64,000 nt of DNA from a bacterium (GCA_009924895.1 RFQR01000005.1:3710-67709); one strand, 5' to 3'; positions 1 through 64,000 are shown, numbered from the stretch's first letter. A program made the numbers and translations. Notes: generated by a model from the letters alone, not told the origin.

Positions 1-972
1 AGCGCTGTCTCAGAAGGCGGGACGGGGGCTCTCGTTTACTCGGTTCGGACACAGGATTTTGAAGAGTCCACAACAGTACCTGCCGGTGCCTCTACTCCCA
101 CCGAGACTCGCGCAAAAGGGACCATAACGCTTGTTAATGAATTTTCCGCAGCACCAGTTCGCCTCATAAAAAACACGAGATTTGAAGCAAATGGACTCGT
201 ATTCCGAATTCCAGAGTCAGTAATGGTTCCTGGCAAAAATGCTTCAGGCCCGGGTACGCTCTCGACAACCGTAGTTGCTGACAAACCAGGTGAATTGTAT
301 AACATCGCACCGACTGCGCGCTTTACGCTGCCGGGACTCAAGTCGAATGCCGATATGTATGCAAACGTATACGCACGTTCCTCGAGCGCCTTCACGGGCG
401 GCTTCGTCGGTAACAAGCCAAGTGTTGATCCAAAGGCGCTTGAAGCAGCTCGGGCGGACATCAGAACTCGGTTACAAGAAAAGATAAAAGGTACCGGGCA
501 ACCTTCTGACGCTTCGCTCTTAGTATTGCCAGGAGTTGTCACATTTGAGTCTGTGCCTGAAGTGGCCGAAGGTACTTCAGCAAAAGTCACAGAAAAAGCA
601 CGTGTTTCGTATATTACCTTCAAGCGTGAAGAGTTTGCACAGGCGCTTGGCGCCGTCCTTGCGGTTGATGTTGCGGGGAGTGTTGTAGCGTTTGAGCCCG
701 GCAAGGATTTTACGGTTGCAGCTGATGGGGTGTTGCAGGTGGGAAGCCCGATTACTCTTGTCTTAGGAGGCAGTGGTCTCATGCGGTGGAAAGTCGATAC
801 TAATGTGCTCTCAAATGCACTCGCCGGCAAAGCAATTGCATTGTTCCAGGAGATACTGAAAACGCAGAAAAGCGTGCAGGAGGCGCATTTCCGCGCTCCG
901 CTGTGGAGTTCAACGTTTACGACCGACCCTTCTCGCATCCGTATTGACATTCAAGATGTCCTGACAGAATAG
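1..972 (+). CDS. hypothetical protein, C-terminal part (5' end lies outside window)
   Basis: Frame 1 is open from nt 1 to the stop at 970-972. Track ORF 223..972 is only the in-window Met-start portion. Ala/Val/Thr/Gly-rich sequence with no recognisable catalytic motif. The antisense ORF 36..950 is judged spurious. Confidence 0.5.
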   Translation, partial: SAVSEGGTGALVYSVRTQDFEESTTVPAGASTPTETRAKGTITLVNEFSAAPVRLIKNTRFEANGLVFRIPESVMVPGKNASGPGTLSTTVVADKPGELYNIAPTARFTLPGLKSNADMYANVYARSSSAFTGGFVGNKPSVDPKALEAARADIRTRLQEKIKGTGQPSDASLLVLPGVVTFESVPEVAEGTSAKVTEKARVSYITFKREEFAQALGAVLAVDVAGSVVAFEPGKDFTVAADGVLQVGSPITLVLGGSGLMRWKVDTNVLSNALAGKAIALFQEILKTQKSVQEAHFRAPLWSSTFTTDPSRIRIDIQDVLTE

Positions 973-1051
973 TCAGCGCTTGCGAGCTGTTTGAAACATG
1001 GCACAATAGCGAGCGCCGCGATCCTTTTTAGTTGCCTTTCGGACACAATGT

Positions 1052-1087
1052 CGGGCTGTAGTATAGTGGTAGTACGCAAGCATGGGG
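1052..1087 (+). pseudogene. tRNA-Pro-like gene fragment, 5' half (acceptor 5' strand CGGGCTG, D-arm, anticodon-stem 5' strand and ATGGGG loop)
   Basis: 29 of 29 nt (TAGTATAGTGGTAGTACGCAAGCATGGGG) identical to the intact tRNA-Pro at 1189. The acceptor strand differs (CGGGCTG vs CGGACCG) and has its exact complement CAGCCCG at 1298-1304. Confidence 0.5.
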
Positions 1088-1136
1088 GTTTTTCGTAAAC
1101 ACAATCGCAAATTTCTTTGCGGTTGTGTCGAAAAAC
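1088..1136 (+). repeat. long near-perfect hairpin (GTTTTTCG / ACACAATCGCAAA - TTTC loop - TTTGCGGTTGTGT / CGAAAAAC) inside the interrupted tRNA-like gene
   Basis: Inverted repeat read directly. About 21 bp of stem with one G-U pair and a 2-nt bulge. Confidence 0.6.
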
Positions 1137-1173
1137 GGGCGTGACGATGTTTTACAAACACGGAGCGCCCAGG

Positions 1174-1273
1174 CTTTCTGCATCCTGTCGGACCGTAGTA
1201 TAGTGGTAGTACGCAAGCATGGGGTGCTTGTAGTTCGAGTTCGATTCTCGACGGTCCGACAGGATGCAGAAAG
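1174..1273 (+). repeat. perfect 15-bp inverted repeat (CTTTCTGCATCCTGT ... ACAGGATGCAGAAAG) directly abutting both ends of tRNA-Pro
   Basis: Seen in sequence. The repeat extends the tRNA acceptor stem into a continuous helix of about 22 bp. Confidence 0.8.
1189..1259 (+). tRNA. tRNA-Pro (anticodon GGG), CCA not encoded
   Basis: Manual cloverleaf: acceptor CGGACCG/CGGTCCG with C1:G72 and discriminator A73 (bacterial Pro identity). Anticodon stem CAAGC/GCTTG, loop ATGGGGT (U33, GGG, G37). T-arm TCGAG-TTCGATT-CTCGA. The 3' end is followed by CAG, not CCA. Confidence 0.8.
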
Positions 1274-1305
1274 TTGTAGTCCGGATTCGATTTGCGGCAG
1301 CCCGA
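1273..1305 (+). pseudogene. tRNA-like 3' fragment (variable loop TAGT, T-arm CCGGA-TTCGATT-TGCGG, acceptor 3' strand CAGCCCG, A73) matching the 5' fragment at 1052
   Basis: The T-loop TTCGATT and the acceptor complement of 1052-1058 are present. The anticodon-stem 3' strand is defective (GTTG instead of GCTTG) and the T-stem has one G-G mismatch. Confidence 0.45.
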
Positions 1306-1364
1306 CAGTCCGCCTGAAAAGATGTGATTTATGTTCGACCTGCCCGTAGCTACTCTATACGATT

Positions 1365-2270
1365 ATGCTTTGGGGTTGTCGACGGCCTGTCATGGCACTT
1401 GGTATGCACACTGTTTTACTTTTTTATAAATACGTCACCGTAATAGAACCGCAAAAGTATGCGGATGTTTTGCGGATAAAAGCAGAAGAACTCAGACTTG
1501 CCGGGCGTATTTTGGTCGCAGAAGAAGGATTAAACGGGACAGTGGAAGGGCTTACAGAACATGCAGAAGCGTTTGCACAGTTTTTACTATCCGACAGTCG
1601 GTTTGCCGATATGCAGATTAAGCGCAGCTTAGGGAATGGAAAGGCATTTCGAACAATGAAAGTTAAAGTACGAAACGAAATCGTGGGAACACGCTTTCCA
1701 AAAGAAGTTGATCCGCGGGTGCGGACCGGGAAACATGTGCAGCCGTCGGTGGTACGTTCGTGGTTTGAAACGGGCGATGATTTTACCATTATCGATATGC
1801 GAAATAGCTATGAGTTCGCGTCAGGAAGATTTAAGGGCTCAATTGATCCTGGTATACAAAATTCTCGCGACTTGCCCGAAAAAATGGCGCAGTTACATCC
1901 GTACAAACATAAAAAAGTGCTGACAGTATGCACGGGCGGTGTACGCTGCGAAAAAATGTCTGCGTTTTTGCTCGAACAGGGATTTTCAGACGTATACCAA
2001 CTTGACGGCGGCATGCATTCCTACATGGAGCAGTATCCGGGAGAAGACTTTGAAGGAACACTCTACACCTTTGATAATCGTGTGGTCATGAATTTTGGCG
2101 GAAATCGTACCATTGTGGGGAAGTGTTCGTACTGTGGCGCTCACACAGAGCGATATGTGAACTGTAAAAGCGATGCATGCAAAGCGCATTATGTTGCGTG
2201 TGAACAGTGTGCTGCGTATGACCGCGCCCGTAACTGCGTGCAGTGTGAAGCAAAAACTGTTAGCGTATAA
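1365..2270 (+). CDS. trhO: rhodanese-domain protein of the UPF0176/YceA family (tRNA uridine(34) hydroxylase TrhO-like)
   Basis: Rhodanese active-site loop CTGGVRCEK and a C-terminal Cys-rich tail (CxxC...C...C) typical of YceA/TrhO. The N-terminal UPF0176-like region begins FYKY. The true start may be the internal Met (MALGMH). Confidence 0.65.
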   Translation: MLWGCRRPVMALGMHTVLLFYKYVTVIEPQKYADVLRIKAEELRLAGRILVAEEGLNGTVEGLTEHAEAFAQFLLSDSRFADMQIKRSLGNGKAFRTMKVKVRNEIVGTRFPKEVDPRVRTGKHVQPSVVRSWFETGDDFTIIDMRNSYEFASGRFKGSIDPGIQNSRDLPEKMAQLHPYKHKKVLTVCTGGVRCEKMSAFLLEQGFSDVYQLDGGMHSYMEQYPGEDFEGTLYTFDNRVVMNFGGNRTIVGKCSYCGAHTERYVNCKSDACKAHYVACEQCAAYDRARNCVQCEAKTVSV

Positions 2271-2272
2271 CT

Positions 2273-3202
2273 ATGCATAAAATACTTATCGCCGGTTCGA
2301 TTGCGTTTGACCGTATCATGGATTTTCCAGGCACGTTCAAAGAGCATATGGTTGCTGATAAGGCCCATGTTTTGAGTGTGAGTTTTGTATTGGATAGTAT
2401 GAAAGATAATAAAGGCGGCACTGCTGCGAACATTGCACACTCACTCGCGCTTCTCGGCGAGCAGCCAATACTCATGGCATCGGTAGGGAGTGATAGTACA
2501 GCGTACATCGAAGAGCTTAGGAAGCGCGGTATTGATGTGAGTGCGCTTCAGATTTGTTCTGATGTTGGAACAGCGACGGGACATATCATGACGGATACGG
2601 AGAATAATCAAATCAGTGCCTTTTACCCCGGTGCGATGTCAACCGTGTATGCGGCTCCCCTCCCCGCGGCTGATCTTTGTATTGTTGCGCCCACCAATAA
2701 GGTAGACATGCTTCGACTTGCACGCGAATCAGGTGAAAAGAACATTCCGCTCTTCTTTGACCCTGGTCAAATGACACCGGCGCTCTCGGGCGACGAGTTG
2801 AAGCAGTGCGTCGAAGGAGCGGCGGTCGTTCTCTGTAACGACTATGAGTGGGGCCTTATTCAAGAAAAAACCGGTTGGAGCGAAAAAGAGGTTTTGAAAT
2901 ATGCTACCGCGCTCGTTATTACTCTGGGTGCCCATGGCTCTCGCATTGTTACGAAACAGGCAGAAGAAACGGTCCCTGCTTTGACGGTCGCTGCAGTAGA
3001 TCCAACAGGTGCGGGGGACGCGTACCGGGCGGGGTTTGCATACGGTTTTCTGCGCTCGTGGCCGCTTGTCCGATGCGCACAGCTAGGGAGTGTCACAGCA
3101 TCGTTTGCGGTTGAGGTGTATGGGACACAAGCGCATACACCATCTCGGCTCGATATTGAAAAGCGTATGCACGCCCAATACCGTACCGGACTCGATTTTT
3201 AA
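2273..3202 (+). CDS. PfkB-family carbohydrate/nucleoside kinase (possibly adenosine kinase, given the ahcY neighbour)
   Basis: Ribokinase-like signature PTGAGDAYRAGFAYGFL near the C-terminus and an N-terminal LIAGSIAFD motif. The specific substrate is inferred only from context. Confidence 0.7.
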   Translation: MHKILIAGSIAFDRIMDFPGTFKEHMVADKAHVLSVSFVLDSMKDNKGGTAANIAHSLALLGEQPILMASVGSDSTAYIEELRKRGIDVSALQICSDVGTATGHIMTDTENNQISAFYPGAMSTVYAAPLPAADLCIVAPTNKVDMLRLARESGEKNIPLFFDPGQMTPALSGDELKQCVEGAAVVLCNDYEWGLIQEKTGWSEKEVLKYATALVITLGAHGSRIVTKQAEETVPALTVAAVDPTGAGDAYRAGFAYGFLRSWPLVRCAQLGSVTASFAVEVYGTQAHTPSRLDIEKRMHAQYRTGLDF

Positions 3203-3257
3203 GAGTCTTTTTCCTCTCGTGGGATATTCCCCGTTTTTCTGATATACTCGCTTAGCT

Positions 3258-4514
3258 ATGAAATACGATATACAAGACGCTTCATTACGAGAACAAGGAG
3301 TAAAACGCATTCAGTGGGCAGAGAGCGATATGCCCGTGTTGCAGCAAGTTCGTACTCAATTTAAAAAGCAGAAACCCCTCAAGGGAAAAAAGATTGCTGC
3401 ATGTCTCCATGTCACTGCAGAGACGGCAAATCTGGTGCGAACCCTCAAAGAGGGGGGCGCCGAGGTAGCGCTATGTGCCTCGAACCCGCTTTCGACCCAA
3501 GATCCTGTTGCAGCAGCGCTTGCACTTGAATACGGTATTCCGACCTTTGCAAAAAAAGGCGAGGATCGCGCCACGTTCTTCAAACACCTGCATGCAGTTA
3601 TCGAGAAAGGCGTGCATCTCACTATGGATGATGGCGCTGATCTTGTTTCGACTATTCATACAGAACGCACTGATTTAATCCCACAGATGCTCGGTGGCAC
3701 CGAAGAAACTACAACCGGGGTCATTCGTCTGCATGCGATGGCAAAAGATGGTGCGCTCAAGTTTCCGGTAGTCGCCGTTAACGACGCAAAGACGAAAAAC
3801 ATGTTTGATAACCGCTACGGCACCGGCCAGTCAACGCTCGACAGTATTGTGCGCGCGACCGATGTTTTGCTTGCGGGTAGAACCTTTGTCGTTGCGGGCT
3901 ACGGCTGGTGTGGCAAAGGGCTCGCGAGTCGTGCTCGTGGCATGGGGGCAAATGTCGTCGTGACTGAAATCGATACTATCAAGGCGCTCGAAGCAGTGAT
4001 GGATGGTTTCCGCGTGATGCCTATGGAGGAGGCAGCAAGAATCGGCGATATTTTCTGCACGGTAACTGGCAATACGAGCGTATTAGATAAACGACATTTT
4101 TCTCTCATGAAAGATGGTGTGATTATCTGTAACGCAGGTCACTTTGATGTTGAAATCAACATTCCACAGCTTGCCTCTATGACGAAGACAGTCAGAAAAA
4201 ATATCCGTCCTTTTGTCGATGAGTACACTGTAAAAGGGAAGCATATTTTCCTCCTTGCCGATGGCAGGTTGGTTAACCTCGCGGCAGCGGAAGGTCACCC
4301 GGCATCAGTCATGGACATGAGTTTTGCAACGCAGGCACTTGCATGTGAGTGGATGGCAACACAAAAAATAAAACTTGCTCCGGGTGTCTATGAAGTCTCG
4401 GAGGATATCGAACGCATGGTTGCGCGCACCAAACTTGCTTCGATGAATATCGCGATTGACGAGCTTACGAAAGAACAAAAGAAATACCTCGATAGTTGGA
4501 ACGAGGGGACATAA
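3258..4514 (+). CDS. ahcY: S-adenosyl-L-homocysteine hydrolase (short, about 418-aa form)
   Basis: NAD-binding GYGWCGKG, DNRYGTGQS and NAGHFDVEI motifs. The length matches the archaeal/Thermotoga-type AhcY. Confidence 0.9.
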   Translation: MKYDIQDASLREQGVKRIQWAESDMPVLQQVRTQFKKQKPLKGKKIAACLHVTAETANLVRTLKEGGAEVALCASNPLSTQDPVAAALALEYGIPTFAKKGEDRATFFKHLHAVIEKGVHLTMDDGADLVSTIHTERTDLIPQMLGGTEETTTGVIRLHAMAKDGALKFPVVAVNDAKTKNMFDNRYGTGQSTLDSIVRATDVLLAGRTFVVAGYGWCGKGLASRARGMGANVVVTEIDTIKALEAVMDGFRVMPMEEAARIGDIFCTVTGNTSVLDKRHFSLMKDGVIICNAGHFDVEINIPQLASMTKTVRKNIRPFVDEYTVKGKHIFLLADGRLVNLAAAEGHPASVMDMSFATQALACEWMATQKIKLAPGVYEVSEDIERMVARTKLASMNIAIDELTKEQKKYLDSWNEGT

Positions 4515-4557
4515 ATTGCTGGTACCTAAAAGAGTAGTGTATAGTTTTCTTGTTTGA

Positions 4558-4631
4558 GGGCCTATAGTTCATCGGTAGAACGCGTCCATGGCATGGACGA
4601 GGGCGGGGTCCGATTCCCCGTAGGTCCACCA
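4558..4631 (+). tRNA. tRNA-Ala (anticodon GGC), CCA encoded
   Basis: Acceptor GGGCCTA/TAGGTCC with the G3:U70 wobble (the Ala identity element). D-arm GTTC/GAAC, anticodon stem CGTCC/GGACG with loop ATGGCAT, T-arm CGGGG-TCCGATT-CCCCG, then A73 and CCA. Confidence 0.8.
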
Positions 4632-4674
4632 ACGCGAAATGACAGTGCCTGCGCACTGTCATTTCGCGTTGGTG
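4627..4674 (+). repeat. perfect 22-bp hairpin (CACCAACGCGAAATGACAGTGC - CTGC - GCACTGTCATTTCGCGTTGGTG) that starts inside the tRNA-Ala 3' acceptor/CCA end
   Basis: Inverted repeat read directly. No U-tract follows, so it is not a canonical intrinsic terminator. Confidence 0.7.
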
Positions 4675-4836
4675 GAAGCTAGAGCGATGTGAGGCTAGCG
4701 ACCAGTTTTTCTTGCCGGTACCCCGGCTTAGAAAAATGGAAGTACTCTTGTGGTGCAAGCCGAACCGCGAGGCGGAGTCTCGCTTTCGTTGTACTGCCGC
4801 GACCTCCGCATTTCAAGTCATGTATAATAGCTCTCA

Positions 4837-6224
4837 TGGTGCATAAACATAATTCTGCATGGCTTGCGCAGGTGACCGATCGGCATGCACATGCTGGTGT
4901 TGAAACCGATGCGCAGCGTGAAGTCGTGATAGTGGGTGGTGGCATTTCTGGTGTTATGACGGCATACTATCTTTTGAAGTATACGCAGGTGCATGTGACC
5001 TTACTCGAAGGTGACAGGGTTGCCCACGGTGCAACAGGGCATAATGCGGGACAGCTTGCTGCAGAGTTTGAAAAGACATTTCTTGAGCTTGTGCAACAGT
5101 TCGGACTTGAGATGGCAGTGAGGGCAGAGCAGGATATCGAGCGAGCATGGACACTCCTTGAGACACTCTATGAGGAAGAATCCCTACAGACGCCGCTCTC
5201 TACCTTTCCAGGATATGCCGGGTATGAGTCGCCCGATGATACTGAACGAATACTTAGAAACCAGCATGCGCGCGCTGAGGCTGGTCTTTCACCGCGACGT
5301 GTGTATCTGCTCCATACTCTTGCTGACGAGGCTCGCTACGCCCCCTATCGTCGTTATTTTGAATCTATTACCGCAGAGGAAATTGGGAATTTACTTGAAA
5401 CAAACGCAACACACTATCGGGCAGTTTTGGCGCGAAAGCGAGGGTGTCTTAATTCTGCACTTTTATGCGAGGAGTTACTCCAGGTGCTTCACAAACACTA
5501 CGCCACGAGATTTGTCCTACACGAGCACAGCCATGTTTCTTCGGTACGTATATTTGCTCATCATGCGCGACTGTTTGTTATGAATACGGCGGCAAAACGA
5601 CATCATGTGCTTGACGCAGCCCGTGTGGTGCTCTGTACAAACGGCTTTGAAAATATCTCATTACTCACTGAGCGGGGCTCTGCGTTAGAAACTCGATTTC
5701 ATGACATGGTGCGGGGACTTGTGGGATCAATGGTGGGATATCTCGAGCCTGTGGGGAAAAACCCTACCGCGCTTTCATTTCACGATCAGTCGGGTACTCT
5801 CACGACGAAAGAATCTGGTTTTGATGAACGAGCCTATTTTTATTTTACGCGCCGTCCCTTTGAAATCGACGGGAGTAAGCATGCCCTCGTGTGCGTAGGT
5901 GGTCCTGAAAAAGTGATGAGCGATGCGAGGAGCTATCGTCCTAATGAACCATTCAATCCCGAACATCGCCGTGTTCTTGATACCTTTATGCGCACAACGT
6001 ACCGTAATCACGCTGATTTGCATTTTCGGTTTGCGTGGCATGGGCTTATGGGATATACCCCATCGGGTATGCGTATTATCGGTCCAGACAAAAAACATCA
6101 GGTGCTGTGGTACAACCTCGGCTGTAATGGTATTGGCCTTATGACCGCAATTTTCGGGGGATACAAAATAGCACAGTGTATGAAAGGGGAGACGTTTCTT
6201 TCTTCGGCGTTTGATCCACAATAA
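4837..6224 (+). CDS. FAD-dependent oxidoreductase (DAO / glycine-oxidase-like family)
   Basis: Dinucleotide-binding motif VVIVGGGISGVMTAYYL near the N-terminus. Track ORF 4689..6224 begins at a GTG that overlaps the tRNA-Ala hairpin. The ATG at 4837 (MVHKHNS) with TATAAT at 4822-4827 is the more plausible start. Confidence 0.6.
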
Positions 6225-6269
6225 TAGAATAGAAAAAGAAGGCCCCGCACTTCGGAAAGTACGGGGCCT
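6221..6269 (-). terminator. intrinsic terminator for the minus-strand small ORF; also a hairpin 3' of the plus-strand oxidoreductase
   Basis: GGCCCCG...CGGGGCC stem with an inner ACTT/AAGT helix. On the minus strand it is followed by TTCTTTTTCTATTCTATT. Confidence 0.55.
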
Positions 6270-6283
6270 CTGAGGCACAAGCC

Positions 6284-6400
6284 TCATTTCTTGGCAGGAG
6301 CCGAGTAGCAGCCAGTCACGGACGCCGGCAACCACCTGTTTGCAACATGGCCGATCGCGATGCCAGCGACGAGCGTCGCCAGTGCCAAGTACCTGAACAT
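6284..6400 (-). CDS. small hydrophobic peptide (38 aa, MFRYLALATLVAGIAIGHVANRWLPASVTGCYSAPAKK), below the ORF-track size cutoff
   Basis: ATG preceded by GGAGAT at -9, a TATAAAT-like -10 further upstream, and the intrinsic terminator just downstream. One predicted TM helix. Confidence 0.4.
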   Translation of the reverse strand: MFRYLALATLVAGIAIGHVANRWLPASVTGCYSAPAKK

Positions 6401-6513
6401 GATCGTTATCTCCGGTAAAACCAGCATTAGTGCTGGGATTTAATTTATATCACGAAAACTGAAAAAAGCAAACAATACATATTTATCCACAAAAAAGAGC
6501 CCGCCGTGCAATA

Positions 6514-6560
6514 CAGTGGTAAAAAGTGGTATAAACTTTATACAAGTGGGAAAAAGTGGC
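6514..6560 (+). promoter_or_regulatory. array of four direct AGTGG(T/G/C) repeats at 10-20-10 bp spacing upstream of mraZ (MraZ-box-like operator)
   Basis: GTGG at 6516, 6526, 6546 and 6556. In studied bacteria MraZ binds direct GTGGG/TGGGN repeats spaced about 10 bp in its own promoter. TATAAA lies between the repeats at 6531-6536. Confidence 0.55.
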
Positions 6561-6593
6561 ATTTCGCAGGAGCGCACACCTGTGAAATGCCAC
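6556..6593 (+). promoter_or_regulatory. 15-bp imperfect inverted repeat (GTGGCATTTCGCAGG / CCTGTGAAATGCCAC) in the mraZ leader, overlapping the last MraZ box and followed by CCAC repeats
   Basis: Read directly. Contains one G-U pair. Confidence 0.5.
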
Positions 6594-6617
6594 TCCAGCC
6601 ACTAACCACTTCTGTCT

Positions 6618-7052
6618 ATGCTTATTGGCGAATACGAACACACGCTCGATGAAAAAAAGCGCGTGTCGCTGCCGAAAAGCTTTGTGCAGAAATTGGGGAA
6701 GCGAATGGTGTTGACCCGCGGGTTAGACAGTTGTCTATTTTTGTTTTCGATGGAAGGGTGGGAGAAAATCGCGGAGAAGCTTCAGTCGCTTTCGTTTGCA
6801 CAATCCGACACTCGCGGCTTTAACCGATTTCTGCTTTCAGGAGCAGTTGAAGTGGAGGTCGATGGGACAGGACGTATCTTGATACCTGATCACCATAAGC
6901 AATTTGCCGCTCTTAAAAAGACGGTTGTCTTTGCAGGAGTTTCGGATCGGGTCGAAATCTGGGACGCAGCGCAGTGGAAGCAGTACAAAGCCCGGATTGA
7001 GAAGCAGGCCGAGCAAATGGCGGAGAAGCTTGGGGAGATTGGGGCTCTCTGA
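6618..7052 (+). CDS. mraZ: transcriptional regulator MraZ
   Basis: Two-repeat MraZ architecture (EYEHTLDEKKRVSLP and DGTGRILIPD motifs), 144 aa, first gene of the dcw cluster. Confidence 0.9.
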   Translation: MLIGEYEHTLDEKKRVSLPKSFVQKLGKRMVLTRGLDSCLFLFSMEGWEKIAEKLQSLSFAQSDTRGFNRFLLSGAVEVEVDGTGRILIPDHHKQFAALKKTVVFAGVSDRVEIWDAAQWKQYKARIEKQAEQMAEKLGEIGAL

Positions 7053-7059
7053 TGGAATT

Positions 7060-7120
7060 GGATTGTTGGAGGACACATATTTTTTGTCATGCGCACGCGA
7101 CAATTCTCCTCCAACAATCC
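7060..7120 (+). promoter_or_regulatory. perfect 14-bp inverted repeat (GGATTGTTGGAGGA ... TCCTCCAACAATCC, 33-nt loop) in the mraZ-rsmH spacer
   Basis: Read directly. It encloses the upstream ATG at 7089, which argues for the 7152 start of rsmH. Confidence 0.6.
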
Positions 7121-8039
7121 GATGCCAGCAGGGCATCACCCTAAGACACCCATGGTGTTCGGGCATACAACCGTTCTTTTACATGAAGCTATAGAATTTC
7201 TTGCACTGAAAGACGACGATGTGGTGGTTGATGCCACACTCGGCGGAGCAGGGCATAGTGCCCTGATTGCACAAAAACTTTCAAAATCAGGAATGCTTAT
7301 TGGGATTGATGCTGATAGGGAAGCGATAGCGCGGGGGGAACATATGCTTGCATCTGTTGCGCCGCGCGTTGTATTACTTGAAGGCAATTTTCGCAACATG
7401 CGGCAGCTCCTTGCACAAAACGGTATCACTCAGATAACAAAAATACTTTTTGACCTCGGATGGAGTGGGTTCCAGCTTACCGCAAACCGAGGATTCTCGT
7501 TTCTTGCCGATGAGCCGCTTGCAATGACGTATGCCGCTGAGAGTACCGGACTAACCGCAGAGAAAATCGTCAATACCTGGGAAGAATCATCACTTGCCGA
7601 TGTAATTTGGGGCTGGGGAGAAGAGCGGTATGCAAAACGAATCGCACAAGCGATTGTCGAACGCCGAGAAAAGCAGCCGTTTTTGAAGTCACGCGACCTC
7701 GCAGAAGTCGTCAAAAATAGCGTACCTGCTTCGTATCGTTTTGGTAGACTTCATCCGGCAACAAAAACTTTCCAGGCGCTGCGTATTGCAGTCAACGATG
7801 AGTTGGGTGCACTTGAAACGGGCCTCAGTGATGCGTGGGGGATGCTTCCCGTTGGAGGCAGGATTGCGGTCATAACATTCCACTCGATTGAGGACCGCCT
7901 CGTGAAGCAATGGATGAAAGCCCGCAAAGACGGTAGGCTCATAGAGAAAAAAGTAGTTACTCCTTCAGAACAAGAAATTCTAGAGAACCCGCGCTCTCGC
8001 AGCGCAAAGCTTCGTGGTATTGAAAAAATTTCAGTATGA
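7089..8039 (+). CDS. rsmH: 16S rRNA (cytosine1402-N4)-methyltransferase RsmH (MraW)
   Basis: SAM-binding DATLGGAGHS motif and VLLHEAIEFL near the N-terminus. The likely true start is the ATG at 7152 (MVFGHTTVLL), downstream of the intergenic hairpin. Confidence 0.85.
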   Translation: MRTRQFSSNNPMPAGHHPKTPMVFGHTTVLLHEAIEFLALKDDDVVVDATLGGAGHSALIAQKLSKSGMLIGIDADREAIARGEHMLASVAPRVVLLEGNFRNMRQLLAQNGITQITKILFDLGWSGFQLTANRGFSFLADEPLAMTYAAESTGLTAEKIVNTWEESSLADVIWGWGEERYAKRIAQAIVERREKQPFLKSRDLAEVVKNSVPASYRFGRLHPATKTFQALRIAVNDELGALETGLSDAWGMLPVGGRIAVITFHSIEDRLVKQWMKARKDGRLIEKKVVTPSEQEILENPRSRSAKLRGIEKISV

Positions 8040-8377
8040 AAAACATCTGTTACAACCCAACTTGGATCGCAACAACGGAACACCCGTACGAGCATTATAC
8101 GCGCTCGATTCTTTTTGCCGTGCTTATGCTGGGGGCATTAGTCTACCTGTATTTCATCAGCGCATCTGTTGTTAATCTTATGGCGCGTCGCGAGGCGCAC
8201 GTTCTCTCACTGCAGACCAGTTCTCAAGTGAGTGAACTTGAAGCACGGTATCTTGCACTCACAAACTCGCTTTCACAAGAAGAAGGTGAGGCGCTTGGAC
8301 TTCGTGCGCTTGAACCCGTTGCCTATGTTCGTGCCTCAGCGCCGACTGCGTTTGCACAAGCGCCGACCGCGTTTTAG
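8036..8377 (+). CDS. ftsL: cell division protein FtsL-like (small bitopic membrane protein with coiled-coil)
   Basis: Position between rsmH and ftsI, a single TM helix followed by a heptad-like region, and an ATGA overlap with rsmH. Confidence 0.6.
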   Translation: MKNICYNPTWIATTEHPYEHYTRSILFAVLMLGALVYLYFISASVVNLMARREAHVLSLQTSSQVSELEARYLALTNSLSQEEGEALGLRALEPVAYVRASAPTAFAQAPTAF

Positions 8378-8386
8378 TCTTGTGCC

Positions 8387-10108
8387 ATGAAAAAAGGCGC
8401 ACTCAATGCATCAACACGTATCCGTGTCTTGTCAGCCTGCTTTTGCGTGTGCGCGCTTCTTCTCGTAGTACGACTCTATTTTGTACAGTTCGTCCACGGC
8501 TCGGATTATCGCGCCGAAGCATCGTCGCAGTATATAAGCAGTAGTAGCGAAGACCATAACCGCGCTGATATTTATTTTACGAGCAAGGACGGATCGTTCC
8601 TTGCCGCCGCAACAGAAAAAAACGGATGGATTATCGCGATTAAGCCGAAAGAAATAGAGGACCCGCGCGCACTCCTTCGCACGATACAGTCAGTCGTTGC
8701 GGTTGATGAAGAGCGCTTTCTTGCGAGCGCAGCAAAAAAGGCAGATCCGTATGAGGAAGTGGCGTTTAAACTTACCGATACAGAGGCGGCGGCTCTGCGA
8801 GCTTTAAAACTTACGGGCGTTACCTTGGTGCGCCATACCTGGCGTTCGTATCCAGGAGCATCCCTTGGAGCGCATGTGGTCGGCTTTGTTGGCTATCGGG
8901 GTGATCATAAAGAAGGGGTCTACGGTCTTGAACGATACTGGAACGATTCGCTCCAAGGAAATAGCGATGGTTTGTACGTCAATCCATTTGCAGAAATTTT
9001 TGCTAATATCGGCTCGCTAATTTCTGATCCGCGTGAAGAACATGGGAGCATTATCACCACAATAGAGCCGACGGTACAGGCACAACTTGAACGCACACTT
9101 GAGGGTATTATGCGTTCTTTCACCCCTAAGACTGTTGGCGGTATCATCATGGACCCGCACACTGGTGAAATCATTGCTCTGGGCGTGGTGCCGGATTTTG
9201 ATCCGAACACATATAACCTCGTATCTGATCCCGAAACATTTACAAATCCTCTGGTTGAGCGCGTATATGAATTAGGTTCGATTATGAAGCCACTCACTAT
9301 GGCCGCAGCAATAGATGCAGGAGCAGTCACGCCTGCAACCACATACAATGATACTGGCTCAATCATGCGTTCCGGATTTACAATTTCCAACTTTGATGGG
9401 AAGGGCCGCGGTGTTGTCGATATGCAAGAGGTGTTGAATCAGTCACTTAATACCGGAGCCACATTCGCTGCAGAAAAAATGGGACATACCGCTTTTACCA
9501 AGTATGTAAAAGCATATGGGCTCGGAACAGAAACGGGAATAGATTTACCCGGCGAAGTGTCTGGCAAAATCGGCAACTTGGACCGAGGTGCGGATGTCGA
9601 CTATGCCTCAGCATCCTTTGGGCAAAGTATTGCACTGACCCCAATTGCCATGGTGCGCGCGCTTGCAAGCCTCGGAAACGGTGGAGTTCTCCCACAGCCG
9701 CATGTGGCGCGTGCAATCAGGTATGACACCGGTGTGACGCGTTCGATTGCGCCCGTCGACGAGGCGGTCCGGGTCCTTAAACCCGAGACATCTGAAACCA
9801 TTTCTGGAATGCTTGCAACCGTCTTTGACAAAGCGCTTTTAAACGGCGAATTGCGCCAAGAGCACTATTCGATGGCTGCTAAAACAGGTACGGCGCAGAT
9901 TGCCCTTGCGCGTGGCGGAGGGTACTATGATGATCGCTACCTTCATTCGTTTTTTGGATACTTTCCGGCACATAGCCCGAAGTATATTATTTTCCTATAC
10001 GCGCTTGAGCCGCATGGAGAAAAATATGCATCGCACACACTTGCACGGCCGTACCTTGAACTTGCGAAGTTTTTGATAAATTATTACAACATCCCTCCTG
10101 ACAGATAG
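8387..10108 (+). CDS. ftsI: penicillin-binding transpeptidase FtsI (PBP3-like)
   Basis: SxxK (GSIMKP), SxN (SLNT) and KTG (KTGTA) motifs, an N-terminal TM helix, and dcw context. Confidence 0.85.
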   Translation: MKKGALNASTRIRVLSACFCVCALLLVVRLYFVQFVHGSDYRAEASSQYISSSSEDHNRADIYFTSKDGSFLAAATEKNGWIIAIKPKEIEDPRALLRTIQSVVAVDEERFLASAAKKADPYEEVAFKLTDTEAAALRALKLTGVTLVRHTWRSYPGASLGAHVVGFVGYRGDHKEGVYGLERYWNDSLQGNSDGLYVNPFAEIFANIGSLISDPREEHGSIITTIEPTVQAQLERTLEGIMRSFTPKTVGGIIMDPHTGEIIALGVVPDFDPNTYNLVSDPETFTNPLVERVYELGSIMKPLTMAAAIDAGAVTPATTYNDTGSIMRSGFTISNFDGKGRGVVDMQEVLNQSLNTGATFAAEKMGHTAFTKYVKAYGLGTETGIDLPGEVSGKIGNLDRGADVDYASASFGQSIALTPIAMVRALASLGNGGVLPQPHVARAIRYDTGVTRSIAPVDEAVRVLKPETSETISGMLATVFDKALLNGELRQEHYSMAAKTGTAQIALARGGGYYDDRYLHSFFGYFPAHSPKYIIFLYALEPHGEKYASHTLARPYLELAKFLINYYNIPPDR

Positions 10109-10114
10109 AGCCGC

Positions 10115-11434
10115 GTGACGAGAGTATATGAAGACAAAAACACAATGCAATTCTTGAAGTACATAGTAGTACAGATACTCACGTGGGAGGCGCGGCTTTT
10201 ACTTCTGCAAAAAAAGCCAAAGATCATTGCCATAACGGGCAGCGTGGGTAAAACCACAACAAAAGATGCAATTTTTGCAGTTGTCACGAGTGCCTTTCAT
10301 GCGCGAAAGAGCGAAAAAAGTTTTAACAGTGAATTTGGTGTACCGCTTACTATTTTAGGGCTCGACACCGCGTGGGGAAGTGCGTGGGGGTGGCTGCACA
10401 ACGTGTGTATCGGCGCATATCGCGCGCTCGTGCCTGGCGCCTATCCGGCGTATCTTGTTCTTGAGATCGGAGCCGACCATCCCGGCGATATTTCAAACGT
10501 TGCTCGGTGGCTTAAACCTGACATTGCGGTCATAACAGCGCTTCCGGAAATACCGGTGCATGTCGAGTACTTTGATTCGCCTGAGGCCGTTGTACGAGAA
10601 AAACTCTCACTCTTTTCGTATCTGAAGAACGGCGGCGCTATCGTCATAAATAGTGATGATGAACGCTTGCGCACGGCGGTCAAGAAATTAGCACATGTCT
10701 ACAGCTATGGCTTTGAAGAAGGCGCCTTAGTGCATGCTCATGATGAAGGGGTGCGGTACGAGCACGGGAAACCGTCTGGCATGCACATGCGTCTTGACGT
10801 TTTGGGCTCGTCCGTGCCGGTAGTCATGAATGGCGCTCTCGGCAGACCGCGGCTCTATGCTGCGCTCGCTGCGCTTACTGTTGCTCAGATACTTGATATT
10901 GACTGGATACAGGCGAGCCAGGCGCTCCAAGAGCTGCCCCCAACGCCGGGTCGTATGCGACTTCTCCCGGGTGTGAATGGTTCTACTATCATTGATGATT
11001 CGTACAATTCTTCTCCTATTGCGGTTGCTTCCGCACTCGAAACCCTGTATCAACTGAACGCATCAGGCAGGAAGGTGGCGATTTTGGGAGACATGCGTGA
11101 ACTTGGTTCGTACAGCGCCGCGGCACACAGGAAAGCCGGAGAACTAGCGGCCAACGTGGATCTCTTGGTTACACTCGGAGTTGAATCTCGCGTACTTGCA
11201 GAAGCTGCGAAGAAAGCAGGACTTCCCGAGAAGCGATTGCGCATCTATGGATACGAAGAAAGCGAGCAGTTAGGAAAAGATCTTGCCCCTCATCTGAAAG
11301 AGGGGGATATAGTGCTTGTTAAGGGCTCACAAAACCGTATTCGCCTCGAGCGAGCTGTCCGAGAATTGATGGTGGAACCTGAGAAAGCGAAAGAATTACT
11401 GGTGAGACAGGATGAGGAGTGGGTAAAAAGATGA
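10115..11434 (+). CDS. murF: UDP-N-acetylmuramoyl-tripeptide--D-alanyl-D-alanine ligase MurF
   Basis: Mur ligase P-loop ITGSVGKTTTKD and the MurF-type NSEFGVPLTIL motif. 439 aa. Confidence 0.8.
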   Translation: MTRVYEDKNTMQFLKYIVVQILTWEARLLLLQKKPKIIAITGSVGKTTTKDAIFAVVTSAFHARKSEKSFNSEFGVPLTILGLDTAWGSAWGWLHNVCIGAYRALVPGAYPAYLVLEIGADHPGDISNVARWLKPDIAVITALPEIPVHVEYFDSPEAVVREKLSLFSYLKNGGAIVINSDDERLRTAVKKLAHVYSYGFEEGALVHAHDEGVRYEHGKPSGMHMRLDVLGSSVPVVMNGALGRPRLYAALAALTVAQILDIDWIQASQALQELPPTPGRMRLLPGVNGSTIIDDSYNSSPIAVASALETLYQLNASGRKVAILGDMRELGSYSAAAHRKAGELAANVDLLVTLGVESRVLAEAAKKAGLPEKRLRIYGYEESEQLGKDLAPHLKEGDIVLVKGSQNRIRLERAVRELMVEPEKAKELLVRQDEEWVKR

Positions 11435-11435
11435 T

Positions 11436-12236
11436 ATGAAATTTTTGAAAAGAAATTGGCTTGATATGGGAATGGTGATTGCAATTACTGCGATCGCTGG
11501 TCTCCTGGGGCACTCTGGTTTTTTTGACAACTTGAAACCTTACACTGCCTTTGCGTTTACGTTTGCGTACTTTGGACTCCCGTCCCTCTATTTGTTGTTT
11601 AGAAAGCCAGACAACGCAAAAAGTGGGTTGATAGGGGGGGTAGTCGTTGGACTCCTGCTTGGTCTTCCGTTTGATTTCGTTGCCACATTTGCGCATGCGT
11701 GGGTTTTTAATCCCGAGTTTCTTCGATTTCCGCACAGCATTTTTGGGGTTGCTCATCTTGATGAAGTCATCTGGTTTTTCTTTTGGGCAGCGTTTGCAAT
11801 TATTTTTTACGAACACTTTTTCGAGCACCATAAAAAATGGCGGGTATCAAAGCATGTGCATGTTCTGGTTGTATTCGGTATAGCAGTCAATGTAGTCGTC
11901 TTTGGCATATTTTTTATGAATGCTCCACTTCTCATGTTGCCGTACGCGTATTTAATACTCGGTCTTTGTGCTACCGCTCCTATCGTTGTCGCCCTTTTCT
12001 TACATCCACGACTGCTGTATAAGATGGTATATCTCTCACTATTTTTTGTACCCGCGTACTTCTTTTTTGAGTACATAGCACTTGGACACGCATGGTGGGT
12101 TTTCAATGGTCAATACATTGGCGGAGGATTTCTTGAGGCAAACTACTTGCCGCTTGAAGAAATACTTTTTTGGATTATCCTCGGCGCCGCTACTGTTGTC
12201 GCATATCACGAACTTTTTCTTGACGACGGAAAATAG
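11436..12236 (+). CDS. lycopene cyclase domain (CrtYcd-like) polytopic membrane protein
   Basis: Two repeats carrying the PLEE / DE(V/I)xWFF charged motif of lycopene-cyclase-domain proteins, with about 7 TM segments. The start is 2 nt after the murF stop. Confidence 0.45.
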   Translation: MKFLKRNWLDMGMVIAITAIAGLLGHSGFFDNLKPYTAFAFTFAYFGLPSLYLLFRKPDNAKSGLIGGVVVGLLLGLPFDFVATFAHAWVFNPEFLRFPHSIFGVAHLDEVIWFFFWAAFAIIFYEHFFEHHKKWRVSKHVHVLVVFGIAVNVVVFGIFFMNAPLLMLPYAYLILGLCATAPIVVALFLHPRLLYKMVYLSLFFVPAYFFFEYIALGHAWWVFNGQYIGGGFLEANYLPLEEILFWIILGAATVVAYHELFLDDGK

Positions 12237-12273
12237 CTTTGCCAATGCAAAACTTGTGCGATAATACTCACAC

Positions 12274-13545
12274 ATGTCGCTGGGTACTCTTCTTAAATCA
12301 CTCTCATGGAGCGCGCTGGGTGCTCTTCTCGTTGTACAGCTAGGAGTTTTGGCGGGCGGCTACGCGCTCGGTGTCCGCGGAATGTTTATTCACCACGTGC
12401 CGGAAATTGCACTGCATGCCGTAGGAGCAGAGAAGCCGCCGGAAGGAGTTGATTTCACCGCGGTGTGGAAAGCGTGGAGACTTATCGACGAGCGATTCGT
12501 GCCCGCAGCATTTTCTTCGTCATCACCTGACCGTGCTACTACCACAGAAGGGAAGACAAATGAACGCATCTGGGGCATGACACAAGGCCTCGCATCATCC
12601 CTTGGCGATCCGTACACCTTCTTCTTGCCGCCACAAGAAAACACAGCGTTTAGTCAGGAACTGCAGGGAAGTTTTGAAGGAGTGGGAATGGAAATTGCCG
12701 TTCGCGATAGCGTGCTCACAGTTGTCTCACCGCTCAAGGGAACGCCGGCTAAAAAAGCGGGTATAAAAGCGGGCGACAAGATTTTTAAGATTGACGCACT
12801 CGAAACAAAAGGAATGGATGTCGGAACTGCGGTAAAACATATCCGTGGACCAAAAGGAACCAAAGTGAAGCTCCTTATGCTTCGCGATGGGTGGCAGAGC
12901 ACGAAAGAGGTATCCGTAGTGCGTGATGTGATAAACGTGCCGATCGTCACGACCAAAAAGCAGGATGGAGTGTTTATTATCACCGTATCGAGCTTTACTA
13001 AGAATTCGCCCGAGCTCTTTAAAAATGCGCTTCGAGAATTTACAAAGGCGGGTACCACTAAACTTATTCTCGACCTGCGCAGTAATCCGGGCGGATATCT
13101 CGAGGCAGCGGTTGATATGGCAAGTTGGTTTCTGCCAGAAGGGAAGATGGTAGTAACGGAAGATTATGCGGGACACAAAGAAAATGTAGTGCACCGCAGC
13201 CGCGGGTACAATATATTCAATACTAATTTGAACATGATCATTCTTGTTGATAAGGGGTCGGCTTCTGCATCTGAGATTTTGGCGGGAGCGCTTCACGACT
13301 ACAAGATTGCACGCCTTGTTGGTACCCAGACGTTTGGCAAAGGATCTGTGCAGGAGCTCGTTGATATCACGTCTGACACTGCGCTCAAAGTCACCGTTGC
13401 CCGTTGGATTATGCCTGATGGCTACAATATTACCGGGGAAGGTATTGCGCCTGATGTGGAAGTGAAACCGAGCGATGAAGACCTGAAAAAAGCAAACGAC
13501 GTCCAGCTCAAGAAAGCGATTGAGCTTTTGAACAGTCAGAAGTAG
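12274..13545 (+). CDS. ctpA: carboxyl-terminal processing protease (S41 family, PDZ domain)
   Basis: DLRSNPGG, GSASASEI and TFGKG motifs, an N-terminal TM/signal region and a PDZ-like segment. Confidence 0.85.
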   Translation: MSLGTLLKSLSWSALGALLVVQLGVLAGGYALGVRGMFIHHVPEIALHAVGAEKPPEGVDFTAVWKAWRLIDERFVPAAFSSSSPDRATTTEGKTNERIWGMTQGLASSLGDPYTFFLPPQENTAFSQELQGSFEGVGMEIAVRDSVLTVVSPLKGTPAKKAGIKAGDKIFKIDALETKGMDVGTAVKHIRGPKGTKVKLLMLRDGWQSTKEVSVVRDVINVPIVTTKKQDGVFIITVSSFTKNSPELFKNALREFTKAGTTKLILDLRSNPGGYLEAAVDMASWFLPEGKMVVTEDYAGHKENVVHRSRGYNIFNTNLNMIILVDKGSASASEILAGALHDYKIARLVGTQTFGKGSVQELVDITSDTALKVTVARWIMPDGYNITGEGIAPDVEVKPSDEDLKKANDVQLKKAIELLNSQK

Positions 13546-13554
13546 AATGAGGTA

Positions 13555-14007
13555 ATGAAAGTCATATTCTTGCGTGATGTAAAAGGGGTCGGGCAAAAAG
13601 GGACGGTAAAAGAAGTTACCGACGGGTATGCCATGAATGCCCTTATCGCAAAAGGTTTTGCGGTACAAGCTACACCAGAAAAACTCAAAGAGTTTGAAAA
13701 ACAACAGCAGGCTGATAAAGCGCAGCACCAAATGCGGGAAGCCATGGCAGAGAGCCTTGCTAAGCGCATAAATGGCGCACAGGTACACTTAAAAGTGGGA
13801 GCAAACGAAAAGGGCCACCTCTACCAAAAGCTCTCGCCTGAGATGGTCACACAGGCTCTGTCAGAACAACTCAAGGAAACAATTAGCACCGAATCAATTT
13901 CTATTGAAAAACCCATTCAAGAAGTGGGCGAGTATCAGATAGAAATAAAGCTCGAGCGCTCTCGTGCTTTGATTTCGTTGAACGTTGAAAGAAATAAAGA
14001 AGCCTAG
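13555..14007 (+). CDS. rplI: 50S ribosomal protein L9
   Basis: N-terminal [21 protein letters not shown] is the L9 signature. 150 aa. Confidence 0.9.
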
Positions 14008-14276
14008 AGAACGTCGACAACAGCACGAGTAGAAGTGGTACCGTCGAAATTTGCCTTGCGAGCAGAGCGGAACTTAACTGTGCCACTTTTCATTGCGAAG
14101 ATAGTGTGATCCTTACCGATACCAACGTTTTTACCAACACGAATGACGGTACCACGCTGACGGACGATGATTTCGCCCACGGCTACTTTGGTGCCATCAG
14201 CACGCTTCACACCCAAATATTTTGGATTTGAATCACGTAGGTTTTTTGTTGTTCCACCGGCTTTTGTTGTTGCCAT
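14004..14276 (-). CDS. rpmA: 50S ribosomal protein L27
   Basis: N-terminal [25 protein letters not shown] matches the conserved L27 N-terminus. Convergent with rplI, with overlapping stop codons. Confidence 0.9.
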
Positions 14277-14295
14277 ATTGGGTAGGTATTAGAAA

Positions 14296-14312
14296 TTAGC
14301 CACTAGGGTATA
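14296..14312 (-). promoter_or_regulatory. putative promoter element CCCTAGTGGCTAATT upstream of rpmA (recurring motif)
   Basis: The same CCCTAGTGGCTA(A/T)T motif occurs 10-25 nt upstream of the murG and glmS starts. It resembles an extended -10 (TGnTAAT). Confidence 0.4.
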
Positions 14313-14329
14313 GGGAGAATCCGTATACA

Positions 14330-14725
14330 ATGATGACGATGAATACTATACACGAATTCTATCTCAATATCAAGCTCTGGCTTGATAAAAACGCCCACGA
14401 CATCGGCTTGCCCCTCATAATCATCCTCGTAGGGCTTATTTCCTTCATTTTAGGTCAATTTTCGGTCAAAAGCGAGGTTGGACAGGAGGTTCGGATTTGC
14501 GATGCCCCGGTGGATTATTCACGTCCTATACGCCCCGGTGGCTATGTGGTGGGGAAGGTGGGCGGACAAGTATATTATCTGCCATGGTGTCCCGGAGCTC
14601 AAAAAATAGCACCAGAGCAGGCGGTGTGGTTTAAGGATGAGCAATCGGCACAAAATGCTGGGTATAGGCCTGCAAAGGGGTGCAAGGGCCTCAGTGGAGC
14701 GGGAGAGACAAACCAGGTACAATAG
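14330..14725 (+). CDS. membrane-anchored protein with a C-terminal Ada-N-terminal-like (sunset-type) metal-binding domain
   Basis: N-terminal TM helix. The C-terminal YYLPWCPGAQKI...VWFKDEQSAQNAGYRPAKGC resembles the Ada Zn-binding pattern (NVxFF..EA..AGYRPCK.C). Confidence 0.4.
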   Translation: MMTMNTIHEFYLNIKLWLDKNAHDIGLPLIIILVGLISFILGQFSVKSEVGQEVRICDAPVDYSRPIRPGGYVVGKVGGQVYYLPWCPGAQKIAPEQAVWFKDEQSAQNAGYRPAKGCKGLSGAGETNQVQ

Positions 14726-14730
14726 TCGTT

Positions 14731-15330
14731 ATGCTTGTTGTTGACGTTGAAGCCTCGGGAACAGAAGCTCATAAGCACTCTATTGTAAGTGTGGGGGCTT
14801 TAGATTTAATGAATCCAACAAACCGTTTGTATGAAGAATGTCGTATCTGGGACGGCGCGCATGTGATGGATGGCGCGCTTCAAGTGAATGGTTTTACGAT
14901 GGAGCAAATCACTGACTCAAAAAAGCAAACAGAAGCTGATCTTGTGCGACGCTTTTTAGACTGGAGCCAAGGAGTAGGCGAGAGGACTCTTGCGGGACAA
15001 AATGTTTCCTTTGATCGAGACTTTTTGAAATATGCTTCAGAGCGTGCGGGGCACACTGACTGGACGTTTGCCTATCGCACGGTTGATACGCACACGCTCT
15101 GTTACATGCATATGATAGAGCGGGGAATGCAACCACCAATTCATCCTAAGAACAAGCACTCTGCACTCAATCTCGATGCGGTTCTCAATTACTGTGGTAT
15201 TCCAAGTGAGCCCGATCCACATAATGCGCTTACCGGAGCGCTTTCACATGCAGAAGTTATTTCTCGACTTTTGTTCGGACGAAAACTACTCCCAGAGTTT
15301 CAACAGTATGCGATTCCGTGGAAGTCATGA
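14731..15330 (+). CDS. DEDDh 3'-5' exonuclease (DnaQ/RNase T-like)
   Basis: Exo I motif VVDVEASG, Exo II QNVSFDRDFL and Exo III HNALTGALSHAE. Track ORF starts at 14680. The ATG at 14731 immediately follows the upstream stop. Confidence 0.7.
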   Translation: MLVVDVEASGTEAHKHSIVSVGALDLMNPTNRLYEECRIWDGAHVMDGALQVNGFTMEQITDSKKQTEADLVRRFLDWSQGVGERTLAGQNVSFDRDFLKYASERAGHTDWTFAYRTVDTHTLCYMHMIERGMQPPIHPKNKHSALNLDAVLNYCGIPSEPDPHNALTGALSHAEVISRLLFGRKLLPEFQQYAIPWKS

Positions 15331-15719
15331 CACCTTATGATTTTGAGCAAAAAGTTGCTGTGGGTATAGAAGTACTGCCACAGCGAGTGCGAGAAAGAAT
15401 GAAAAATGTTGTAGTTTTGATTGAAGATGAACCAAGCGCTGAAGATCGAAAGCAAAATCATTTGCATAAAGATGAAACGCTGTTAGGGCTTTATAAAGGC
15501 ATACCACTCTCACAAAGGGGAAGCGGGTATGGGATTGGCATGACAATGCCCGATTCAATCACGCTGTACCGGAAGCCCATACTTGAGACGGCAGAAGAAA
15601 GAAAAGTTTCGGTCGAGAAAATAATTTCAGAAACAATACTGCATGAGTTTGCACATTTTCTTGGAATGAACGAAGAAGAAGTGAGGGCGTGGGAGGCCAG
15701 ACACCACCAAAGGGAATAG
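15318..15719 (+). CDS. zincin-like metallopeptidase family protein (HExxH; DUF1025-like)
   Basis: HEFAHF zinc-binding motif near the C-terminus, about 130 aa. The start overlaps the upstream stop. Confidence 0.5.
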   Translation: MEVMTPYDFEQKVAVGIEVLPQRVRERMKNVVVLIEDEPSAEDRKQNHLHKDETLLGLYKGIPLSQRGSGYGIGMTMPDSITLYRKPILETAEERKVSVEKIISETILHEFAHFLGMNEEEVRAWEARHHQRE

Positions 15720-15735
15720 GACTTTCCCCTCTAGG

Positions 15736-15771
15736 CTATACGTCGCACAATATATCTTTTGCGACGTATAG
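15736..15771 (+). terminator. perfect 12-bp hairpin (CTATACGTCGCA / TGCGACGTATAG) 3' of the peptidase gene; no clear U-tract
   Basis: Read directly. It lies in a roughly 300-nt AT-rich non-coding region. Confidence 0.3.
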
Positions 15772-15980
15772 AGTATGGCTATTACCGTCCCAAGTGTACT
15801 TTTTACAGTTCGTCCAAAAAAGCTGACTATGCTACATTCCTCAATCTCTCATCGCACAGCTGCCCCCGTTCTAGCATCTTTGTGTATTCGATATCTATTT
15901 CCCCTTGTTTTTGATCTAGCATCGATTTGTTCATCTGTATTTTTTATAGAAATCGCTTAAGCATTTATAGGGTTTTCTCA

Positions 15981-16025
15981 GGAAAAAAGAGCCGAGATAT
16001 CAATCAAAATAACGATATCTCGGCT
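15981..16025 (-). terminator. intrinsic terminator of the M23 peptidase gene (hairpin GAGCCGAGATATC/GATATCTCGGCT followed by TTTTTTCC on the minus strand)
   Basis: Read directly. The hairpin includes the stop codon. Confidence 0.6.
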
Positions 16026-17304
16026 ATTTTGCTGGTAGGTAGTCAATTGGATTGAGATATGCACCTACCGGGGCAATAGGTATGACCGCGTTACCACATG
16101 CGGTTGATTTCCCTGTTGCATCTTTCAGACGAACGACTTTGACACCATCTGATGCATAAACGCCAAAATGGAGATGAGGACCGGTAGCGTAGCCCGTTGC
16201 GCCGGAGTATCCGATAACATCGCCTGTGTAGATTTGTGTTCCTTCTGAGACAGAGATTTGTGACAAGTGTGCGTAGAGCGTGCTGAGACCATTTGGGTGC
16301 TTTATAAGCACCCATTTTCCATACGAGTAGCAACCAGCAACCGCATCTGAGTTACCAGTTCCTGTTATTGTTCCTGAGAGCGCTGCTTTGATCGGGGTAC
16401 CGATAGTGGCGCGCAGATCAATCCCGTTATGTCCTTTTCCATTGTAGGCTCCCGATTTTGCAAAGGCGGTATTTCCAAAATACTGTGTGACCCCAACCTT
16501 GTCTATCGGCCATGAGAGTACGCCTTTCCCTGCGGCGGGAATCAGTGATGTATCAAGAACATATTTCAACTTCGTTTCCAAATCTTCGAGCGCTTTTTCA
16601 AAATTTGCTTTTGCTGTTCGTTTGTCAGTTAGTATTTTTTGATACGAAGACTCTTGCGATTTGGTTCTTGCGAGGAGCGCTTTTTGTTCATTTGTTGCAA
16701 TAATGAGTGATTGTTCTTGCTGTGCAAGCGCGCGCTGCTCAACGAGGAGTTCTTTCCGCTTCCCTTCAATTACGGTTTTATTATCAGTGAGCGATTGCTT
16801 TATCTCATCTAATTTAACAATGTGCGCTTGTATCGCATCATGAAAATTTTCGAGCTGGTCGGAATCGTTCCATAATTCGCTGAGCGAGCGACCGCTGAGG
16901 AGTGATTCAGCAAAAGATGCTGATTCCGAGGCATGGAGCTCATAGAGAGTATATGCGAGCGAACCGCGATCTTGGGCTATTAGGTTTTCCTTATTTGTGA
17001 TGCCAAGTTGCAAAACACGTATCTGCTGTTCGGTATCAGCAATCTTACTTTTAGTAAGGTTAATCTGCGCGGTAAGCTGTTTACGCGTGATATCAATAAC
17101 CGCAAGCGTGTTTTGCAGAGTTTGCTTCTTAGTCCCTAGTGACTCGAGCTGTGCCTGGTAGGTGGCGATCTCTCTGTTCAGTGCATCGATTTTCGCGCTC
17201 TGATCATTTATTTTCGAACGAAGCTCATCGGCAGTATCAGCGATGACGCTTCCCGCAAAAAGCACTGCACACACTACGACGCCAAGTACCACCCCCTTAC
17301 GCAT
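16024..17304 (-). CDS. M23-family murein endopeptidase with N-terminal coiled-coil (EnvC-like)
   Basis: C-terminal LytM motifs HNGIDL and GPHLHFGV. The long Q/E/L-rich coiled-coil N-terminal region follows a signal/TM segment. Confidence 0.8.
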   Translation of the reverse strand: MRKGVVLGVVVCAVLFAGSVIADTADELRSKINDQSAKIDALNREIATYQAQLESLGTKKQTLQNTLAVIDITRKQLTAQINLTKSKIADTEQQIRVLQLGITNKENLIAQDRGSLAYTLYELHASESASFAESLLSGRSLSELWNDSDQLENFHDAIQAHIVKLDEIKQSLTDNKTVIEGKRKELLVEQRALAQQEQSLIIATNEQKALLARTKSQESSYQKILTDKRTAKANFEKALEDLETKLKYVLDTSLIPAAGKGVLSWPIDKVGVTQYFGNTAFAKSGAYNGKGHNGIDLRATIGTPIKAALSGTITGTGNSDAVAGCYSYGKWVLIKHPNGLSTLYAHLSQISVSEGTQIYTGDVIGYSGATGYATGPHLHFGVYASDGVKVVRLKDATGKSTACGNAVIPIAPVGAYLNPIDYLPAK

Positions 17305-18733
17305 GGATTTGATTCAGGGCGCCTGTAATGCGCGCCAGGGTTTCTTCTTTTCCAAGGACGTGTGCGATGGTGAATGGATCGGGAGATTGCTTTTTCCCCG
17401 AGAGAGAGTAGCGAAGAGGCCAGAGAACATCGCCGCGACCTTCTTGGCTTGCGTAGTCCCACGCGGCACTCTTTATTGAGTCGACAGATGAAAAATCCGA
17501 ACTCGAGAGTATCTCAAGTATTTTTTTAAGATGCGTACGGCACACTTCGAGTGTCGAGTTTTTATTCGGTAGAAGCGTGATGTCGATCTCAGGTGCCGTA
17601 AAAAAGTACGCATATTCACCCGCGTCGATTTCCGCAGTAAAAGTGCTCGAAAGCGCTGCGCGTTCCCGCACGAGTGGCAAAATGGTATTCCACCGCTCCT
17701 CGTTCTCGGGTTCTTTGCCACTAAAAACAGACTGCATTACTGCTGCTTTATATTCAGAGTCAGAGAGGTGCTTCACGTGTTGGTGCTGAAACCAAAGAAG
17801 TTTTTCTTCGTTTGCGCTGCCGCCATGTGTTTGGATCGTGCTGATGTCAAATGCTTCTATAAGCTCAGGGAGAGTAAAGAGTTCGCGATCGCTGCCAGGG
17901 TGCCATCCGATGAAGGCGAGGAAGTTTATCATTGCCGCAGGAAGAAACCCCTCTTTACGATATTCAAGCAAGTCTTTTGCTCCATCTCGCTTCCCTAGTT
18001 TCTTGGTTTTGTCTTCGCGCAGAATAGGAGGAAGTGTCACGAGCTTGGGACGCTTGATTCCAAGTGCATCATAGAGACTTAAGAATTTTGGCGTTGAAGA
18101 AATAAATTCATCGCCACGCATAACATGAGTCACACCCATATGCATATCATCGATGATGTGAGCGAAATTATAGGTTGGGTATCCGTCGCCCTTGATAAGG
18201 ATGAAATCATCAAGTGCTTCTTCTCCGGCTGAAAGATCGCCACGAACCTCATCGTGCCATTCGTACCGTTTGATTTCGGGAACGAGGAAGCGTAAAGGGC
18301 GCTTGCCGTCCCATTCTGAAAAAGTCTTAGGGCGATGCTTACGAAACAAAAACACCTCTTTATTCGCCTGTGCCGCACGACGAAAGCCGTCGATTTCTTC
18401 GGCGCTGTAGGGGTCCGGGTAGGCATATCCTTTTGCAATAAGTTCTCGAGCAGCAGCGTGGTACGTAGGGAGGCGCTCTGATTGGATACAGGAACCAAAT
18501 GGCGTACTCATCTGAGGACCATAATCCCAGGTAAGATTGAGCCAGCTCAGCGATTCTTGAATATGAGCAACAGAACCTGCGACTTCCCTCTCTTTATCGG
18601 TATCCTCGATACGAAGAATAAATGTGCCTTTGTTCTTGCGGGCCCACAAAAAAGCAAAAAGCGCGGTACGCACGCTGCCGATGTGCATAAAGCCGGTAGG
18701 GCTGGGAGCAAAACGAGTGACAACGTGTTCCAT
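17297..18733 (-). CDS. gltX: glutamyl-tRNA synthetase
   Basis: VVTRFAPSPTGFMHIG (HIGH) and KLGKRDG (KMSKS-like) motifs. Track ORF extends to 18883, but the conserved N-terminus begins at MEHVV (Met 51). Confidence 0.85.
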   Translation of the reverse strand: MEHVVTRFAPSPTGFMHIGSVRTALFAFLWARKNKGTFILRIEDTDKEREVAGSVAHIQESLSWLNLTWDYGPQMSTPFGSCIQSERLPTYHAAARELIAKGYAYPDPYSAEEIDGFRRAAQANKEVFLFRKHRPKTFSEWDGKRPLRFLVPEIKRYEWHDEVRGDLSAGEEALDDFILIKGDGYPTYNFAHIIDDMHMGVTHVMRGDEFISSTPKFLSLYDALGIKRPKLVTLPPILREDKTKKLGKRDGAKDLLEYRKEGFLPAAMINFLAFIGWHPGSDRELFTLPELIEAFDISTIQTHGGSANEEKLLWFQHQHVKHLSDSEYKAAVMQSVFSGKEPENEERWNTILPLVRERAALSSTFTAEIDAGEYAYFFTAPEIDITLLPNKNSTLEVCRTHLKKILEILSSSDFSSVDSIKSAAWDYASQEGRGDVLWPLRYSLSGKKQSPDPFTIAHVLGKEETLARITGALNQIHA

Positions 18734-18734
18734 A

Positions 18735-19874
18735 TTATGCTTCGTGAGAGATTCCGATTTCAAGTAATGCGTTTGCAATCGTACCTGCGGCACCGGGACG
18801 TGCGTACGCAGCGGCAGCAGCGGACATCTGTATCCGGAGTGATTCGTTTTGTACGAGACGATCAATCTCCGCGATAAGCACATGAGGGGTTAGATTTTTT
18901 TGTTCGATAACAATGCAGGCGCCTGCACGTGCGTATGAAAACGCATTTTCGGTTTGATCGCGCGATACATCTTCAGGAATCGGAATAAGGATAGCAGGCA
19001 AGCCCCATGCCGCGACTTCAAAAATAGTGCCGCTACCTGCGCGTACTATGACGAGAGATGAAATGCCAGCCGTCATGCGCAGCGCAAGAGTATTGAGGAG
19101 TCCAAATACTCGGTAACGATCGGCGTGTTGTGATGTTTTGAGCGACACCGAGGAGATGCTTTTTACTTCTTCCAAGTTCGTGCTTCCTGTTTGGTGCACA
19201 ACATTGTATCGAGTAACGAGTTCGGGGAGAGCATCGAGCACCGTCTCATTGATTGCCTGTGCGCCCTGAGACCCTCCCATAAAGAAGAGTGTCGGCACGT
19301 CCGGTTTGAGCTTTAAAAATTCATGTCCGCCCTCGCGCGTAAAATGCTCGATTTCGCTGCGGATGGGGTGACCAGTTCGTGCAATTTTTTCACGAGCTTT
19401 TTCAGGAAAGTTTTCTGCTGCTTCAGGGTGCGCAACGGCGATATACTGAGCAAACTTCGATGCCCAGAGCGAAACACGTCCAGGACGAGCATCAGCATCG
19501 TAGATTACGACTGGAATCATGAGGAATCGTGCTGCCCATAGCGTCGGAAATGCCGCATAGCCACCGGTAGAAAAGACTGCATCTGGATAGAGTCGAAACA
19601 TGATGAAGAGCGACTGCACAAGCCCCCATCCTGTTTTGAATATATCAAACACGTTGAGGATGCTGCTATAAGCTCGCTTTTTTCCGGCGGGACTAAATAT
19701 AGGGGTGATGGCGTGTTCGGCAAGTGCGCGTGGGTCAAAGGGGGATGGACCCACATAGAAAAGCTCAGGCTCAATGAGGGTGCGTTCCTCGGCAATTTTT
19801 TCTAGTGATTCAGCGACGGCAATAAGGGGGTAAAAATGCCCACCTGTTCCCCCGCCAGTTAATACGATACGCAT
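18735..19874 (-). CDS. murG: undecaprenyldiphospho-muramoylpentapeptide beta-N-acetylglucosaminyltransferase MurG
   Basis: N-terminal GGGTGGHFYP motif and GT28 architecture. Adjacent to ftsW and mraY. Confidence 0.85.
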   Translation of the reverse strand: MRIVLTGGGTGGHFYPLIAVAESLEKIAEERTLIEPELFYVGPSPFDPRALAEHAITPIFSPAGKKRAYSSILNVFDIFKTGWGLVQSLFIMFRLYPDAVFSTGGYAAFPTLWAARFLMIPVVIYDADARPGRVSLWASKFAQYIAVAHPEAAENFPEKAREKIARTGHPIRSEIEHFTREGGHEFLKLKPDVPTLFFMGGSQGAQAINETVLDALPELVTRYNVVHQTGSTNLEEVKSISSVSLKTSQHADRYRVFGLLNTLALRMTAGISSLVIVRAGSGTIFEVAAWGLPAILIPIPEDVSRDQTENAFSYARAGACIVIEQKNLTPHVLIAEIDRLVQNESLRIQMSAAAAAYARPGAAGTIANALLEIGISHEA

Positions 19875-19884
19875 ACAAAACAGT

Positions 19885-19902
19885 ATATAGCCACTAGGGT
19901 TT
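19885..19902 (-). promoter_or_regulatory. putative promoter element CCCTAGTGGCTATATACT, 12 nt upstream of the murG ATG
   Basis: Same motif family as at 14296 and 29139. Contains TGnTATATA. Confidence 0.4.
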
Positions 19903-19916
19903 AGCTACTAGTAGAA

Positions 19917-20216
19917 TTACTGGTTTAAATAACCAATCATTTTTTCAACATCCTCGGGCTTTGAACCAACAATCGGTACCATTGCGCGTAAAAGATTCTC
20001 CATTTGCTTCTGACCTTCTGCGTCTTGTTCCTTAACGGCATTACCGAGTTCTTTCAATATTCCTTCTACCATACGCCCAACTCGCGGTCCCTTGTTGAAT
20101 GCCTCTTGTGAAAATGCTTTTGCGGCCTCATTAAACTTACTTCGAACTTGTTCCCCGAGGTGTAACGCTCCCTCGTGCTTTTTTATTTCATTGTTCTGAG
20201 TTTTTTCTAGTCCCAT
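19917..20216 (-). CDS. hypothetical small protein between ftsW and murG
   Basis: 99-aa ORF, charged and K/E-rich, in operon position. No motif recognised. Confidence 0.45.
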   Translation of the reverse strand: MGLEKTQNNEIKKHEGALHLGEQVRSKFNEAAKAFSQEAFNKGPRVGRMVEGILKELGNAVKEQDAEGQKQMENLLRAMVPIVGSKPEDVEKMIGYLNQ

Positions 20217-20257
20217 AGTTAAAATTTTCTTGAATAAATCGTCACAAAACTATTGTA

Positions 20258-21358
20258 CTACCCCTTTCGCGCTCGGGAAATGTTGAGAAGTATGCCTGCA
20301 GAGAGTAATGAAACTATCATGGCGGAACCACCCTGGCTTACAAAGGTGAGTGGAATTCCGGTAAGGGGCACCACACCGAGCATGGCACCAATGTTTATAA
20401 AGGCTTCAGCGGAAAGATACGTAGCAATACCAACACCAAGATAGAGGCCAAACGCGTCAGGTGCGCGAGCGGCGACCGAGTATCCGCGCAGACAGAGGAG
20501 CAAAAAACCAATAATGAATACAACGCTCCCGACAAATCCCAGTTCTTCTCCGATAACAGCAAAGATAGAGTCACCCATTGGCTCTGGCAAGTACGTGAAT
20601 TTCTGTATACCTTGACCGAAACCACGGCCAGTCATACCCCCTGAGCCAATCGCGATGAGTGATTGCCGAATTTGATACCCTTCGGACTGGGAATTATGTG
20701 CTGGGTTTACAAATGTGACGATACGGTCTCGCACGTATGGGCGAAAAACTGCCAAAATTCCGATCAGAAGAAAACCAATGACGATGAGTGTGGCGATGTG
20801 GTGGAAGCGTGCGCCTGCGACGAAAAAGACGGTGCAAATACCGATACAAACGACCCCCAGCGTTCCCATATCAGGCTGTAGCACCAAGAGGAGTACTGGC
20901 AGCGCCATAATCGCGCACAGTCCCCCGACTCCCCACTTGAGTGTTTGGGTGCGTACGCCAATTGCTGAAAAATAAGCAGCAGAAAGTATAATCCCGGCGA
21001 GTTTCAAAAGTTCTGCGGGCTGAAATGTTCCAAAGCCAAAGTTAATCCATCGCTTTCCGCCGCCATGCTCCATGCCAATCCCGGGAACAAACACCAAGCA
21101 TGTCGCAATGAGCGCTGTCACAAAAATACTGATTGCATAGGGCTGCAGTTTTCGGTAGTCAATGAGTGCCGCTGTGACCATAAGTACGAGTCCCGCTCCA
21201 ACACCGAGTACCAAATGATTGAACACCGCTCGAGTGATATGCGTTTCTCCGCGGGCAAGAAGTCCAAAAGCACCCGAAGCAAAAATCAGCATGCCCGAGA
21301 CAAGGAGGAGTGCAACAAGGAACGCAAGTGGCCGATCCACGCTCGTACGGCGGTTCAT
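20258..21358 (-). CDS. ftsW: SEDS-family peptidoglycan glycosyltransferase FtsW
   Basis: About 10 TM segments with FtsW/RodA-like composition, located between mraY and murG. Confidence 0.8.
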   Translation of the reverse strand: MNRRTSVDRPLAFLVALLLVSGMLIFASGAFGLLARGETHITRAVFNHLVLGVGAGLVLMVTAALIDYRKLQPYAISIFVTALIATCLVFVPGIGMEHGGGKRWINFGFGTFQPAELLKLAGIILSAAYFSAIGVRTQTLKWGVGGLCAIMALPVLLLVLQPDMGTLGVVCIGICTVFFVAGARFHHIATLIVIGFLLIGILAVFRPYVRDRIVTFVNPAHNSQSEGYQIRQSLIAIGSGGMTGRGFGQGIQKFTYLPEPMGDSIFAVIGEELGFVGSVVFIIGFLLLCLRGYSVAARAPDAFGLYLGVGIATYLSAEAFINIGAMLGVVPLTGIPLTFVSQGGSAMIVSLLSAGILLNISRARKG

Positions 21359-21359
21359 A

Positions 21360-22439
21360 CTAGCGGCCTAAAATAGCAATAATGACACCCGCAAATGCGA
21401 ACACAACCGAGAGCACCCAATACCGCATAGTAACTTTGTACCCCGGCCAGCCAAGTGCTTCAAAGTGGTGGTGAAGCGGAGCGATTCGAAATAGCTTACG
21501 CTTAAATATCTTTTTCCACGCGAGCTGGAGTACATCGGAAAGAACCGTAAGTACGAGGAGGAGCCCAATAACAGGAAGTACAAAGATACCGACTCCCCCG
21601 CCGAGCGTATCGGTCATAAACGCAATCGTACCGAGACAGAGCGTGAGACCCATGGTTCCGGTATCAGACATGTAGAATCGTGCGGGCGGAATGTTGAACC
21701 AGAGAAATGCGAGAATGCCGCCCACTATCGCTGCCGAAAAAGCAGCGAGATCTGCTTGTCCCTGCACAAATGCTATGATCGCGTACGCGGCAAAAATTGA
21801 CCCAAAGACGCCTCCCGAAAGTCCGTCGATTCCGTCGATTACACCTGAAGCATAGAGGGCAAGCGACATAAGAACAAAAAACGGAATGATAAAGACACCA
21901 ATAACGAGTGGCTGAAAGAAGGGTATGCCGATTGCAACGACGCCAAGCTTTGCAAAAAACCACCACCCGATAAACGTCGAGAAGAGTGTGACAATGCTGA
22001 GACGCACCGTAAGTGGCATGCCTTCCCCGCTTTCCCTCACGACCATGAGATCATCTAAAAATCCAGCATAAGCACCTATAAGTAGTGTTGCAAAGGGTAT
22101 CCACGTTTGCGAACGGCTTAAGAAATCAAGTTGAAACGTTTGTGCACTTGGAATAATGTAGGACAAAAGTGAGGTGACAATAACCGTGAGAAAGACGCTG
22201 CCCCACACGACAATCCCGCCCATGCGCGGTGCACGTATTTCATTGTGAGCATGGAGACTATTAAAGACGCTCGCCTGTGTACCGTCATATGCCATTTTTC
22301 CCGCTCGCTTTTTCCACACCTTGTGTGCATAGAGGTAGTAAGTCAGGGCAGGGGTCATGAGCATGCCGATACAAAATGAGAGTGTCGCAGGCACGAGGAC
22401 AAAGACGATTTCATGCATAGCGTAAGTATCGGCGAGCAT
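21360..22439 (-). CDS. mraY: phospho-N-acetylmuramoyl-pentapeptide transferase MraY
   Basis: PLHHHFE motif and a DD-containing cytoplasmic loop in a polytopic protein. Track ORF reaches 22496 but would overlap the dac stop. Met at 22439 is chosen. Confidence 0.8.
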   Translation of the reverse strand: MLADTYAMHEIVFVLVPATLSFCIGMLMTPALTYYLYAHKVWKKRAGKMAYDGTQASVFNSLHAHNEIRAPRMGGIVVWGSVFLTVIVTSLLSYIIPSAQTFQLDFLSRSQTWIPFATLLIGAYAGFLDDLMVVRESGEGMPLTVRLSIVTLFSTFIGWWFFAKLGVVAIGIPFFQPLVIGVFIIPFFVLMSLALYASGVIDGIDGLSGGVFGSIFAAYAIIAFVQGQADLAAFSAAIVGGILAFLWFNIPPARFYMSDTGTMGLTLCLGTIAFMTDTLGGGVGIFVLPVIGLLLVLTVLSDVLQLAWKKIFKRKLFRIAPLHHHFEALGWPGYKVTMRYWVLSVVFAFAGVIIAILGR

Positions 22440-22464
22440 AGAGGTGTGAGCAAGGATGTTGTGT

Positions 22465-23430
22465 TTATTGCGCGATTGCCTTGTGGGTTGCCTCAACCAA
22501 AGCCTTCATATCGTCGAACCTGCCCTCGTGTGTTGATCCGAGAACGACAATCACTATCGGGTGAGCAGGTCCGATTTCAAAGACAATAGCGAGGTTGCCG
22601 CCGGCAAGATCGGTAAAACCCGTCTTCCCCATCACGAGGCCTGGTATTGAGGGCAGTGCATCGTTCGTATTTTCGGCTTTTGAGTGAGCGACCGTGACAG
22701 AGCGCGAAGCAGTCTTTTCAAATACAGCCGGGCTTCGCTGGGTGACATACGCAAAAAGATGCGCTATATCGCGCGCTGAACCATACGCCCCGGACCGATT
22801 CGTTGTTTCATCAAGCCCACTCACATTAGAGAAAAAGGTATGATCAAGAGACAGTTCCTTCATGAGTTCGTTCATGCGCCATACCACGGCTTTTCCTTCT
22901 GGTGCTTCTGGAAATTGATCGCGGATTGCGCGGTCAGCAAGGAGCGCGAGCATTTCTGCACCCGCATTCGATGAGGCGACGAGTGTGTAGTCGATTAGTG
23001 CTTGCACCGTAACTATATCGCCCTTACGCAGTTCTTCTGCTTGTCCGGTTTTGCCAATTCCGTAGGGGATGGCCATGGTCGCTTCGGGAGAAAGTGTTTG
23101 CGAGACGACGAATGAGAGTGGCACTTTGGTGAGGGATGCAAGGGGGAGTTGTGCATCCGCATTGCGCTCATACAATACGGTGCCACTCTGGACGTCGTAG
23201 ACGATCGCAGCGTTTGCGATAAGCGGCACTGCTATGAATGGCTCAATCGCACTCAAGGCCGCGGCCGTCTGTGGGGCGCTCTCTGCGGAGCGAGAACCAC
23301 GATACACAAAAAATACGAGAGAGAGTGAAAGCACCGCAACTACCGCAAGCGTCACTGTTACTAACCGTTCAGTACGGGGGTCATTCGGCGTTTCCAGATG
23401 GTACGGGGTTTGCTCCATTGTATGCATCAA
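22465..23430 (-). CDS. dacA: D-alanyl-D-alanine carboxypeptidase (S11, PBP5/6-like)
   Basis: SxxK (ASLTKV), SxN (SSNAGAE) and KTG (KTGFT) motifs, and an N-terminal TM/signal region. Confidence 0.75.
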   Translation of the reverse strand: MMHTMEQTPYHLETPNDPRTERLVTVTLAVVAVLSLSLVFFVYRGSRSAESAPQTAAALSAIEPFIAVPLIANAAIVYDVQSGTVLYERNADAQLPLASLTKVPLSFVVSQTLSPEATMAIPYGIGKTGQAEELRKGDIVTVQALIDYTLVASSNAGAEMLALLADRAIRDQFPEAPEGKAVVWRMNELMKELSLDHTFFSNVSGLDETTNRSGAYGSARDIAHLFAYVTQRSPAVFEKTASRSVTVAHSKAENTNDALPSIPGLVMGKTGFTDLAGGNLAIVFEIGPAHPIVIVVLGSTHEGRFDDMKALVEATHKAIAQ

Positions 23431-23950
23431 AAGTGGCTAATTCGGCTAAAATACTAGCATATTCGGGCAATTCTGACGACTCTGTTGCGCCCAAGTGCGC
23501 CATCAGCTCCACCGATGGTCGGTACAGGTATTCACGGCTATCTTCTGGGTTATGGACACGTTCGATAAGGCCGCGCGCGAGAAGTGCCCGGACAGAAAAC
23601 GATGAATTAACACCGCGTATGTAGTCTATGGTTGCCCGTGTTGATGGACCCTTGTACAGTAAAACAGAAAGCACCTCGAGGCCAGCATCTCCGATCTCTT
23701 TATCGCGCTCGATTGCATATACTTCCTCAATGAGCGGCGTTGTTTCTGGAGCAACAGCGAGCGTCACTTCAGCGCCGGTATCGATAAGCGCGAGTCCTCC
23801 GGTAAGACGCGATTTCAGTATTTGCAGTGCGCTGATAAGTTCAGCGTCAGTACACTGCAAAATCTGCGCCAACTTTTTTCTACTCAAAGAGCCACCTTCG
23901 GAAAAAAGTAATGCTTCAATTTTATTTGAAAGTGCAGTTGTTTTATCCAT
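23381..23950 (-). CDS. scpB: segregation and condensation protein B
   Basis: ScpB winged-helix N-terminus (IEALLFSEGGSLSRKKLAQIL), 189 aa, downstream of scpA. Confidence 0.8.
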   Translation of the reverse strand: MDKTTALSNKIEALLFSEGGSLSRKKLAQILQCTDAELISALQILKSRLTGGLALIDTGAEVTLAVAPETTPLIEEVYAIERDKEIGDAGLEVLSVLLYKGPSTRATIDYIRGVNSSFSVRALLARGLIERVHNPEDSREYLYRPSVELMAHLGATESSELPEYASILAELATFDAYNGANPVPSGNAE

Positions 23951-24686
23951 AGACCGGTGCTGATGATATATTTTCTGTTTCTATCACAATGTCGGAGAAT
24001 AACTTCTCTTGTGACACTGATGCGGAACCAGAACGAACTAATTCTAACACCGCGAGAAAGTACACCACACGGTCTTCCCTACTCGCGGTCTTGGTGAGCT
24101 CGCTCCACCGTGTGCGAAAGCCGAGGGTAAGACGTTTTTTGAGGGTCCCGATAACTTCCTCAAGCGCAATCACCGGCTTTACCACCGCCTCAACCATTTT
24201 TTCAGGCGTTGGGAACGACCGCATCATTTTTTTTACCGCTGCAATGAGTTTCTGAGTGGTTGCTTCGCCAGGCGCGAAGACACGCGGACGCTCCGGTGCG
24301 CGTTGTGCAAGCATGAGCGGTTTTGTTCCCCACTGCTGCTTGAGGAGTTTTGCAGCTTTGCGATACACGGCATAACGTGCAAGGCGGTTCTCAAGCTCTT
24401 CAACGCTCTCCTTCTCTTCTTGTGTCATGTCGAGCGTCGGAAGAAGCGAGCGGGACTTTATGAGAAGCAGTGTGGAGGCAACAAGAACGAACTGCGAGGT
24501 TTCGGCAAGTGGCAGCTCCGGCAACTTTTCAACGTATGCAAGATACGAGTCAGCAACCTGTGACAGCGACACTTCTGAAATTGACATTTTTCGCGACTCA
24601 ATCAAATTCAAAAGCACCTCAAGAGGGCCTTGGAATTTTTCGTGTTCAAGTGCAAAGGAACTCATGTACGAATTATCGCGTACCAC
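23943..24686 (-). CDS. scpA: segregation and condensation protein A
   Basis: ScpA N-terminal FQGPLEVLLNLIESRKMSISEVSLSQVADSYLAYV motif. An 8-nt overlap with scpB. Confidence 0.8.
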   Translation of the reverse strand: MVRDNSYMSSFALEHEKFQGPLEVLLNLIESRKMSISEVSLSQVADSYLAYVEKLPELPLAETSQFVLVASTLLLIKSRSLLPTLDMTQEEKESVEELENRLARYAVYRKAAKLLKQQWGTKPLMLAQRAPERPRVFAPGEATTQKLIAAVKKMMRSFPTPEKMVEAVVKPVIALEEVIGTLKKRLTLGFRTRWSELTKTASREDRVVYFLAVLELVRSGSASVSQEKLFSDIVIETENISSAPVYG

Positions 24687-24769
24687 CGACGACTTGCAAA
24701 ATAGTAAAAATGTGATTTAGTACATCTGGCTACCTTGCGTTTGGCTGGTAGCACAATGGAGAGTCTCAC

Positions 24770-24982
24770 ATGAAGACGGAAGACGATATCAGGAAGAAGG
24801 ACAAGATGGTTCACGCCACTCTCGTGGCGGTCAGACGTGCAAAAAAGCAGATGGTAGCGCTCGGCCTCACCGATGAGGCCGCTACCGGATTGGCTTTTGA
24901 GGCTTTCGAGATCAGCCTCGAGCCCAACGCCATCGCGGGAGGCACTCCGAAGATGCCCACGCAGCTCAAGCGTGTCTCGTAA
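24770..24982 (+). CDS. hypothetical small protein (70 aa)
   Basis: GGAGA Shine-Dalgarno 8 nt upstream of the ATG and an intrinsic terminator immediately downstream. Locally GC-rich. Confidence 0.5.
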   Translation: MKTEDDIRKKDKMVHATLVAVRRAKKQMVALGLTDEAATGLAFEAFEISLEPNAIAGGTPKMPTQLKRVS

Positions 24983-25002
24983 CCCCTCTCCAGGCGCATA
25001 GA

Positions 25003-25041
25003 AGGCGGGACCTCAGTGTCCCGCCTTCATCTTTTATTTCC
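25003..25041 (+). terminator. intrinsic terminator (AGGCGGGAC / GTCCCGCCT followed by TCATCTTTTATTTCC)
   Basis: Read directly. Confidence 0.65.
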
Positions 25042-26425
25042 CCTCTTTCCGTACACTCAATCCTAATTCTGCAAGCTGTTCTGGTGTGAGTGGTTTTGGT
25101 GCTTTCATAACAGCCGTTTTGCCACCACGAGTCATAGGAAATGCCTGAACCTCGCGCAGGTACGTTTCCCCAGTTAGGTTCATGACAAGACGTTCAACAC
25201 CGAGTGCGATCCCGCCGTGCGGTGGTGCACCATAGCCGAATGCTTCGATCATGTGTCCCACTCGCTCTTCTGTTTCTTCGGGTATGTAGCCCATGATGTC
25301 GTAGACCGCTTTTAAAATTTCAGGTCGGTGCGCGCGGATAGAGCCACCTCCTGCCTCATAGCCGTTACAGACGATATCGTATTGCGTGGTGAGGATATTT
25401 CCAATGTCTTGTTTGTTCAAGACTTTGTCGACATGTTCTGGGATTGGTGAAGAAAATGGGTTGTGCGTGAAGGTCCACTTTCCATCGTCAGTCTTCTCGA
25501 AGAATGGGAATTTGTACACCCACGCAAACGCAAGTATTCCCTTCTCTTTCTCTTCGGGAGTGCGCATATCGAATTTGTCAGCGCCGTATTTTTCGATGGC
25601 CTCCTGGTAGGTAAAGCGTGGAAATGGCTTTTGTTTAATGGTGTATCCCATCGCTTCGGTTACCTCGGTGAGCATACCTTCGATAAGATCCATTACATCG
25701 CTCTGTTCCACAAACGACATTTCAATATCGATCTGTGTGTGTTCAAACCCGCGATCTGCACGCAAATCCTCGTCTCGTACTGCGCGTGCGGTTTGGAAGT
25801 AGCGTTCCATGCCACCCACCATGAGAAGCTGTTTGTACTGTTGGGGTGATTGTGGGAGTGCGTAAAAGTCTCCAGGATTCAAGCGTGATGGGACCACGAA
25901 GTCACGTGAGCCTTCCGGTGTTGATTCTGTTAAAAGTGGGGTCTCAATTTCAGTGAATTTATTTTTGTAGAGATATTCACGGCATCGTCGCACGAGTTCA
26001 CTGCGCAAACGGATGTTGCGCTGCATGCGTGCGGTGCGCAAGTCCATGTAGCGGTATTTGAGACGAGTTTCTTCGCTAATTTCAGAAGTGTCAGAAAGGT
26101 CAAATGGTGGTGTGTTTGCAGGATTCAAAATCTCGAGCGTCTCGATAACGAGCTCGATGTCGCCATTTACTTTGTCCGCCTGGACGTTTTTGTCCGGGCG
26201 CTTGTTGACGAGACCAGTGATTGCAACTACGTCTTCGGTGCGGACCTCTTTCGCCTTTTCAATGGCGGGTGATTTAGGAAGGACCACACCTTGTACGGTG
26301 CCTGACATGTCTCGCACATCAACGAATACCATCTTGCCCTGATCGCGACGGACTGAAATCCACCCCTTAATAAGAACGGTCTGTCCGACCCGTGAGGAAA
26401 GCTCACCGATAAATGTTCGTTGCAT
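25034..26425 (-). CDS. aspS: aspartyl-tRNA synthetase, short (463 aa) form lacking the bacterial insertion domain
   Basis: N-terminal OB fold (VLIKGWISVRRDQGKMVFVDVRD) and class II motifs (FRDEDLRADR, GGGSIRAHR, GIALGVERLVM). Confidence 0.85.
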   Translation of the reverse strand: MQRTFIGELSSRVGQTVLIKGWISVRRDQGKMVFVDVRDMSGTVQGVVLPKSPAIEKAKEVRTEDVVAITGLVNKRPDKNVQADKVNGDIELVIETLEILNPANTPPFDLSDTSEISEETRLKYRYMDLRTARMQRNIRLRSELVRRCREYLYKNKFTEIETPLLTESTPEGSRDFVVPSRLNPGDFYALPQSPQQYKQLLMVGGMERYFQTARAVRDEDLRADRGFEHTQIDIEMSFVEQSDVMDLIEGMLTEVTEAMGYTIKQKPFPRFTYQEAIEKYGADKFDMRTPEEKEKGILAFAWVYKFPFFEKTDDGKWTFTHNPFSSPIPEHVDKVLNKQDIGNILTTQYDIVCNGYEAGGGSIRAHRPEILKAVYDIMGYIPEETEERVGHMIEAFGYGAPPHGGIALGVERLVMNLTGETYLREVQAFPMTRGGKTAVMKAPKPLTPEQLAELGLSVRKEGK

Positions 26426-26803
26426 ATGTGTTTATCCTAGCAAAAAATGCTGAAAACAAAAGAACAGGGCCACCAGAGTAATCTGGTTGCCCATGCTAGT
26501 TTCGTGTGTGAAAGGAAACTTTATGAGTCGAAACGATCTGTGCCTCGACTGTTTGTTCCCCATACTTTGAGTTCTGTCGCTTCCCCACTTTCAGGTGGTT
26601 CAACGTATACAGTTCCTTTTTCGCCGGGTGGCGGTTCCTTCACAACGAGCTTCTGCCCCGGGCCGAGTTGGATCAAGGTCGTGCGTTTCCTCGCACGTTC
26701 TACCATCTCCGGGGTCACGACAGTTCACTTACGTTCGCTGCTCAATTGAGCCTCCATTTTAAGAGTCTAGGCGTACTTTGTACGAAATATTGTACCACAA
26801 ATA

Positions 26804-27508
26804 TTACTTAGCGCCAATTTTTATATACGTTCCTTCATGAAGCAACTTTTCAGCTTCAGTTGTTGCCACATATTTCCAAGACCAACTTGGTATGCCTGGT
26901 CGAGCATTCCGAATGTTGCGTAGAGGTTCGGTAGTACAGTTGCGGTGCAAGAGTCGGTACCACCACGCCCTCTCATTATATTTGTTCGTCTCAGATTGTA
27001 TTGAATTAACGAGTGCTCGGAGCTCATCCGTCGAGAAGTTAAGTTCATTATAATGAAGCGGGTCCTTGCGTACATCACGGCGGAGCTTTACCACGTCATC
27101 TTCGTCAGCAATAATATAGAAAATCTCATAGTTGTTTGTAATCACGTGCCACACCTTAAAATCTTTCATTTCAGTTTTACGGACTTCTACTGATAAGCAC
27201 ACTTTTTTCCCCGAAAAATCAAGAATAAGAAACGTATGCGCCTGAAGCAGTGCATAAGGCTCGGTCACAAAATACGCACCAGAAAGCATATTGAGGCCGT
27301 ATGATTCAGTAGTCCAGGTAACGTCATACTCAAATTCGCTCCGATACCGAGCGTGACGCACATTTTCAATTGTGAGCATGTGCCCCGTTATTGCAAGACG
27401 CGGCTGCTTCTCGTGAAGCGGAATCCATGCCCTGTCGAGCCTAGGGCGCCACAGATTTTTCGCAATAAAAAAGAGGATAACTCCCGCAAGAATCGCGGCA
27501 AGATACAT
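26804..27508 (-). CDS. DUF4105 (Lnb N-terminal-like) domain membrane-anchored protein
   Basis: N-terminal TM helix and a conserved YRLLHRNCTT motif recalled as the DUF4105 signature. Assigned from memory, not searched. Confidence 0.45.
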   Translation of the reverse strand: MYLAAILAGVILFFIAKNLWRPRLDRAWIPLHEKQPRLAITGHMLTIENVRHARYRSEFEYDVTWTTESYGLNMLSGAYFVTEPYALLQAHTFLILDFSGKKVCLSVEVRKTEMKDFKVWHVITNNYEIFYIIADEDDVVKLRRDVRKDPLHYNELNFSTDELRALVNSIQSETNKYNERAWWYRLLHRNCTTEPLRNIRNARPGIPSWSWKYVATTEAEKLLHEGTYIKIGAK

Positions 27509-27509
27509 A

Positions 27510-28445
27510 CTACAAACTAAGACCGATCTTTTGGCGCACCTCTTTCATTTTTGCTTGAGCTCGCTCTCGAGCTTGTTCGCTTCCCACCTTCAAGATGCGA
27601 ATAACATCCGCATCAGAAATAGAATCACGCTTTTCCCGCATGGGTGAGATGGCGGCGTCAATATCTTCAACAAGTGCGTCTTTGAGCGCTTTGTATTTTC
27701 CGCGATATGCCTCATAAAGGGGCTCGAGCTCTTCCTTTGTTTTAAAAAGAAGATGCATGGCATACACAAACGCGGGCCTCTCCCCCGCTGAGTCTGTCAT
27801 GATAGACATAACTGACTTTGCAATTTCATCTTTAGTGCCAAAAAGTGGAATGGTGTTTCCATAACTCTTACTCATTTTCTTGCCATCGGTTCCCGGCACA
27901 ACGGCAACCGATTCCAGTATACGCTCTTCAGCCTCTTTGAATGTCTGACCGTAGGCGTTATTAAATTTAGCAGCCGCTTCACGCGCGTATTCTACGTGCT
28001 GTCGTTGGTCCGCACCCACCGGAACAATATCGGTTTCATAAAGCAGGATGTCCGCTGCCATAAGCATAGGATAGTTAAAAAGTCCCGCACTCGCCTCTAT
28101 CCCTTTTGCCACTTTGTCTTTGTATGCGTGGGCTTGCATAAGAAATGGCACGCTCACGAGACACTCAAAAATCCACGCGAGTTCGGTATGCTCCTGCACC
28201 TGCGACTGTTGGAAAATAATTGTTTTTTCTGGGTCAAGGCCCGCAGCAATAAAATCTTTTGTAACCGAGATGGTGTTTTTACGAAGATCGTCACCATTCT
28301 TTACCGTCGTGAGTGCATGTAAATCGACGACACAGATCATGCTGTCGTATTGTTTTGCCAAATCAATCGCAGGCTTGAGCGCGCCGAAATAGTTACCAAT
28401 ATGCAAGTCGCCCGAGGGTTGAAGGCCAGTGAAGAGTTTTTTCAT
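27510..28445 (-). CDS. trpS: tryptophanyl-tRNA synthetase
   Basis: Class I motifs GLQPSGDLHIGNY (HIGH) and KMSKSYGN (KMSKS). Track ORF reaches 28499. MKKLFTG at 28445 is the conserved start. Confidence 0.85.
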   Translation of the reverse strand: MKKLFTGLQPSGDLHIGNYFGALKPAIDLAKQYDSMICVVDLHALTTVKNGDDLRKNTISVTKDFIAAGLDPEKTIIFQQSQVQEHTELAWIFECLVSVPFLMQAHAYKDKVAKGIEASAGLFNYPMLMAADILLYETDIVPVGADQRQHVEYAREAAAKFNNAYGQTFKEAEERILESVAVVPGTDGKKMSKSYGNTIPLFGTKDEIAKSVMSIMTDSAGERPAFVYAMHLLFKTKEELEPLYEAYRGKYKALKDALVEDIDAAISPMREKRDSISDADVIRILKVGSEQARERAQAKMKEVRQKIGLSL

Positions 28446-28513
28446 ACCACTTATGGTATCAGAGGAGACACCCGCCACGAAGTACTTGCATGGATGCAAA
28501 AATTGTTTTCTTA

Positions 28514-28536
28514 TTGTGCAAGTCTGACTTGCACAA
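28514..28536. repeat. REP-like 23-bp palindrome TTGTGCAAGTCTGACTTGCACAA (copy A, upstream of trpS)
   Basis: Identical palindrome copies flank the RayT-like transposase gene at 41283 and 42065. Confidence 0.7.
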
Positions 28537-28672
28537 ACGAGAGCTTGCTGGATTTGTACTAGCAGGTACTATCAGAAGTATTACTAGCTAATACTTTTTT
28601 GAGTTTATATCTAAATGAGCGTGTGTCCCTACTCTGCCTGACGGCAGACGGGCTACGAGGAAGAGGGCCCAA

Positions 28673-28971
28673 CCCTAATTTTTAGGATAGTGTTGCAAAA
28701 TGTATGCGGTGTACGTAATCCAGCACTCTCGAGATAGAAGTCTGTATGTTGATTATACCAATAATCTCAAAACAAGACTGTCTCAACATAATGCGCGCGA
28801 AAATATCTCAACAAATAGAACGGAAGGTACTTGGAAGTATGTCTATGTTGAATTATATCGTTCTGAAAAAGATGCGCGCACCAGAGAGAAGAAGTTAAAA
28901 CACCACGGCACAGCAAAACATAAACTGTTTGAAAGAATAAGAGACAGTTGTTTTGAATCCTAAAAATTAGG
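28673..28971. repeat. pair of inverted 14-bp palindromic repeats (CCCTAATTTTTAGGA at 28673-28687; TCCTAAAAATTAGG at 28958-28971) bracketing the GIY-YIG gene
   Basis: Read directly. The right copy overlaps the stop codon. Confidence 0.6.
28700..28963 (+). CDS. GIY-YIG nuclease superfamily protein (UPF0213-like, stand-alone 87 aa)
   Basis: N-terminal YAVYVIQ...LYVDYT GIY-YIG motif followed by a conserved R and a later E/N region. Confidence 0.75.
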   Translation: MYAVYVIQHSRDRSLYVDYTNNLKTRLSQHNARENISTNRTEGTWKYVYVELYRSEKDARTREKKLKHHGTAKHKLFERIRDSCFES

Positions 28972-29138
28972 CCTGGGAATCGGACCCCTAAAACACGTAC
29001 GTGTTCGGGAGTATCTGCGGGAACCCTCTGGTTGTACTTTCAACCATAAATTACTTTTCAAATCGCTTGGGAAACTGGGCAGACAAAGAAAGTAATACAA
29101 AGTACTCATCAATCATATTTGATCTGGTAGCCCCAGTG

Positions 29139-29164
29139 GCTATTATCTAGTGGCTAATCACTAT
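29139..29164 (+). promoter_or_regulatory. putative promoter element CAGTGGCTATTATCTAGTGGCTAATCAC, 5-25 nt upstream of the glmS ATG
   Basis: Two tandem copies of the GTGGCTA(A/T)T motif family that also occurs upstream of rpmA and murG. Confidence 0.4.
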
Positions 29165-29168
29165 TTTT

Positions 29169-30917
29169 ATGTGTGGCATTTTTGGGTATGTCGGTTCCTC
29201 AGAAAAGGGACCTCAGTTAGTGCAAGAAGGTTTACAGAGACTCGAATATCGTGGTTATGACAGTTGGGGTGTCGGAGCTCTTGCGGGCGGAAGTATTAAT
29301 GTTTACAAAAAAACAGGCATTGTCTTCCGTGAGGCACTTCCCCTTCCTGTTGCAAATCGTGCGGTGGGTCATACACGCTGGGCAACGCACGGCGCTGTCA
29401 CGGATGCAAACGCACATCCGCATATGGCATCAGACAATTCTTTTATCCTCTGTCACAACGGGATTGTTGAAAACGCGGACGCCCTCAAGCAAAAATTACA
29501 AAAATATGCGTTCGTCTCGCAAACAGATACTGAAGTAATTGTTCATCTCGTTGAAGAGTATGCGAAAAAAGTTTCGCTTCAAGAAGCGGTACGCCGCGCG
29601 TTTAAGGAGCTCGCTGGGCGCAACACGGTTATTGTGCTTTCCCGCTCTGGTGATGTGTACGCAGTGCGCAACGGATCGCCCTTGGTTGTTGGTACGAATA
29701 AACGAGGGGAATACTTCTTCTCTTCAGATTCACTTTCACTCGGATCGCACGCAGAGAACATACTCGTTGTTGAAAATGGTCAGATGGTGGTTTGCTCGAA
29801 TGACGCACTTGCACTCTCGGTGGTGGCGACGGGAAAAAAAGCTACGCAAAAGTGGGAGGCATATCGCGCTCCTTCTACTGTTGCAGACAAAGGGTCGTAT
29901 CCACATTACATGATTAAGGAAATTCATGATTCCGCTGCTGCGGTATTGGAAGTCTTGAAAGATAAGACTAACTTTGCGCCATTGGTGAGTGCCATTAAAA
30001 AAGCACGAACGGTGTATTGCATTGGTTCAGGCACGGCAGGTGTCGCAGCGCAGCAGATTGCATTTTACTTACGCTCTATTGCAGGTGTGCGTGCAGTGCA
30101 CTTGATTGGTGGCGAAGCGAGTGAATATGCTGATCTTATCGGTAAAAGTGACCTCTGCATTGCGCCATCACAAAGTGGTGAGACAGCAGATGTGCTTGAA
30201 GTGTTAGAGAAGGCACAAAAGCGCGGAGCGAAAATTGCATCGTACGTAAACATGTACGGAAGCATGATGACGCGCATGTCTGACTTTCCGTTTATGGCAA
30301 ATGCTGGTCCCGAAATCTGCGTAATGTCGACAAAAATATTCACTTCACAAATTGCGTGGGGGTATATGCTTGCCCACCGTGTTGCAGGTACGGCGTCACG
30401 AGGTATACGAGACATCCGTGCTCTTGTCACGGGTATGTATAGGTACCTCGCGGATACTGACTCCCAAAAGCAGATTCAAGAATTTGCAAAAGAGGCAGCG
30501 CAGATGCCCCACCTATTTCTCATGGCAAAAGGGCAAAACGCAGCGATTATCCGTGAAGGCATGGTGAAGATTATTGAAGGGTCCTACGTGCACGCTCACG
30601 CAATTCCTTCGGGTGATTTGAAGCACTATGCTATTACGCTGATGGAAAAAGGCACGCCCGTAATCGCACTTGTTTCAGATGATGACGTGCGAACTGATGT
30701 AGAAAATGCAGTTCATGAAGTGACTGCGCGTGGAGCGCGCGTGGTTACGATTGGAGCTGAAGATGATGCGCTACTACGTGTGCCAAGAGTCGGAGGCGCA
30801 GCGGGTGCTGTGCTGAATGTACTACCGCTTCAGCTGCTCGCCTATCATATGGCTGTTGCGCGAGGAAACAATGTCGACAAACCGCGCAATATTGCGAAGA
30901 GTGTGACCGTCAAATAA
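29169..30917 (+). CDS. glmS: glutamine--fructose-6-phosphate aminotransferase (isomerizing)
   Basis: N-terminal MCGIFGY (Ntn Cys), two SIS domains and a C-terminal ...VTVK tail. 582 aa. Confidence 0.9.
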   Translation: MCGIFGYVGSSEKGPQLVQEGLQRLEYRGYDSWGVGALAGGSINVYKKTGIVFREALPLPVANRAVGHTRWATHGAVTDANAHPHMASDNSFILCHNGIVENADALKQKLQKYAFVSQTDTEVIVHLVEEYAKKVSLQEAVRRAFKELAGRNTVIVLSRSGDVYAVRNGSPLVVGTNKRGEYFFSSDSLSLGSHAENILVVENGQMVVCSNDALALSVVATGKKATQKWEAYRAPSTVADKGSYPHYMIKEIHDSAAAVLEVLKDKTNFAPLVSAIKKARTVYCIGSGTAGVAAQQIAFYLRSIAGVRAVHLIGGEASEYADLIGKSDLCIAPSQSGETADVLEVLEKAQKRGAKIASYVNMYGSMMTRMSDFPFMANAGPEICVMSTKIFTSQIAWGYMLAHRVAGTASRGIRDIRALVTGMYRYLADTDSQKQIQEFAKEAAQMPHLFLMAKGQNAAIIREGMVKIIEGSYVHAHAIPSGDLKHYAITLMEKGTPVIALVSDDDVRTDVENAVHEVTARGARVVTIGAEDDALLRVPRVGGAAGAVLNVLPLQLLAYHMAVARGNNVDKPRNIAKSVTVK

Positions 30918-30986
30918 ATAAAGAGACCCCTGTCGGTATAGCGGGGCTCTGTGGCGAAGTAGGGCAATCCTAGCAAACCGAGAAAC

Positions 30987-31214
30987 TTAGTCGATGTCTC
31001 TCAGGGCTGCTTTTGTGAAGAAGTACTCGTGCTCATGACTCGCGAACTCATCGTCCGTAAGTCTGAACAAAAGACGTTCCTCACATTGGATAAGGCGCCT
31101 TACTTCGTCGGCAGAGACCGCGAGGCCATTCTGCCGATCCTCCTTGAGATCCTTGGAAAAGATCTGAAGGAAGCGCTGTTTTTGAGGGGACAGCACCCTT
31201 TTGGTGTGGCTCAT
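30987..31214 (-). CDS. hypothetical small protein downstream of the histidine kinase
   Basis: 75-aa ORF. A weak hairpin plus T-tract terminator lies on the minus strand at about 30911-30950. The alternative plus-strand ORF 31029..31250 is less likely. Confidence 0.3.
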   Translation of the reverse strand: MSHTKRVLSPQKQRFLQIFSKDLKEDRQNGLAVSADEVRRLIQCEERLLFRLTDDEFASHEHEYFFTKAALRDID

Positions 31215-31274
31215 CGCCAGTACTCCAACCGCTACCCGATCGTAGCGTAATGAGATTATACATTATTAGTTAAT

Positions 31275-32900
31275 TTATGTCAAATTAATCTTGTCCAGTT
31301 CAATAATAAATCGTGACCCCTTATCCTTCCCTTCTGATTCTGCCCAGACTTTTCCACCCATACCTTCAATGAATGTGCGACCGAGATAGAGTCCAAGGCC
31401 AGTGCCAAGGAGGTTAGCCTTTTGCGCGTCAGCTCGCGCAAACTTTTGAAATAATTTCGGGAGCACTTCTGGCGGAATGCCGACACCCGTGTCAGAGACG
31501 GTCGCACGGACTTTTCCATCGTGTTCTGATACGGCAACAGAAATAGAACCAGTGCGTGTGTACTTAAGTGAGTTGTCGAGGATGTTACCTAGGACTTCTT
31601 TAAATTTACCAAGGTCACCTTTGGTCATGACTGATGGTGTTGTTGCGCTAAATTGCAGTCCCCTATCAGCTGCATGTGGACGAAAACCATCGGCAACCTG
31701 CGATACGGCGAGGCCAATGTCAAACGGTGCGATTGAATACGCTATTTGACCGAGTTCCATTTTTGAACGGTCCAAGAATTGTGAGATAAGACGCAGGACA
31801 TCATCACCGGTCAGAAGAATCTGATTCGCTGCACGCGTCGTATCTTTATTTGTCTCCCCCGTTGTGCCGTCAGTAATGAGAGATGCATATCCACGCATGG
31901 CAGTAATTGGATTTCTAATTTCATGTGAAGCAAATGCCATAAATTCTGATTTTTCTTGGCTCAGTTTTTCAACTTCTGCGCGCGCTTTTATCTCGGCGTT
32001 AACGCTTCGCACGAGCAGGTATCCAAAACCAGATATAAGAAAAAGAGAACACCCAACTAATACGTATGCCATTTCTGATGAAACAAACAGAAATTCTGAT
32101 CCAACAGACACGACCAGAGCCACCACGAGTGCTTGTGCGGCTACTAATTTTAGATTAAATGCTCCGTACTGGACTGTTGCATATGCAAGCATCCCGATAA
32201 AGAAAGACATGGTCGCTACTCCATACATCTCGAGACCAAAGTCAGGCAAGAAACCAGCGGAAACGAGATAGCTGTCGAGTGTTCCAGTAAATACAAATGC
32301 AAAAATAAACAGCAGACCGCTTACAATTACAATCCATTTTCCATTTCTTTCCGCCCTAGTATCTGTAATAGAGTCTCGATACCACTGATATGTGCTAAAG
32401 AATATTAAAAGAGTAGCAACAAGACCAAGAAAGTAATAGTAGTTAGTGAACGCGTTGTTCTCCACGACCGCACAGACTTGCGAATCGATACCCTTCACAT
32501 TAAATCCTGTTGGCGTTAACATGATTATGGGTGTCAGCAATAAACCCCACGTGTAAATGAGCCAATCTGGAGTTGTCTTTGAAAGATAGAGTTGTATAAA
32601 CCAATGAGTAAAGAAGAATGTAAAAGCAGTCAATAAACCGAATAACGACCATATAGCAATTTGGAGAGAGGGGCGGTCATAAAAAACCCATACAGTAATA
32701 TCGGCAAAGGTCCATAAAATAAATGTAACCGACAATAAACATAGTACGACTGCCTGCAGTGTTCGCGTATTGTAAAGTACGTAAAATCCGAATAGCGCAG
32801 AAAGGCACATCGCGGGAATGTGTGTGTACAGCAACAGTGGAAACGTCTCTGACAGTGTGTTGGAACAGGCGACCAAAAATGGTAAGAGGTTGTAACCCAT
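31275..32900 (-). CDS. sensor histidine kinase with polytopic N-terminal membrane domain
   Basis: H-box FMAFASHEIRNP, N/G boxes (GNILDNSLKYT, DTGVGIPPE, GTGLGLYLG) and about 8 N-terminal TM helices. No response regulator lies adjacent. Confidence 0.85.
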   Translation of the reverse strand: MGYNLLPFLVACSNTLSETFPLLLYTHIPAMCLSALFGFYVLYNTRTLQAVVLCLLSVTFILWTFADITVWVFYDRPSLQIAIWSLFGLLTAFTFFFTHWFIQLYLSKTTPDWLIYTWGLLLTPIIMLTPTGFNVKGIDSQVCAVVENNAFTNYYYFLGLVATLLIFFSTYQWYRDSITDTRAERNGKWIVIVSGLLFIFAFVFTGTLDSYLVSAGFLPDFGLEMYGVATMSFFIGMLAYATVQYGAFNLKLVAAQALVVALVVSVGSEFLFVSSEMAYVLVGCSLFLISGFGYLLVRSVNAEIKARAEVEKLSQEKSEFMAFASHEIRNPITAMRGYASLITDGTTGETNKDTTRAANQILLTGDDVLRLISQFLDRSKMELGQIAYSIAPFDIGLAVSQVADGFRPHAADRGLQFSATTPSVMTKGDLGKFKEVLGNILDNSLKYTRTGSISVAVSEHDGKVRATVSDTGVGIPPEVLPKLFQKFARADAQKANLLGTGLGLYLGRTFIEGMGGKVWAESEGKDKGSRFIIELDKINLT

Positions 32901-32904
32901 AGTT

Positions 32905-33687
32905 TTATTGGGGTCGATTCATTGGTGAAAAAAGCTCTCGCACCCCTTTTGGATAGTAATTCCAAAATGGTGAGCTGTCATTCTCTTCGGGGATCATTGG
33001 CACGATAAGGGGTCTGAGCCCAAAGAGGCGCTCTAATTCTTGGACTGCGGGTATTGCTTTATTGTAGGTAAAGTTTTTTTGCTCTTCGTCCGAATCTAGA
33101 AAGTTCTCAAATAAAATACCTTCGGTGACAAATAATCCTAGATACCTCAAATATGAGTGTTTATCTGAAAATTTTTCTGCAGAAAAAAACCATCCAGAAT
33201 AGTCAACAACGAGAGGTTTATTGGAAGAAAAATAACCCTCATACAATTTTTTATGAAACGATGTAAGGTGCTCCCCTTCCAATGTCATAACCTCTTTTAT
33301 TTGTTTTCCCTCGTTGTTCTTAAAATCGACTATAATTCTTTTTTCAATAATAGAAAAATGCAACGGATCGTCAGTGTCAGAGAAAATCATTTTCCCTAAA
33401 CACCTTTTCTCTGGGTTGAGACCAACAAATTTATCTTCAGGTCCTTGAAAAAAGAGTGTGGGTATAGAAAGTTGGGGCACCACTTTTTTTACGAAATGAT
33501 TAATTTCGTGGGTCGGGGATAGTAAAGCACGGGATACCACAGCGTATGGGACGTTTTGTAGTATTTCAGGCGACGGCAAGGTACGAAAATAAGAACTTAC
33601 AGCATTGAGAAGTGACTTGTCTGAGCGTCGATGTTCTAGCTCGCGTAGAGCCTTGTCAAGTGTAAAATAGAGATCATGTTTTTCCAT
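32905..33687 (-). CDS. hypothetical protein (260 aa), AT-rich gene
   Basis: Long ORF in operon position upstream of the kinase. No motif recognised. Confidence 0.45.
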   Translation of the reverse strand: MEKHDLYFTLDKALRELEHRRSDKSLLNAVSSYFRTLPSPEILQNVPYAVVSRALLSPTHEINHFVKKVVPQLSIPTLFFQGPEDKFVGLNPEKRCLGKMIFSDTDDPLHFSIIEKRIIVDFKNNEGKQIKEVMTLEGEHLTSFHKKLYEGYFSSNKPLVVDYSGWFFSAEKFSDKHSYLRYLGLFVTEGILFENFLDSDEEQKNFTYNKAIPAVQELERLFGLRPLIVPMIPEENDSSPFWNYYPKGVRELFSPMNRPQ

Positions 33688-33690
33688 ATA

Positions 33691-34071
33691 TCACAACGGT
33701 GATGAGCTTGCCTGTTCTGAAACGCTGCAGGGAATCTCAGAAGATGTATCACAATAACTTTCGAAACAGTTTACTCCATCGCTGGGTTTGCATTGTTGCT
33801 CCGGGCATTCACCTGCCCAAGCACGACACCTTTCAATGAGATATGCCTTTCGATGAATAAGCTTGTAGAAAGTGGGGGTTAGCAAACTGTCTCCAACGAA
33901 ACAAGAGTGTAATGACGGGTCACATGTTACGGGTGTTACTGTCATGTAATCCTGCCTTATGTAAAAGTGGTACACCGAGAAGAGAATGGATACACAAAAA
34001 CCAATCAGAAGTAATGAGAGTACAAAAGTGAACTTACGTCTCATGGGACTAGAGTATACAACATATTTCAA
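33691..34071 (-). CDS. membrane-anchored Cys-rich small protein (probable start MRRKF at 34044)
   Basis: Signal/TM helix followed by a domain with 9 Cys residues. Confidence 0.4.
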   Translation of the reverse strand: MKYVVYSSPMRRKFTFVLSLLLIGFCVSILFSVYHFYIRQDYMTVTPVTCDPSLHSCFVGDSLLTPTFYKLIHRKAYLIERCRAWAGECPEQQCKPSDGVNCFESYCDTSSEIPCSVSEQASSSPL

Positions 34072-34079
34072 ATGCCCTG

Positions 34080-34805
34080 TTATCTCAAGAACGAAGCGGC
34101 AAAGTAAATTTGGCGTACAACCTCAACTATAATAACCCATCGGAGCGTCCAGTATGCGTTTGAAAAAAGGACCGCTGTCCAAAAAATTTTCCAATCTCGA
34201 CGTGTCATCCCGTTAAACTGATTTTTTTTGTGCCTAAAATAAACCACTACCATAAAGGGGTCTCCATGCGTAGACAGAATTAGAAATGCTGGGATACTCC
34301 CAAGATGCAGTAATTTGCGTATCAAGTTTGCAAACCAACTTAGTTCGTGATCCTCATCCTTCCATTCTTTTATGAGCTCAAATCCAAGCCAGTCTCTTCT
34401 ACTCTTGTCGTACACTTGTAAATAAATAAGTGATATAACAGCAGAAAGAGGCATCATGACCCAGAAACTCCAAATGAGACCCCAAACAGTCCCAAAGTGA
34501 GCTGTGCACCATGCGGTTACTGTGCCATAAAGCAACCAATCAAAAAGAAACTCCTCAATCCTCTTTAACGTGTGCCCTGTCGCAACAATTGCGGCTTTTT
34601 TTCCATGAGAGTGATGTTCTGACACATACGTAGTATCACATAGAAAGAAGCAGGCGCCGATTTCGCGGCGCCTACTGTTCAGTTTGTGAGCTGTTGCCAG
34701 AGAGGTCGTAGCACTGGCTCGACGTAATCCCACACGTACCAGATGAGCTGAACTAACGCACTCCAGCGCACTGTCCAGTATGTGTTCGATACGAAAACGC
34801 TGCAC
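34080..34805 (-). CDS. hypothetical polytopic membrane protein, paralog 1 of a tandem pair (true start probably internal, near 34600-34625)
   Basis: Shares EEFLFDWLLYG...W(Y)C...DWLG(F/L)EL with the upstream paralog. The 5' end of the track ORF overlaps the paralog 2 gene by 127 nt. Confidence 0.45.
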   Translation of the reverse strand: MQRFRIEHILDSALECVSSAHLVRVGLRRASATTSLATAHKLNSRRREIGACFFLCDTTYVSEHHSHGKKAAIVATGHTLKRIEEFLFDWLLYGTVTAWCTAHFGTVWGLIWSFWVMMPLSAVISLIYLQVYDKSRRDWLGFELIKEWKDEDHELSWFANLIRKLLHLGSIPAFLILSTHGDPFMVVVYFRHKKNQFNGMTRRDWKIFWTAVLFSNAYWTLRWVIIVEVVRQIYFAASFLR

Positions 34806-35248
34806 CAGAAGATATTAGTGTCACGTCCGGTTAGCTTCGTGTACGTTTCGCCTTTTTTTCGAAAATATACTGTCGTCATGAACGGGTCAGTCCAGAACGA
34901 CAATACAAAAAAAGCAGGTACACCCTTTCCGCTTCGCACGATTGCTCGTGCTTTTCTGGTGAACCAATTTCCACCTTTTGAGCGTTTCAATTCTTTTAAG
35001 AGCTCAAGTCCAAGCCAGTCTTTGCCGATTGCGTTGTAGATTGCAATCCAAAAAAAAGACACGCAAGCAGAAAGTGGCGCCATGATGCAAAATGCCGCCA
35101 GGCTTCCATATACGGGACCCCATTCGGCGTTGCAATACCACGTTACTGCTCCATACAAGAGCCAATCGAAAAGGAATTCTTCGACCCGCTTGAATCCATG
35201 GCCGGTCATGATGGTGCCGGCACGGATGAAAACATTTTTCCATGCCAA
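34679..35248 (-). CDS. hypothetical polytopic membrane protein, paralog 2 of a tandem pair
   Basis: 189 aa. Motifs as for paralog 1. Confidence 0.5.
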   Translation of the reverse strand: MAWKNVFIRAGTIMTGHGFKRVEEFLFDWLLYGAVTWYCNAEWGPVYGSLAAFCIMAPLSACVSFFWIAIYNAIGKDWLGLELLKELKRSKGGNWFTRKARAIVRSGKGVPAFFVLSFWTDPFMTTVYFRKKGETYTKLTGRDTNIFWCSVFVSNTYWTVRWSALVQLIWYVWDYVEPVLRPLWQQLTN

Positions 35249-35589
35249 AGCACATCTCCTTCCTGTTGGTGACCACCACGGTCACGCTGTTTATTTTTAT
35301 ACCACGATTTCAAGCTAATTACAAACTCTACTTATGAAACTGCTTTGTAGTATGTTTCTTAACGCCACCGAGTACCCCCTTGCATCGTCGAGTGCATTAT
35401 GGGTGTGCTCAGGCATGCCTCTGGTTACCTCTTCTGGCCAGTGTAGCGTCTGATGGTGCAGGAGTAGATATTTCAAACGGTGTTAGTGCGTCAATGTGTT
35501 CAATGTAGCACAAGTGGGTTGTGAGTTTGCGTGACGCCACATTCACTGCCGCTCCTTGCATAAAAGCCTCTACCCCTCATAATTCCCTT

Positions 35590-36921
35590 ATGATCCCACG
35601 GCATATTGCCTTGGTTTCTTCCTTCGCCCTCCTATCGTTGTTTTCTGTTGCATCAGCTGCGCAGTGCAGCATGGTATGGGATAAGACGCTTCGCAAAGGA
35701 ATGACTGGCCCACAGGTGTCTGCTCTCCAGGCATATTTTGGTCTCGAACAGGCGGGTATCTATGGCAATAAGACCGTTGCTGCAGTGAAAGCATTCCAGA
35801 AAAAAAATGGCATTACCCAAACCGGTGAACTGGGGCCCAAAACTCGCGCGGTTCTCAACTCACTTTGTGTCGTTCCACTGGCATCTACCGCAACATTAAC
35901 TGGTCAAGTAAATGGCGTCGAAATTGTCGCTGATGCACTGACTGTTTCGGATGCTGCCCAGCCCTCACCAACTCTTGCTCCCCCGAACGCGCTCTATGTT
36001 CCCTTCACGCGCTTCACGCTCACGGCTGGGCCTAAGGATGTAACTGTAAAAAGTATCACCGTTAAGCGAGTTGGCATGGGGCAAGATCAGGCTTTTGACT
36101 ACATTTCACTTCTGGACGATTCAAATTCAGAAGTAACTTACGGCTATATTGGTAGTGAGCACAAAATTGTATTTAACCGTGACACTATCACTATCCCGGC
36201 TGGTGAGTCACAAATATTTACGATTGCTGGCAATATGAAAGATGATCTCACTGACTATGACGGACAGATGCCAGCGTTACGCCTTAGTGCAATTGTTGCG
36301 TCGTCGCCTGTTGGCGGCACGCTCCCTATTACTGGAACCATGCAAACGATCAACGAGTCATTAACGATTGGAACGGCAGAAACTGCACTTTCGTCGTTTG
36401 ATCCAGGTGCCGCTAATAATCGCACCATTAATGATACAGCTGTGCGCTTCTCTGGTATTCGAATCAGTGCGGGTTCAAAAGAGGACTTAATCTTAAAAGG
36501 AATTACCTGGCGCCAAAATGGGAGCGCAAGTATGAATGATCTTGCGAATGTCGTTGTTACTGTTGATGGAATAAGCTATCCAACCGAAGTGAGTGATGGG
36601 CGCGACTACTACGCTTCTATCCAGAATACTATTATTCCGAAAGGTTTCTCGAAGGATATTTACATCTCTGGTGATATTCTTCCTTCAGCAGCAAACAGAA
36701 CCGTGAAATTTGATATCAAAGATTCTGCAAACATTGAAGTGTGGGGCAAGATGTACGGTTTTGGTATTGCTCCCTACCCAGCATCAAATACTGCGGATAC
36801 GGGCGAATCAGTTTTTCTCACCACCGACGGCACGACTGACGGCGATTCACTCTCTCCATTTTTCTCTGGTTCAACAGCGACGATTTACGGGGCAACCATC
36901 AACGGGTTCTCAAAAATTTAA
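35590..36921 (+). CDS. secreted protein with N-terminal peptidoglycan-binding (PG_binding_1-like) domain
   Basis: Signal peptide MIPRHIALVSSFALLSLFSVASA, then LRKGMTGPQVSALQAYF...AVKAFQKKNGI. The S/T/G-rich remainder has no recognised motif. Track ORF starts at 35521. Confidence 0.6.
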   Translation: MIPRHIALVSSFALLSLFSVASAAQCSMVWDKTLRKGMTGPQVSALQAYFGLEQAGIYGNKTVAAVKAFQKKNGITQTGELGPKTRAVLNSLCVVPLASTATLTGQVNGVEIVADALTVSDAAQPSPTLAPPNALYVPFTRFTLTAGPKDVTVKSITVKRVGMGQDQAFDYISLLDDSNSEVTYGYIGSEHKIVFNRDTITIPAGESQIFTIAGNMKDDLTDYDGQMPALRLSAIVASSPVGGTLPITGTMQTINESLTIGTAETALSSFDPGAANNRTINDTAVRFSGIRISAGSKEDLILKGITWRQNGSASMNDLANVVVTVDGISYPTEVSDGRDYYASIQNTIIPKGFSKDIYISGDILPSAANRTVKFDIKDSANIEVWGKMYGFGIAPYPASNTADTGESVFLTTDGTTDGDSLSPFFSGSTATIYGATINGFSKI

Positions 36922-37406
36922 CCTCTTGCAAATGAGAGCAGCGAGAACGAACCAACAATAATCCAAAAGAAATAGCTCGCAGTGATGTATTCGGCAACAC
37001 TACCGAAATGCCACAGCGTACCAAGAGCAGGGACACTGTTCCACATCAGAAGCATGAGCGCGGTTGCTCCGAGTGCTGCGCAGAGTGACGACACGATACC
37101 GATACCGAAATCTCCATAGGAAATCGTCATGCGGCGTACTGCAAGATAGGTGACCACAAATATTCCGCCAAAGACGAGCGCCTGCATTTTCTCAGTAGAT
37201 GCTGCCGTTATAATTCCTGAAAGCAGAAATGTCTGAGACAGAAGAGAAAAGAGATACGGTGCAATGAGTGCAGTAAGACCAAGTGTTACTGCTCGTCCCG
37301 CGCCACCGCGCATTGCATCAAGTGCTACCAGGGTAAAAAAAGCGAGAATAATAAACCAGTCTGATGCAATAACGGCGAGTGTCGTCGAAAGTGACGGTGC
37401 GTGCAT
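36918..37406 (-). CDS. small 4-TM membrane protein (CvpA-family-like, uncertain)
   Basis: 162 aa, four hydrophobic segments. Size and topology match CvpA, but no specific motif was checked. Confidence 0.35.
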   Translation of the reverse strand: MHAPSLSTTLAVIASDWFIILAFFTLVALDAMRGGAGRAVTLGLTALIAPYLFSLLSQTFLLSGIITAASTEKMQALVFGGIFVVTYLAVRRMTISYGDFGIGIVSSLCAALGATALMLLMWNSVPALGTLWHFGSVAEYITASYFFWIIVGSFSLLSFARG

Positions 37407-37413
37407 GCCGCCA

Positions 37414-38496
37414 TTATAGCCCCTCGCTACGCATTTTCTCTACCAATTCGCGTGCGGAACGTGATAACTTTTTAGGGAACGTAATATCAATTTTTACGAG
37501 CAAGTCGCCGCGAGAGCCGCGCGCAAGTGGAACGCCGCGACCGCGGATACGCAGCACTTCACCGTGGGTGATGCCCGCCGGCACCGAAACAGAAACATCC
37601 CCATCAGGAGCAGCTATGGTAAAATCTCCCCCCAACAGCGCGTCGGTCAATTTAATAGAAAGTGATGTTAGTAAGTGATTTCCTTCGCGCGTAAAGTGCT
37701 TGTCGGCACGTACATGTACTTTTACGTACAAATCTCCGGCAGTACCACTGAGTATTGCTTCACCCATACCGGGCATGCGAATCATTTCTCCGTCTTCTAT
37801 GCCAGATGGCACGGTGATACGGATTTCCTCTTGCCGTTTTTGAACTCCTTCGCCACGACACAAAGCGCAGGCTTCTTGCGGTACCTGCCCGCGTCCGTGA
37901 CAGGTCGGACAGGGACGACTTGAGGTAAATGCACCAAAGAAGGTATTGCGTGACTCGTGTATTTCACCCTTGCCGTTGCAGATGCTGCATGATTGCATCT
38001 TGCTTCCCTTTTTCGCACCGGTTCCTTCGCACGTCGCACACGCTGACAGTTTTGAAATGAGAACGCGGCGCTCTGTGCCAAAGAGCGCTTCTTTGAGTGG
38101 CAACTCAACATCGATGGAAATGTCGCGACCTCGTCTCTGGCGCGGTCCTCGTCGCCCCCCTGCTCCAAACATTTCACCGAAGATATCGCCGAGATCGAAT
38201 TCAAACGATTGACCATTTTGGAATCCACCAAAGTTTGAAAAATCAAAACCGCCAAAATTACCGGGTCCTCCTGCGCCCCCCATGCCTGGTCCTGCCTGCC
38301 CAAAGGTGTCGTATTGTTGGCGTTTTTGTTTGTCGGAGAGTACCGCATAGGCCTCGCTCACCTCTTTGAACTTTGCCTCGTCGCCGCCTTTTTTATCAGG
38401 ATGATATTTGTGCGCAAGCGTTCGAAACGCCTTTTTTATGTCGTCTTCTGAAGCACTTTTGGATACCCCTAAGATGTCGTAATAGTTTTTTGCCAT
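37414..38496 (-). CDS. dnaJ: chaperone DnaJ
   Basis: J-domain with HPD (KYHPDKK), a G/F-rich linker, and four CxxCxGxG zinc-finger repeats. Confidence 0.9.
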
Positions 38497-38518
38497 AGGT
38501 TAAGACTAAGGAAGAATA

Positions 38519-39370
38519 TCAAGAGAGAAATTGTTTTACAAATCGATTATAGCGCCACTGTTGGAGCTTCGGGTGAGCCTGCATACCCGCCGTTGACCAG
38601 ATGCCGCGAAGGAATGCAAAGTCGTCAGCGGCAGAGTCGCTATCGATGCGGTGCTCTGCATACAGCGTCGCAACCATTGCGAGGTATCGAGCCTTTTGTC
38701 TATCAGAATAACGATAGGCTGTAAAATATTCGAAGGTGTGCTCGTCTGGAAACCAGTCTATAGCAGCGAGGGCTGTCACGCCGTCGTATCCAACAGGACA
38801 ATGAAATGAATCTTCAAAATCAATCACGCCGTCGACATACATGTTGTGCGGATTGAAATCACCGTGTGTAATAACCCACGGAAGATTTTTCATTCGTTCA
38901 AACGCATCGTCAAAGCGTTGCACTAGTCTTGCCGCATGCGCTGGAAGTTCAGCACACAACTCAGTAAGGTGTACAGCGTGTGCGACACGCTCTTTTGAGC
39001 CCACTGACCCGGCAGTTTTGAGCTGTGCAGTCAGAAATGCCTTGGCGGTAGTAATAAACTTATCGAAATGTGCGTCATCGATAGCCCCAGACCTCGCAAC
39101 ATCTTCTTTGAAGATGGTGCCAAAGTGCGGTGATGAGAGGGAGGTTTCGGTGTAATAGGATTGACCATTGTATTCTCCGCGCTCAAGAATTTTTGGTGTT
39201 GGGAAACCAAACTGTTCAAGATGAACATGGGTAGCGAGGTGCTCCTCGACAATACTTTTTGGTCCAATACGAAGAAAGGTGTTTTGTCCTTTGTACACAT
39301 TCACGCTCGAGCGCTGAGCGCGTACGAGCGTGAACGGTACCCCATGTATTGTGAGGGTTTCCTCGGCCAT
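38519..39370 (-). CDS. aminoglycoside-phosphotransferase-like (APH / choline-kinase) family kinase
   Basis: Brenner motif ITHGDFNPHNMYV and a downstream IDFEDS (D-x-E), 283 aa. Lies between dnaK and dnaJ. Confidence 0.6.
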   Translation of the reverse strand: MAEETLTIHGVPFTLVRAQRSSVNVYKGQNTFLRIGPKSIVEEHLATHVHLEQFGFPTPKILERGEYNGQSYYTETSLSSPHFGTIFKEDVARSGAIDDAHFDKFITTAKAFLTAQLKTAGSVGSKERVAHAVHLTELCAELPAHAARLVQRFDDAFERMKNLPWVITHGDFNPHNMYVDGVIDFEDSFHCPVGYDGVTALAAIDWFPDEHTFEYFTAYRYSDRQKARYLAMVATLYAEHRIDSDSAADDFAFLRGIWSTAGMQAHPKLQQWRYNRFVKQFLS

Positions 39371-39373
39371 GCA

Positions 39374-41230
39374 CTATTGCTGAGGTGGAGTGTCTTGTGG
39401 TGGAGTCTGCTCCTCTTGCGGCGCGCCCTGCGCCTTCGACAGCGCCTCGCCAATTTTAGAGAGTGAAGTCGAGAGTGCACTCACTGCACTTTGTAGCACC
39501 GCATTATCAGTGCCGTTTCGAGCAGCTTTCACTGCGTCAATTTTTTCTTGCACTTCTTTCTTCACATCTTCGCCTGCTTTGTCGCCGTATTCTTTGAGTG
39601 ACTTTTCTGCGCTATAGACCAATGAGTCTGCATTGTTCTGTGTTTCAACCAGCTCCTTTTTCTTTTTGTCTGATTCAGCATTTGCATCGGCATCTTTGCG
39701 CATCTTTTCTACTTCTGCATCAGAGAGCCCTGACGAAGCCTCAATGCGGATGGACTGCTCTTTACCACTGGTCTTGTCTTTTGCTTTGACCGAGAGGATG
39801 CCGTTTGCGTCAATGTCAAAGGTGACTTCTACTTGTGGCACGCCGCGGGGTGCGGGTGGAATGCCATCGAGATTGAAGCGGCCAAGTGATTTGTTGTCTC
39901 CCGCCATTGAGCGCTCGCCTTGCACAACGTGGATTTCCACTGATGGCTGGTTGTCTGAGGCGGTTGAGAACACCTGTGAGCGCGATGTTGGGATGGTGGT
40001 GTTGCGCTCGATAATTTTCGTGGCAACGCCTCCCATCGTCTCGATACCGAGTGAGAGTGGAATAACGTCAAGAAGCAGCACATCTTTCACATCACCCTGC
40101 AAGATGCCTCCCTGAATCGCTGCACCGAGTGCGACGACCTCGTCGGGGTTCACGCTCATGTTTGGCTTCTTGCCAAAGTACGTCTCAACCGCTTTTTGAA
40201 GCGCTGGCATGCGAGTCTGACCGCCAACGAGAATAACTTCGTTGATGTCACCGATCTTAAATGGCGATGCCTCCATGGCACGTTTCGTGATCATAAGAGC
40301 GCGGTCAACGAATTCCTGTGCGAGCTCTTCGAGCTTTGCACGAGTCATTTTCACCAAAAGGTGCCGAGGACCTGATGCGTCTGAGGTGATAAAGGGGATG
40401 TTAATTTCAGTTTCTACCGCACTCGAAAGCTCAATCTTTGCTTTTTCTGCTGCTTCATCTAAGCGCTGGCGAGCGAGCGCATCAGTACGTACGTCGATGC
40501 CTGATTCTTTCTTAAACTCGTCGGCAAGATAATTCATGATCTTCTGATCAAGATCTTTACCGCCTAGGTGTGCATCGCCATCGGTTGAGCGTACTTCGAT
40601 AACATCATCGCCCACTTCGAGCACCGAGATGTCGAACGTACCACCTCCGAAGTCAAAGACCACAATCTTTTCGTTTTTCTTTTTGTTGAAGCCGTATGCG
40701 AGTGCCGCTGCGGTTGGCTCGTTGATGATGCGCTTCACATCGAGTCCTGCAATTTTGCCGGCATCTTTGGTTGCCTGGCGCTGGTCGTCGTTGAAATATG
40801 CAGGAACAGTAATGACGGCTTCGGTGATTTTTTCACCCGTTTTGGCTTCTGCGTCTGCTTTCATTTTCTGAAGAATCATCGCAGAAACTTCTTCAGGGCG
40901 ATATTTTTTGTCGCCCATAGTGACTTCGACACCGCCGTTTGCTGATGCGCTCACTTCAAATGGAACCGAAGCCTTGTCTTTCTGCACGGCATCCTCTTTG
41001 AAGGAGTGGCCTATAAATCGCTTGATTTGATACACCGTGTTTTTTGGATTGGTGACTGCCTGGCGTCTTGCAAGCAGACCAACAAGGCGCTCTCCTGTTT
41101 TAGAGGTTGCAACGATTGACGGCGTGGTGCGCGCACCCTCAGCGTTCTCAATGATTTTAGGCTCACCTGCCTCGACAATCGCCATTGCCGAATTTGTGGT
41201 TCCCAAGTCGATTCCAAGAATTTTTGCCAT
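39374..41230 (-). CDS. dnaK: chaperone DnaK (Hsp70)
   Basis: N-terminal [19 protein letters not shown], and a C-terminal lid with an EEQTPPQD tail. 618 aa. Confidence 0.95.
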
Positions 41231-41282
41231 ACACTTTAGATTAAAATAAGTAAGTAGTAACTAGTATACGCCCGATTTCTTT

Positions 41283-42087
41283 TTGTGCAAGTCAGACTTG
41301 CACAATTAAAATACTTTTTTATTATATGTCAATAGCTATTCTAATAAACTCCTCATCATCATCAAGTTCGCCCGAAAGGAAGCTTTGTGCTCGCGCATGA
41401 AGATCACGCATCGTTGGCATAATCTCTTGTATTGCGGCATGATCAACGATGGAGCCTCGCCTATTACCTGAATAGTCGCGCAAGCTTGCAAACGGGTACT
41501 GAAGAGCCCACTCCCACGCCGCAGCAAATTCTTTGCGAGCCCTCTGTATTCCCCCATCGTACAGCTCAAAAGGATTTTTTACTTGTATGTACGTAGAAAG
41601 ATGCTGAAGGTACTCATCATCTTCTACGGTTCGTGCCTTGTATGCGCCTTGGAATAATGTCCCATTCTCCTCGTATTTTGTGTTGTAGTAGAGCGCCATA
41701 CTGGTGCAAAGCCTCTGCATGTACCGCGCGATTCCATTCTCAGTATTTTCACGCAGGAGTAAATGGAAGTGGTTGTCCATAAGGCAAAATGCAAGTATCG
41801 AAACGTATGGTTTTGCCTCTGGCCAATGCCCGGGGCGTCGATATCCAAAGCGAATATCTTCGGGACTCACGTCCCTCTCCCAGTTCCGAGGCACATTTTC
41901 ATCGTTGAGGTAGCGAAGTAGCTTTAAAAAACGCCATCGATCTGCTTCATCTCGAACAATAGGCATGCCACGTGTCCCCCGTTTTAAGACGTGTACGTAT
42001 GATCCAACCGAAAACGGCTCTTTTCTCATAGCTTTTTGACACAATGCTATCAGGTGTATTGTAATTGTGCAAGTCTGACTTGCACAA
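41283..42087. mobile_element. REPtron-like unit: RayT/IS200-like HUH tyrosine transposase gene flanked by inverted copies of a 23-bp REP palindrome
   Basis: The palindrome TTGTGCAAGTC(A/T)GACTTGCACAA sits at 41283-41305 and 42065-42087 in opposite orientation around CDS 41322..42044. A third copy lies at 28514. Confidence 0.6.
41322..42044 (-). CDS. rayT: REP-associated tyrosine transposase (RayT / TnpA_REP, IS200-like Y1 HUH family)
   Basis: HUH motif MDNHFHLLL and a catalytic Tyr motif YIQVKNP. 240 aa. Confidence 0.65.
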   Translation of the reverse strand: MCQKAMRKEPFSVGSYVHVLKRGTRGMPIVRDEADRWRFLKLLRYLNDENVPRNWERDVSPEDIRFGYRRPGHWPEAKPYVSILAFCLMDNHFHLLLRENTENGIARYMQRLCTSMALYYNTKYEENGTLFQGAYKARTVEDDEYLQHLSTYIQVKNPFELYDGGIQRARKEFAAAWEWALQYPFASLRDYSGNRRGSIVDHAAIQEIMPTMRDLHARAQSFLSGELDDDEEFIRIAIDI

Positions 42088-42147
42088 AAAAAGTGGGTTT
42101 TGGGGTGAAAGCGTGGTGTGCTGTGGGTGCTAGCGGAAGCACGGTGA

Positions 42148-42684
42148 TTACTTTTGGCAGATGACCTGTGCGGGGCGGATGATGCGGTCTCCTATCTTAT
42201 AACCGTTGCGGATGACCTTAAGCACGGTCCCGCTCTCCTTCCCTTCGTCCGACTCACTGATTACTTCGTGGAGTGTGTGGTCGAGCTTCTCCCCCGCTGC
42301 CCCAAAGCGCGCGACTCCGTTTTGGCTGAGTATGTTTACAAACTGCGACTGGATGTATTCGATGCCCTTGCGCCACTCGGCAGAGACACTCCCCCATGTT
42401 GATGATCCCATTGCCATATCGAATCCATCAAGAACGGGCAAAAGTTCTTCCGTCAGAGACTCTCGGGCACGGGATTCTGCACGCTCTGCATGTGCGCGAG
42501 CTTCTTTCAGCATATTTGCAGCATCAGCACGGGCACGTTGCCAGCCGTCAAGATTATCTTGTGCTTCTTTTTTTGCGGCTGCAAGTTCCACTTTAAGCTT
42601 AGCAATTTTTGCTTTGAGGCCACCTACCCCGTTTTCGTCTTCTTGCTCAAAGTCGATATCGACTGCGTTGTATTCTGAAGTCAT
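42148..42684 (-). CDS. grpE: nucleotide exchange factor GrpE
   Basis: GrpE C-terminal four-helix bundle and beta domain (FDPxxH-like region HEVISESDEG, IRPAQV). 178 aa. Confidence 0.85.
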   Translation of the reverse strand: MTSEYNAVDIDFEQEDENGVGGLKAKIAKLKVELAAAKKEAQDNLDGWQRARADAANMLKEARAHAERAESRARESLTEELLPVLDGFDMAMGSSTWGSVSAEWRKGIEYIQSQFVNILSQNGVARFGAAGEKLDHTLHEVISESDEGKESGTVLKVIRNGYKIGDRIIRPAQVICQK

Positions 42685-42711
42685 GCCGCGAGTATATCAA
42701 AAAATGTGTAC

Positions 42712-42745
42712 AAAACAAAAAGACCCTGCAAAGGGTCTTTTTGTT
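42712..42745 (-). terminator. intrinsic terminator (AAAGACCCT - GCAA - AGGGTCTTT flanked by A/T tracts, bidirectional form) after the surface-protein gene and upstream of grpE
   Basis: Read directly. Confidence 0.7.
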
Positions 42746-42757
42746 GATAGGTGTACG

Positions 42758-44443
42758 TTAGTTCGGTCCGCCAAACCAATTTTTAATTTTGGACCATAAT
42801 CCGGTGCCTGAGTTCGAATCGTTGCTTGGTGGCACTATTCCTCCGGTACTTGAAGACGTATCAGATGGCTGTCCCTCTACGCCATCTTGCTGAGGTGCGT
42901 TACCGTTACCCAGTGGTGGTCGCAATGTCTTGTTCTGGTTTCTGAATGAGTCAATTATTTTTTGCTCATCTGAAGAAAGTGAGAACTGCGCAGTGTTTTT
43001 ACAGTATATCTCGTTGATCTTCTTTTGGGTGGTCAAGTACACGAACCCAGTTCCAGAACTTAGACCCCAAGGAGCAAGGATTTGAGAGCGGTACTTCTCC
43101 TGGAACGCCTTTACCGCAGCAGTGGTCTTTGTGTCGTACACACCAGTTATATCAATATCCATTTTCTTGAAATCTCGGAGTACCGTCTGCAAGCGTCGTA
43201 CTTGTTCAGGATTATTTGTTCGACGGGGCCCAAGAAAATCGGTGACATAGCGTTCGCATGCTGGTCCGAAGTCAGGTTGCGTCGAGGTAGATGTACCCAA
43301 GACTTGTCCGCTCGGAATCCCGCTGCCGTTACTGACGCCGAATGTACCAGTAATCGGGCCATTTCCACCACCACCGCTCGTCGGTGTCGGCGTAGGGAGG
43401 ATGACGGGCACAGGATAGTTACTGAACGATATCATAGTTATTGGTTCTTCAATGCCAGCAGGATGTCCCATAGTAACTAATTGACCAGGATTTGAGAGCG
43501 AAACCCCAAAGTAGGTGCCTGTATCAATCGTAAATCCGGTAGGAACGGTGACACCGTTTTCAAATGTCGTTACCACGGTACTTGAGCCAAATACTCCAGT
43601 TCCAGTCGGATACGTGCGATTCCAGCCTGACTGTTTGCCTTCGAGCACAAAGAAGTAACCTGTTTCGGGAACGTAGATGGTTGCAGTTCCCGATGCATTC
43701 GTGAGTCCGCTTGCAACAATGTGGAGATACACGATACCTTCCTCTCCTTCGTATTGTTCGGCGATGAAGAATGGCCAGTTTGCAACACCTGGTTCAGTGA
43801 ACGACTCTCCTTCATCTTTTACCCCAACAGTGCCGCTTTCAGTTGAGTCGTTCCAGTCACGGATACCATCGTTGTCGGTATCCTGCCACTTCGTCACAGT
43901 GATTGATGGATTCTGCCAGTTGCCAAAGTTGTATGGAGAATACACTTGGTTACTTGTTACAAAGACATCAAAGTATGCCGGTGACGATGGCGTGACCTGG
44001 GTCCATCCCGCACGCTGCTCCTCAGTGATTCTCCACCAACCATTCTCTGTTGGTGCAAACGAGAATGAGTAGAGGCCGCTTTCTGAATCAGTGGTTACTT
44101 GTTTTGCGCTGCGCGCTCCCGTTGAGGTTGCAAGGGTGATGCCTTCCTCTGCAATGTTGTCCATAGGCGTTGCGAAGATATTCCAGCCCCCGAGAGAGCT
44201 TTCCTCTCCCCACACCCCATTTCGGTTATAGTCGTTTGGAGTATTCGTTACCGATCCGGTCCACCCCGATACTGTGCCTTCAGTTTGAGGAAGGAGAGCT
44301 GCTGTGGTGTCAGCAAACGCAATTCCCGAAGGAATGGTTCCAGAGACTAATGCAAAAATGGTAAGTGCAGAGACCGTACGAGAAACTCGGTGTGCCCAGT
44401 TTTTTGAGAGAAACGAAACTCCGGATGATGGAAGCGCGTTCAT
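42758..44443 (-). CDS. large secreted/cell-surface protein with C-terminal-proximal peptidoglycan-binding-like domain
   Basis: Signal peptide (MNALPSS...GIAFA), a G/T/S/N-rich body, and a VRRLQTVLRDF...AAVKAFQEKY PG-binding-like motif. Track ORF extends to 44497. Confidence 0.55.
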   Translation of the reverse strand: MNALPSSGVSFLSKNWAHRVSRTVSALTIFALVSGTIPSGIAFADTTAALLPQTEGTVSGWTGSVTNTPNDYNRNGVWGEESSLGGWNIFATPMDNIAEEGITLATSTGARSAKQVTTDSESGLYSFSFAPTENGWWRITEEQRAGWTQVTPSSPAYFDVFVTSNQVYSPYNFGNWQNPSITVTKWQDTDNDGIRDWNDSTESGTVGVKDEGESFTEPGVANWPFFIAEQYEGEEGIVYLHIVASGLTNASGTATIYVPETGYFFVLEGKQSGWNRTYPTGTGVFGSSTVVTTFENGVTVPTGFTIDTGTYFGVSLSNPGQLVTMGHPAGIEEPITMISFSNYPVPVILPTPTPTSGGGGNGPITGTFGVSNGSGIPSGQVLGTSTSTQPDFGPACERYVTDFLGPRRTNNPEQVRRLQTVLRDFKKMDIDITGVYDTKTTAAVKAFQEKYRSQILAPWGLSSGTGFVYLTTQKKINEIYCKNTAQFSLSSDEQKIIDSFRNQNKTLRPPLGNGNAPQQDGVEGQPSDTSSSTGGIVPPSNDSNSGTGLWSKIKNWFGGPN

Positions 44444-44753
44444 AAAAATTGAGTAATTTAGGTATGGTGCTAATAGGAATAAGTGAGCACAGAGCATGTA
44501 CTTTCCCTTCGAGAGTCAAGCGCCGCTCAGGTACGCTCTTCCCTCCCTTTCGTGGAGAATTTCTGCTGGTAGTGTCCTTTAGAGCGCACCGCTGTGGAGC
44601 TCCTGAATACAAGGCTCTAGCGATGACGTTCTAACGGACACAGCACAAGCAATGCGAGATTCTAAAGGACATGCTGTCACGAGTGAGGGCCCCTGAGTGC
44701 TCGAAGAGTATGGTATTTTCTGACCCACAACACAAAAAACTTATTTTACAAGT

Positions 44754-45692
44754 CTATTTTTTGTATATGGGATAGCGCTCAGGATCAATGGTTCTGGCAA
44801 AGCATGTCTTTCCCGTGCTGTGACTCCATGGCAATCCTGCATCATCGGCACTGCGAACATTTTGCTCCATAGGGTATGCAGTTGCAATATCGCCTGGTGA
44901 GCCGTTGCTGTCCGCATTAAAGTTTGCACACAATTTGAAACCGAGTTTATTGCTGGTAGTCGCGTACTCATACATGTCACCTTCTGGTGCAATTGGCACT
45001 GTCATGCCACTAAGCTGATCGTACGCCTCTGACATGGTTGCCGGCAGCCTGCCCTTCTGTTGGTAGAAGTTAATAATCTGCCATTGAATGTTTTGAAGGT
45101 CTGAAACTTTCTGTTGATCAATGCGAAGTTTGCGGACATATGATGGTGAACCCATGACCAAGAATCCTGAAACTATCGTACCGATAACAAGTACAACAAC
45201 TGCAATCCCTACTGCGTTTACCTTGGTTTTGTTATCGTTCCAGAAACCCCACAATTCAGCGAGAAAGTGCATGAAGATTCCTGCGGCGACAAGAATCACG
45301 AGTGCAACTTTAAACACAAAGCGAGTCGAGAGCTCACCCCCGAGGAAGGTGTTAATAAGAGTGATGAGGGTAATAACGACAGCAGAGCCTGCGAGAAACA
45401 AGGTGAGCATAAGAGCCCAGCGACGCACCCATAACTCTGTCTTCTCTGGCGTGGTGCCAATGTCTGAACGAATGACGCGCATGAGTACTAGAAATACTGG
45501 CACAAGCACGATAAGGCTCGCCATCGCGAAGCGCATGGTCCCTGAGTAAGGGTCCACATACCCATCAAGAGCATCAGGGTATGCCTTGTTAATGTATTCA
45601 AATATAAGCGTGAGAAACGCCGTGATTGAACCATAGAGTGCAATCATTGCCCCTGCCCACGTAAAGAAATCCTTTGGTGTGACTTTGTTCAT
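44754..45692 (-). CDS. hypothetical polytopic membrane protein
   Basis: 312 aa, about 6 TM helices. No motif recognised. Confidence 0.5.
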   Translation of the reverse strand: MNKVTPKDFFTWAGAMIALYGSITAFLTLIFEYINKAYPDALDGYVDPYSGTMRFAMASLIVLVPVFLVLMRVIRSDIGTTPEKTELWVRRWALMLTLFLAGSAVVITLITLINTFLGGELSTRFVFKVALVILVAAGIFMHFLAELWGFWNDNKTKVNAVGIAVVVLVIGTIVSGFLVMGSPSYVRKLRIDQQKVSDLQNIQWQIINFYQQKGRLPATMSEAYDQLSGMTVPIAPEGDMYEYATTSNKLGFKLCANFNADSNGSPGDIATAYPMEQNVRSADDAGLPWSHSTGKTCFARTIDPERYPIYKK

Positions 45693-45742
45693 ATACCTCT
45701 ACACTAGCATATGACGAATGAGGAAGAGGATCATTACATATA

Positions 45743-45770
45743 TTGACAAGTTAATGCATCATTGTATAAA
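45743..45770 (+). promoter_or_regulatory. sigma70-like promoter candidate (TTGACA - 16 nt - TATAAA)
   Basis: Read directly in the divergent intergenic region. It would drive the plus-strand gene at 45875. Confidence 0.35.
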
Positions 45771-45874
45771 CGATTCTATTGTTGTCCCGCAGCAAGCGAG
45801 AGATACTTTTGTGAATGCAATTTGGACATGCGATTGTGATTGTGGGATAACTCATCAATATTGTTGGTTCTCTT

Positions 45875-46360
45875 GTGTATGTGCGCGATACTATTCGTGG
45901 TGATACAAGCCCGAACAGAGTTACGTGGTCACTATGGGCTCTTGCGCCACTTATTGCGACGGTGGCAGCGGTCTCTGATGGAGTAAGTTGGGCAGTGTTG
46001 CCGGTTTTCGCTGCTGGGCTTGGTCCGCTGATAGTTGTCTTCACATCGTATCTGAAACCTAAGGCATACTGGCATCTTGGAATCCTTGATTATTTGTGTG
46101 GCTCGTTTTCACTCCTGGCGCTCGTGTTGGGGGCGCTCACAAGCAATCCCTTACTCGCGATCTTTTTTGCAATAATTAGTGATGGATTTGCAGCATTTCC
46201 TACACTTGCAAAAGCATGGAAAAATCCTGAGAGCGAGTCAGGATTTGCGTATGTTGCGGGTCTTTTGTGCGGACTTTCAACGTTTGCGAAGTACATTACT
46301 GGACGTTTTCTGAATACGGTTTCTCCCTCTATCTCGTTATCGCTAACATTGCACTCATAA
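45875..46360 (+). CDS. hypothetical membrane protein (161 aa)
   Basis: Four hydrophobic segments. No motif recognised. Confidence 0.45.
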   Translation: MYVRDTIRGDTSPNRVTWSLWALAPLIATVAAVSDGVSWAVLPVFAAGLGPLIVVFTSYLKPKAYWHLGILDYLCGSFSLLALVLGALTSNPLLAIFFAIISDGFAAFPTLAKAWKNPESESGFAYVAGLLCGLSTFAKYITGRFLNTVSPSISLSLTLHS

Positions 46361-46414
46361 CATCCGTCTACGGTCACTCGTGGATTCGATACCTGTCGAG
46401 AAAAAATAAGTAAG

Positions 46415-47806
46415 CTACCAACCGAACTGACGACCCACCTCTTCGGGTGTTTCTCGTTTGCGTGCGACTTTAATTTCGCCGTTTTGTGCGATGAGCTTGA
46501 GTGGTGATGAAAGGAGGCAGTGGTGAGACGCGAGAGCGTCCTGGTATGCGCCGGTGTCGAGAAACGCTAAAAACAAGTCCTCGTCCTCAGTGCGCTTTGG
46601 AAGCGAAACATGCGAGCCACCCGCAGTGTATTTGTCGTCGCTGTCACATGAGCTTCCGGCGAGCCATGTATGCACGAGTTTTTTCTCGTTCATGTTGTTT
46701 ACGGGAATCACATGCCATTTCTGTTTAAGCGCCCAGGTGTCAGTAAGGTCATTCATAAAACTACCATCGACGATGTACCAGATATTTTTTGCCTTATTCA
46801 AGACCTCCTTTTCAGCAAGGACTTTGTAAAGGGTGATTTGTGCAGGAGCTACAACCCATCTTCCCCACTCAGTAATGAGGTTTGGATGCTTTACGCCACG
46901 TTTGTCACATTCCTCCTTTGCAGTTTTTATGATCCGTTGCACGAGATTTTTGAGCGTGTAGAGACGTTTGTTCTTGTTGTAGGGAATGCCAGCGCCGCCG
47001 CCAATATCCACGGTATCAAGACCTGGGTTTTTCTCGCGCATCTGTGCGTAGAGCTCAATTGCTCGTTTTAAGGGCTTCACGAATCCTTCTATGCTCTCAA
47101 CTTGGCTTGAAATGTGGTAGTGCAGCACTGAGAGGTTTTTGATTTTGCCGAGTTCAAGGAGTTCGGTCTCGGTGAATCCGAAGCGGTTGTACTTTTTGTC
47201 CCAATGACTATCAATTTTGACTGAAAGATCAACGCGGATCCCTACTTCACCTTTGAACTTTTTCATACGTTCAAACTCAACCATATCTTCGATGATCGGA
47301 ATCACTGTGAGACCTTTTCCACGGAGTTCCTCGATAAGTTCCATGTAGCGCTCCGATTTCGGACCATTGCAGATGACACGAATTTTGTTGTTGAAACGGT
47401 CCTGTTCGATCATGCGCTTAACGAGAAAGAGTTCATTTGCTGATGCAACATCGAGATTTGCGCCTTCAGCAACGGCAGGAAGAACAAACTCACGGTTTTG
47501 GTTCACTTTCATTGGATAGTGGTAGCGGTATTTACCTTTGTACCCGAGTACCTTAATATAGGCAGTGAATGTCTCCATGAGGTCACGGACACGGTTTTCT
47601 ATGACGGTAGGAAACAGAATTTCGGTTGGCGTTCCGTATTTGCGCGCAATTGCCGCAATGTTGTATTGATAGTTACCTTCTCGAACGATAAGGTCACCAT
47701 CTTTTGAGATATCAAAAATCTGCGTATCGAACTCTTCCAGTCCAAGACGCCAAAATTTTTTCTGGCCATTTTTTTGCTTTTTCATGATAGAAAAATTATA
47801 CAACAA
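46415..47806 (-). CDS. PLP-dependent fold-III decarboxylase (Orn/DAP/Arg decarboxylase family)
   Basis: VDIGGGAGIPY Gly-rich PLP-phosphate loop and a C-terminal GSSCDSDD motif. Substrate not assignable from sequence. Confidence 0.7.
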   Translation of the reverse strand: MLYNFSIMKKQKNGQKKFWRLGLEEFDTQIFDISKDGDLIVREGNYQYNIAAIARKYGTPTEILFPTVIENRVRDLMETFTAYIKVLGYKGKYRYHYPMKVNQNREFVLPAVAEGANLDVASANELFLVKRMIEQDRFNNKIRVICNGPKSERYMELIEELRGKGLTVIPIIEDMVEFERMKKFKGEVGIRVDLSVKIDSHWDKKYNRFGFTETELLELGKIKNLSVLHYHISSQVESIEGFVKPLKRAIELYAQMREKNPGLDTVDIGGGAGIPYNKNKRLYTLKNLVQRIIKTAKEECDKRGVKHPNLITEWGRWVVAPAQITLYKVLAEKEVLNKAKNIWYIVDGSFMNDLTDTWALKQKWHVIPVNNMNEKKLVHTWLAGSSCDSDDKYTAGGSHVSLPKRTEDEDLFLAFLDTGAYQDALASHHCLLSSPLKLIAQNGEIKVARKRETPEEVGRQFGW

Positions 47807-47825
47807 AAAAATAAAAAATCCACTT

Positions 47826-48926
47826 TTAGCTGTGTCGAAATTCAGTCACGTCTCCATCTTGAAAGACGTATTCCTTCCCTTCCGTACGGATCATTCCCTT
47901 ATCGCGCGCTGCAGACCATGAGCCAGCTTCAAGTAGTTTGTCCCACTGAATCACTTCAGCGCGGATAAACTTGTTTTGGAAATCAGTGTGAATAACCCCG
48001 GCAGCTTCTGGCGCTGTCGCGCCACGCACTATGGTCCATGCACGTGTCTCCTTTTCGCCAGTTGTAAAGTATGAAATCAGGTTAAGGAGCCGATAGCCTG
48101 CGCGGATGAGGTCGTTGATACCGTCTCCCTGTACGCCCAGGTCGCGACGGAAATCAGCACGCTCCTCGTCGCCTACATCATTGAGTTCGTTCTCTACGCC
48201 CGCATCAACAAACACCCACTGCGCCCCGAGTGATTCAAGGAGTGACTGGAGCGCTTTCCAGCGATCTCCGTTTTCTGCATCGACGTTTACTGCCCCGCTC
48301 TTTCTATTTAATACAAAAAGCATGGGCTTGGTGGTAAGGAGGTTAAAGCTTTTTGCAATGTTCTGCTCGTACTCATCGAGTGCAACAGAGCGAGCGGGCT
48401 TTCCTTGGTCGAGCGCTTGTACCAGCTTGCGCAGGACATCACGCTCCGCGATAAGATCTTTGTCACCTCCTTTGGCATCGCGCTCTACACGGTCAAGACG
48501 CTTTTTCGCACTTTCGAGATCAGCGAGCGTAAGCTCGAGGTTGATAACTTCGATATCACGAGCAGGATCGACCTCCCCCGCAACGTGATGCACGTCCTCA
48601 TCGTCAAAAAGCCGGACGACCTGCGCGATTGCATCGGTCTCACGAATATGGGTGAGAAACTGATTCCCTAGCCCCTCGCCTTGTGCAGCGCCTTTTACAA
48701 GACCCGCAATATCAACAAATTCAACAACAGCAGGAATTGTTTTTTCTGATACAGACATCTGCGCAAGACGATCAAGCCGTGGATCAGGCACTGCCACAAT
48801 TCCTACAGAAGGGTCAATGGTGCAAAACGGATAATTCTCCGCAGGAACACCTTTTTTCGTAAGGGCGTTAAAAAGTGTGGATTTACCGACATTTGGCAAC
48901 CCGACAATACCAATTGAAAGTGACAT
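47826..48926 (-). CDS. ychF: ribosome-binding ATPase YchF (Obg-family GTPase)
   Basis: P-loop GIVGLPNVGKSTLFNALT, G4 NxxD, and a C-terminal TGS domain. 366 aa. Confidence 0.9.
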   Translation of the reverse strand: MSLSIGIVGLPNVGKSTLFNALTKKGVPAENYPFCTIDPSVGIVAVPDPRLDRLAQMSVSEKTIPAVVEFVDIAGLVKGAAQGEGLGNQFLTHIRETDAIAQVVRLFDDEDVHHVAGEVDPARDIEVINLELTLADLESAKKRLDRVERDAKGGDKDLIAERDVLRKLVQALDQGKPARSVALDEYEQNIAKSFNLLTTKPMLFVLNRKSGAVNVDAENGDRWKALQSLLESLGAQWVFVDAGVENELNDVGDEERADFRRDLGVQGDGINDLIRAGYRLLNLISYFTTGEKETRAWTIVRGATAPEAAGVIHTDFQNKFIRAEVIQWDKLLEAGSWSAARDKGMIRTEGKEYVFQDGDVTEFRHS

Positions 48927-49050
48927 GGCGAACGAAAGTAAGTATAGTATAACCCTTTGGTCACAACTCTCGTCGTGTCAACACGACTCGGTCGCGACAG
49001 AGCCTCGCGGTTTCGCTTGCTGGCAAAACATCGCTCCTGCCGTCTAAACG

Positions 49051-49078
49051 TCAAGAAAAAGTAAAGCAGGTTACTTTT
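49051..49078 (-). terminator. weak intrinsic terminator after rpsI (AAAGTAA - AGCAGG - TTACTTT then TTTTTCT on the minus strand)
   Basis: Read directly. AT-rich 7-bp stem. Confidence 0.35.
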
Positions 49079-49079
49079 T

Positions 49080-49472
49080 CTAGCGCTTCGACCATTGCGG
49101 TGCGCGACGAGCAGCCTTGAGACCAAATTTCTTGCGCTCTTTTGAGCGAGGATCGCGCTTCAAAAATCCGCGCTTTTTTAGATCAGTACGAAGTACGGGT
49201 GTTTCTTCAGTGAGTCCACGCGCAATAGCGTGGCGTATTGCCTCGGCTTGAGCTTTGTGTCCGCCACCTGAGACACGGACGGTAACTGTGTGTGTTGCAC
49301 CCACTGCCTGGAGTGCGGCAAAGGCAGTCTTGACCATAGACTCAAGAGGAAAATACTCCTCAGCACTTCTTCCGTTAACTACCATGGATGCAGTCTTTGC
49401 AGGGGTGATACGAACGCGAGCCGAAGCAGTCTTACGGCGTCCCACAGTCTCAATGTAACGTTTAGTAGTCAT
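49080..49472 (-). CDS. rpsI: 30S ribosomal protein S9
   Basis: Conserved C-terminal ...KKFGLKAARRAPQWSKR. 130 aa. Confidence 0.9.
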   Translation of the reverse strand: MTTKRYIETVGRRKTASARVRITPAKTASMVVNGRSAEEYFPLESMVKTAFAALQAVGATHTVTVRVSGGGHKAQAEAIRHAIARGLTEETPVLRTDLKKRGFLKRDPRSKERKKFGLKAARRAPQWSKR

Positions 49473-49474
49473 AC

Positions 49475-49828
49475 TTATTCAGTGATAGTAAGGTTCTTCA
49501 TGCGTCCGACACGAAGCGTGTTACGAGGAATCATGCCCTGTACGGCTGTTCTGATCACCGCACTCATACCCTTTCGTGCCGAGAGAGAAGAGAGCTTTTC
49601 GCGCTTGAGGCCACCTGGGTACTGAGAGTAGTGCTCGTACACTTTGGTGAGGCGCTTCTTCTCAGAAACAAGCAGCTTCGATGCGTTTGTGATAACAACG
49701 ATAGTGCCAGAGGTCTTGTTTGGCGTATATGAAGAGAGTGTCTTACCAATAAGATGCTTTGCAGCTTCAGACGCAACGCGTCCGAGAGATTTTCCTGCTG
49801 CATCAATAGTGTGAGTACGGTCATTCAT
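49475..49828 (-). CDS. rplM: 50S ribosomal protein L13
   Basis: 117 aa, L13-like, immediately upstream of rpsI. Confidence 0.85.
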   Translation of the reverse strand: MNDRTHTIDAAGKSLGRVASEAAKHLIGKTLSSYTPNKTSGTIVVITNASKLLVSEKKRLTKVYEHYSQYPGGLKREKLSSLSARKGMSAVIRTAVQGMIPRNTLRVGRMKNLTITE

Positions 49829-49830
49829 AC

Positions 49831-50187
49831 TTAGTTTAGAAATTCTATTCGAGCAAATTCAGCAACGCGCTTTCCGACGCGGCCAAGCTTGGTAATACGG
49901 GTATAGCCGCCTGATCGAGTTGAAAAACGCGGGGCAATATCTGCCATAAGCTTTTGTGTCGCTTCACCCTGGTTACCAAGGCGCTCAGTAATCGAACGTC
50001 GCGATGCAAGGGTGCCTGACTTTGCCGTTGTTACCAGGCGCTCAATGAATGGTCGAAGTTCTTTTGCCTTCGCTTCCGTTGTGGTGATAGCACCGTGCAA
50101 AACAAGAGAACGTGCGAGAGAACGCAAAAGAGCTGTGCGTTGATTTTTTTCTCGGCCAAATTTTCTGTTTTTGCGGTGATGCTTCAT
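49831..50187 (-). CDS. rplQ: 50S ribosomal protein L17
   Basis: N-terminal MKHHRKNRKFGREKNQR, follows rpoA. Confidence 0.85.
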   Translation of the reverse strand: MKHHRKNRKFGREKNQRTALLRSLARSLVLHGAITTTEAKAKELRPFIERLVTTAKSGTLASRRSITERLGNQGEATQKLMADIAPRFSTRSGGYTRITKLGRVGKRVAEFARIEFLN

Positions 50188-50190
50188 ATG

Positions 50191-51162
50191 CTATTTATCG
50201 CCTCGCAGTGTAAGACCCATGTTTGAGAGTGCGCGCTTGATGTCCTGAAGACCTTTTTGTCCCAAGCCTTCAATAGAGAGTAGGTCATCTTCGCGCTTAC
50301 GGACCAAGCCACCGACCGTGCGAATTGAGGCATTATCAAGTGCCTCCTCAACGCGTGTCGGAAGTTTGAGTTCGGTAATGCGTGTTTTTAGTATCTCAGC
50401 ATCTGCTGGGTGCTTGTCTGCGAGAGCGTCTTCGTCATCAGTGCTCTTTGATTCAGGAATAACGATTTCTTCTTCTTTGAAACCAACAACCGCTTTGAGC
50501 TGGTGGATCATTGTCTCGATCGAGCGCTCGAGCGCTTCACGAGGAGAGAGAGTGCCGTCAGTTTCAATAAGAATTTTGAGGCGGTTGAAGTCGGTGCGAT
50601 CACCAACGCGCATGTTTTCTACTTCGTAGTTAACGCGTCGAATAGGAGAGAAAATAGCGTCAAGTGCAATCGTACCGATTTCTACACGCTTTTTCTGATG
50701 CGCCTCTTTTGGAACGTAGCCAAGACCGCGCTCAGCGTTAATCTCGACCTCAAGCGATATCTTACCAGTGATGCTTGCGATGTGCTGTTCAGGATTCAGG
50801 ACTTCTACTTGACCAGGGATTTTCAAGTCAGCAGCTGTTACTTCTTTCGGGCCTTTTACCGAGAGCGTTATGACCTGCGCCTCGTCAGTTGCAATTTTGA
50901 GACGAACACGGCGCAGGTTCAAGATCATCGTAACGACGTCTTCTTTCACACCTTCAATGGTAGAAAATTCATGTGCAACGCCAGGGATTGAGACGTGGGT
51001 GATTGCGGAGCCAGGAAGAGACGAGAGAATAATGCGGCGGAGTGAGTTACCCAAGGTATAACCATACCCGGGGTAGAGACCGTCGATTTCATAGGTTCCC
51101 GCGCGCTCGCTTTCCGAGACGACGCGTGGCTTACTTGGCAGTGCAATGTGATAATCAGACAT
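50191..51162 (-). CDS. rpoA: DNA-directed RNA polymerase alpha subunit
   Basis: 323 aa, N-terminal dimerisation domain and alpha-CTD. Alpha-operon context. Confidence 0.9.
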   Translation of the reverse strand: MSDYHIALPSKPRVVSESERAGTYEIDGLYPGYGYTLGNSLRRIILSSLPGSAITHVSIPGVAHEFSTIEGVKEDVVTMILNLRRVRLKIATDEAQVITLSVKGPKEVTAADLKIPGQVEVLNPEQHIASITGKISLEVEINAERGLGYVPKEAHQKKRVEIGTIALDAIFSPIRRVNYEVENMRVGDRTDFNRLKILIETDGTLSPREALERSIETMIHQLKAVVGFKEEEIVIPESKSTDDEDALADKHPADAEILKTRITELKLPTRVEEALDNASIRTVGGLVRKREDDLLSIEGLGQKGLQDIKRALSNMGLTLRGDK

Positions 51163-51203
51163 GGCAAAAACGCGATGCTTATAAAAAGTAACTAACTATA
51201 ACA

Positions 51204-51812
51204 CTATCTGCTATAAAATTCAAATAGTGTTGAATAATTAAAGCTTCCTTCTCCACGGATAAATTCCGGAAGGCCGGTTACTTTAATTTTCATGAGCGGA
51301 AAATCAACGTGAAGCCACTTGGGAAGAGTCTTTTTCGGAGTGATCTCGTCGGTCAAGGGAGCGTAGAGCGTGCTTCCTCGGTTGTTCTCTCGAACAAGTA
51401 CGGTGTCCCCCTTCTTGACCGAAAAGGACGGGACATTAACACGGCGACCATTTACGGTGAAATGCCCATGTGAGACTGCCTGGCGCGCAGCGCGGCGCGT
51501 CGAAGCAAAGCCCGCGTGGTAAATTACGCTATCGAGGCGTGACTCAAGCGCGCCATGGAGCGCTTGTGAAGGGTCTTTTGCCCCCATCGATGCCTCTGCA
51601 TACTTAGAAAGCTGGCTTTCAGAGAGGCCAAACGAAAAGCGAATACGCTGCTTTTCGAGAAGTTGGCGACCATAATCCGATCCCCCGCGTCCTCCGCGTT
51701 TTGCTTTCTTTGCGCGAGCGTCAGAGAGCGCAAACTTTTGTGTTTGGAGCTGCTCAAAAATAGCAGGACCAAGGCGTTTGCCAATTTTGTACTTTGATTT
51801 GATGGGAAGCAT
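51204..51812 (-). CDS. rpsD: 30S ribosomal protein S4
   Basis: 202 aa, S4 N-terminus and C-terminal S4 RNA-binding domain. Confidence 0.9.
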   Translation of the reverse strand: MLPIKSKYKIGKRLGPAIFEQLQTQKFALSDARAKKAKRGGRGGSDYGRQLLEKQRIRFSFGLSESQLSKYAEASMGAKDPSQALHGALESRLDSVIYHAGFASTRRAARQAVSHGHFTVNGRRVNVPSFSVKKGDTVLVRENNRGSTLYAPLTDEITPKKTLPKWLHVDFPLMKIKVTGLPEFIRGEGSFNYSTLFEFYSR

Positions 51813-51983
51813 GTTAGAAATTCTTAGCGAGTAACACGAGCTTAGAAGTTCTTACACCCCGCTCTAATTTTACTGAGCTAGTGGTTGCCGAAATCTGTAC
51901 TGTTAACTCGCGTTGCATCATATACTAATAATAGTGTTCTGTAAAATTAGTGCGGGGTAAGTGTCCGCTTCGCTTCCCTTAAT
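51813..51983 (-). repeat. structured inter-cistronic spacer R1 (171 nt, rpsK-rpsD), member of a three-copy paralogous family
   Basis: Conserved ends (on plus strand GTTAGAnnTTCTTAGCGAG next to the downstream start, and TGTTCTGTAAAATTAGTGCGGGGTAAGTGT...CCCTTAA next to the upstream stop). Long-range pairing CTTACACCCCGC..TAATTTTA with TAAAATTAGTGCGGGGTAAG. Confidence 0.7.
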
Positions 51984-52418
51984 TTAGATACGTCGTGGCT
52001 TAGGAGGACGCGGACCATTGTGTGGCACCGGAGTGTCATCAGAAATCTTGATAATATCAACGCCTTTTGATGCAAAACCGCGAAGAGCTGACTCCCTGCC
52101 AGCACCAACGCCGCGGATAGTCACCGCTACTTCCTTTATGCCAATAATCGCAGCTTTTTCACCAACAAGTTCACCCACCTTTGCTGCTGCAAATGGTGTA
52201 CCCTTTTTAGCGCCGTTAAAACCGAGTGCTCCTGAGGATGACCATGCAACTACGCCGCCTTTGTCATCGGTCAGTGAGACGAGAGTGTTGTTATAGGTTG
52301 CCTGAACGAACAAGTGTCCGATCGCAATGTTGCGTTTAGCAACACGCGCCAAAGAGCGAGACTTGAGTCCCTGATCAACGGTTCCGCCACTTTTTCGTAT
52401 GATTCGTTTTTTTCCCAT
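51984..52418 (-). CDS. rpsK: 30S ribosomal protein S11
   Basis: Conserved C-terminal ...DDTPVPHNGPRPPKPRRI. 144 aa. Confidence 0.9.
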   Translation of the reverse strand: MGKKRIIRKSGGTVDQGLKSRSLARVAKRNIAIGHLFVQATYNNTLVSLTDDKGGVVAWSSSGALGFNGAKKGTPFAAAKVGELVGEKAAIIGIKEVAVTIRGVGAGRESALRGFASKGVDIIKISDDTPVPHNGPRPPKPRRI

Positions 52419-52592
52419 TGTGTTAGAAGCTCTTAACGAGCGAAGCGAGTTTAGAGATTCTTACATCCCTCCCCAATTTTACTCGGTCAGTACTTGCAAA
52501 AATCTACATCTTTAACTCGCGCAATATTGTATAGCAAAAAAATCAGTTTGTAAAATTGGCGAGGGAAAGATACTCAATCCCCGCTCTCGTAA
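52419..52592 (-). repeat. structured inter-cistronic spacer R2 (174 nt, rpsM-rpsK), a divergent member of the same family
   Basis: Shares the GTTAGAAGCTCTTAACGAGCGAAGCGAG..TTCTTACA..CCCCAATTTTACT and ..TTTGTAAAATTGGCGAGGG..CCCCGCTCTC blocks. Confidence 0.6.
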
Positions 52593-52976
52593 TCATGTCT
52601 TTTCAAGCTTACGACGGCCTGAAAGCATGGTCTTACGAACGTTTCCTCGAACGGTGCGCGAATTCGTTTTGGTTCCTTGACCTCGCGCTGGAAGGCGCTT
52701 TGCATGGCGCGAGCCACGATAGGACTTGATGTCTTTCAGGCGGCGCACGTTTGCAGAAATTTGTCGTCGAAGCTCACCCTCAAGAGTGAATGCCTCTACG
52801 GTCTCGCGGAGAGCTGCCTCCTCTTTTGCAGTGAGGTCCTTGGGGCGTTTTCCACCGTCGATACTAAGTCCTGCGAGGACTTCCTGAGCGCGAGGACGAC
52901 CAACGCCATAAATAGTCGTAAGACCTATGTCGAGGCGTTTTTCATCGGGTACGGTTATTCCAGCAATACGTAGCAT
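52593..52976 (-). CDS. rpsM: 30S ribosomal protein S13
   Basis: N-terminal MLRIAGITVPDEKRLDIGLTTIYGVGRPRAQEVLAG. 127 aa. Confidence 0.9.
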   Translation of the reverse strand: MLRIAGITVPDEKRLDIGLTTIYGVGRPRAQEVLAGLSIDGGKRPKDLTAKEEAALRETVEAFTLEGELRRQISANVRRLKDIKSYRGSRHAKRLPARGQGTKTNSRTVRGNVRKTMLSGRRKLEKT

Positions 52977-53145
52977 GTTAGAGGTTCTTAGCGAGTATTT
53001 GCGAGCTTAGAAGCTCTTACACCCCGCACTAATTTCAGCGGACTCAATGTAAGATATGCTTTTTTCTGCTCGTTGGACATCATATGCTAAAAGTGTTGTT
53101 CTGTAAAATGTAGTGCGGGGTAAGTGTTCGCTTCGCTCCCTTAAA
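52977..53145 (-). repeat. structured inter-cistronic spacer R3 (169 nt, rpmJ-rpsM), closest paralog of R1
   Basis: GTTAGAGGTTCTTAGCGAG...CTTACACCCCGCACTAATTTCAGCGG ... TGTTCTGTAAAATGTAGTGCGGGGTAAGTGTTCGCTTCGCTCCCTTAAATTAG. Same long-range helix as R1. Confidence 0.7.
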
Positions 53146-53259
53146 TTAGCCCTGGCGCTGTTTATGGCGTGGGTTTTCGCAAATAACACGAAGCTTGCCA
53201 CGACGTTTTACTGTCGAGCAATGCATGCAAATTTTCTTAACGGATGCTTTTACTTTCAT
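53146..53259 (-). CDS. rpmJ: 50S ribosomal protein L36 (37 aa, below ORF-track cutoff)
   Basis: Manual translation: [37 protein letters not shown], with the C-x2-C...C-x4-H zinc ribbon. Confidence 0.85.
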
Positions 53260-53313
53260 GATTACTGCTGAGCAGTTGAGGATTTATAACACAGCTTTCA
53301 ATTTCTACAAAGT

Positions 53314-53520
53314 TTATACGCGGCGAGTGATACGTGCTCGTCCTCCGTAGGGGTCGAGTATCATTTCAACGGTGTCGCCGACTAGTACTTTTATCTTGTG
53401 AAGTCGCATCTTGCCCGCAAGATACGCGAGCACGAGTTCTCCTGAATCGAGTTTGACTCGAAACAGAGTGTTGGGAAGCGCCTCTTCGACGATCCCTTTC
53501 GCAACTTCGGCTTGTGACAT
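53314..53520 (-). CDS. infA: translation initiation factor IF-1
   Basis: 68 aa, S1-like OB fold (GIVEEALPNTLFRVKLDSGELVLAYLAGKMR). Confidence 0.9.
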   Translation of the reverse strand: MSQAEVAKGIVEEALPNTLFRVKLDSGELVLAYLAGKMRLHKIKVLVGDTVEMILDPYGGRARITRRV

Positions 53521-53596
53521 ATCTTCTTAATAAGAATACTCCACTACTGTCAAAAGGTCAACACAGTTCTGTGCATGTTTTGTGCGTGGATCCTCT

Positions 53597-53629
53597 CGAA
53601 AAAGCAAAACCACCCTCGGAGGTGGTTTT
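53597..53629 (-). terminator. intrinsic terminator (AAAACCACC - CTCGGA - GGTGGTTTT then GCTTTTTC on the minus strand) after the DoxX gene and upstream of infA
   Basis: Read directly. Perfect 9-bp stem. Confidence 0.65.
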
Positions 53630-53641
53630 GTCGGTGCCGAT

Positions 53642-54100
53642 TTACGCTGTTTTGCAATCGTTGCAGTCTTTACACTCAGGACAAATACCTCCCAGCAGGG
53701 TACAGTGCTGGTGATAGCTCCATGCACCAGGACCAAATTTCACTACGTAGAGCAGGCCGCCGATAATCGCGAGGTTTTTGAGGAACATTACCTGCTGCAT
53801 CTGCTGTGACCAATCCATGTGGAAGAATATGGTTGCGAGTGCAGTAAAGGCAATGAGCATCCATGCACCAATACGTGCATGAAAGCCAGTTAGTACCATG
53901 AGCGCCCCTCCCAATTTCAAGAAGAGAGCTATAACGGTAGCTACTTCTGCCATAGGAACACCAACTGATGCAATCATCTGGACAGAACCAGAAAAGTTCA
54001 TCAGCATTCCCCAACCACTAATAAGAAAAAGGCTCGCAATAAGTACACGACCAACGGGCATACACCACTTGCTTATTGATGTATTCATAATCTTGCGCAC
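53642..54100 (-). CDS. DoxX-family membrane protein
   Basis: Small 4-TM protein with DoxX-like LFLISGWGML...LGGALMVL segments. The C-terminal CPECKDCNDCK tail is unusual. Confidence 0.55.
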   Translation of the reverse strand: MRKIMNTSISKWCMPVGRVLIASLFLISGWGMLMNFSGSVQMIASVGVPMAEVATVIALFLKLGGALMVLTGFHARIGAWMLIAFTALATIFFHMDWSQQMQQVMFLKNLAIIGGLLYVVKFGPGAWSYHQHCTLLGGICPECKDCNDCKTA

Positions 54101-54133
54101 TAAGTTAGTAAGTACCCTAATGGTACCGGGGTA

Positions 54134-54180
54134 TTCAAATAGAACAAGGGCCAGTGTTCACATTGCTGTAACACTGGCCC
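54134..54180 (-). terminator. intrinsic terminator (GGGCCAGTGTT / AACACTGGCCC 11-bp stem, T-rich tail on the minus strand)
   Basis: Read directly. Confidence 0.55.
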
Positions 54181-54193
54181 TCGAGTCGTCCGA

Positions 54194-54901
54194 TCAGGAC
54201 ACGAGTTCGTGCCCTTTTGGAGCTTTGATCTCGATCTTGACGGCGATCTGCACGTGACGTTTTCCGTGCATGATGCAACCGCCGTTTTCACGCACCGCCT
54301 TATAGATCATGGCGAGTGTGTTGCCGCGCGTGTAGTGGTATTGGCGTTCGTATTCGAAGACGCTCGGATCAGAGCACTTGTCCAGTGTGTCGTCGCCGAT
54401 CCAGATAGTCCGGAACTTCCGGATCGTTCCTTTTGCACCATCTGAACAGGCCGGAACCAGCCAAACCCACTTGGTGACCACCGGTTGGTGGAGTGATTCG
54501 GCGATTTCGCCCGCTTGGTTGACTTTGGCGACGTAGCCAAGGTTGGCGTCAAGCCATGCGGTCTGTTCTGCGTCTGTCGCGAGAATCGGAAACGGCTGCT
54601 CTTCGCTGCAGTGTTTGCCTGCCGCGACTGCTTTTTCACGCAGGATTGGGTCGAGTACGACCGTCGAAAGCGGCATTTCCTCGAACAGGTTGCGCAGTTG
54701 AAGCAAGAACCTGCCGTTGCCGAGAGCTTTCAGGTTGTTTCGGCCGATGACGATTCGTCCGAAACCGCGGTTGAAGTAGTAGTTCAGCTGGTTTTTCACC
54801 CACCTGCCGATGCCGAGCCCCACCAGGAGGGTGAAGCAAACGTAGGCGAGGAGTTGTAACCCATGATATTGGGTTGGTGTCAGTGAGAACAAGTCGAACA
54901 T
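54194..54901 (-). CDS. hypothetical membrane-anchored protein (GC-rich island gene 1)
   Basis: N-terminal TM helix followed by a 200-aa soluble domain with no recognised motif. Local GC is clearly above the window average. Confidence 0.5.
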   Translation of the reverse strand: MFDLFSLTPTQYHGLQLLAYVCFTLLVGLGIGRWVKNQLNYYFNRGFGRIVIGRNNLKALGNGRFLLQLRNLFEEMPLSTVVLDPILREKAVAAGKHCSEEQPFPILATDAEQTAWLDANLGYVAKVNQAGEIAESLHQPVVTKWVWLVPACSDGAKGTIRKFRTIWIGDDTLDKCSDPSVFEYERQYHYTRGNTLAMIYKAVRENGGCIMHGKRHVQIAVKIEIKAPKGHELVS

Positions 54902-54963
54902 CTGGCTTCCTCTTTGGTTGACCCGCCTCTGTGGCGAGAGCCCATCAGGCTGACGTGCTTATA

Positions 54964-55004
54964 CCATAAAAATCCACCCCTGTCCACACTTGCGTGGACA
55001 GGGG
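54964..55004 (-). terminator. intrinsic terminator (CCCCTGTCCAC - ACTTGC - GTGGACAGGGG, then TGGATTTTTATGG on the minus strand)
   Basis: Read directly. Confidence 0.65.
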
Positions 55005-55014
55005 TTCAGCTGCA

Positions 55015-55788
55015 TCAGGCAGCTTCGCTCAGAGCATCGAGTGCCTGCTCGATTCCGGGCGTCTTGCGTGTGAGGATCTCTGCAGTCCACACAGGCGCTT
55101 GCTGGCCGATTTCGATTTCGTTTTCGAGAGTTGCTTCAGCAAACAGGGCGCGAGACAGCTCATATTGCTTTGCCATCTCGACCATAGCTTCGATGTAGAC
55201 TGCGTGCGATTGACGGTGCGGGACCAGACGAGCGACAAAGTCCGCATCCAACATCTGCACGAGCCGCCCGGGGTTCACCTTGATGACGTGCGGCATCATC
55301 ATGCCATCATCGCTCTTGAGAGCGGTGAGCATGAATGCACGATTGCGCTGCACATATGCTCCGTGGTTTTCATCCACCGCATCTTCTGTCGCGACCGTGT
55401 CGTCACCGGTGATATGGCGGTGGATACGTTCCATTCCGCTGTGATGGATTGCTCCCCGCGGCAGAAGCGGCTGTCCCGGCCTCACATGTGTGACGTGCTT
55501 ACGAACGAGTGCTTGAAGCCGGGCGCTACCGAACACTTTGTCGAGAGTTGGCAGCTCGGGTGGCGTAATCCCACGGATCTCGACGTAGCCGGGGAGTTCG
55601 CGGAACGCGATGTTGACAACGGCAACGTTGTCACGATCGATACCCTTTCTGCCGTCATTGTACCCACGCGCGCGGGCCCAGCCGTACGTGAAGTAGCCCA
55701 CGATTGCGCACAACGAAACGACGATGGCGAGAAAGACACGCCATTCGTCTGCCGTAACGTTTGCGAGTGTATTCCATAGTTTGTCCAC
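55015..55788 (-). CDS. hypothetical membrane-anchored protein (GC-rich island gene 2)
   Basis: N-terminal TM helix (WRVFLAIVVSLCAIVGYFTYGW). The overlapping plus-strand ORF 54994..55779 is judged a GC-rich antisense artefact. Confidence 0.5.
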   Translation of the reverse strand: MDKLWNTLANVTADEWRVFLAIVVSLCAIVGYFTYGWARARGYNDGRKGIDRDNVAVVNIAFRELPGYVEIRGITPPELPTLDKVFGSARLQALVRKHVTHVRPGQPLLPRGAIHHSGMERIHRHITGDDTVATEDAVDENHGAYVQRNRAFMLTALKSDDGMMMPHVIKVNPGRLVQMLDADFVARLVPHRQSHAVYIEAMVEMAKQYELSRALFAEATLENEIEIGQQAPVWTAEILTRKTPGIEQALDALSEAA

Positions 55789-55850
55789 GGAGGATCTCCT
55801 TGCTTGGACGACAGTGTCCGCCTGAACTCTACGTTTTTTGTTGTAAATGT

Positions 55851-55887
55851 CAAAAAGAATGCGGGCGGCGCTTTAAGCGCCGCCCGC
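55851..55887 (-). terminator. intrinsic terminator (GCGGGCGGCGC - TTTAA - GCGCCGCCCGC, then ATTCTTTTTG on the minus strand)
   Basis: Read directly. Perfect 11-bp GC stem. Confidence 0.7.
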
Positions 55888-55896
55888 AAAAGCCTA

Positions 55897-56463
55897 CTAA
55901 GTCTTCGGGACGCAATAGAGATACATGTTCCCTATCTTGCCGACGTACGGCTTTGCTTGGTTCAGCGTTGCCCACTGTTTTGCAGTGCTTAACACACGTC
56001 GAACCTCAGAGCCGGTATAGTCGTTCACGCACCAGTATTCTTCCGGCCAAGAGAAACGATATTCTCCTGCGACAGCTTTTCTGATAACAACGCTGCGCTC
56101 ATTTTGCCGCCAGTATTTGTTAGTCTCGAGTGCCCACCGGCGACTGAACTCAACGAAGCCTTTGAAGCGCTCCCACTTAGTTTTGAAGTTGCCGATTGGG
56201 CAGAAGTCTTCAAGGCCCTGTGCGACACGACGGCGGTGTATTTCTGCCGCCATTGCTGCTTGCTGCTCGAAGAGTGCTTGCTGTCCTTTTTTCGGCCCTC
56301 TTCTATCGAGGTTGACGTCAAGCGTCTGAGCAAGGCACTCAGACTGAACTGTTTTTGCTCCGTAGCTGTACATCAGATAGGTCGTACCGACAATCGTAAT
56401 CAACACCATACCGGTACTGAGTACGATAATGTGCCAGGTTTTCCAACGCTTTTTTTCGCTCAC
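55897..56463 (-). CDS. hypothetical membrane-anchored protein (GC-rich island gene 3), GTG start
   Basis: GGAGA is 7 nt upstream of a GTG (VSEKKRWKTWHIIVLSTGMVLITIV...). Track ORF extends to 56517. Confidence 0.45.
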   Translation of the reverse strand: MSEKKRWKTWHIIVLSTGMVLITIVGTTYLMYSYGAKTVQSECLAQTLDVNLDRRGPKKGQQALFEQQAAMAAEIHRRRVAQGLEDFCPIGNFKTKWERFKGFVEFSRRWALETNKYWRQNERSVVIRKAVAGEYRFSWPEEYWCVNDYTGSEVRRVLSTAKQWATLNQAKPYVGKIGNMYLYCVPKT

Positions 56464-56569
56464 AGTGATTCTCCGTTTTCGTTGATTCTTCACATACCAT
56501 ACAATGAAAATGTGCACATTTCAAGTAAAACGTTAAGGGCGCGCTCACTAAGGAGCGCACCCTTCGATT

Positions 56570-57157
56570 TCACTTCTTATTGTCAGGTGTGCGCCACTGT
56601 GGTGGCGATGACGTACCCGGCCCCGGTGCCCGTTCTGCGCGCCAGCCAGCCAGTGTCCTTGGCGGCGGTGGGAGCACCACCTCCTTCTCCAGCATGCCTC
56701 TGATCGTGCGATTGTGAAAGGCCTTGCCCATCAGATGCTTTGAGCACCATCCAATGGACTTTCCGACCGGATAGAGGATCATGATCAGACCGAACTGGAT
56801 TTTGCTAAAGATGAGGCCGATCACAGATGCTGTCGCTGAATCACTGATCACTGAATCCAGCCAGATCTGCACGTTGTTCTGCCACGTGTTTAGGGTGGTA
56901 AGACCACGATTGATAATCCAGCGCGCTGCGTCTGGCGATATCATAGCAATCAAAACTAGTCCGCCAATGGTTCCGAAGAACCATCCGACGAACCCTCCAA
57001 CTACCTGAATGGTCGTCTGTGCGCTTGATGGATGCATGCTTTTTGTCTTCACGAGAAGCCAAAGTCCGACACCTAGTGACCCGAGACTGAGAATCACTAA
57101 TGAGATGAAGGATATGCCGATTGCTTGTGCCCAGGTGAAGAGGCCTGAAGGGTTCAT
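56570..57157 (-). CDS. hypothetical polytopic membrane protein (GC-rich island gene 4)
   Basis: AGAGGAGA is 6 nt upstream of the ATG at 57157 (MNPSGLF...). Four hydrophobic segments and a Pro-rich C-terminus. Track ORF extends to 57259. Confidence 0.5.
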   Translation of the reverse strand: MNPSGLFTWAQAIGISFISLVILSLGSLGVGLWLLVKTKSMHPSSAQTTIQVVGGFVGWFFGTIGGLVLIAMISPDAARWIINRGLTTLNTWQNNVQIWLDSVISDSATASVIGLIFSKIQFGLIMILYPVGKSIGWCSKHLMGKAFHNRTIRGMLEKEVVLPPPPRTLAGWRAERAPGPGTSSPPQWRTPDNKK

Positions 57158-57360
57158 AGCTGTCTCCTCTTTCTTCAACGAACTCCACTGTTCGCTCAAA
57201 TCACTATGCAACGAATATGAAAAAAAGCAAGTTTTTGCTAAGGCACTCTCAACCTCCAACTGCCCGGTAAAATATCCGCAATATGTATGTGCACATTGGC
57301 TTCAGAATACGTGAACGGATTGGGCTGTTAACCGCGAAAGGAATGAGGGTGCCTAATTTC

Positions 57361-57406
57361 AAAAAAATATAAAAGAAGAAGGGCAGGGGGTGTTACTCCC
57401 CTGCCC
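57361..57406 (-). terminator. intrinsic terminator (GGGCAGGGG - GTGTTACT - CCCCTGCCC, then a T-rich run on the minus strand)
   Basis: Read directly. Confidence 0.7.
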
Positions 57407-57419
57407 TCCGATGATGCGC

Positions 57420-57950
57420 TTACTCGCGCTGCATCAACGGCTTCTGAGCCGCATTGTTGATTGCTGTGTCAGGTGTGGTGAAGCCGTCCATGACCTGGAA
57501 GATGGCCGGGATGACGAAAGCCCAGTACACTGAGCCGTAGCTGCCGAGCATGTAGCCGGCAACGAGCAGCATCAGTCCGCTCATGAAGACGGACGTCTTG
57601 GTTTCCGCACGGAGGCTGTCGACCTTGGTGTGCATGTCACGCACCACCTTGATCTGCGACCAGAACCAGACAGACATTACTGCCGTCTGGCCGAGAAGCA
57701 ATGCGAAAATCCAGGGATTGTCCTTGATCTTCGTCACGTCGATGCGATTTGAGAACTCTGCGATGCCGAACCATTTGGCGGCGCCGACGCTTGCGAACAT
57801 AACGACGACCGGGAAGAGAATAGTCGACCCGATACTTATCGCTGTCTTGCCGAACGTGCCGAGAGTCGAAATGCTCAAGCGGCTTTTCGTGCCACCGGGT
57901 TCATCACGGCTCTCGGAGTTCACTGTCTTCAGAGGTGTCGGATTTGCCAT
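57420..57950 (-). CDS. hypothetical membrane protein (GC-rich island gene 5)
   Basis: 176 aa, four hydrophobic segments. No motif recognised. Confidence 0.5.
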   Translation of the reverse strand: MANPTPLKTVNSESRDEPGGTKSRLSISTLGTFGKTAISIGSTILFPVVVMFASVGAAKWFGIAEFSNRIDVTKIKDNPWIFALLLGQTAVMSVWFWSQIKVVRDMHTKVDSLRAETKTSVFMSGLMLLVAGYMLGSYGSVYWAFVIPAIFQVMDGFTTPDTAINNAAQKPLMQRE

Positions 57951-58157
57951 TGGGAAAAACTCCTTGTTTTGTTTCCCATTTCAACACTGGTACTGGGCAC
58001 TCCAGCCCAGTGGTAATATAATACTACTTTTTTTTATTTTGTCAAGCATAAAACTTGACAAAACACTTAAATCATGTATTGTGTCAAAACTCATCGTATG
58101 CAGAGCGTTCGGTGGGTGTTTCGAAACAGTCCCAACCTGAAAGGTAAAGGACACCAC

Positions 58158-58547
58158 ATGAAGAAACTGAAGAAACTGATAATCGCCGCAGCTGCGGCAT
58201 TGCTCGTCACCGCACCGGCATTCGCCCAAGTGGCACAGGTCCAGAAGTTGGGCCTCGTCACTCAGGACATCGAGATCACCCTCGAGTCCAACGCGGGCAA
58301 GCTCTCTCGCTTCAAGGCGGGACAGAAGTGCATCATGCGTGAGGGAACGATCGTCGCGCTGCTCGGGCCGACCGCGGATGGGAAGGAGCGCATTCAGCGC
58401 ACCAACCTCATCGCAATCCGGTTTCCCAATCGGCAGACGTGCCCCGAAGGTGCATCCGGCCCCGTCGAGGCAACGGTCGCTCTTGCGATGGCGAAGGCGC
58501 ACCAGGACAAGGTGTCCGCAAAGGGCGGCGCCACGAAGAAGAACTGA
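58158..58547 (+). CDS. small secreted protein (GC-rich island gene 6)
   Basis: AAAGGA SD-like element, then MKKLKKLIIAAAAALLVTAPAFAQV signal peptide. Track ORF starts at 58074. A TTGACA..TATTGT promoter-like pair lies at about 58063-58090. Confidence 0.55.
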   Translation: MKKLKKLIIAAAAALLVTAPAFAQVAQVQKLGLVTQDIEITLESNAGKLSRFKAGQKCIMREGTIVALLGPTADGKERIQRTNLIAIRFPNRQTCPEGASGPVEATVALAMAKAHQDKVSAKGGATKKN

Positions 58548-58582
58548 TCGTTCTTCACCAGTGACGAGGTAGTCGTCACATT

Positions 58583-58616
58583 GGGCACCCCTCAGACGGG
58601 TGCCCTTTTCTTTTTA
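58583..58616 (+). terminator. intrinsic terminator (GGGCACCC - CTCAGAC - GGGTGCCC then TTTTCTTTTT)
   Basis: Read directly. Confidence 0.7.
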
Positions 58617-58626
58617 CAACGAAATA

Positions 58627-58682
58627 CCAAGGGTTACCCTTGGGAGCAACAAGTCCCTTTACTTTACCAAGGGTAACCCTTG
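58627..58682. promoter_or_regulatory. two copies of a 17-bp palindrome (CCAAGGGTTACCCTTGG at 58627-58643; CCAAGGGTAACCCTTGA at 58667-58683) 40 bp apart, upstream of the secreted Cys-rich protein gene
   Basis: Read directly. The same-phase spacing suggests a dimeric-regulator operator pair. Confidence 0.5.
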
Positions 58683-58796
58683 ATAACTTAGTAAAACTTT
58701 GCATACTGAATTTGTGTGAGATTGTAAATTATGAAAAAAATGGCATAGTAAAAACGGTTTGGGGCAGTACCCGAACCTTCACAAAAGGAACAGAGA

Positions 58797-59372
58797 ATGA
58801 AGAAACTAGTCCTTCCTCTGCTAGCAGTTTGGGCACTGCTCTGCTTCGATGTGGCACACGCCCAAGAAGGGGTGTGTGTTGAGAGCCTTGTCAGTTCGGA
58901 CAAGACCTTGGAATTCACCCAGAAGAAACTGGGAGACAAGTGCGAGACGATCAGTGGCAGAGATCCCCGCACTGGTATCGTCGGTCAAACGGAAGATGGC
59001 AAAGCATTCACCACGGTCATCAGCCCGGCCGAGATCGTGGAAGACCCTGAGGTGAGACAGTGCAGTAGCATGCCCTCTCAGGGGCGTAGCAACAAAGGGG
59101 GCTACTCTGTCACAATCGAAATGTGGTCAACTAAGACCGAGTGTACCCCCGCGCCGGTTCCTGGCTATCCGCGACGGACACTTAACCTTGAGGTGACGCT
59201 CTTGATCAGCGGCTCAGGCATCGCCGGCACAGTGTGTCTCAATCCAGGTAACATGTGCGCATCAATTGACAGGCTCAGCGAAGATGCGCGCAGAAACATT
59301 GCTGACATGGTGATCTTCTGCATCTTCGAACAGATCGCCGGTCCGGTCTTGACACCCAAGCAGAAGACCTGA
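58797..59372 (+). CDS. secreted Cys-rich protein (GC-rich island gene 7)
   Basis: AAGGA SD, signal peptide MKKLVLPLLAVWALLCFDVAHA, and 9 Cys in the mature part. Confidence 0.55.
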   Translation: MKKLVLPLLAVWALLCFDVAHAQEGVCVESLVSSDKTLEFTQKKLGDKCETISGRDPRTGIVGQTEDGKAFTTVISPAEIVEDPEVRQCSSMPSQGRSNKGGYSVTIEMWSTKTECTPAPVPGYPRRTLNLEVTLLISGSGIAGTVCLNPGNMCASIDRLSEDARRNIADMVIFCIFEQIAGPVLTPKQKT

Positions 59373-59401
59373 TCGATCGGGTCAGAACGACGAAACGTAC
59401 G

Positions 59402-59436
59402 ATGGGGCGGTCTTGCGACCGCCCCATCTTTTTTGT
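59402..59436 (+). terminator. intrinsic terminator (ATGGGGCGGTC - TTGC - GACCGCCCCAT then CTTTTTTGTT), abutting the greA stop
   Basis: Read directly. Confidence 0.7.
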
Positions 59437-59900
59437 TACTTCACGTTTATAATTTTGTATTTCTGGCCTCCTTTTGGTGTTTCAAAGGTAAAGATATCAC
59501 CCTTCTTTTTTTCCATAAGTGCAGAACCGAGCGGGGAGAGGTGAGAAATTTTCTTTTCGTGCATGTTCGCTTCGGCAGAGCCGACGATTTCATACGTATA
59601 CTCATCTTTCTCCCCTACTTTTTGAATAGTGACGAACGAACCGAGGGAAACGTGATTGCCTTTTGAATATTCGATGATGCGCGCATGTGCAAGCTGCTCT
59701 TCAACAACGCGGATGCGGTCTTCGGTCGCTGCTTGCAGGTTGCGCGCCTCTTCGTATTCGGCATTTTCCGACAAATCCCCAAGTGAGCGTGCATATTCAA
59801 GCTGCTCTGCAATCTCGCGGCGACGGACCGTTTTCAAATGCTCAAGCTCTTCCGTCAGTTCATCAAATTTTTCCTTACTCAAGTAGTTGGTTTCTGTCAT
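59436..59900 (-). CDS. greA: transcription elongation factor GreA
   Basis: Coiled-coil N-terminus (LSKEKFDELTEELEHLK...) and a C-terminal FKBP-like domain. Track ORF extends to 59996. MTETNY at 59900 is the conserved start. Confidence 0.85.
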   Translation of the reverse strand: MTETNYLSKEKFDELTEELEHLKTVRRREIAEQLEYARSLGDLSENAEYEEARNLQAATEDRIRVVEEQLAHARIIEYSKGNHVSLGSFVTIQKVGEKDEYTYEIVGSAEANMHEKKISHLSPLGSALMEKKKGDIFTFETPKGGQKYKIINVK

Positions 59901-59949
59901 GGTGCCACCATTGTACAGGTTTCTAAAAAAAAGCAAAGCATAGCGCGCC

Positions 59950-61647
59950 TTACTCAGATGCGATGTACTCAGGTTTATATGCGACGAGCCATTCAAAAAA
60001 AGGCTTCATCCCAGGTGCTGCACCTGAGAGTGTGCCTGCAGGAGCTTTTTCGAGCATAATCGCAAAGGCGTACCGAGGCTTCTCATACGGCCAAAAACCA
60101 ACCACCCATGAGTTCATCCATTGGTTATGCGTGCCGGTCTGTGCGGTTCCTGTTTTTGCCGCGATGTGAGGCTCGGGCATGTTGAGTGAGCGCGCTGTTC
60201 CGTAGTCAGGCAGCGTGACAGCAAGCCGCATACCCTCTCGTGCGACCTGTAGATGGGACTCGGTGATTCCAACGGTTCCTTGCACAGTCGGTCGCTCGCC
60301 TTTTATGAGATGTGGCTCGTACAGCGTCCCACCGTTTGCGAGGGCAGCGATTGCGCGGACGACCTGGAGCGGCGTAACCTGAAAACCAAACTGTCCGATT
60401 GCAGTATGGTAGGTGTTTCCAATGCGCCACGGATCGTTTGCTCCAAACACTTTCTCTTTCCATTCTGGTGTAGGAATAATCCCGGGTATCTCACCGCCGA
60501 GCATGACACCGGTTATCGTCGCAAAGCCAAAACGCTTTGAGTACTCGTCGATTTTGTTGATGCCAAGGCCTTTTTGACTTTTATACCCACCGCCAACGGT
60601 ATAAAAATATTCATCAGAGGATTGCGCAATCGCATGACGCATGTCGACCCATCCGTGCGCGCGCCAGTCTTTAAATATAGAAGGTTGATCGGGGTTATAG
60701 GGATTCGGCAGAATAAGTGCGCCGCTCGAATAAATCTGCTTTTCCGGAGAAATGATTTCCTCCTCGAGTGCCGCTGCCGCAAACAGCGGCTTTACAATCG
60801 AGCCGGGCGTGTAGGCACCTGCAACAGCGCGATTGAGGGTGGGCGAACGAACGCTCTCGTGCGCGGCATCAATTGCATCGCTATTCCCTTCGACAAACGC
60901 AGCGTTACTGTATTCGGGAATACTCGTAAGAGCGAGAATGTTTCCTGTGTGGATATCCATAATGACGCCAGCACCACCCACAAAATGCTGTTCGTTTGCA
61001 TGGTGAAGCAATGTCTCATACAGTTTTGATTGGACTTCCGCATCAATCGTGAGATGGAGATCGGTACCATTTATTGGTTCGGTCGTAATGTTGGTGCGCA
61101 CGACTTTTCCACTCGCGCTTGTTTCGGTCATTGAACTGCCGTTTATACCGTGGAGCACAGAATCGTAAAAGTATTCGACACCAGAGACGGGTGTGTACTC
61201 TTCGCGCCACCACTCCCCTTTTGCATCGGATTTTGGATATCGGACAAATCCGAGAACGTGCGAGAGGCCGGGCAAGGATGTGTACTTTCGGAGCGTGAAG
61301 GTCGTACTTGCGGTACTGCTCGCATTCAGATCATTCCATGCGAGTTCGCGTTCGTTTTTGTCGAGAATACGGCCGCGTGTTGCAAACAAAACCGAACGAT
61401 CGAGGCGATTGTTACGAGAAATTTCTGCGTATTTTTCACCATCACTCACACTAATGCTGTAGGCTCGATACGCGAAGCCACATGCGACGGTGATAAACAG
61501 AAATACAAGTGCGAGAAATGCTTGAGTGGATACGGGCCGCTCAACACGACCTTCAAACTGATTCGGATCATGGTCAGGCAGGTTACTCGCATCGAGGAAT
61601 ATCTCGTCGGGATCGATGGAGTCGCGGTTGTAGTGTTTTGAGAGCAT
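59950..61647 (-). CDS. mrdA: penicillin-binding protein 2 (elongasome transpeptidase)
   Basis: SxxK (GSIVKP) and KTG (KTGTA) motifs, an N-terminal TM helix, and a position directly downstream of mreBCD. Confidence 0.8.
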   Translation of the reverse strand: MLSKHYNRDSIDPDEIFLDASNLPDHDPNQFEGRVERPVSTQAFLALVFLFITVACGFAYRAYSISVSDGEKYAEISRNNRLDRSVLFATRGRILDKNERELAWNDLNASSTASTTFTLRKYTSLPGLSHVLGFVRYPKSDAKGEWWREEYTPVSGVEYFYDSVLHGINGSSMTETSASGKVVRTNITTEPINGTDLHLTIDAEVQSKLYETLLHHANEQHFVGGAGVIMDIHTGNILALTSIPEYSNAAFVEGNSDAIDAAHESVRSPTLNRAVAGAYTPGSIVKPLFAAAALEEEIISPEKQIYSSGALILPNPYNPDQPSIFKDWRAHGWVDMRHAIAQSSDEYFYTVGGGYKSQKGLGINKIDEYSKRFGFATITGVMLGGEIPGIIPTPEWKEKVFGANDPWRIGNTYHTAIGQFGFQVTPLQVVRAIAALANGGTLYEPHLIKGERPTVQGTVGITESHLQVAREGMRLAVTLPDYGTARSLNMPEPHIAAKTGTAQTGTHNQWMNSWVVGFWPYEKPRYAFAIMLEKAPAGTLSGAAPGMKPFFEWLVAYKPEYIASE

Positions 61648-61650
61648 TCA

Positions 61651-61890
61651 CTAACTATAGTACGTCAAGAACTCTTTCCGCAATGGTTTGGTACCGAGGA
61701 TAAGAAGTGCAGTACAGAGTGTGGTTACGGGTAGACCCGCGGGAACGTAGAGAAGGTCGACCACAAGCGCTATAAACAGAAGCTCGGTGCCTTCAAAAAA
61801 AATAATGTACGTAAACACACCAATCCAAAACAAAACAGGCGAAAGAAATATCCCGCCCCCCATGACAAGCAAAAGAAGGTTCCGAATCAT
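61651..61890 (-). CDS. mreD: small 2-3 TM membrane protein in the MreD position (MreD-like, truncated relative to typical MreD)
   Basis: Position between mreC and mrdA. Hydrophobic, 79 aa. Confidence 0.4.
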   Translation of the reverse strand: MIRNLLLLVMGGGIFLSPVLFWIGVFTYIIFFEGTELLFIALVVDLLYVPAGLPVTTLCTALLILGTKPLRKEFLTYYS

Positions 61891-61892
61891 AC

Positions 61893-62663
61893 CTATCGCG
61901 GAACAATGCTGACGTATCGAAGTGTTGTAAGAGAGAGTGGAAGTCGGATAAGCACGTCTTGTGATGCGCCACTATCATCTGGTGAGACCGAACCGACGAT
62001 TCCAATCGGACGGAAACGAAACTCGGGCACAAGGACCATGTCACCTTCGTGGATTTTCATTTCGCGCGGTGCGTGGGCTTCCCCAACAGCACGACCGTTT
62101 CCCTCTACCGTTACGCTGGTGTCATTAATCACCGCCGCGTGCTTTTCGCCCGGAGAAAGTGCCATACGTACGGTAGAGATGGTTGCGCCCTTTTGTGCAA
62201 TGGTCCCGACCACAAAGCCTTCGGCAGAAAGCACAAGGTCGCCTATCTGAAACGCGGGGTGCGTTTCAGTACCGGCATTGATGGTAAAGGTGCCATAGGG
62301 TGAAGCGAGTATGTGAGAGGTAACTTCAGCGGTGAGTTCACGATCTCTCAGCGGGAGGCGAAGTTGTCGAGAAAGCGAAGCATACTGCTCGCGAAGTATC
62401 GGTAATGCGCGAGATTCTTGATCGAGCTGTGCTATGCGTTCGCGAAGCGTCTGATTTTCCTCGAGGAGCGCGCTGCGACTTGAAACATAGTCACCGAATG
62501 AAAGTCGGGCGATGATGGAAGCCGTATAACTAAGCGGTTCAAAGATTCGCTGCACGGCACGTGACACGAGGTGATTGCTAAAAGCATTCACTGTGAGTAT
62601 GACGCTGACTACGGTAAGCGTTACTATGAGCCGTGTATTATTCTGTGGGGACCAGTTCGTCAT
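61893..62663 (-). CDS. mreC: rod shape-determining protein MreC
   Basis: N-terminal TM helix, a coiled-coil (ALLEENQTLRERIAQLDQE), and C-terminal beta domains. 26-nt overlap with mreB. Confidence 0.8.
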   Translation of the reverse strand: MTNWSPQNNTRLIVTLTVVSVILTVNAFSNHLVSRAVQRIFEPLSYTASIIARLSFGDYVSSRSALLEENQTLRERIAQLDQESRALPILREQYASLSRQLRLPLRDRELTAEVTSHILASPYGTFTINAGTETHPAFQIGDLVLSAEGFVVGTIAQKGATISTVRMALSPGEKHAAVINDTSVTVEGNGRAVGEAHAPREMKIHEGDMVLVPEFRFRPIGIVGSVSPDDSGASQDVLIRLPLSLTTLRYVSIVPR

Positions 62664-63720
62664 CGGAGTGAAGGAGCGACTCGTAATACAGCGGCATATC
62701 GTTCAAGACGGTGCTGGTACCCCGGACGACTGCCGTGAGAGGATCAGGGGCGACGATGATGGGGACTTTCAGTGCCGCAGAGAGAAATTCGGGGAGCCCT
62801 CGGATGAGGGCACCGCCACCTGCAAGATAAATACCTCGGCGCATAACATCAGAGATAATCTCAGGAGGCGTCGTCTCGAGCACGTCCTTTATTTCTTCGA
62901 GCAAATCTTCTATTGAGTGTGCAATTGCGGTGCGAATGTCGTCATCGCCGACAATAATCTCTCGCGGAAGACCGGTAACAAGATCTCTCCCGCGCGCAGA
63001 AATCTCAACGCGGTCTTTTCCCGGCGCGACAGAGCCCACGGTGATCTTGATGTCTTCTGCCGTTTTGTCGCCGATGAGAAGTTTGTGCTCGTTACGCAAA
63101 TGCGCGACGATGTCTTGATTGAAGCGATCACCGGCGATGCGGACATTACGGGCATTTACCAAACCGCCGAGCGCGATAACACCAATATCTGTGGTGCCGC
63201 CTCCGATATCAATGATCATACTGCCCGAGGCTTGATGAACCGGAAGCTCAATACCGATGGCTGCAGCAAGAGGCTCTTCAACGATGTGCACTTCACGCGC
63301 TCCTGCAGCACGAGCAGCATCGCGAACGGCGCGTACCTCGACCGAGCTAATACCCGGCGGTACGCCGACGACCACACGCGGCCCGAGAAGTTTTTTGTGC
63401 CCGTGCTGGGCTTTGTTGATGAGATAGGTGAGCATTTCAGAGGTAATTTCAAAATCGGAAATAACACCGTCGATGACGGGCTGTACCGCAACAATGTGGG
63501 CCGGGGTCCTGCCGAGCATATCTTTTGCCTGCGATCCGACCGCGACGACCTGTCCGGTTTTTTGATTAACAGCGACAATCGAAGGCTCGTTAATTACAAT
63601 GCCCCGTCCTTTTACGTATACCAGCGTATTTGCGGTACCCAAGTCGATGCCAATGTCATTTGAAAACCACCCCAGCACCCTGTCTTTCCATCGATGCACT
63701 ATCGAAAGTTGTCGCCTCAT
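62638..63720 (-). CDS. mreB: rod shape-determining protein MreB (actin homolog)
   Basis: DLGTANTLVYV phosphate-1, DIGGGTTD phosphate-2 and GGGALIRGL adenosine motifs. Confidence 0.95.
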   Translation of the reverse strand: MRRQLSIVHRWKDRVLGWFSNDIGIDLGTANTLVYVKGRGIVINEPSIVAVNQKTGQVVAVGSQAKDMLGRTPAHIVAVQPVIDGVISDFEITSEMLTYLINKAQHGHKKLLGPRVVVGVPPGISSVEVRAVRDAARAAGAREVHIVEEPLAAAIGIELPVHQASGSMIIDIGGGTTDIGVIALGGLVNARNVRIAGDRFNQDIVAHLRNEHKLLIGDKTAEDIKITVGSVAPGKDRVEISARGRDLVTGLPREIIVGDDDIRTAIAHSIEDLLEEIKDVLETTPPEIISDVMRRGIYLAGGGALIRGLPEFLSAALKVPIIVAPDPLTAVVRGTSTVLNDMPLYYESLLHSDDELVPTE

Positions 63721-64000
63721 ATTTTTTTTAAGTGCTCAAAAATGGTGCTTTCGGGTACGAGCGTGGTGTCGCCACCCGAGCGCGAAGATACTTCGATGCC
63801 GCCTGCAGCGATTGTTTTTTCTGAAATAACAAGACGCGTGGGTATGCCGATGAGTTCTGCGTCAGCAAATTTTTCTCCGGCGCGGACATCGCGATCGTCG
63901 TAGAGCACTTCAAATCCGTGTTCACGCAGCTCCTGGTAGAGTCGATCAGCTTCGGCAATGACTTGTGAGTTTCCGGAAGCAAGAGATACAAGATGTGCGT
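63717..64000 (-). CDS. proS: prolyl-tRNA synthetase, C-terminal anticodon-binding domain (5' part of the gene lies beyond the window end)
   Basis: The frame is open to nt 64000. ...EHGFEVLYDDRDVRAGEKFADAELIGIPTRLVISEK... closely matches the bacterial ProRS C-terminal ([23 protein letters not shown]) pattern. Confidence 0.7.
   Translation of the reverse strand, partial: AHLVSLASGNSQVIAEADRLYQELREHGFEVLYDDRDVRAGEKFADAELIGIPTRLVISEKTIAAGGIEVSSRSGGDTTLVPESTIFEHLKKI

Follow-up and report, generated by a model that had tools for sequence, protein, structure and literature searches.

The window analysed here (the whole 64-kb stretch of DNA) carries, between greA and doxX, an island of seven genes, of which A to E lie on the minus strand and F and G on the plus strand. 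Both flanking genes are host genes on the minus strand: doxX on the left (53642..54061; Pfam DoxX, E = 2e-14), which comes directly after greA in seven related species, and greA on the right (59436..59900; N- and C-terminal GreA_GreB domains in Pfam). GreA is 82-91% identical to GreA of Kaiserbacteria, and the host is a Candidatus Kaiserbacteria-type Parcubacterium.

Gene products and expression signals

Starting from doxX, gene A (54194..54901, minus strand) encodes a 235-aa protein with an N-terminal TM helix (residues 14-32) and a domain of ~200 aa, and gene B (55015..55788, minus strand, GTG start) a 257-aa protein with an N-terminal TM helix and an alpha/beta domain. Gene C (55897..56463, minus strand, GTG start, 188 aa) would give an external domain on an N-in TM anchor, gene D (56570..57157, minus strand, 195 aa) a polytopic protein with about three TM helices by hydropathy and a Pro-rich C-terminal tail, and gene E (57420..57950, minus strand, 176 aa) a small polytopic membrane protein. 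On the plus strand, gene F (58158..58547, 129 aa) has a signal peptide (AFA|Q) and would yield an exported protein of ~105 aa with two Cys, and gene G (58797..59372, 191 aa) likewise encodes a predicted exported protein with a signal peptide (AHA|Q). These topology calls rest on hydropathy and charge distribution. An N-terminal hydrophobic segment is present in all seven proteins. The first-pass annotation was right in its gene count, its strands (five minus, two plus) and in giving each product a TM anchor or signal peptide. A plus-strand ORF antisense to B (54994-55779) was rejected as spurious, the minus strand being the one backed by homologues.

The same annotation had proposed that each gene carries its own intrinsic terminator, and a hairpin with T-tract indeed follows all seven genes, including all six positions that it listed. 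On the minus strand these are the terminators of gene E (57378..57409; 12-bp stem, dG -26.4 kcal/mol), gene D (56533..56562; dG -23.2, then GTTTTACT), which was absent from that list, gene C (55860..55888; 13-bp stem with 11 GC pairs, dG -29.3), gene B (54976..55005; 13-bp stem) and gene A (54144..54181; dG -27.8, then a T-tract). On the plus strand, the terminator of gene G (59401..59428; 12-bp stem, dG -26.4, then TTTTTTGT) is convergent with greA, and that of gene F (58583..58605; 8-bp stem with seven GC pairs, then TTTTCTTTTT) is the weakest at any gene end (dG -17.5). The 64-kb window holds 13 hairpin-plus-T sites with dG <= -20 kcal/mol, seven of which fall within the island (8% of the sequence), six at gene ends and one (56957) within gene D.

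In the gaps between the co-directional genes E, D, C, B and A (106-262 bp, each with a hairpin of dG -23 to -29 and a T-tract), promoter-like sites come after the hairpins: an extended -10-like TGGTATAAG for gene A stands right after the gene B terminator, and a TTGACA-16-TAGAGT for gene B after that of gene C. The divergent E/F promoter region (57951..58157) holds a minus-strand TTGACA-16-TATTAT and a plus-strand TTGACA-16-TATTGT. Upstream of G, two 17-nt palindromes CCAAGGGTWACCCTTGG, 40 nt apart (58627..58683), form a candidate operator; the palindrome is unique in the window, with 0.08 matches expected by chance. A classical operon, i.e. one polycistronic unit, does not agree with the terminator hairpins within E-D-C-B-A, which have matching hairpins between the genes of the corresponding module in the relative L095; strong intergenic terminators such as these argue against strict co-transcription of the island genes, although some read-through may occur.

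Translation signals set the island apart from its surroundings, as the first-pass annotation had noticed. Pairing with the anti-SD is found in all seven island genes (dG -5.3 to -9.1), with AGAGGAAG for gene A, AAGGAGA for gene B, GGAGA for gene C and AGAGGAGA for gene D, whereas host housekeeping genes are mostly without SD sites (dG >= -2.7 in 18 of 21, and only two of the 21 reaching -5.0). SD-led expression signals also mark the L095 module, where the composition looks native, and the SD sites are therefore a feature of this class of genes rather than proof of transfer.

Base composition and position of the island

The island was originally described as GC-rich. Positions 54101-59440 have 53.3% GC versus 48.4% for the remainder of the window, and no other sliding window of 5.34 kb reaches as high a value (mean of all windows 48.6%, sd 1.9%). 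GC3 of the seven genes is 0.58-0.79, compared to 0.466 +/- 0.044 (maximum 0.572) for the 54 other genes, without any overlap between the two groups (Mann-Whitney p = 2e-9), while GC1 and GC2 are unshifted, which places the shift at third codon positions; it is modest in bulk but strong at synonymous sites. Of the checks proposed beforehand, sliding-window GC and codon usage, the former gave the GC maximum and GC3 separated fully, but the likelihood of the synonymous codons under a host model deviated only slightly (z = -0.2 to -2.1). Furthermore, the highest GC3 belongs to genes E and F, both in the window and in L095, so that selection on particular genes, rather than foreign origin, may account for some of the GC3 signal.

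In the seven species in which greA and doxX are directly adjacent (L020, L023, L068, L071, L073, L082 and L086) they are ~75-290 bp apart, and because greA directly precedes doxX there, the island is an insertion into the greA-doxX spacer. As to presence and absence, the interval is missing from 80 related greA loci: none has a homologue of A to G within 10 kb of greA, a result whose scope is the greA neighbourhood and whose empty-site relatives are distant (PBP2 51-62% identity). No integrase or transposase was found in the island by Pfam, no direct repeats were found flanking it, and no tRNA lies near it (the only tRNAs of the window are at 1.2 and 4.6 kb). With genomic islands the block shares a deviant composition, an insertion between conserved neighbours, a patchy distribution and homologous cargo at other sites, but it has neither an integrase or other mobility gene nor a tRNA target or direct repeats, it is small (5.3 kb), and uncharacterised envelope proteins are its only cargo.

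The idea of a horizontally acquired, autonomous cassette, already put forward in the first-pass annotation, is strengthened by the GC3 separation, by the empty greA-doxX sites, by homologues that other Parcubacteria have at different places in the chromosome and by the host-like GC of the module in L095 (57.1% versus 58.6% for the rest of that 58%-GC relative). A-like genes have an elevated GC3 in L088 and L090, which are low-GC hosts.

A gene set shared with relatives

In L095, L096 and L097, genes F(-)<>E-D-C-B(+) are found in the order and orientation of the island, adjoining miaA, with identities of 34/37/25/41/38% for F/E/D/C/B. The module adjoins miaA and L33 in L095-L098, i.e. at a chromosomal site different from that of the island. 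A third lineage (L098-L101) keeps the divergent F<>E pair, and a fourth (L090) has a B-like gene followed by an A-like gene, again adjoining miaA. L095 is Kaiserbacteria-like, with ParB and RelA at 68-70% identity to their L083 counterparts. Judged by the shared gene order, F<>E-D-C-B is a conserved syntenic module and not a set of unrelated orphans.

Chance juxtaposition of seven orphan genes without functional link would agree with the promoter-like site and terminator of each gene, with the orphan status of G, and with homologues of A, B and E that are found without the others. We consider it highly improbable, since relatives whose proteins are 25-41% identical have F<>E-D-C-B in unchanged order and orientation at another place in the chromosome, and since F<>E and B-A recur in a third and a fourth lineage, respectively.

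The single proteins differ in how far their homologues reach. In C, four cysteines (Cys43, 88, 145 and 184) are invariant between the window and L095, and D has its L095 homologue at the syntenic position (E = 3e-8). The E family has 31 members, in whose alignment a C-terminal INNAAQKP motif is invariant, with 37-45% identity between E and its homologues in L095, L098 and P0041. The homologues of F, which in L098 is 27% identical, are divergent from E in every case. G has eight Cys in its 191-aa precursor, seven once the signal peptide is cleaved, and a search for homologues beyond the same population found none. Gene A (GC3 0.69) has four homologues at 69-74% identity, and the B family has 24 representatives (50% level) among 1.84e9 proteins; B homologues occur in unrelated bacteria of 42-70% GC. 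Clusters of the island proteins at 90% identity have one to four members, and searches of 1.8-5.8 billion proteins show the island families to be extremely rare.

Proteins A and B are distant paralogues: hhalign of A against the B family gave a probability of 83% (E = 8.5e-6 over 194 columns; controls 0.3-0.6%), and AF2 models of the two have their secondary-structure elements in the same order. Structure prediction, another check suggested at the outset, gave a confident model of B (pLDDT 92.7), but Foldseek returned no structural match to it in the PDB or in BFVD (viral); because the model lacks a PDB match, B does not have the VirB8/NTF2 fold. No polar residue is invariant throughout the B family, so that an enzymatic role of the B/A domain is less likely than one in binding or as a scaffold. 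In both proteins the positive charges come after the N-terminal helix, which makes a cytoplasmic location of the domains more likely; the alpha/beta domain is probably tethered on the cytoplasmic side by an N-out anchor. Identity between the window and L090 is 72% for A but 23% for the neighbouring B-like gene, and the histories of the two genes are mosaic.

These data also bear on whether the genes could simply be native, i.e. fast-evolving, lineage-specific genes inherited vertically in Kaiserbacteria-like lineages, rearranged and often lost, with GC3 set by constraints on the individual genes (for example mRNA stability or expression level). The shared GC3 ranking of E and F and the native composition of the module in L095 would be expected from this, many relatives show rearrangements downstream of greA, with 195 ORF clusters across 52 loci, and in L083 the distance between greA and miaA, the neighbour of the module in L095 and L090, is 2.2 kb. 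Patescibacteria moreover have very many lineage-specific unknown genes (PMC9132574). We nevertheless regard native origin as rather unlikely, considering the complete GC3 separation from 54 host genes, with the highly expressed ribosomal protein genes at a low GC3 of 0.39-0.49, the rarity of the families, the B homologues in unrelated bacteria and the mosaic histories of A and B.

The taxonomically restricted CPR genes without Pfam coverage listed in PMC9132574 (283,874, mostly at species level) share CPR origin, lack of Pfam coverage and taxonomic restriction with the island genes. In contrast to them, no fewer than five of the seven genes here (F, E, D, C and B) belong to a syntenic module common to several lineages, and families B and E extend to non-CPR bacteria. 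Among organisms of this group, such recurrence of a gene set in relatives is nothing out of the ordinary.

Origin and possible role

Significant matches in Pfam, NCBIfam or PHROGs were found for none of the seven proteins, and PADLOC gave no family at E <= 1, in line with the earlier statement that no domain is recognisable. No link of the island to a phage, a plasmid or a defence system was found.

A phage-derived module (a prophage remnant, or a lysis or superinfection-exclusion cassette), which the first-pass annotation had also considered, would fit the small membrane proteins, the autonomous transcription units and a composition unlike that of the host. This reading is largely refuted, and we give it very little credence: scans of IMG/VR found relatives of none of the seven proteins, INPHARED searches were negative for both DNA and protein, PHROGs had no match to the island proteins or to 19 B-family and 16 E-family members, BFVD gave no structural match for B, integrase, att repeats, tRNA and phage hallmark genes are all absent, and the homologous clusters sit among housekeeping genes.

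An anti-phage defence or toxin-immunity cluster, with membrane sensors and effectors or with exported toxins F and G and immunity proteins D and E, would account for the patchy distribution (B occurs alone in unrelated genomes), the small TM products and Cys-containing exported proteins, and the location in a variable region. It is improbable, since no protein matches a PADLOC model at E <= 1, Pfam and NCBIfam reveal no effector domain (nuclease, NTPase, protease or other), not a single polar residue is invariant in the B family, and the ABC exporter or peptidase usual for bacteriocin loci is missing from the island. Membrane-anchored small anti-phage systems (PADLOC-DB 2.0) are likewise rare and patchy families with N-terminal TM helices in variable regions, but the island proteins have no PADLOC match, no effector domain and, in the B family, no conserved catalytic residues.

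Clustered small signal-peptide and bitopic membrane proteins are also typical of type IV secretion (TrbC/VirB2 pilin, VirB8-like), of which the VirB4/VirD4 ATPase, VirB6, VirB9 and VirB10 are absent here; Pfam and NCBIfam gave no hit to these or to VirB8. A type IV secretion system was rejected, the only match being that of F to Pfam TrbC, which is sub-threshold and far below the cut-off (E = 0.054) and covers the signal-peptide region only.

With moderate confidence, the island is best explained as an accessory cluster of envelope-protein genes in the greA-doxX spacer, most likely acquired horizontally from a related lineage of higher GC. It encodes a recurrent cell-envelope set of exported F and G, anchored C, polytopic D and E and tethered A and B, each gene forming its own expression unit, in which a promoter-like site, an SD-bearing 5' leader and a strong intrinsic terminator are combined. 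The earlier label of a surface or secretome cassette suits F, G, C and the polytopic D and E, but less so A and B, whose charge pattern makes cytoplasmic domains likelier.

The products may work jointly at the membrane and the cell surface, and their role could lie in maintaining the envelope or in interacting with a host or partner cell. As a tentative and rather speculative extension, F, E, D, C, B and A (with the lineage-specific G) could be parts of an undescribed membrane-embedded system of Kaiserbacteria-type Parcubacteria, built on a putatively new B/A fold and the 4-TM INNAAQKP protein, for a surface process, for example partner-cell attachment or exchange. If so, it would be a surface process specific to ultra-small, probably host-dependent cells. 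The island proteins need not form one machine, however, because homologues of B and E also stand as lone genes in non-CPR bacteria; one such B homologue occurs in a bacterium of 68-70% GC, together with a nuo operon. In L088, the A-like genes adjoin a HAD gene.

Composition and gene content of the island

The interval between doxX (53642-54061, minus strand) and greA (59436-59900, minus strand), i.e. the island at 54101-59440, has a GC content of 53.3% compared to 48.4% for the remaining window, and exceeds every other sliding window of 5.34 kb in GC (mean 48.6%, sd 1.9%), which agrees with the rise noted by the first-pass annotation. This bulk difference is modest and the signal sits at synonymous sites, where composition is far from uniform: the GC3 of the seven island genes (0.58-0.79) is completely separated from that of the 54 other genes in the window (0.466 ± 0.044, maximum 0.572; Mann-Whitney p = 2e-9), with no shift in GC1 and GC2 relative to the same 54 genes. 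Since the ribosomal protein genes of the window have a low GC3 (0.39-0.49), a codon bias linked to expression does not explain the shift.

Reading of the DNA gave the proposed five minus-strand genes, namely A (54194-54901, 235 aa), B (55015-55788, 257 aa, GTG start), C (55897-56463, 188 aa, GTG start), D (56570-57157, 195 aa) and E (57420-57950, 176 aa), as well as the two on the plus strand, F (58158-58547, 129 aa) and G (58797-59372, 191 aa). A plus-strand ORF antisense to B is spurious, the homologues backing the minus strand. All seven products start with a hydrophobic segment, as expected from the membrane anchor or signal peptide claimed for each, and those of F and G are textbook signal peptides that end in AFA and AHA, respectively, each followed by Q. 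The claimed lack of recognisable domains also stands, with no significant match for any of the seven in Pfam, NCBIfam, PHROGs or PADLOC; all are hypothetical proteins in the public record (EBR66_03055-03085). Clustered at 90% identity, they form groups of just 1-4 sequences, none of which comes from another population, and the Logan contigs matching the window are all at least 99.97% identical to it. An Rfam scan returned sub-threshold noise only. CPR bacteria (Patescibacteria) have small genomes and a biology believed to centre on the cell surface, and the majority of their envelope proteins are unannotated; an island of such proteins is in itself not surprising.

Insertion between greA and doxX and the recurrent module

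GreA in the window shares 82-91% identity with its counterparts in 80 species-level genomes (labelled Candidatus Kaiserbacteria, Paceibacterota or Parcubacteria), and by tblastn the DNA within 10 kb of greA lacks any A-G homologue in all 80 of these loci. Seven of the loci (L020, L023, L068, L071, L073, L082 and L086) have doxX directly after greA in the same orientation, ~75-290 bp downstream, whereas in the window the two genes are held apart by 5.3 kb. Because of this adjacency in relatives, the block is an insertion into the greA-doxX spacer, as judged from the greA neighbourhood only and against distant relatives (51-62% PBP2 identity). Given that distance, the block may instead have been inherited vertically and lost elsewhere, but this fits poorly with the complete GC3 separation, with the extreme rarity of the families, and with the mosaic identities between the window and locus L090 (72% for A, only 23% for the adjacent B-like gene). 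The DNA downstream of greA is generally variable (195 ORF clusters among 52 loci), and the island borders carry no integrase, tRNA or flanking direct repeat. Like genomic islands, the (small) block combines deviant composition, an empty site and cargo that is present elsewhere; it differs from them in having no mobility genes.

The cargo was found around P0020, a member of the B family, in three loci of 58% GC (L095, L096 and L097) with the same arrangement as in the window: a 293-aa and an F-like gene on the minus strand, divergent from E-, D-, C- and B-like genes on the plus strand, followed by a convergent miaA. Identities to the window are 34% (F), 37% (E), 25% (D), 41% (C) and 38% (B). 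L095 is Kaiserbacteria-like, with 68-70% identity of its ParB and RelA to the counterparts in L083, a locus with greA. In a third lineage (L098-L101, 59-62% GC) the divergent F-E pair is kept, followed by other polytopic proteins. An apparent resemblance by eye between the 293-aa protein of L095 and a 258-aa protein of L098 was unsupported by BLAST. The B-A pair was seen again in a further lineage; in L090 a B-family gene (truncated by the contig end) precedes an A-like gene that abuts miaA, while in L088 an A-like gene adjoins a HAD hydrolase gene. The island contains a conserved module of at least five genes (F, E, D, C and B), common to several lineages at differing chromosomal sites, and a random juxtaposition of seven genes is contradicted by the conserved order and orientation. 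Relatives of B and E also exist as lone genes in non-CPR bacteria, B beside a nuo operon in a 68-70% GC genome and E-like proteins (159 aa) in 56-68% GC genomes. The 68%-GC bacterium bearing a lone B homologue also has two tandem GIY-YIG genes within its nuo (complex I) cluster (L092, 15277-16197).

In L095 the module is close to its host in composition (GC 57.1% vs 58.6%; GC3 0.62-0.88 vs about 0.6-0.78), while in three hosts of low GC (the window, L088 and L090) genes of the A and B type have a raised GC3. A transfer of the module out of a Kaiserbacteria-like lineage of higher GC into lineages of lower GC, followed by partial amelioration, would fit this pattern. As E and F have the highest GC3 both in the window and in L095, a gene-specific component in the GC3 signal is likely. 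Horizontal acquisition, as suggested by the first-pass annotation, is upheld by the GC3 shift, the empty greA-doxX site and the homologous cargo elsewhere, and the block is, with moderate confidence, an acquired conserved envelope module. The locus cleanly illustrates gene flow from one Parcubacteria lineage to another, with both an insertion at greA-doxX and a GC3 signature, and does not overturn current views.

The phage-derived module that had been offered as another possibility did not hold up, and a phage origin is essentially refuted: A-G are all negative in IMG/VR, INPHARED gave no match to DNA or protein, PHROGs remained empty even for family members, B has no viral structural match, and phage hallmark genes are absent. 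Plasmid cargo found no backing either: neither B nor a homologue of B or of E matched a plasmid.

As a separate observation, greA in L083 (10001-17190) lies 2.2 kb from miaA-ParB-RelA, with in between a tRNA-like stretch and genes encoding a polytopic membrane protein of 241 aa (by eye alone ZIP-transporter-like) and a protein of 252 aa (by eye alone RadC-like). miaA also flanks the homologous module in L095 and L090, and the neighbourhoods of greA and miaA could share an ancestral linkage.

Protein families and predicted topology

HMMER, run exhaustively against 1.84 billion representatives, returned only 24 members of the B family. Gene A has four homologues (69-74% identity), while G is an orphan with no homologue beyond the same population. 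The profiles of A and B align over 194 columns (hhalign probability 83%, E = 8.5e-6), compared to 0.3-0.6% probability in controls with the E and C profiles, and the AF2 models of both share the order of secondary-structure elements, the only feature for which the poor model of A (pLDDT 59) was used. A and B are thus paralogues. B has a confident predicted structure without a solved analogue. PDB profile or sequence searches with B, C, F and G gave no match, nor did Pfam reveal a consistent family among 19 members of the B family and 16 of the E family. Scans of metagenome contigs with C and E alignments yielded no relatives, which reflects the method rather than true absence, because JGI does list the proteins of the window itself.

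In both A and B the TM helix is followed by positive charges and preceded by a short, acidic N-terminal tail, so that their domains are probably cytoplasmic. C has a basic N-terminus, a single TM helix and four invariant cysteines, a layout that indicates an external, disulfide-bonded domain. E, a small polytopic membrane protein (~4 helices by reading, of which a simple hydropathy scan flags just the first at threshold), carries an invariant INNAAQKP motif at its C-terminus, and D is polytopic with a proline-rich tail. The best guess is that A-G are cooperating membrane and surface proteins; any specific role can be assigned with low confidence only. A defence or toxin-immunity cluster, for which the rare and patchy families could speak, is improbable given the lack of PADLOC matches and of effector domains.

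New from this analysis are the conserved module, the A/B paralogy, the confident model of B and the abandonment of the phage hypothesis. The gene order F-E-D-C-B (plus A), with F and E divergent, gives five to six families without annotation a shared context, which makes for a better experimental entry than isolated orphans.

Transcription and translation signals

GC-rich hairpins with a T-tract are present at all six positions where terminators had been claimed (54134, 54964, 55851, 57361, 58583 and 59402), and one more, not named before, follows gene D (56533-56562, minus strand). Seven of the 13 such sites with a dG of -20 kcal/mol or lower in the 64-kb window fall in the island (8% of the sequence); six of these seven are gene-end terminators, the other (at 56957) lies inside gene D, and the terminator after F is weaker (dG -17.5). 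The stem sequences all differ, which rules out a repeat or MITE family. Most island genes are preceded by a promoter-like site and each is followed by a hairpin. The region between the divergent E and F (57951-58157) contains TTGACA-16-TATTAT and TTGACA-16-TATTGT (i.e. near-consensus sigma-70-like sites), B has TTGACA-16-TAGAGT, and A has an extended -10-like TGGTATAAG immediately past the terminator of B. In L095, hairpins matching those of the window follow the 293-aa gene, E, D, C and B, and the layout of one gene and one terminator is therefore conserved. The -35 boxes between E and F make up a palindrome, TTGTCAAG...CTTGACAA. The stretch from the F terminator to the start of G contains two 17-nt palindromes CCAAGGGTWACCCTTGG at a distance of 40 nt (58627-58643 and 58667-58683). 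They have no further copy in the window (0.08 expected), occur elsewhere only in contigs of the same population, and are absent from the homologous clusters; they are a candidate operator, with no regulator gene in the island.

All seven island genes have a Shine-Dalgarno (SD) site (duplex dG -5.3 to -9.1), while 18 of 21 housekeeping genes have an SD dG of -2.7 or above and just two reach -5.0, which substantiates the reported difference from nearby housekeeping genes. The same dichotomy was found in L095, L098, L088 and L090, where the module and other small membrane genes without annotation are SD-led, and L33, ParB, RelA, miaA, HAD and others are without SD. Given this recurrence, SD sites are a class feature of accessory genes, and would not in themselves be evidence of foreign origin. 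Several SD-less genes have a -10-like box 6-10 nt ahead of the ATG. Two classes of translation signals, SD-less or leaderless-like for housekeeping genes and SD-led for accessory envelope genes, matter for gene calling and expression prediction in CPR bacteria. The two-class pattern was seen in four related lineages; SD-poor examples in the window are PBP2 (61647), greA (59900), rpsM (52976) and dnaK (41230), and the pattern also occurs in L096.

Elsewhere in the window, a ~155-nt cassette with 79% mean column identity lies upstream of rpsD, rpsK and rpsM (51813-51970, 52419-52575 and 52977-53130, minus strand). It consists of an inverted repeat CTTACCCCGCACTA ... TAGTGCGGGGTGTAAG around a promoter-like TTTACA-17-TATGAT, followed by a tandem TAAGAAnnTCTAAC motif (5 matches vs 0.18 expected) that ends at the start codon, and could act as a promoter and leader regulatory element common to the three genes. 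An anomaly of opposite sign, with a GC of 0.39-0.44 over ~4 kb (~31200-35100) and four minus-strand genes (541, 260, 126 and 241 aa), may be another acquired block. Finally, a small low-GC ORF at 28700-28963 (87 aa, GC 0.375) is, by eye, GIY-YIG/UPF0213-like.
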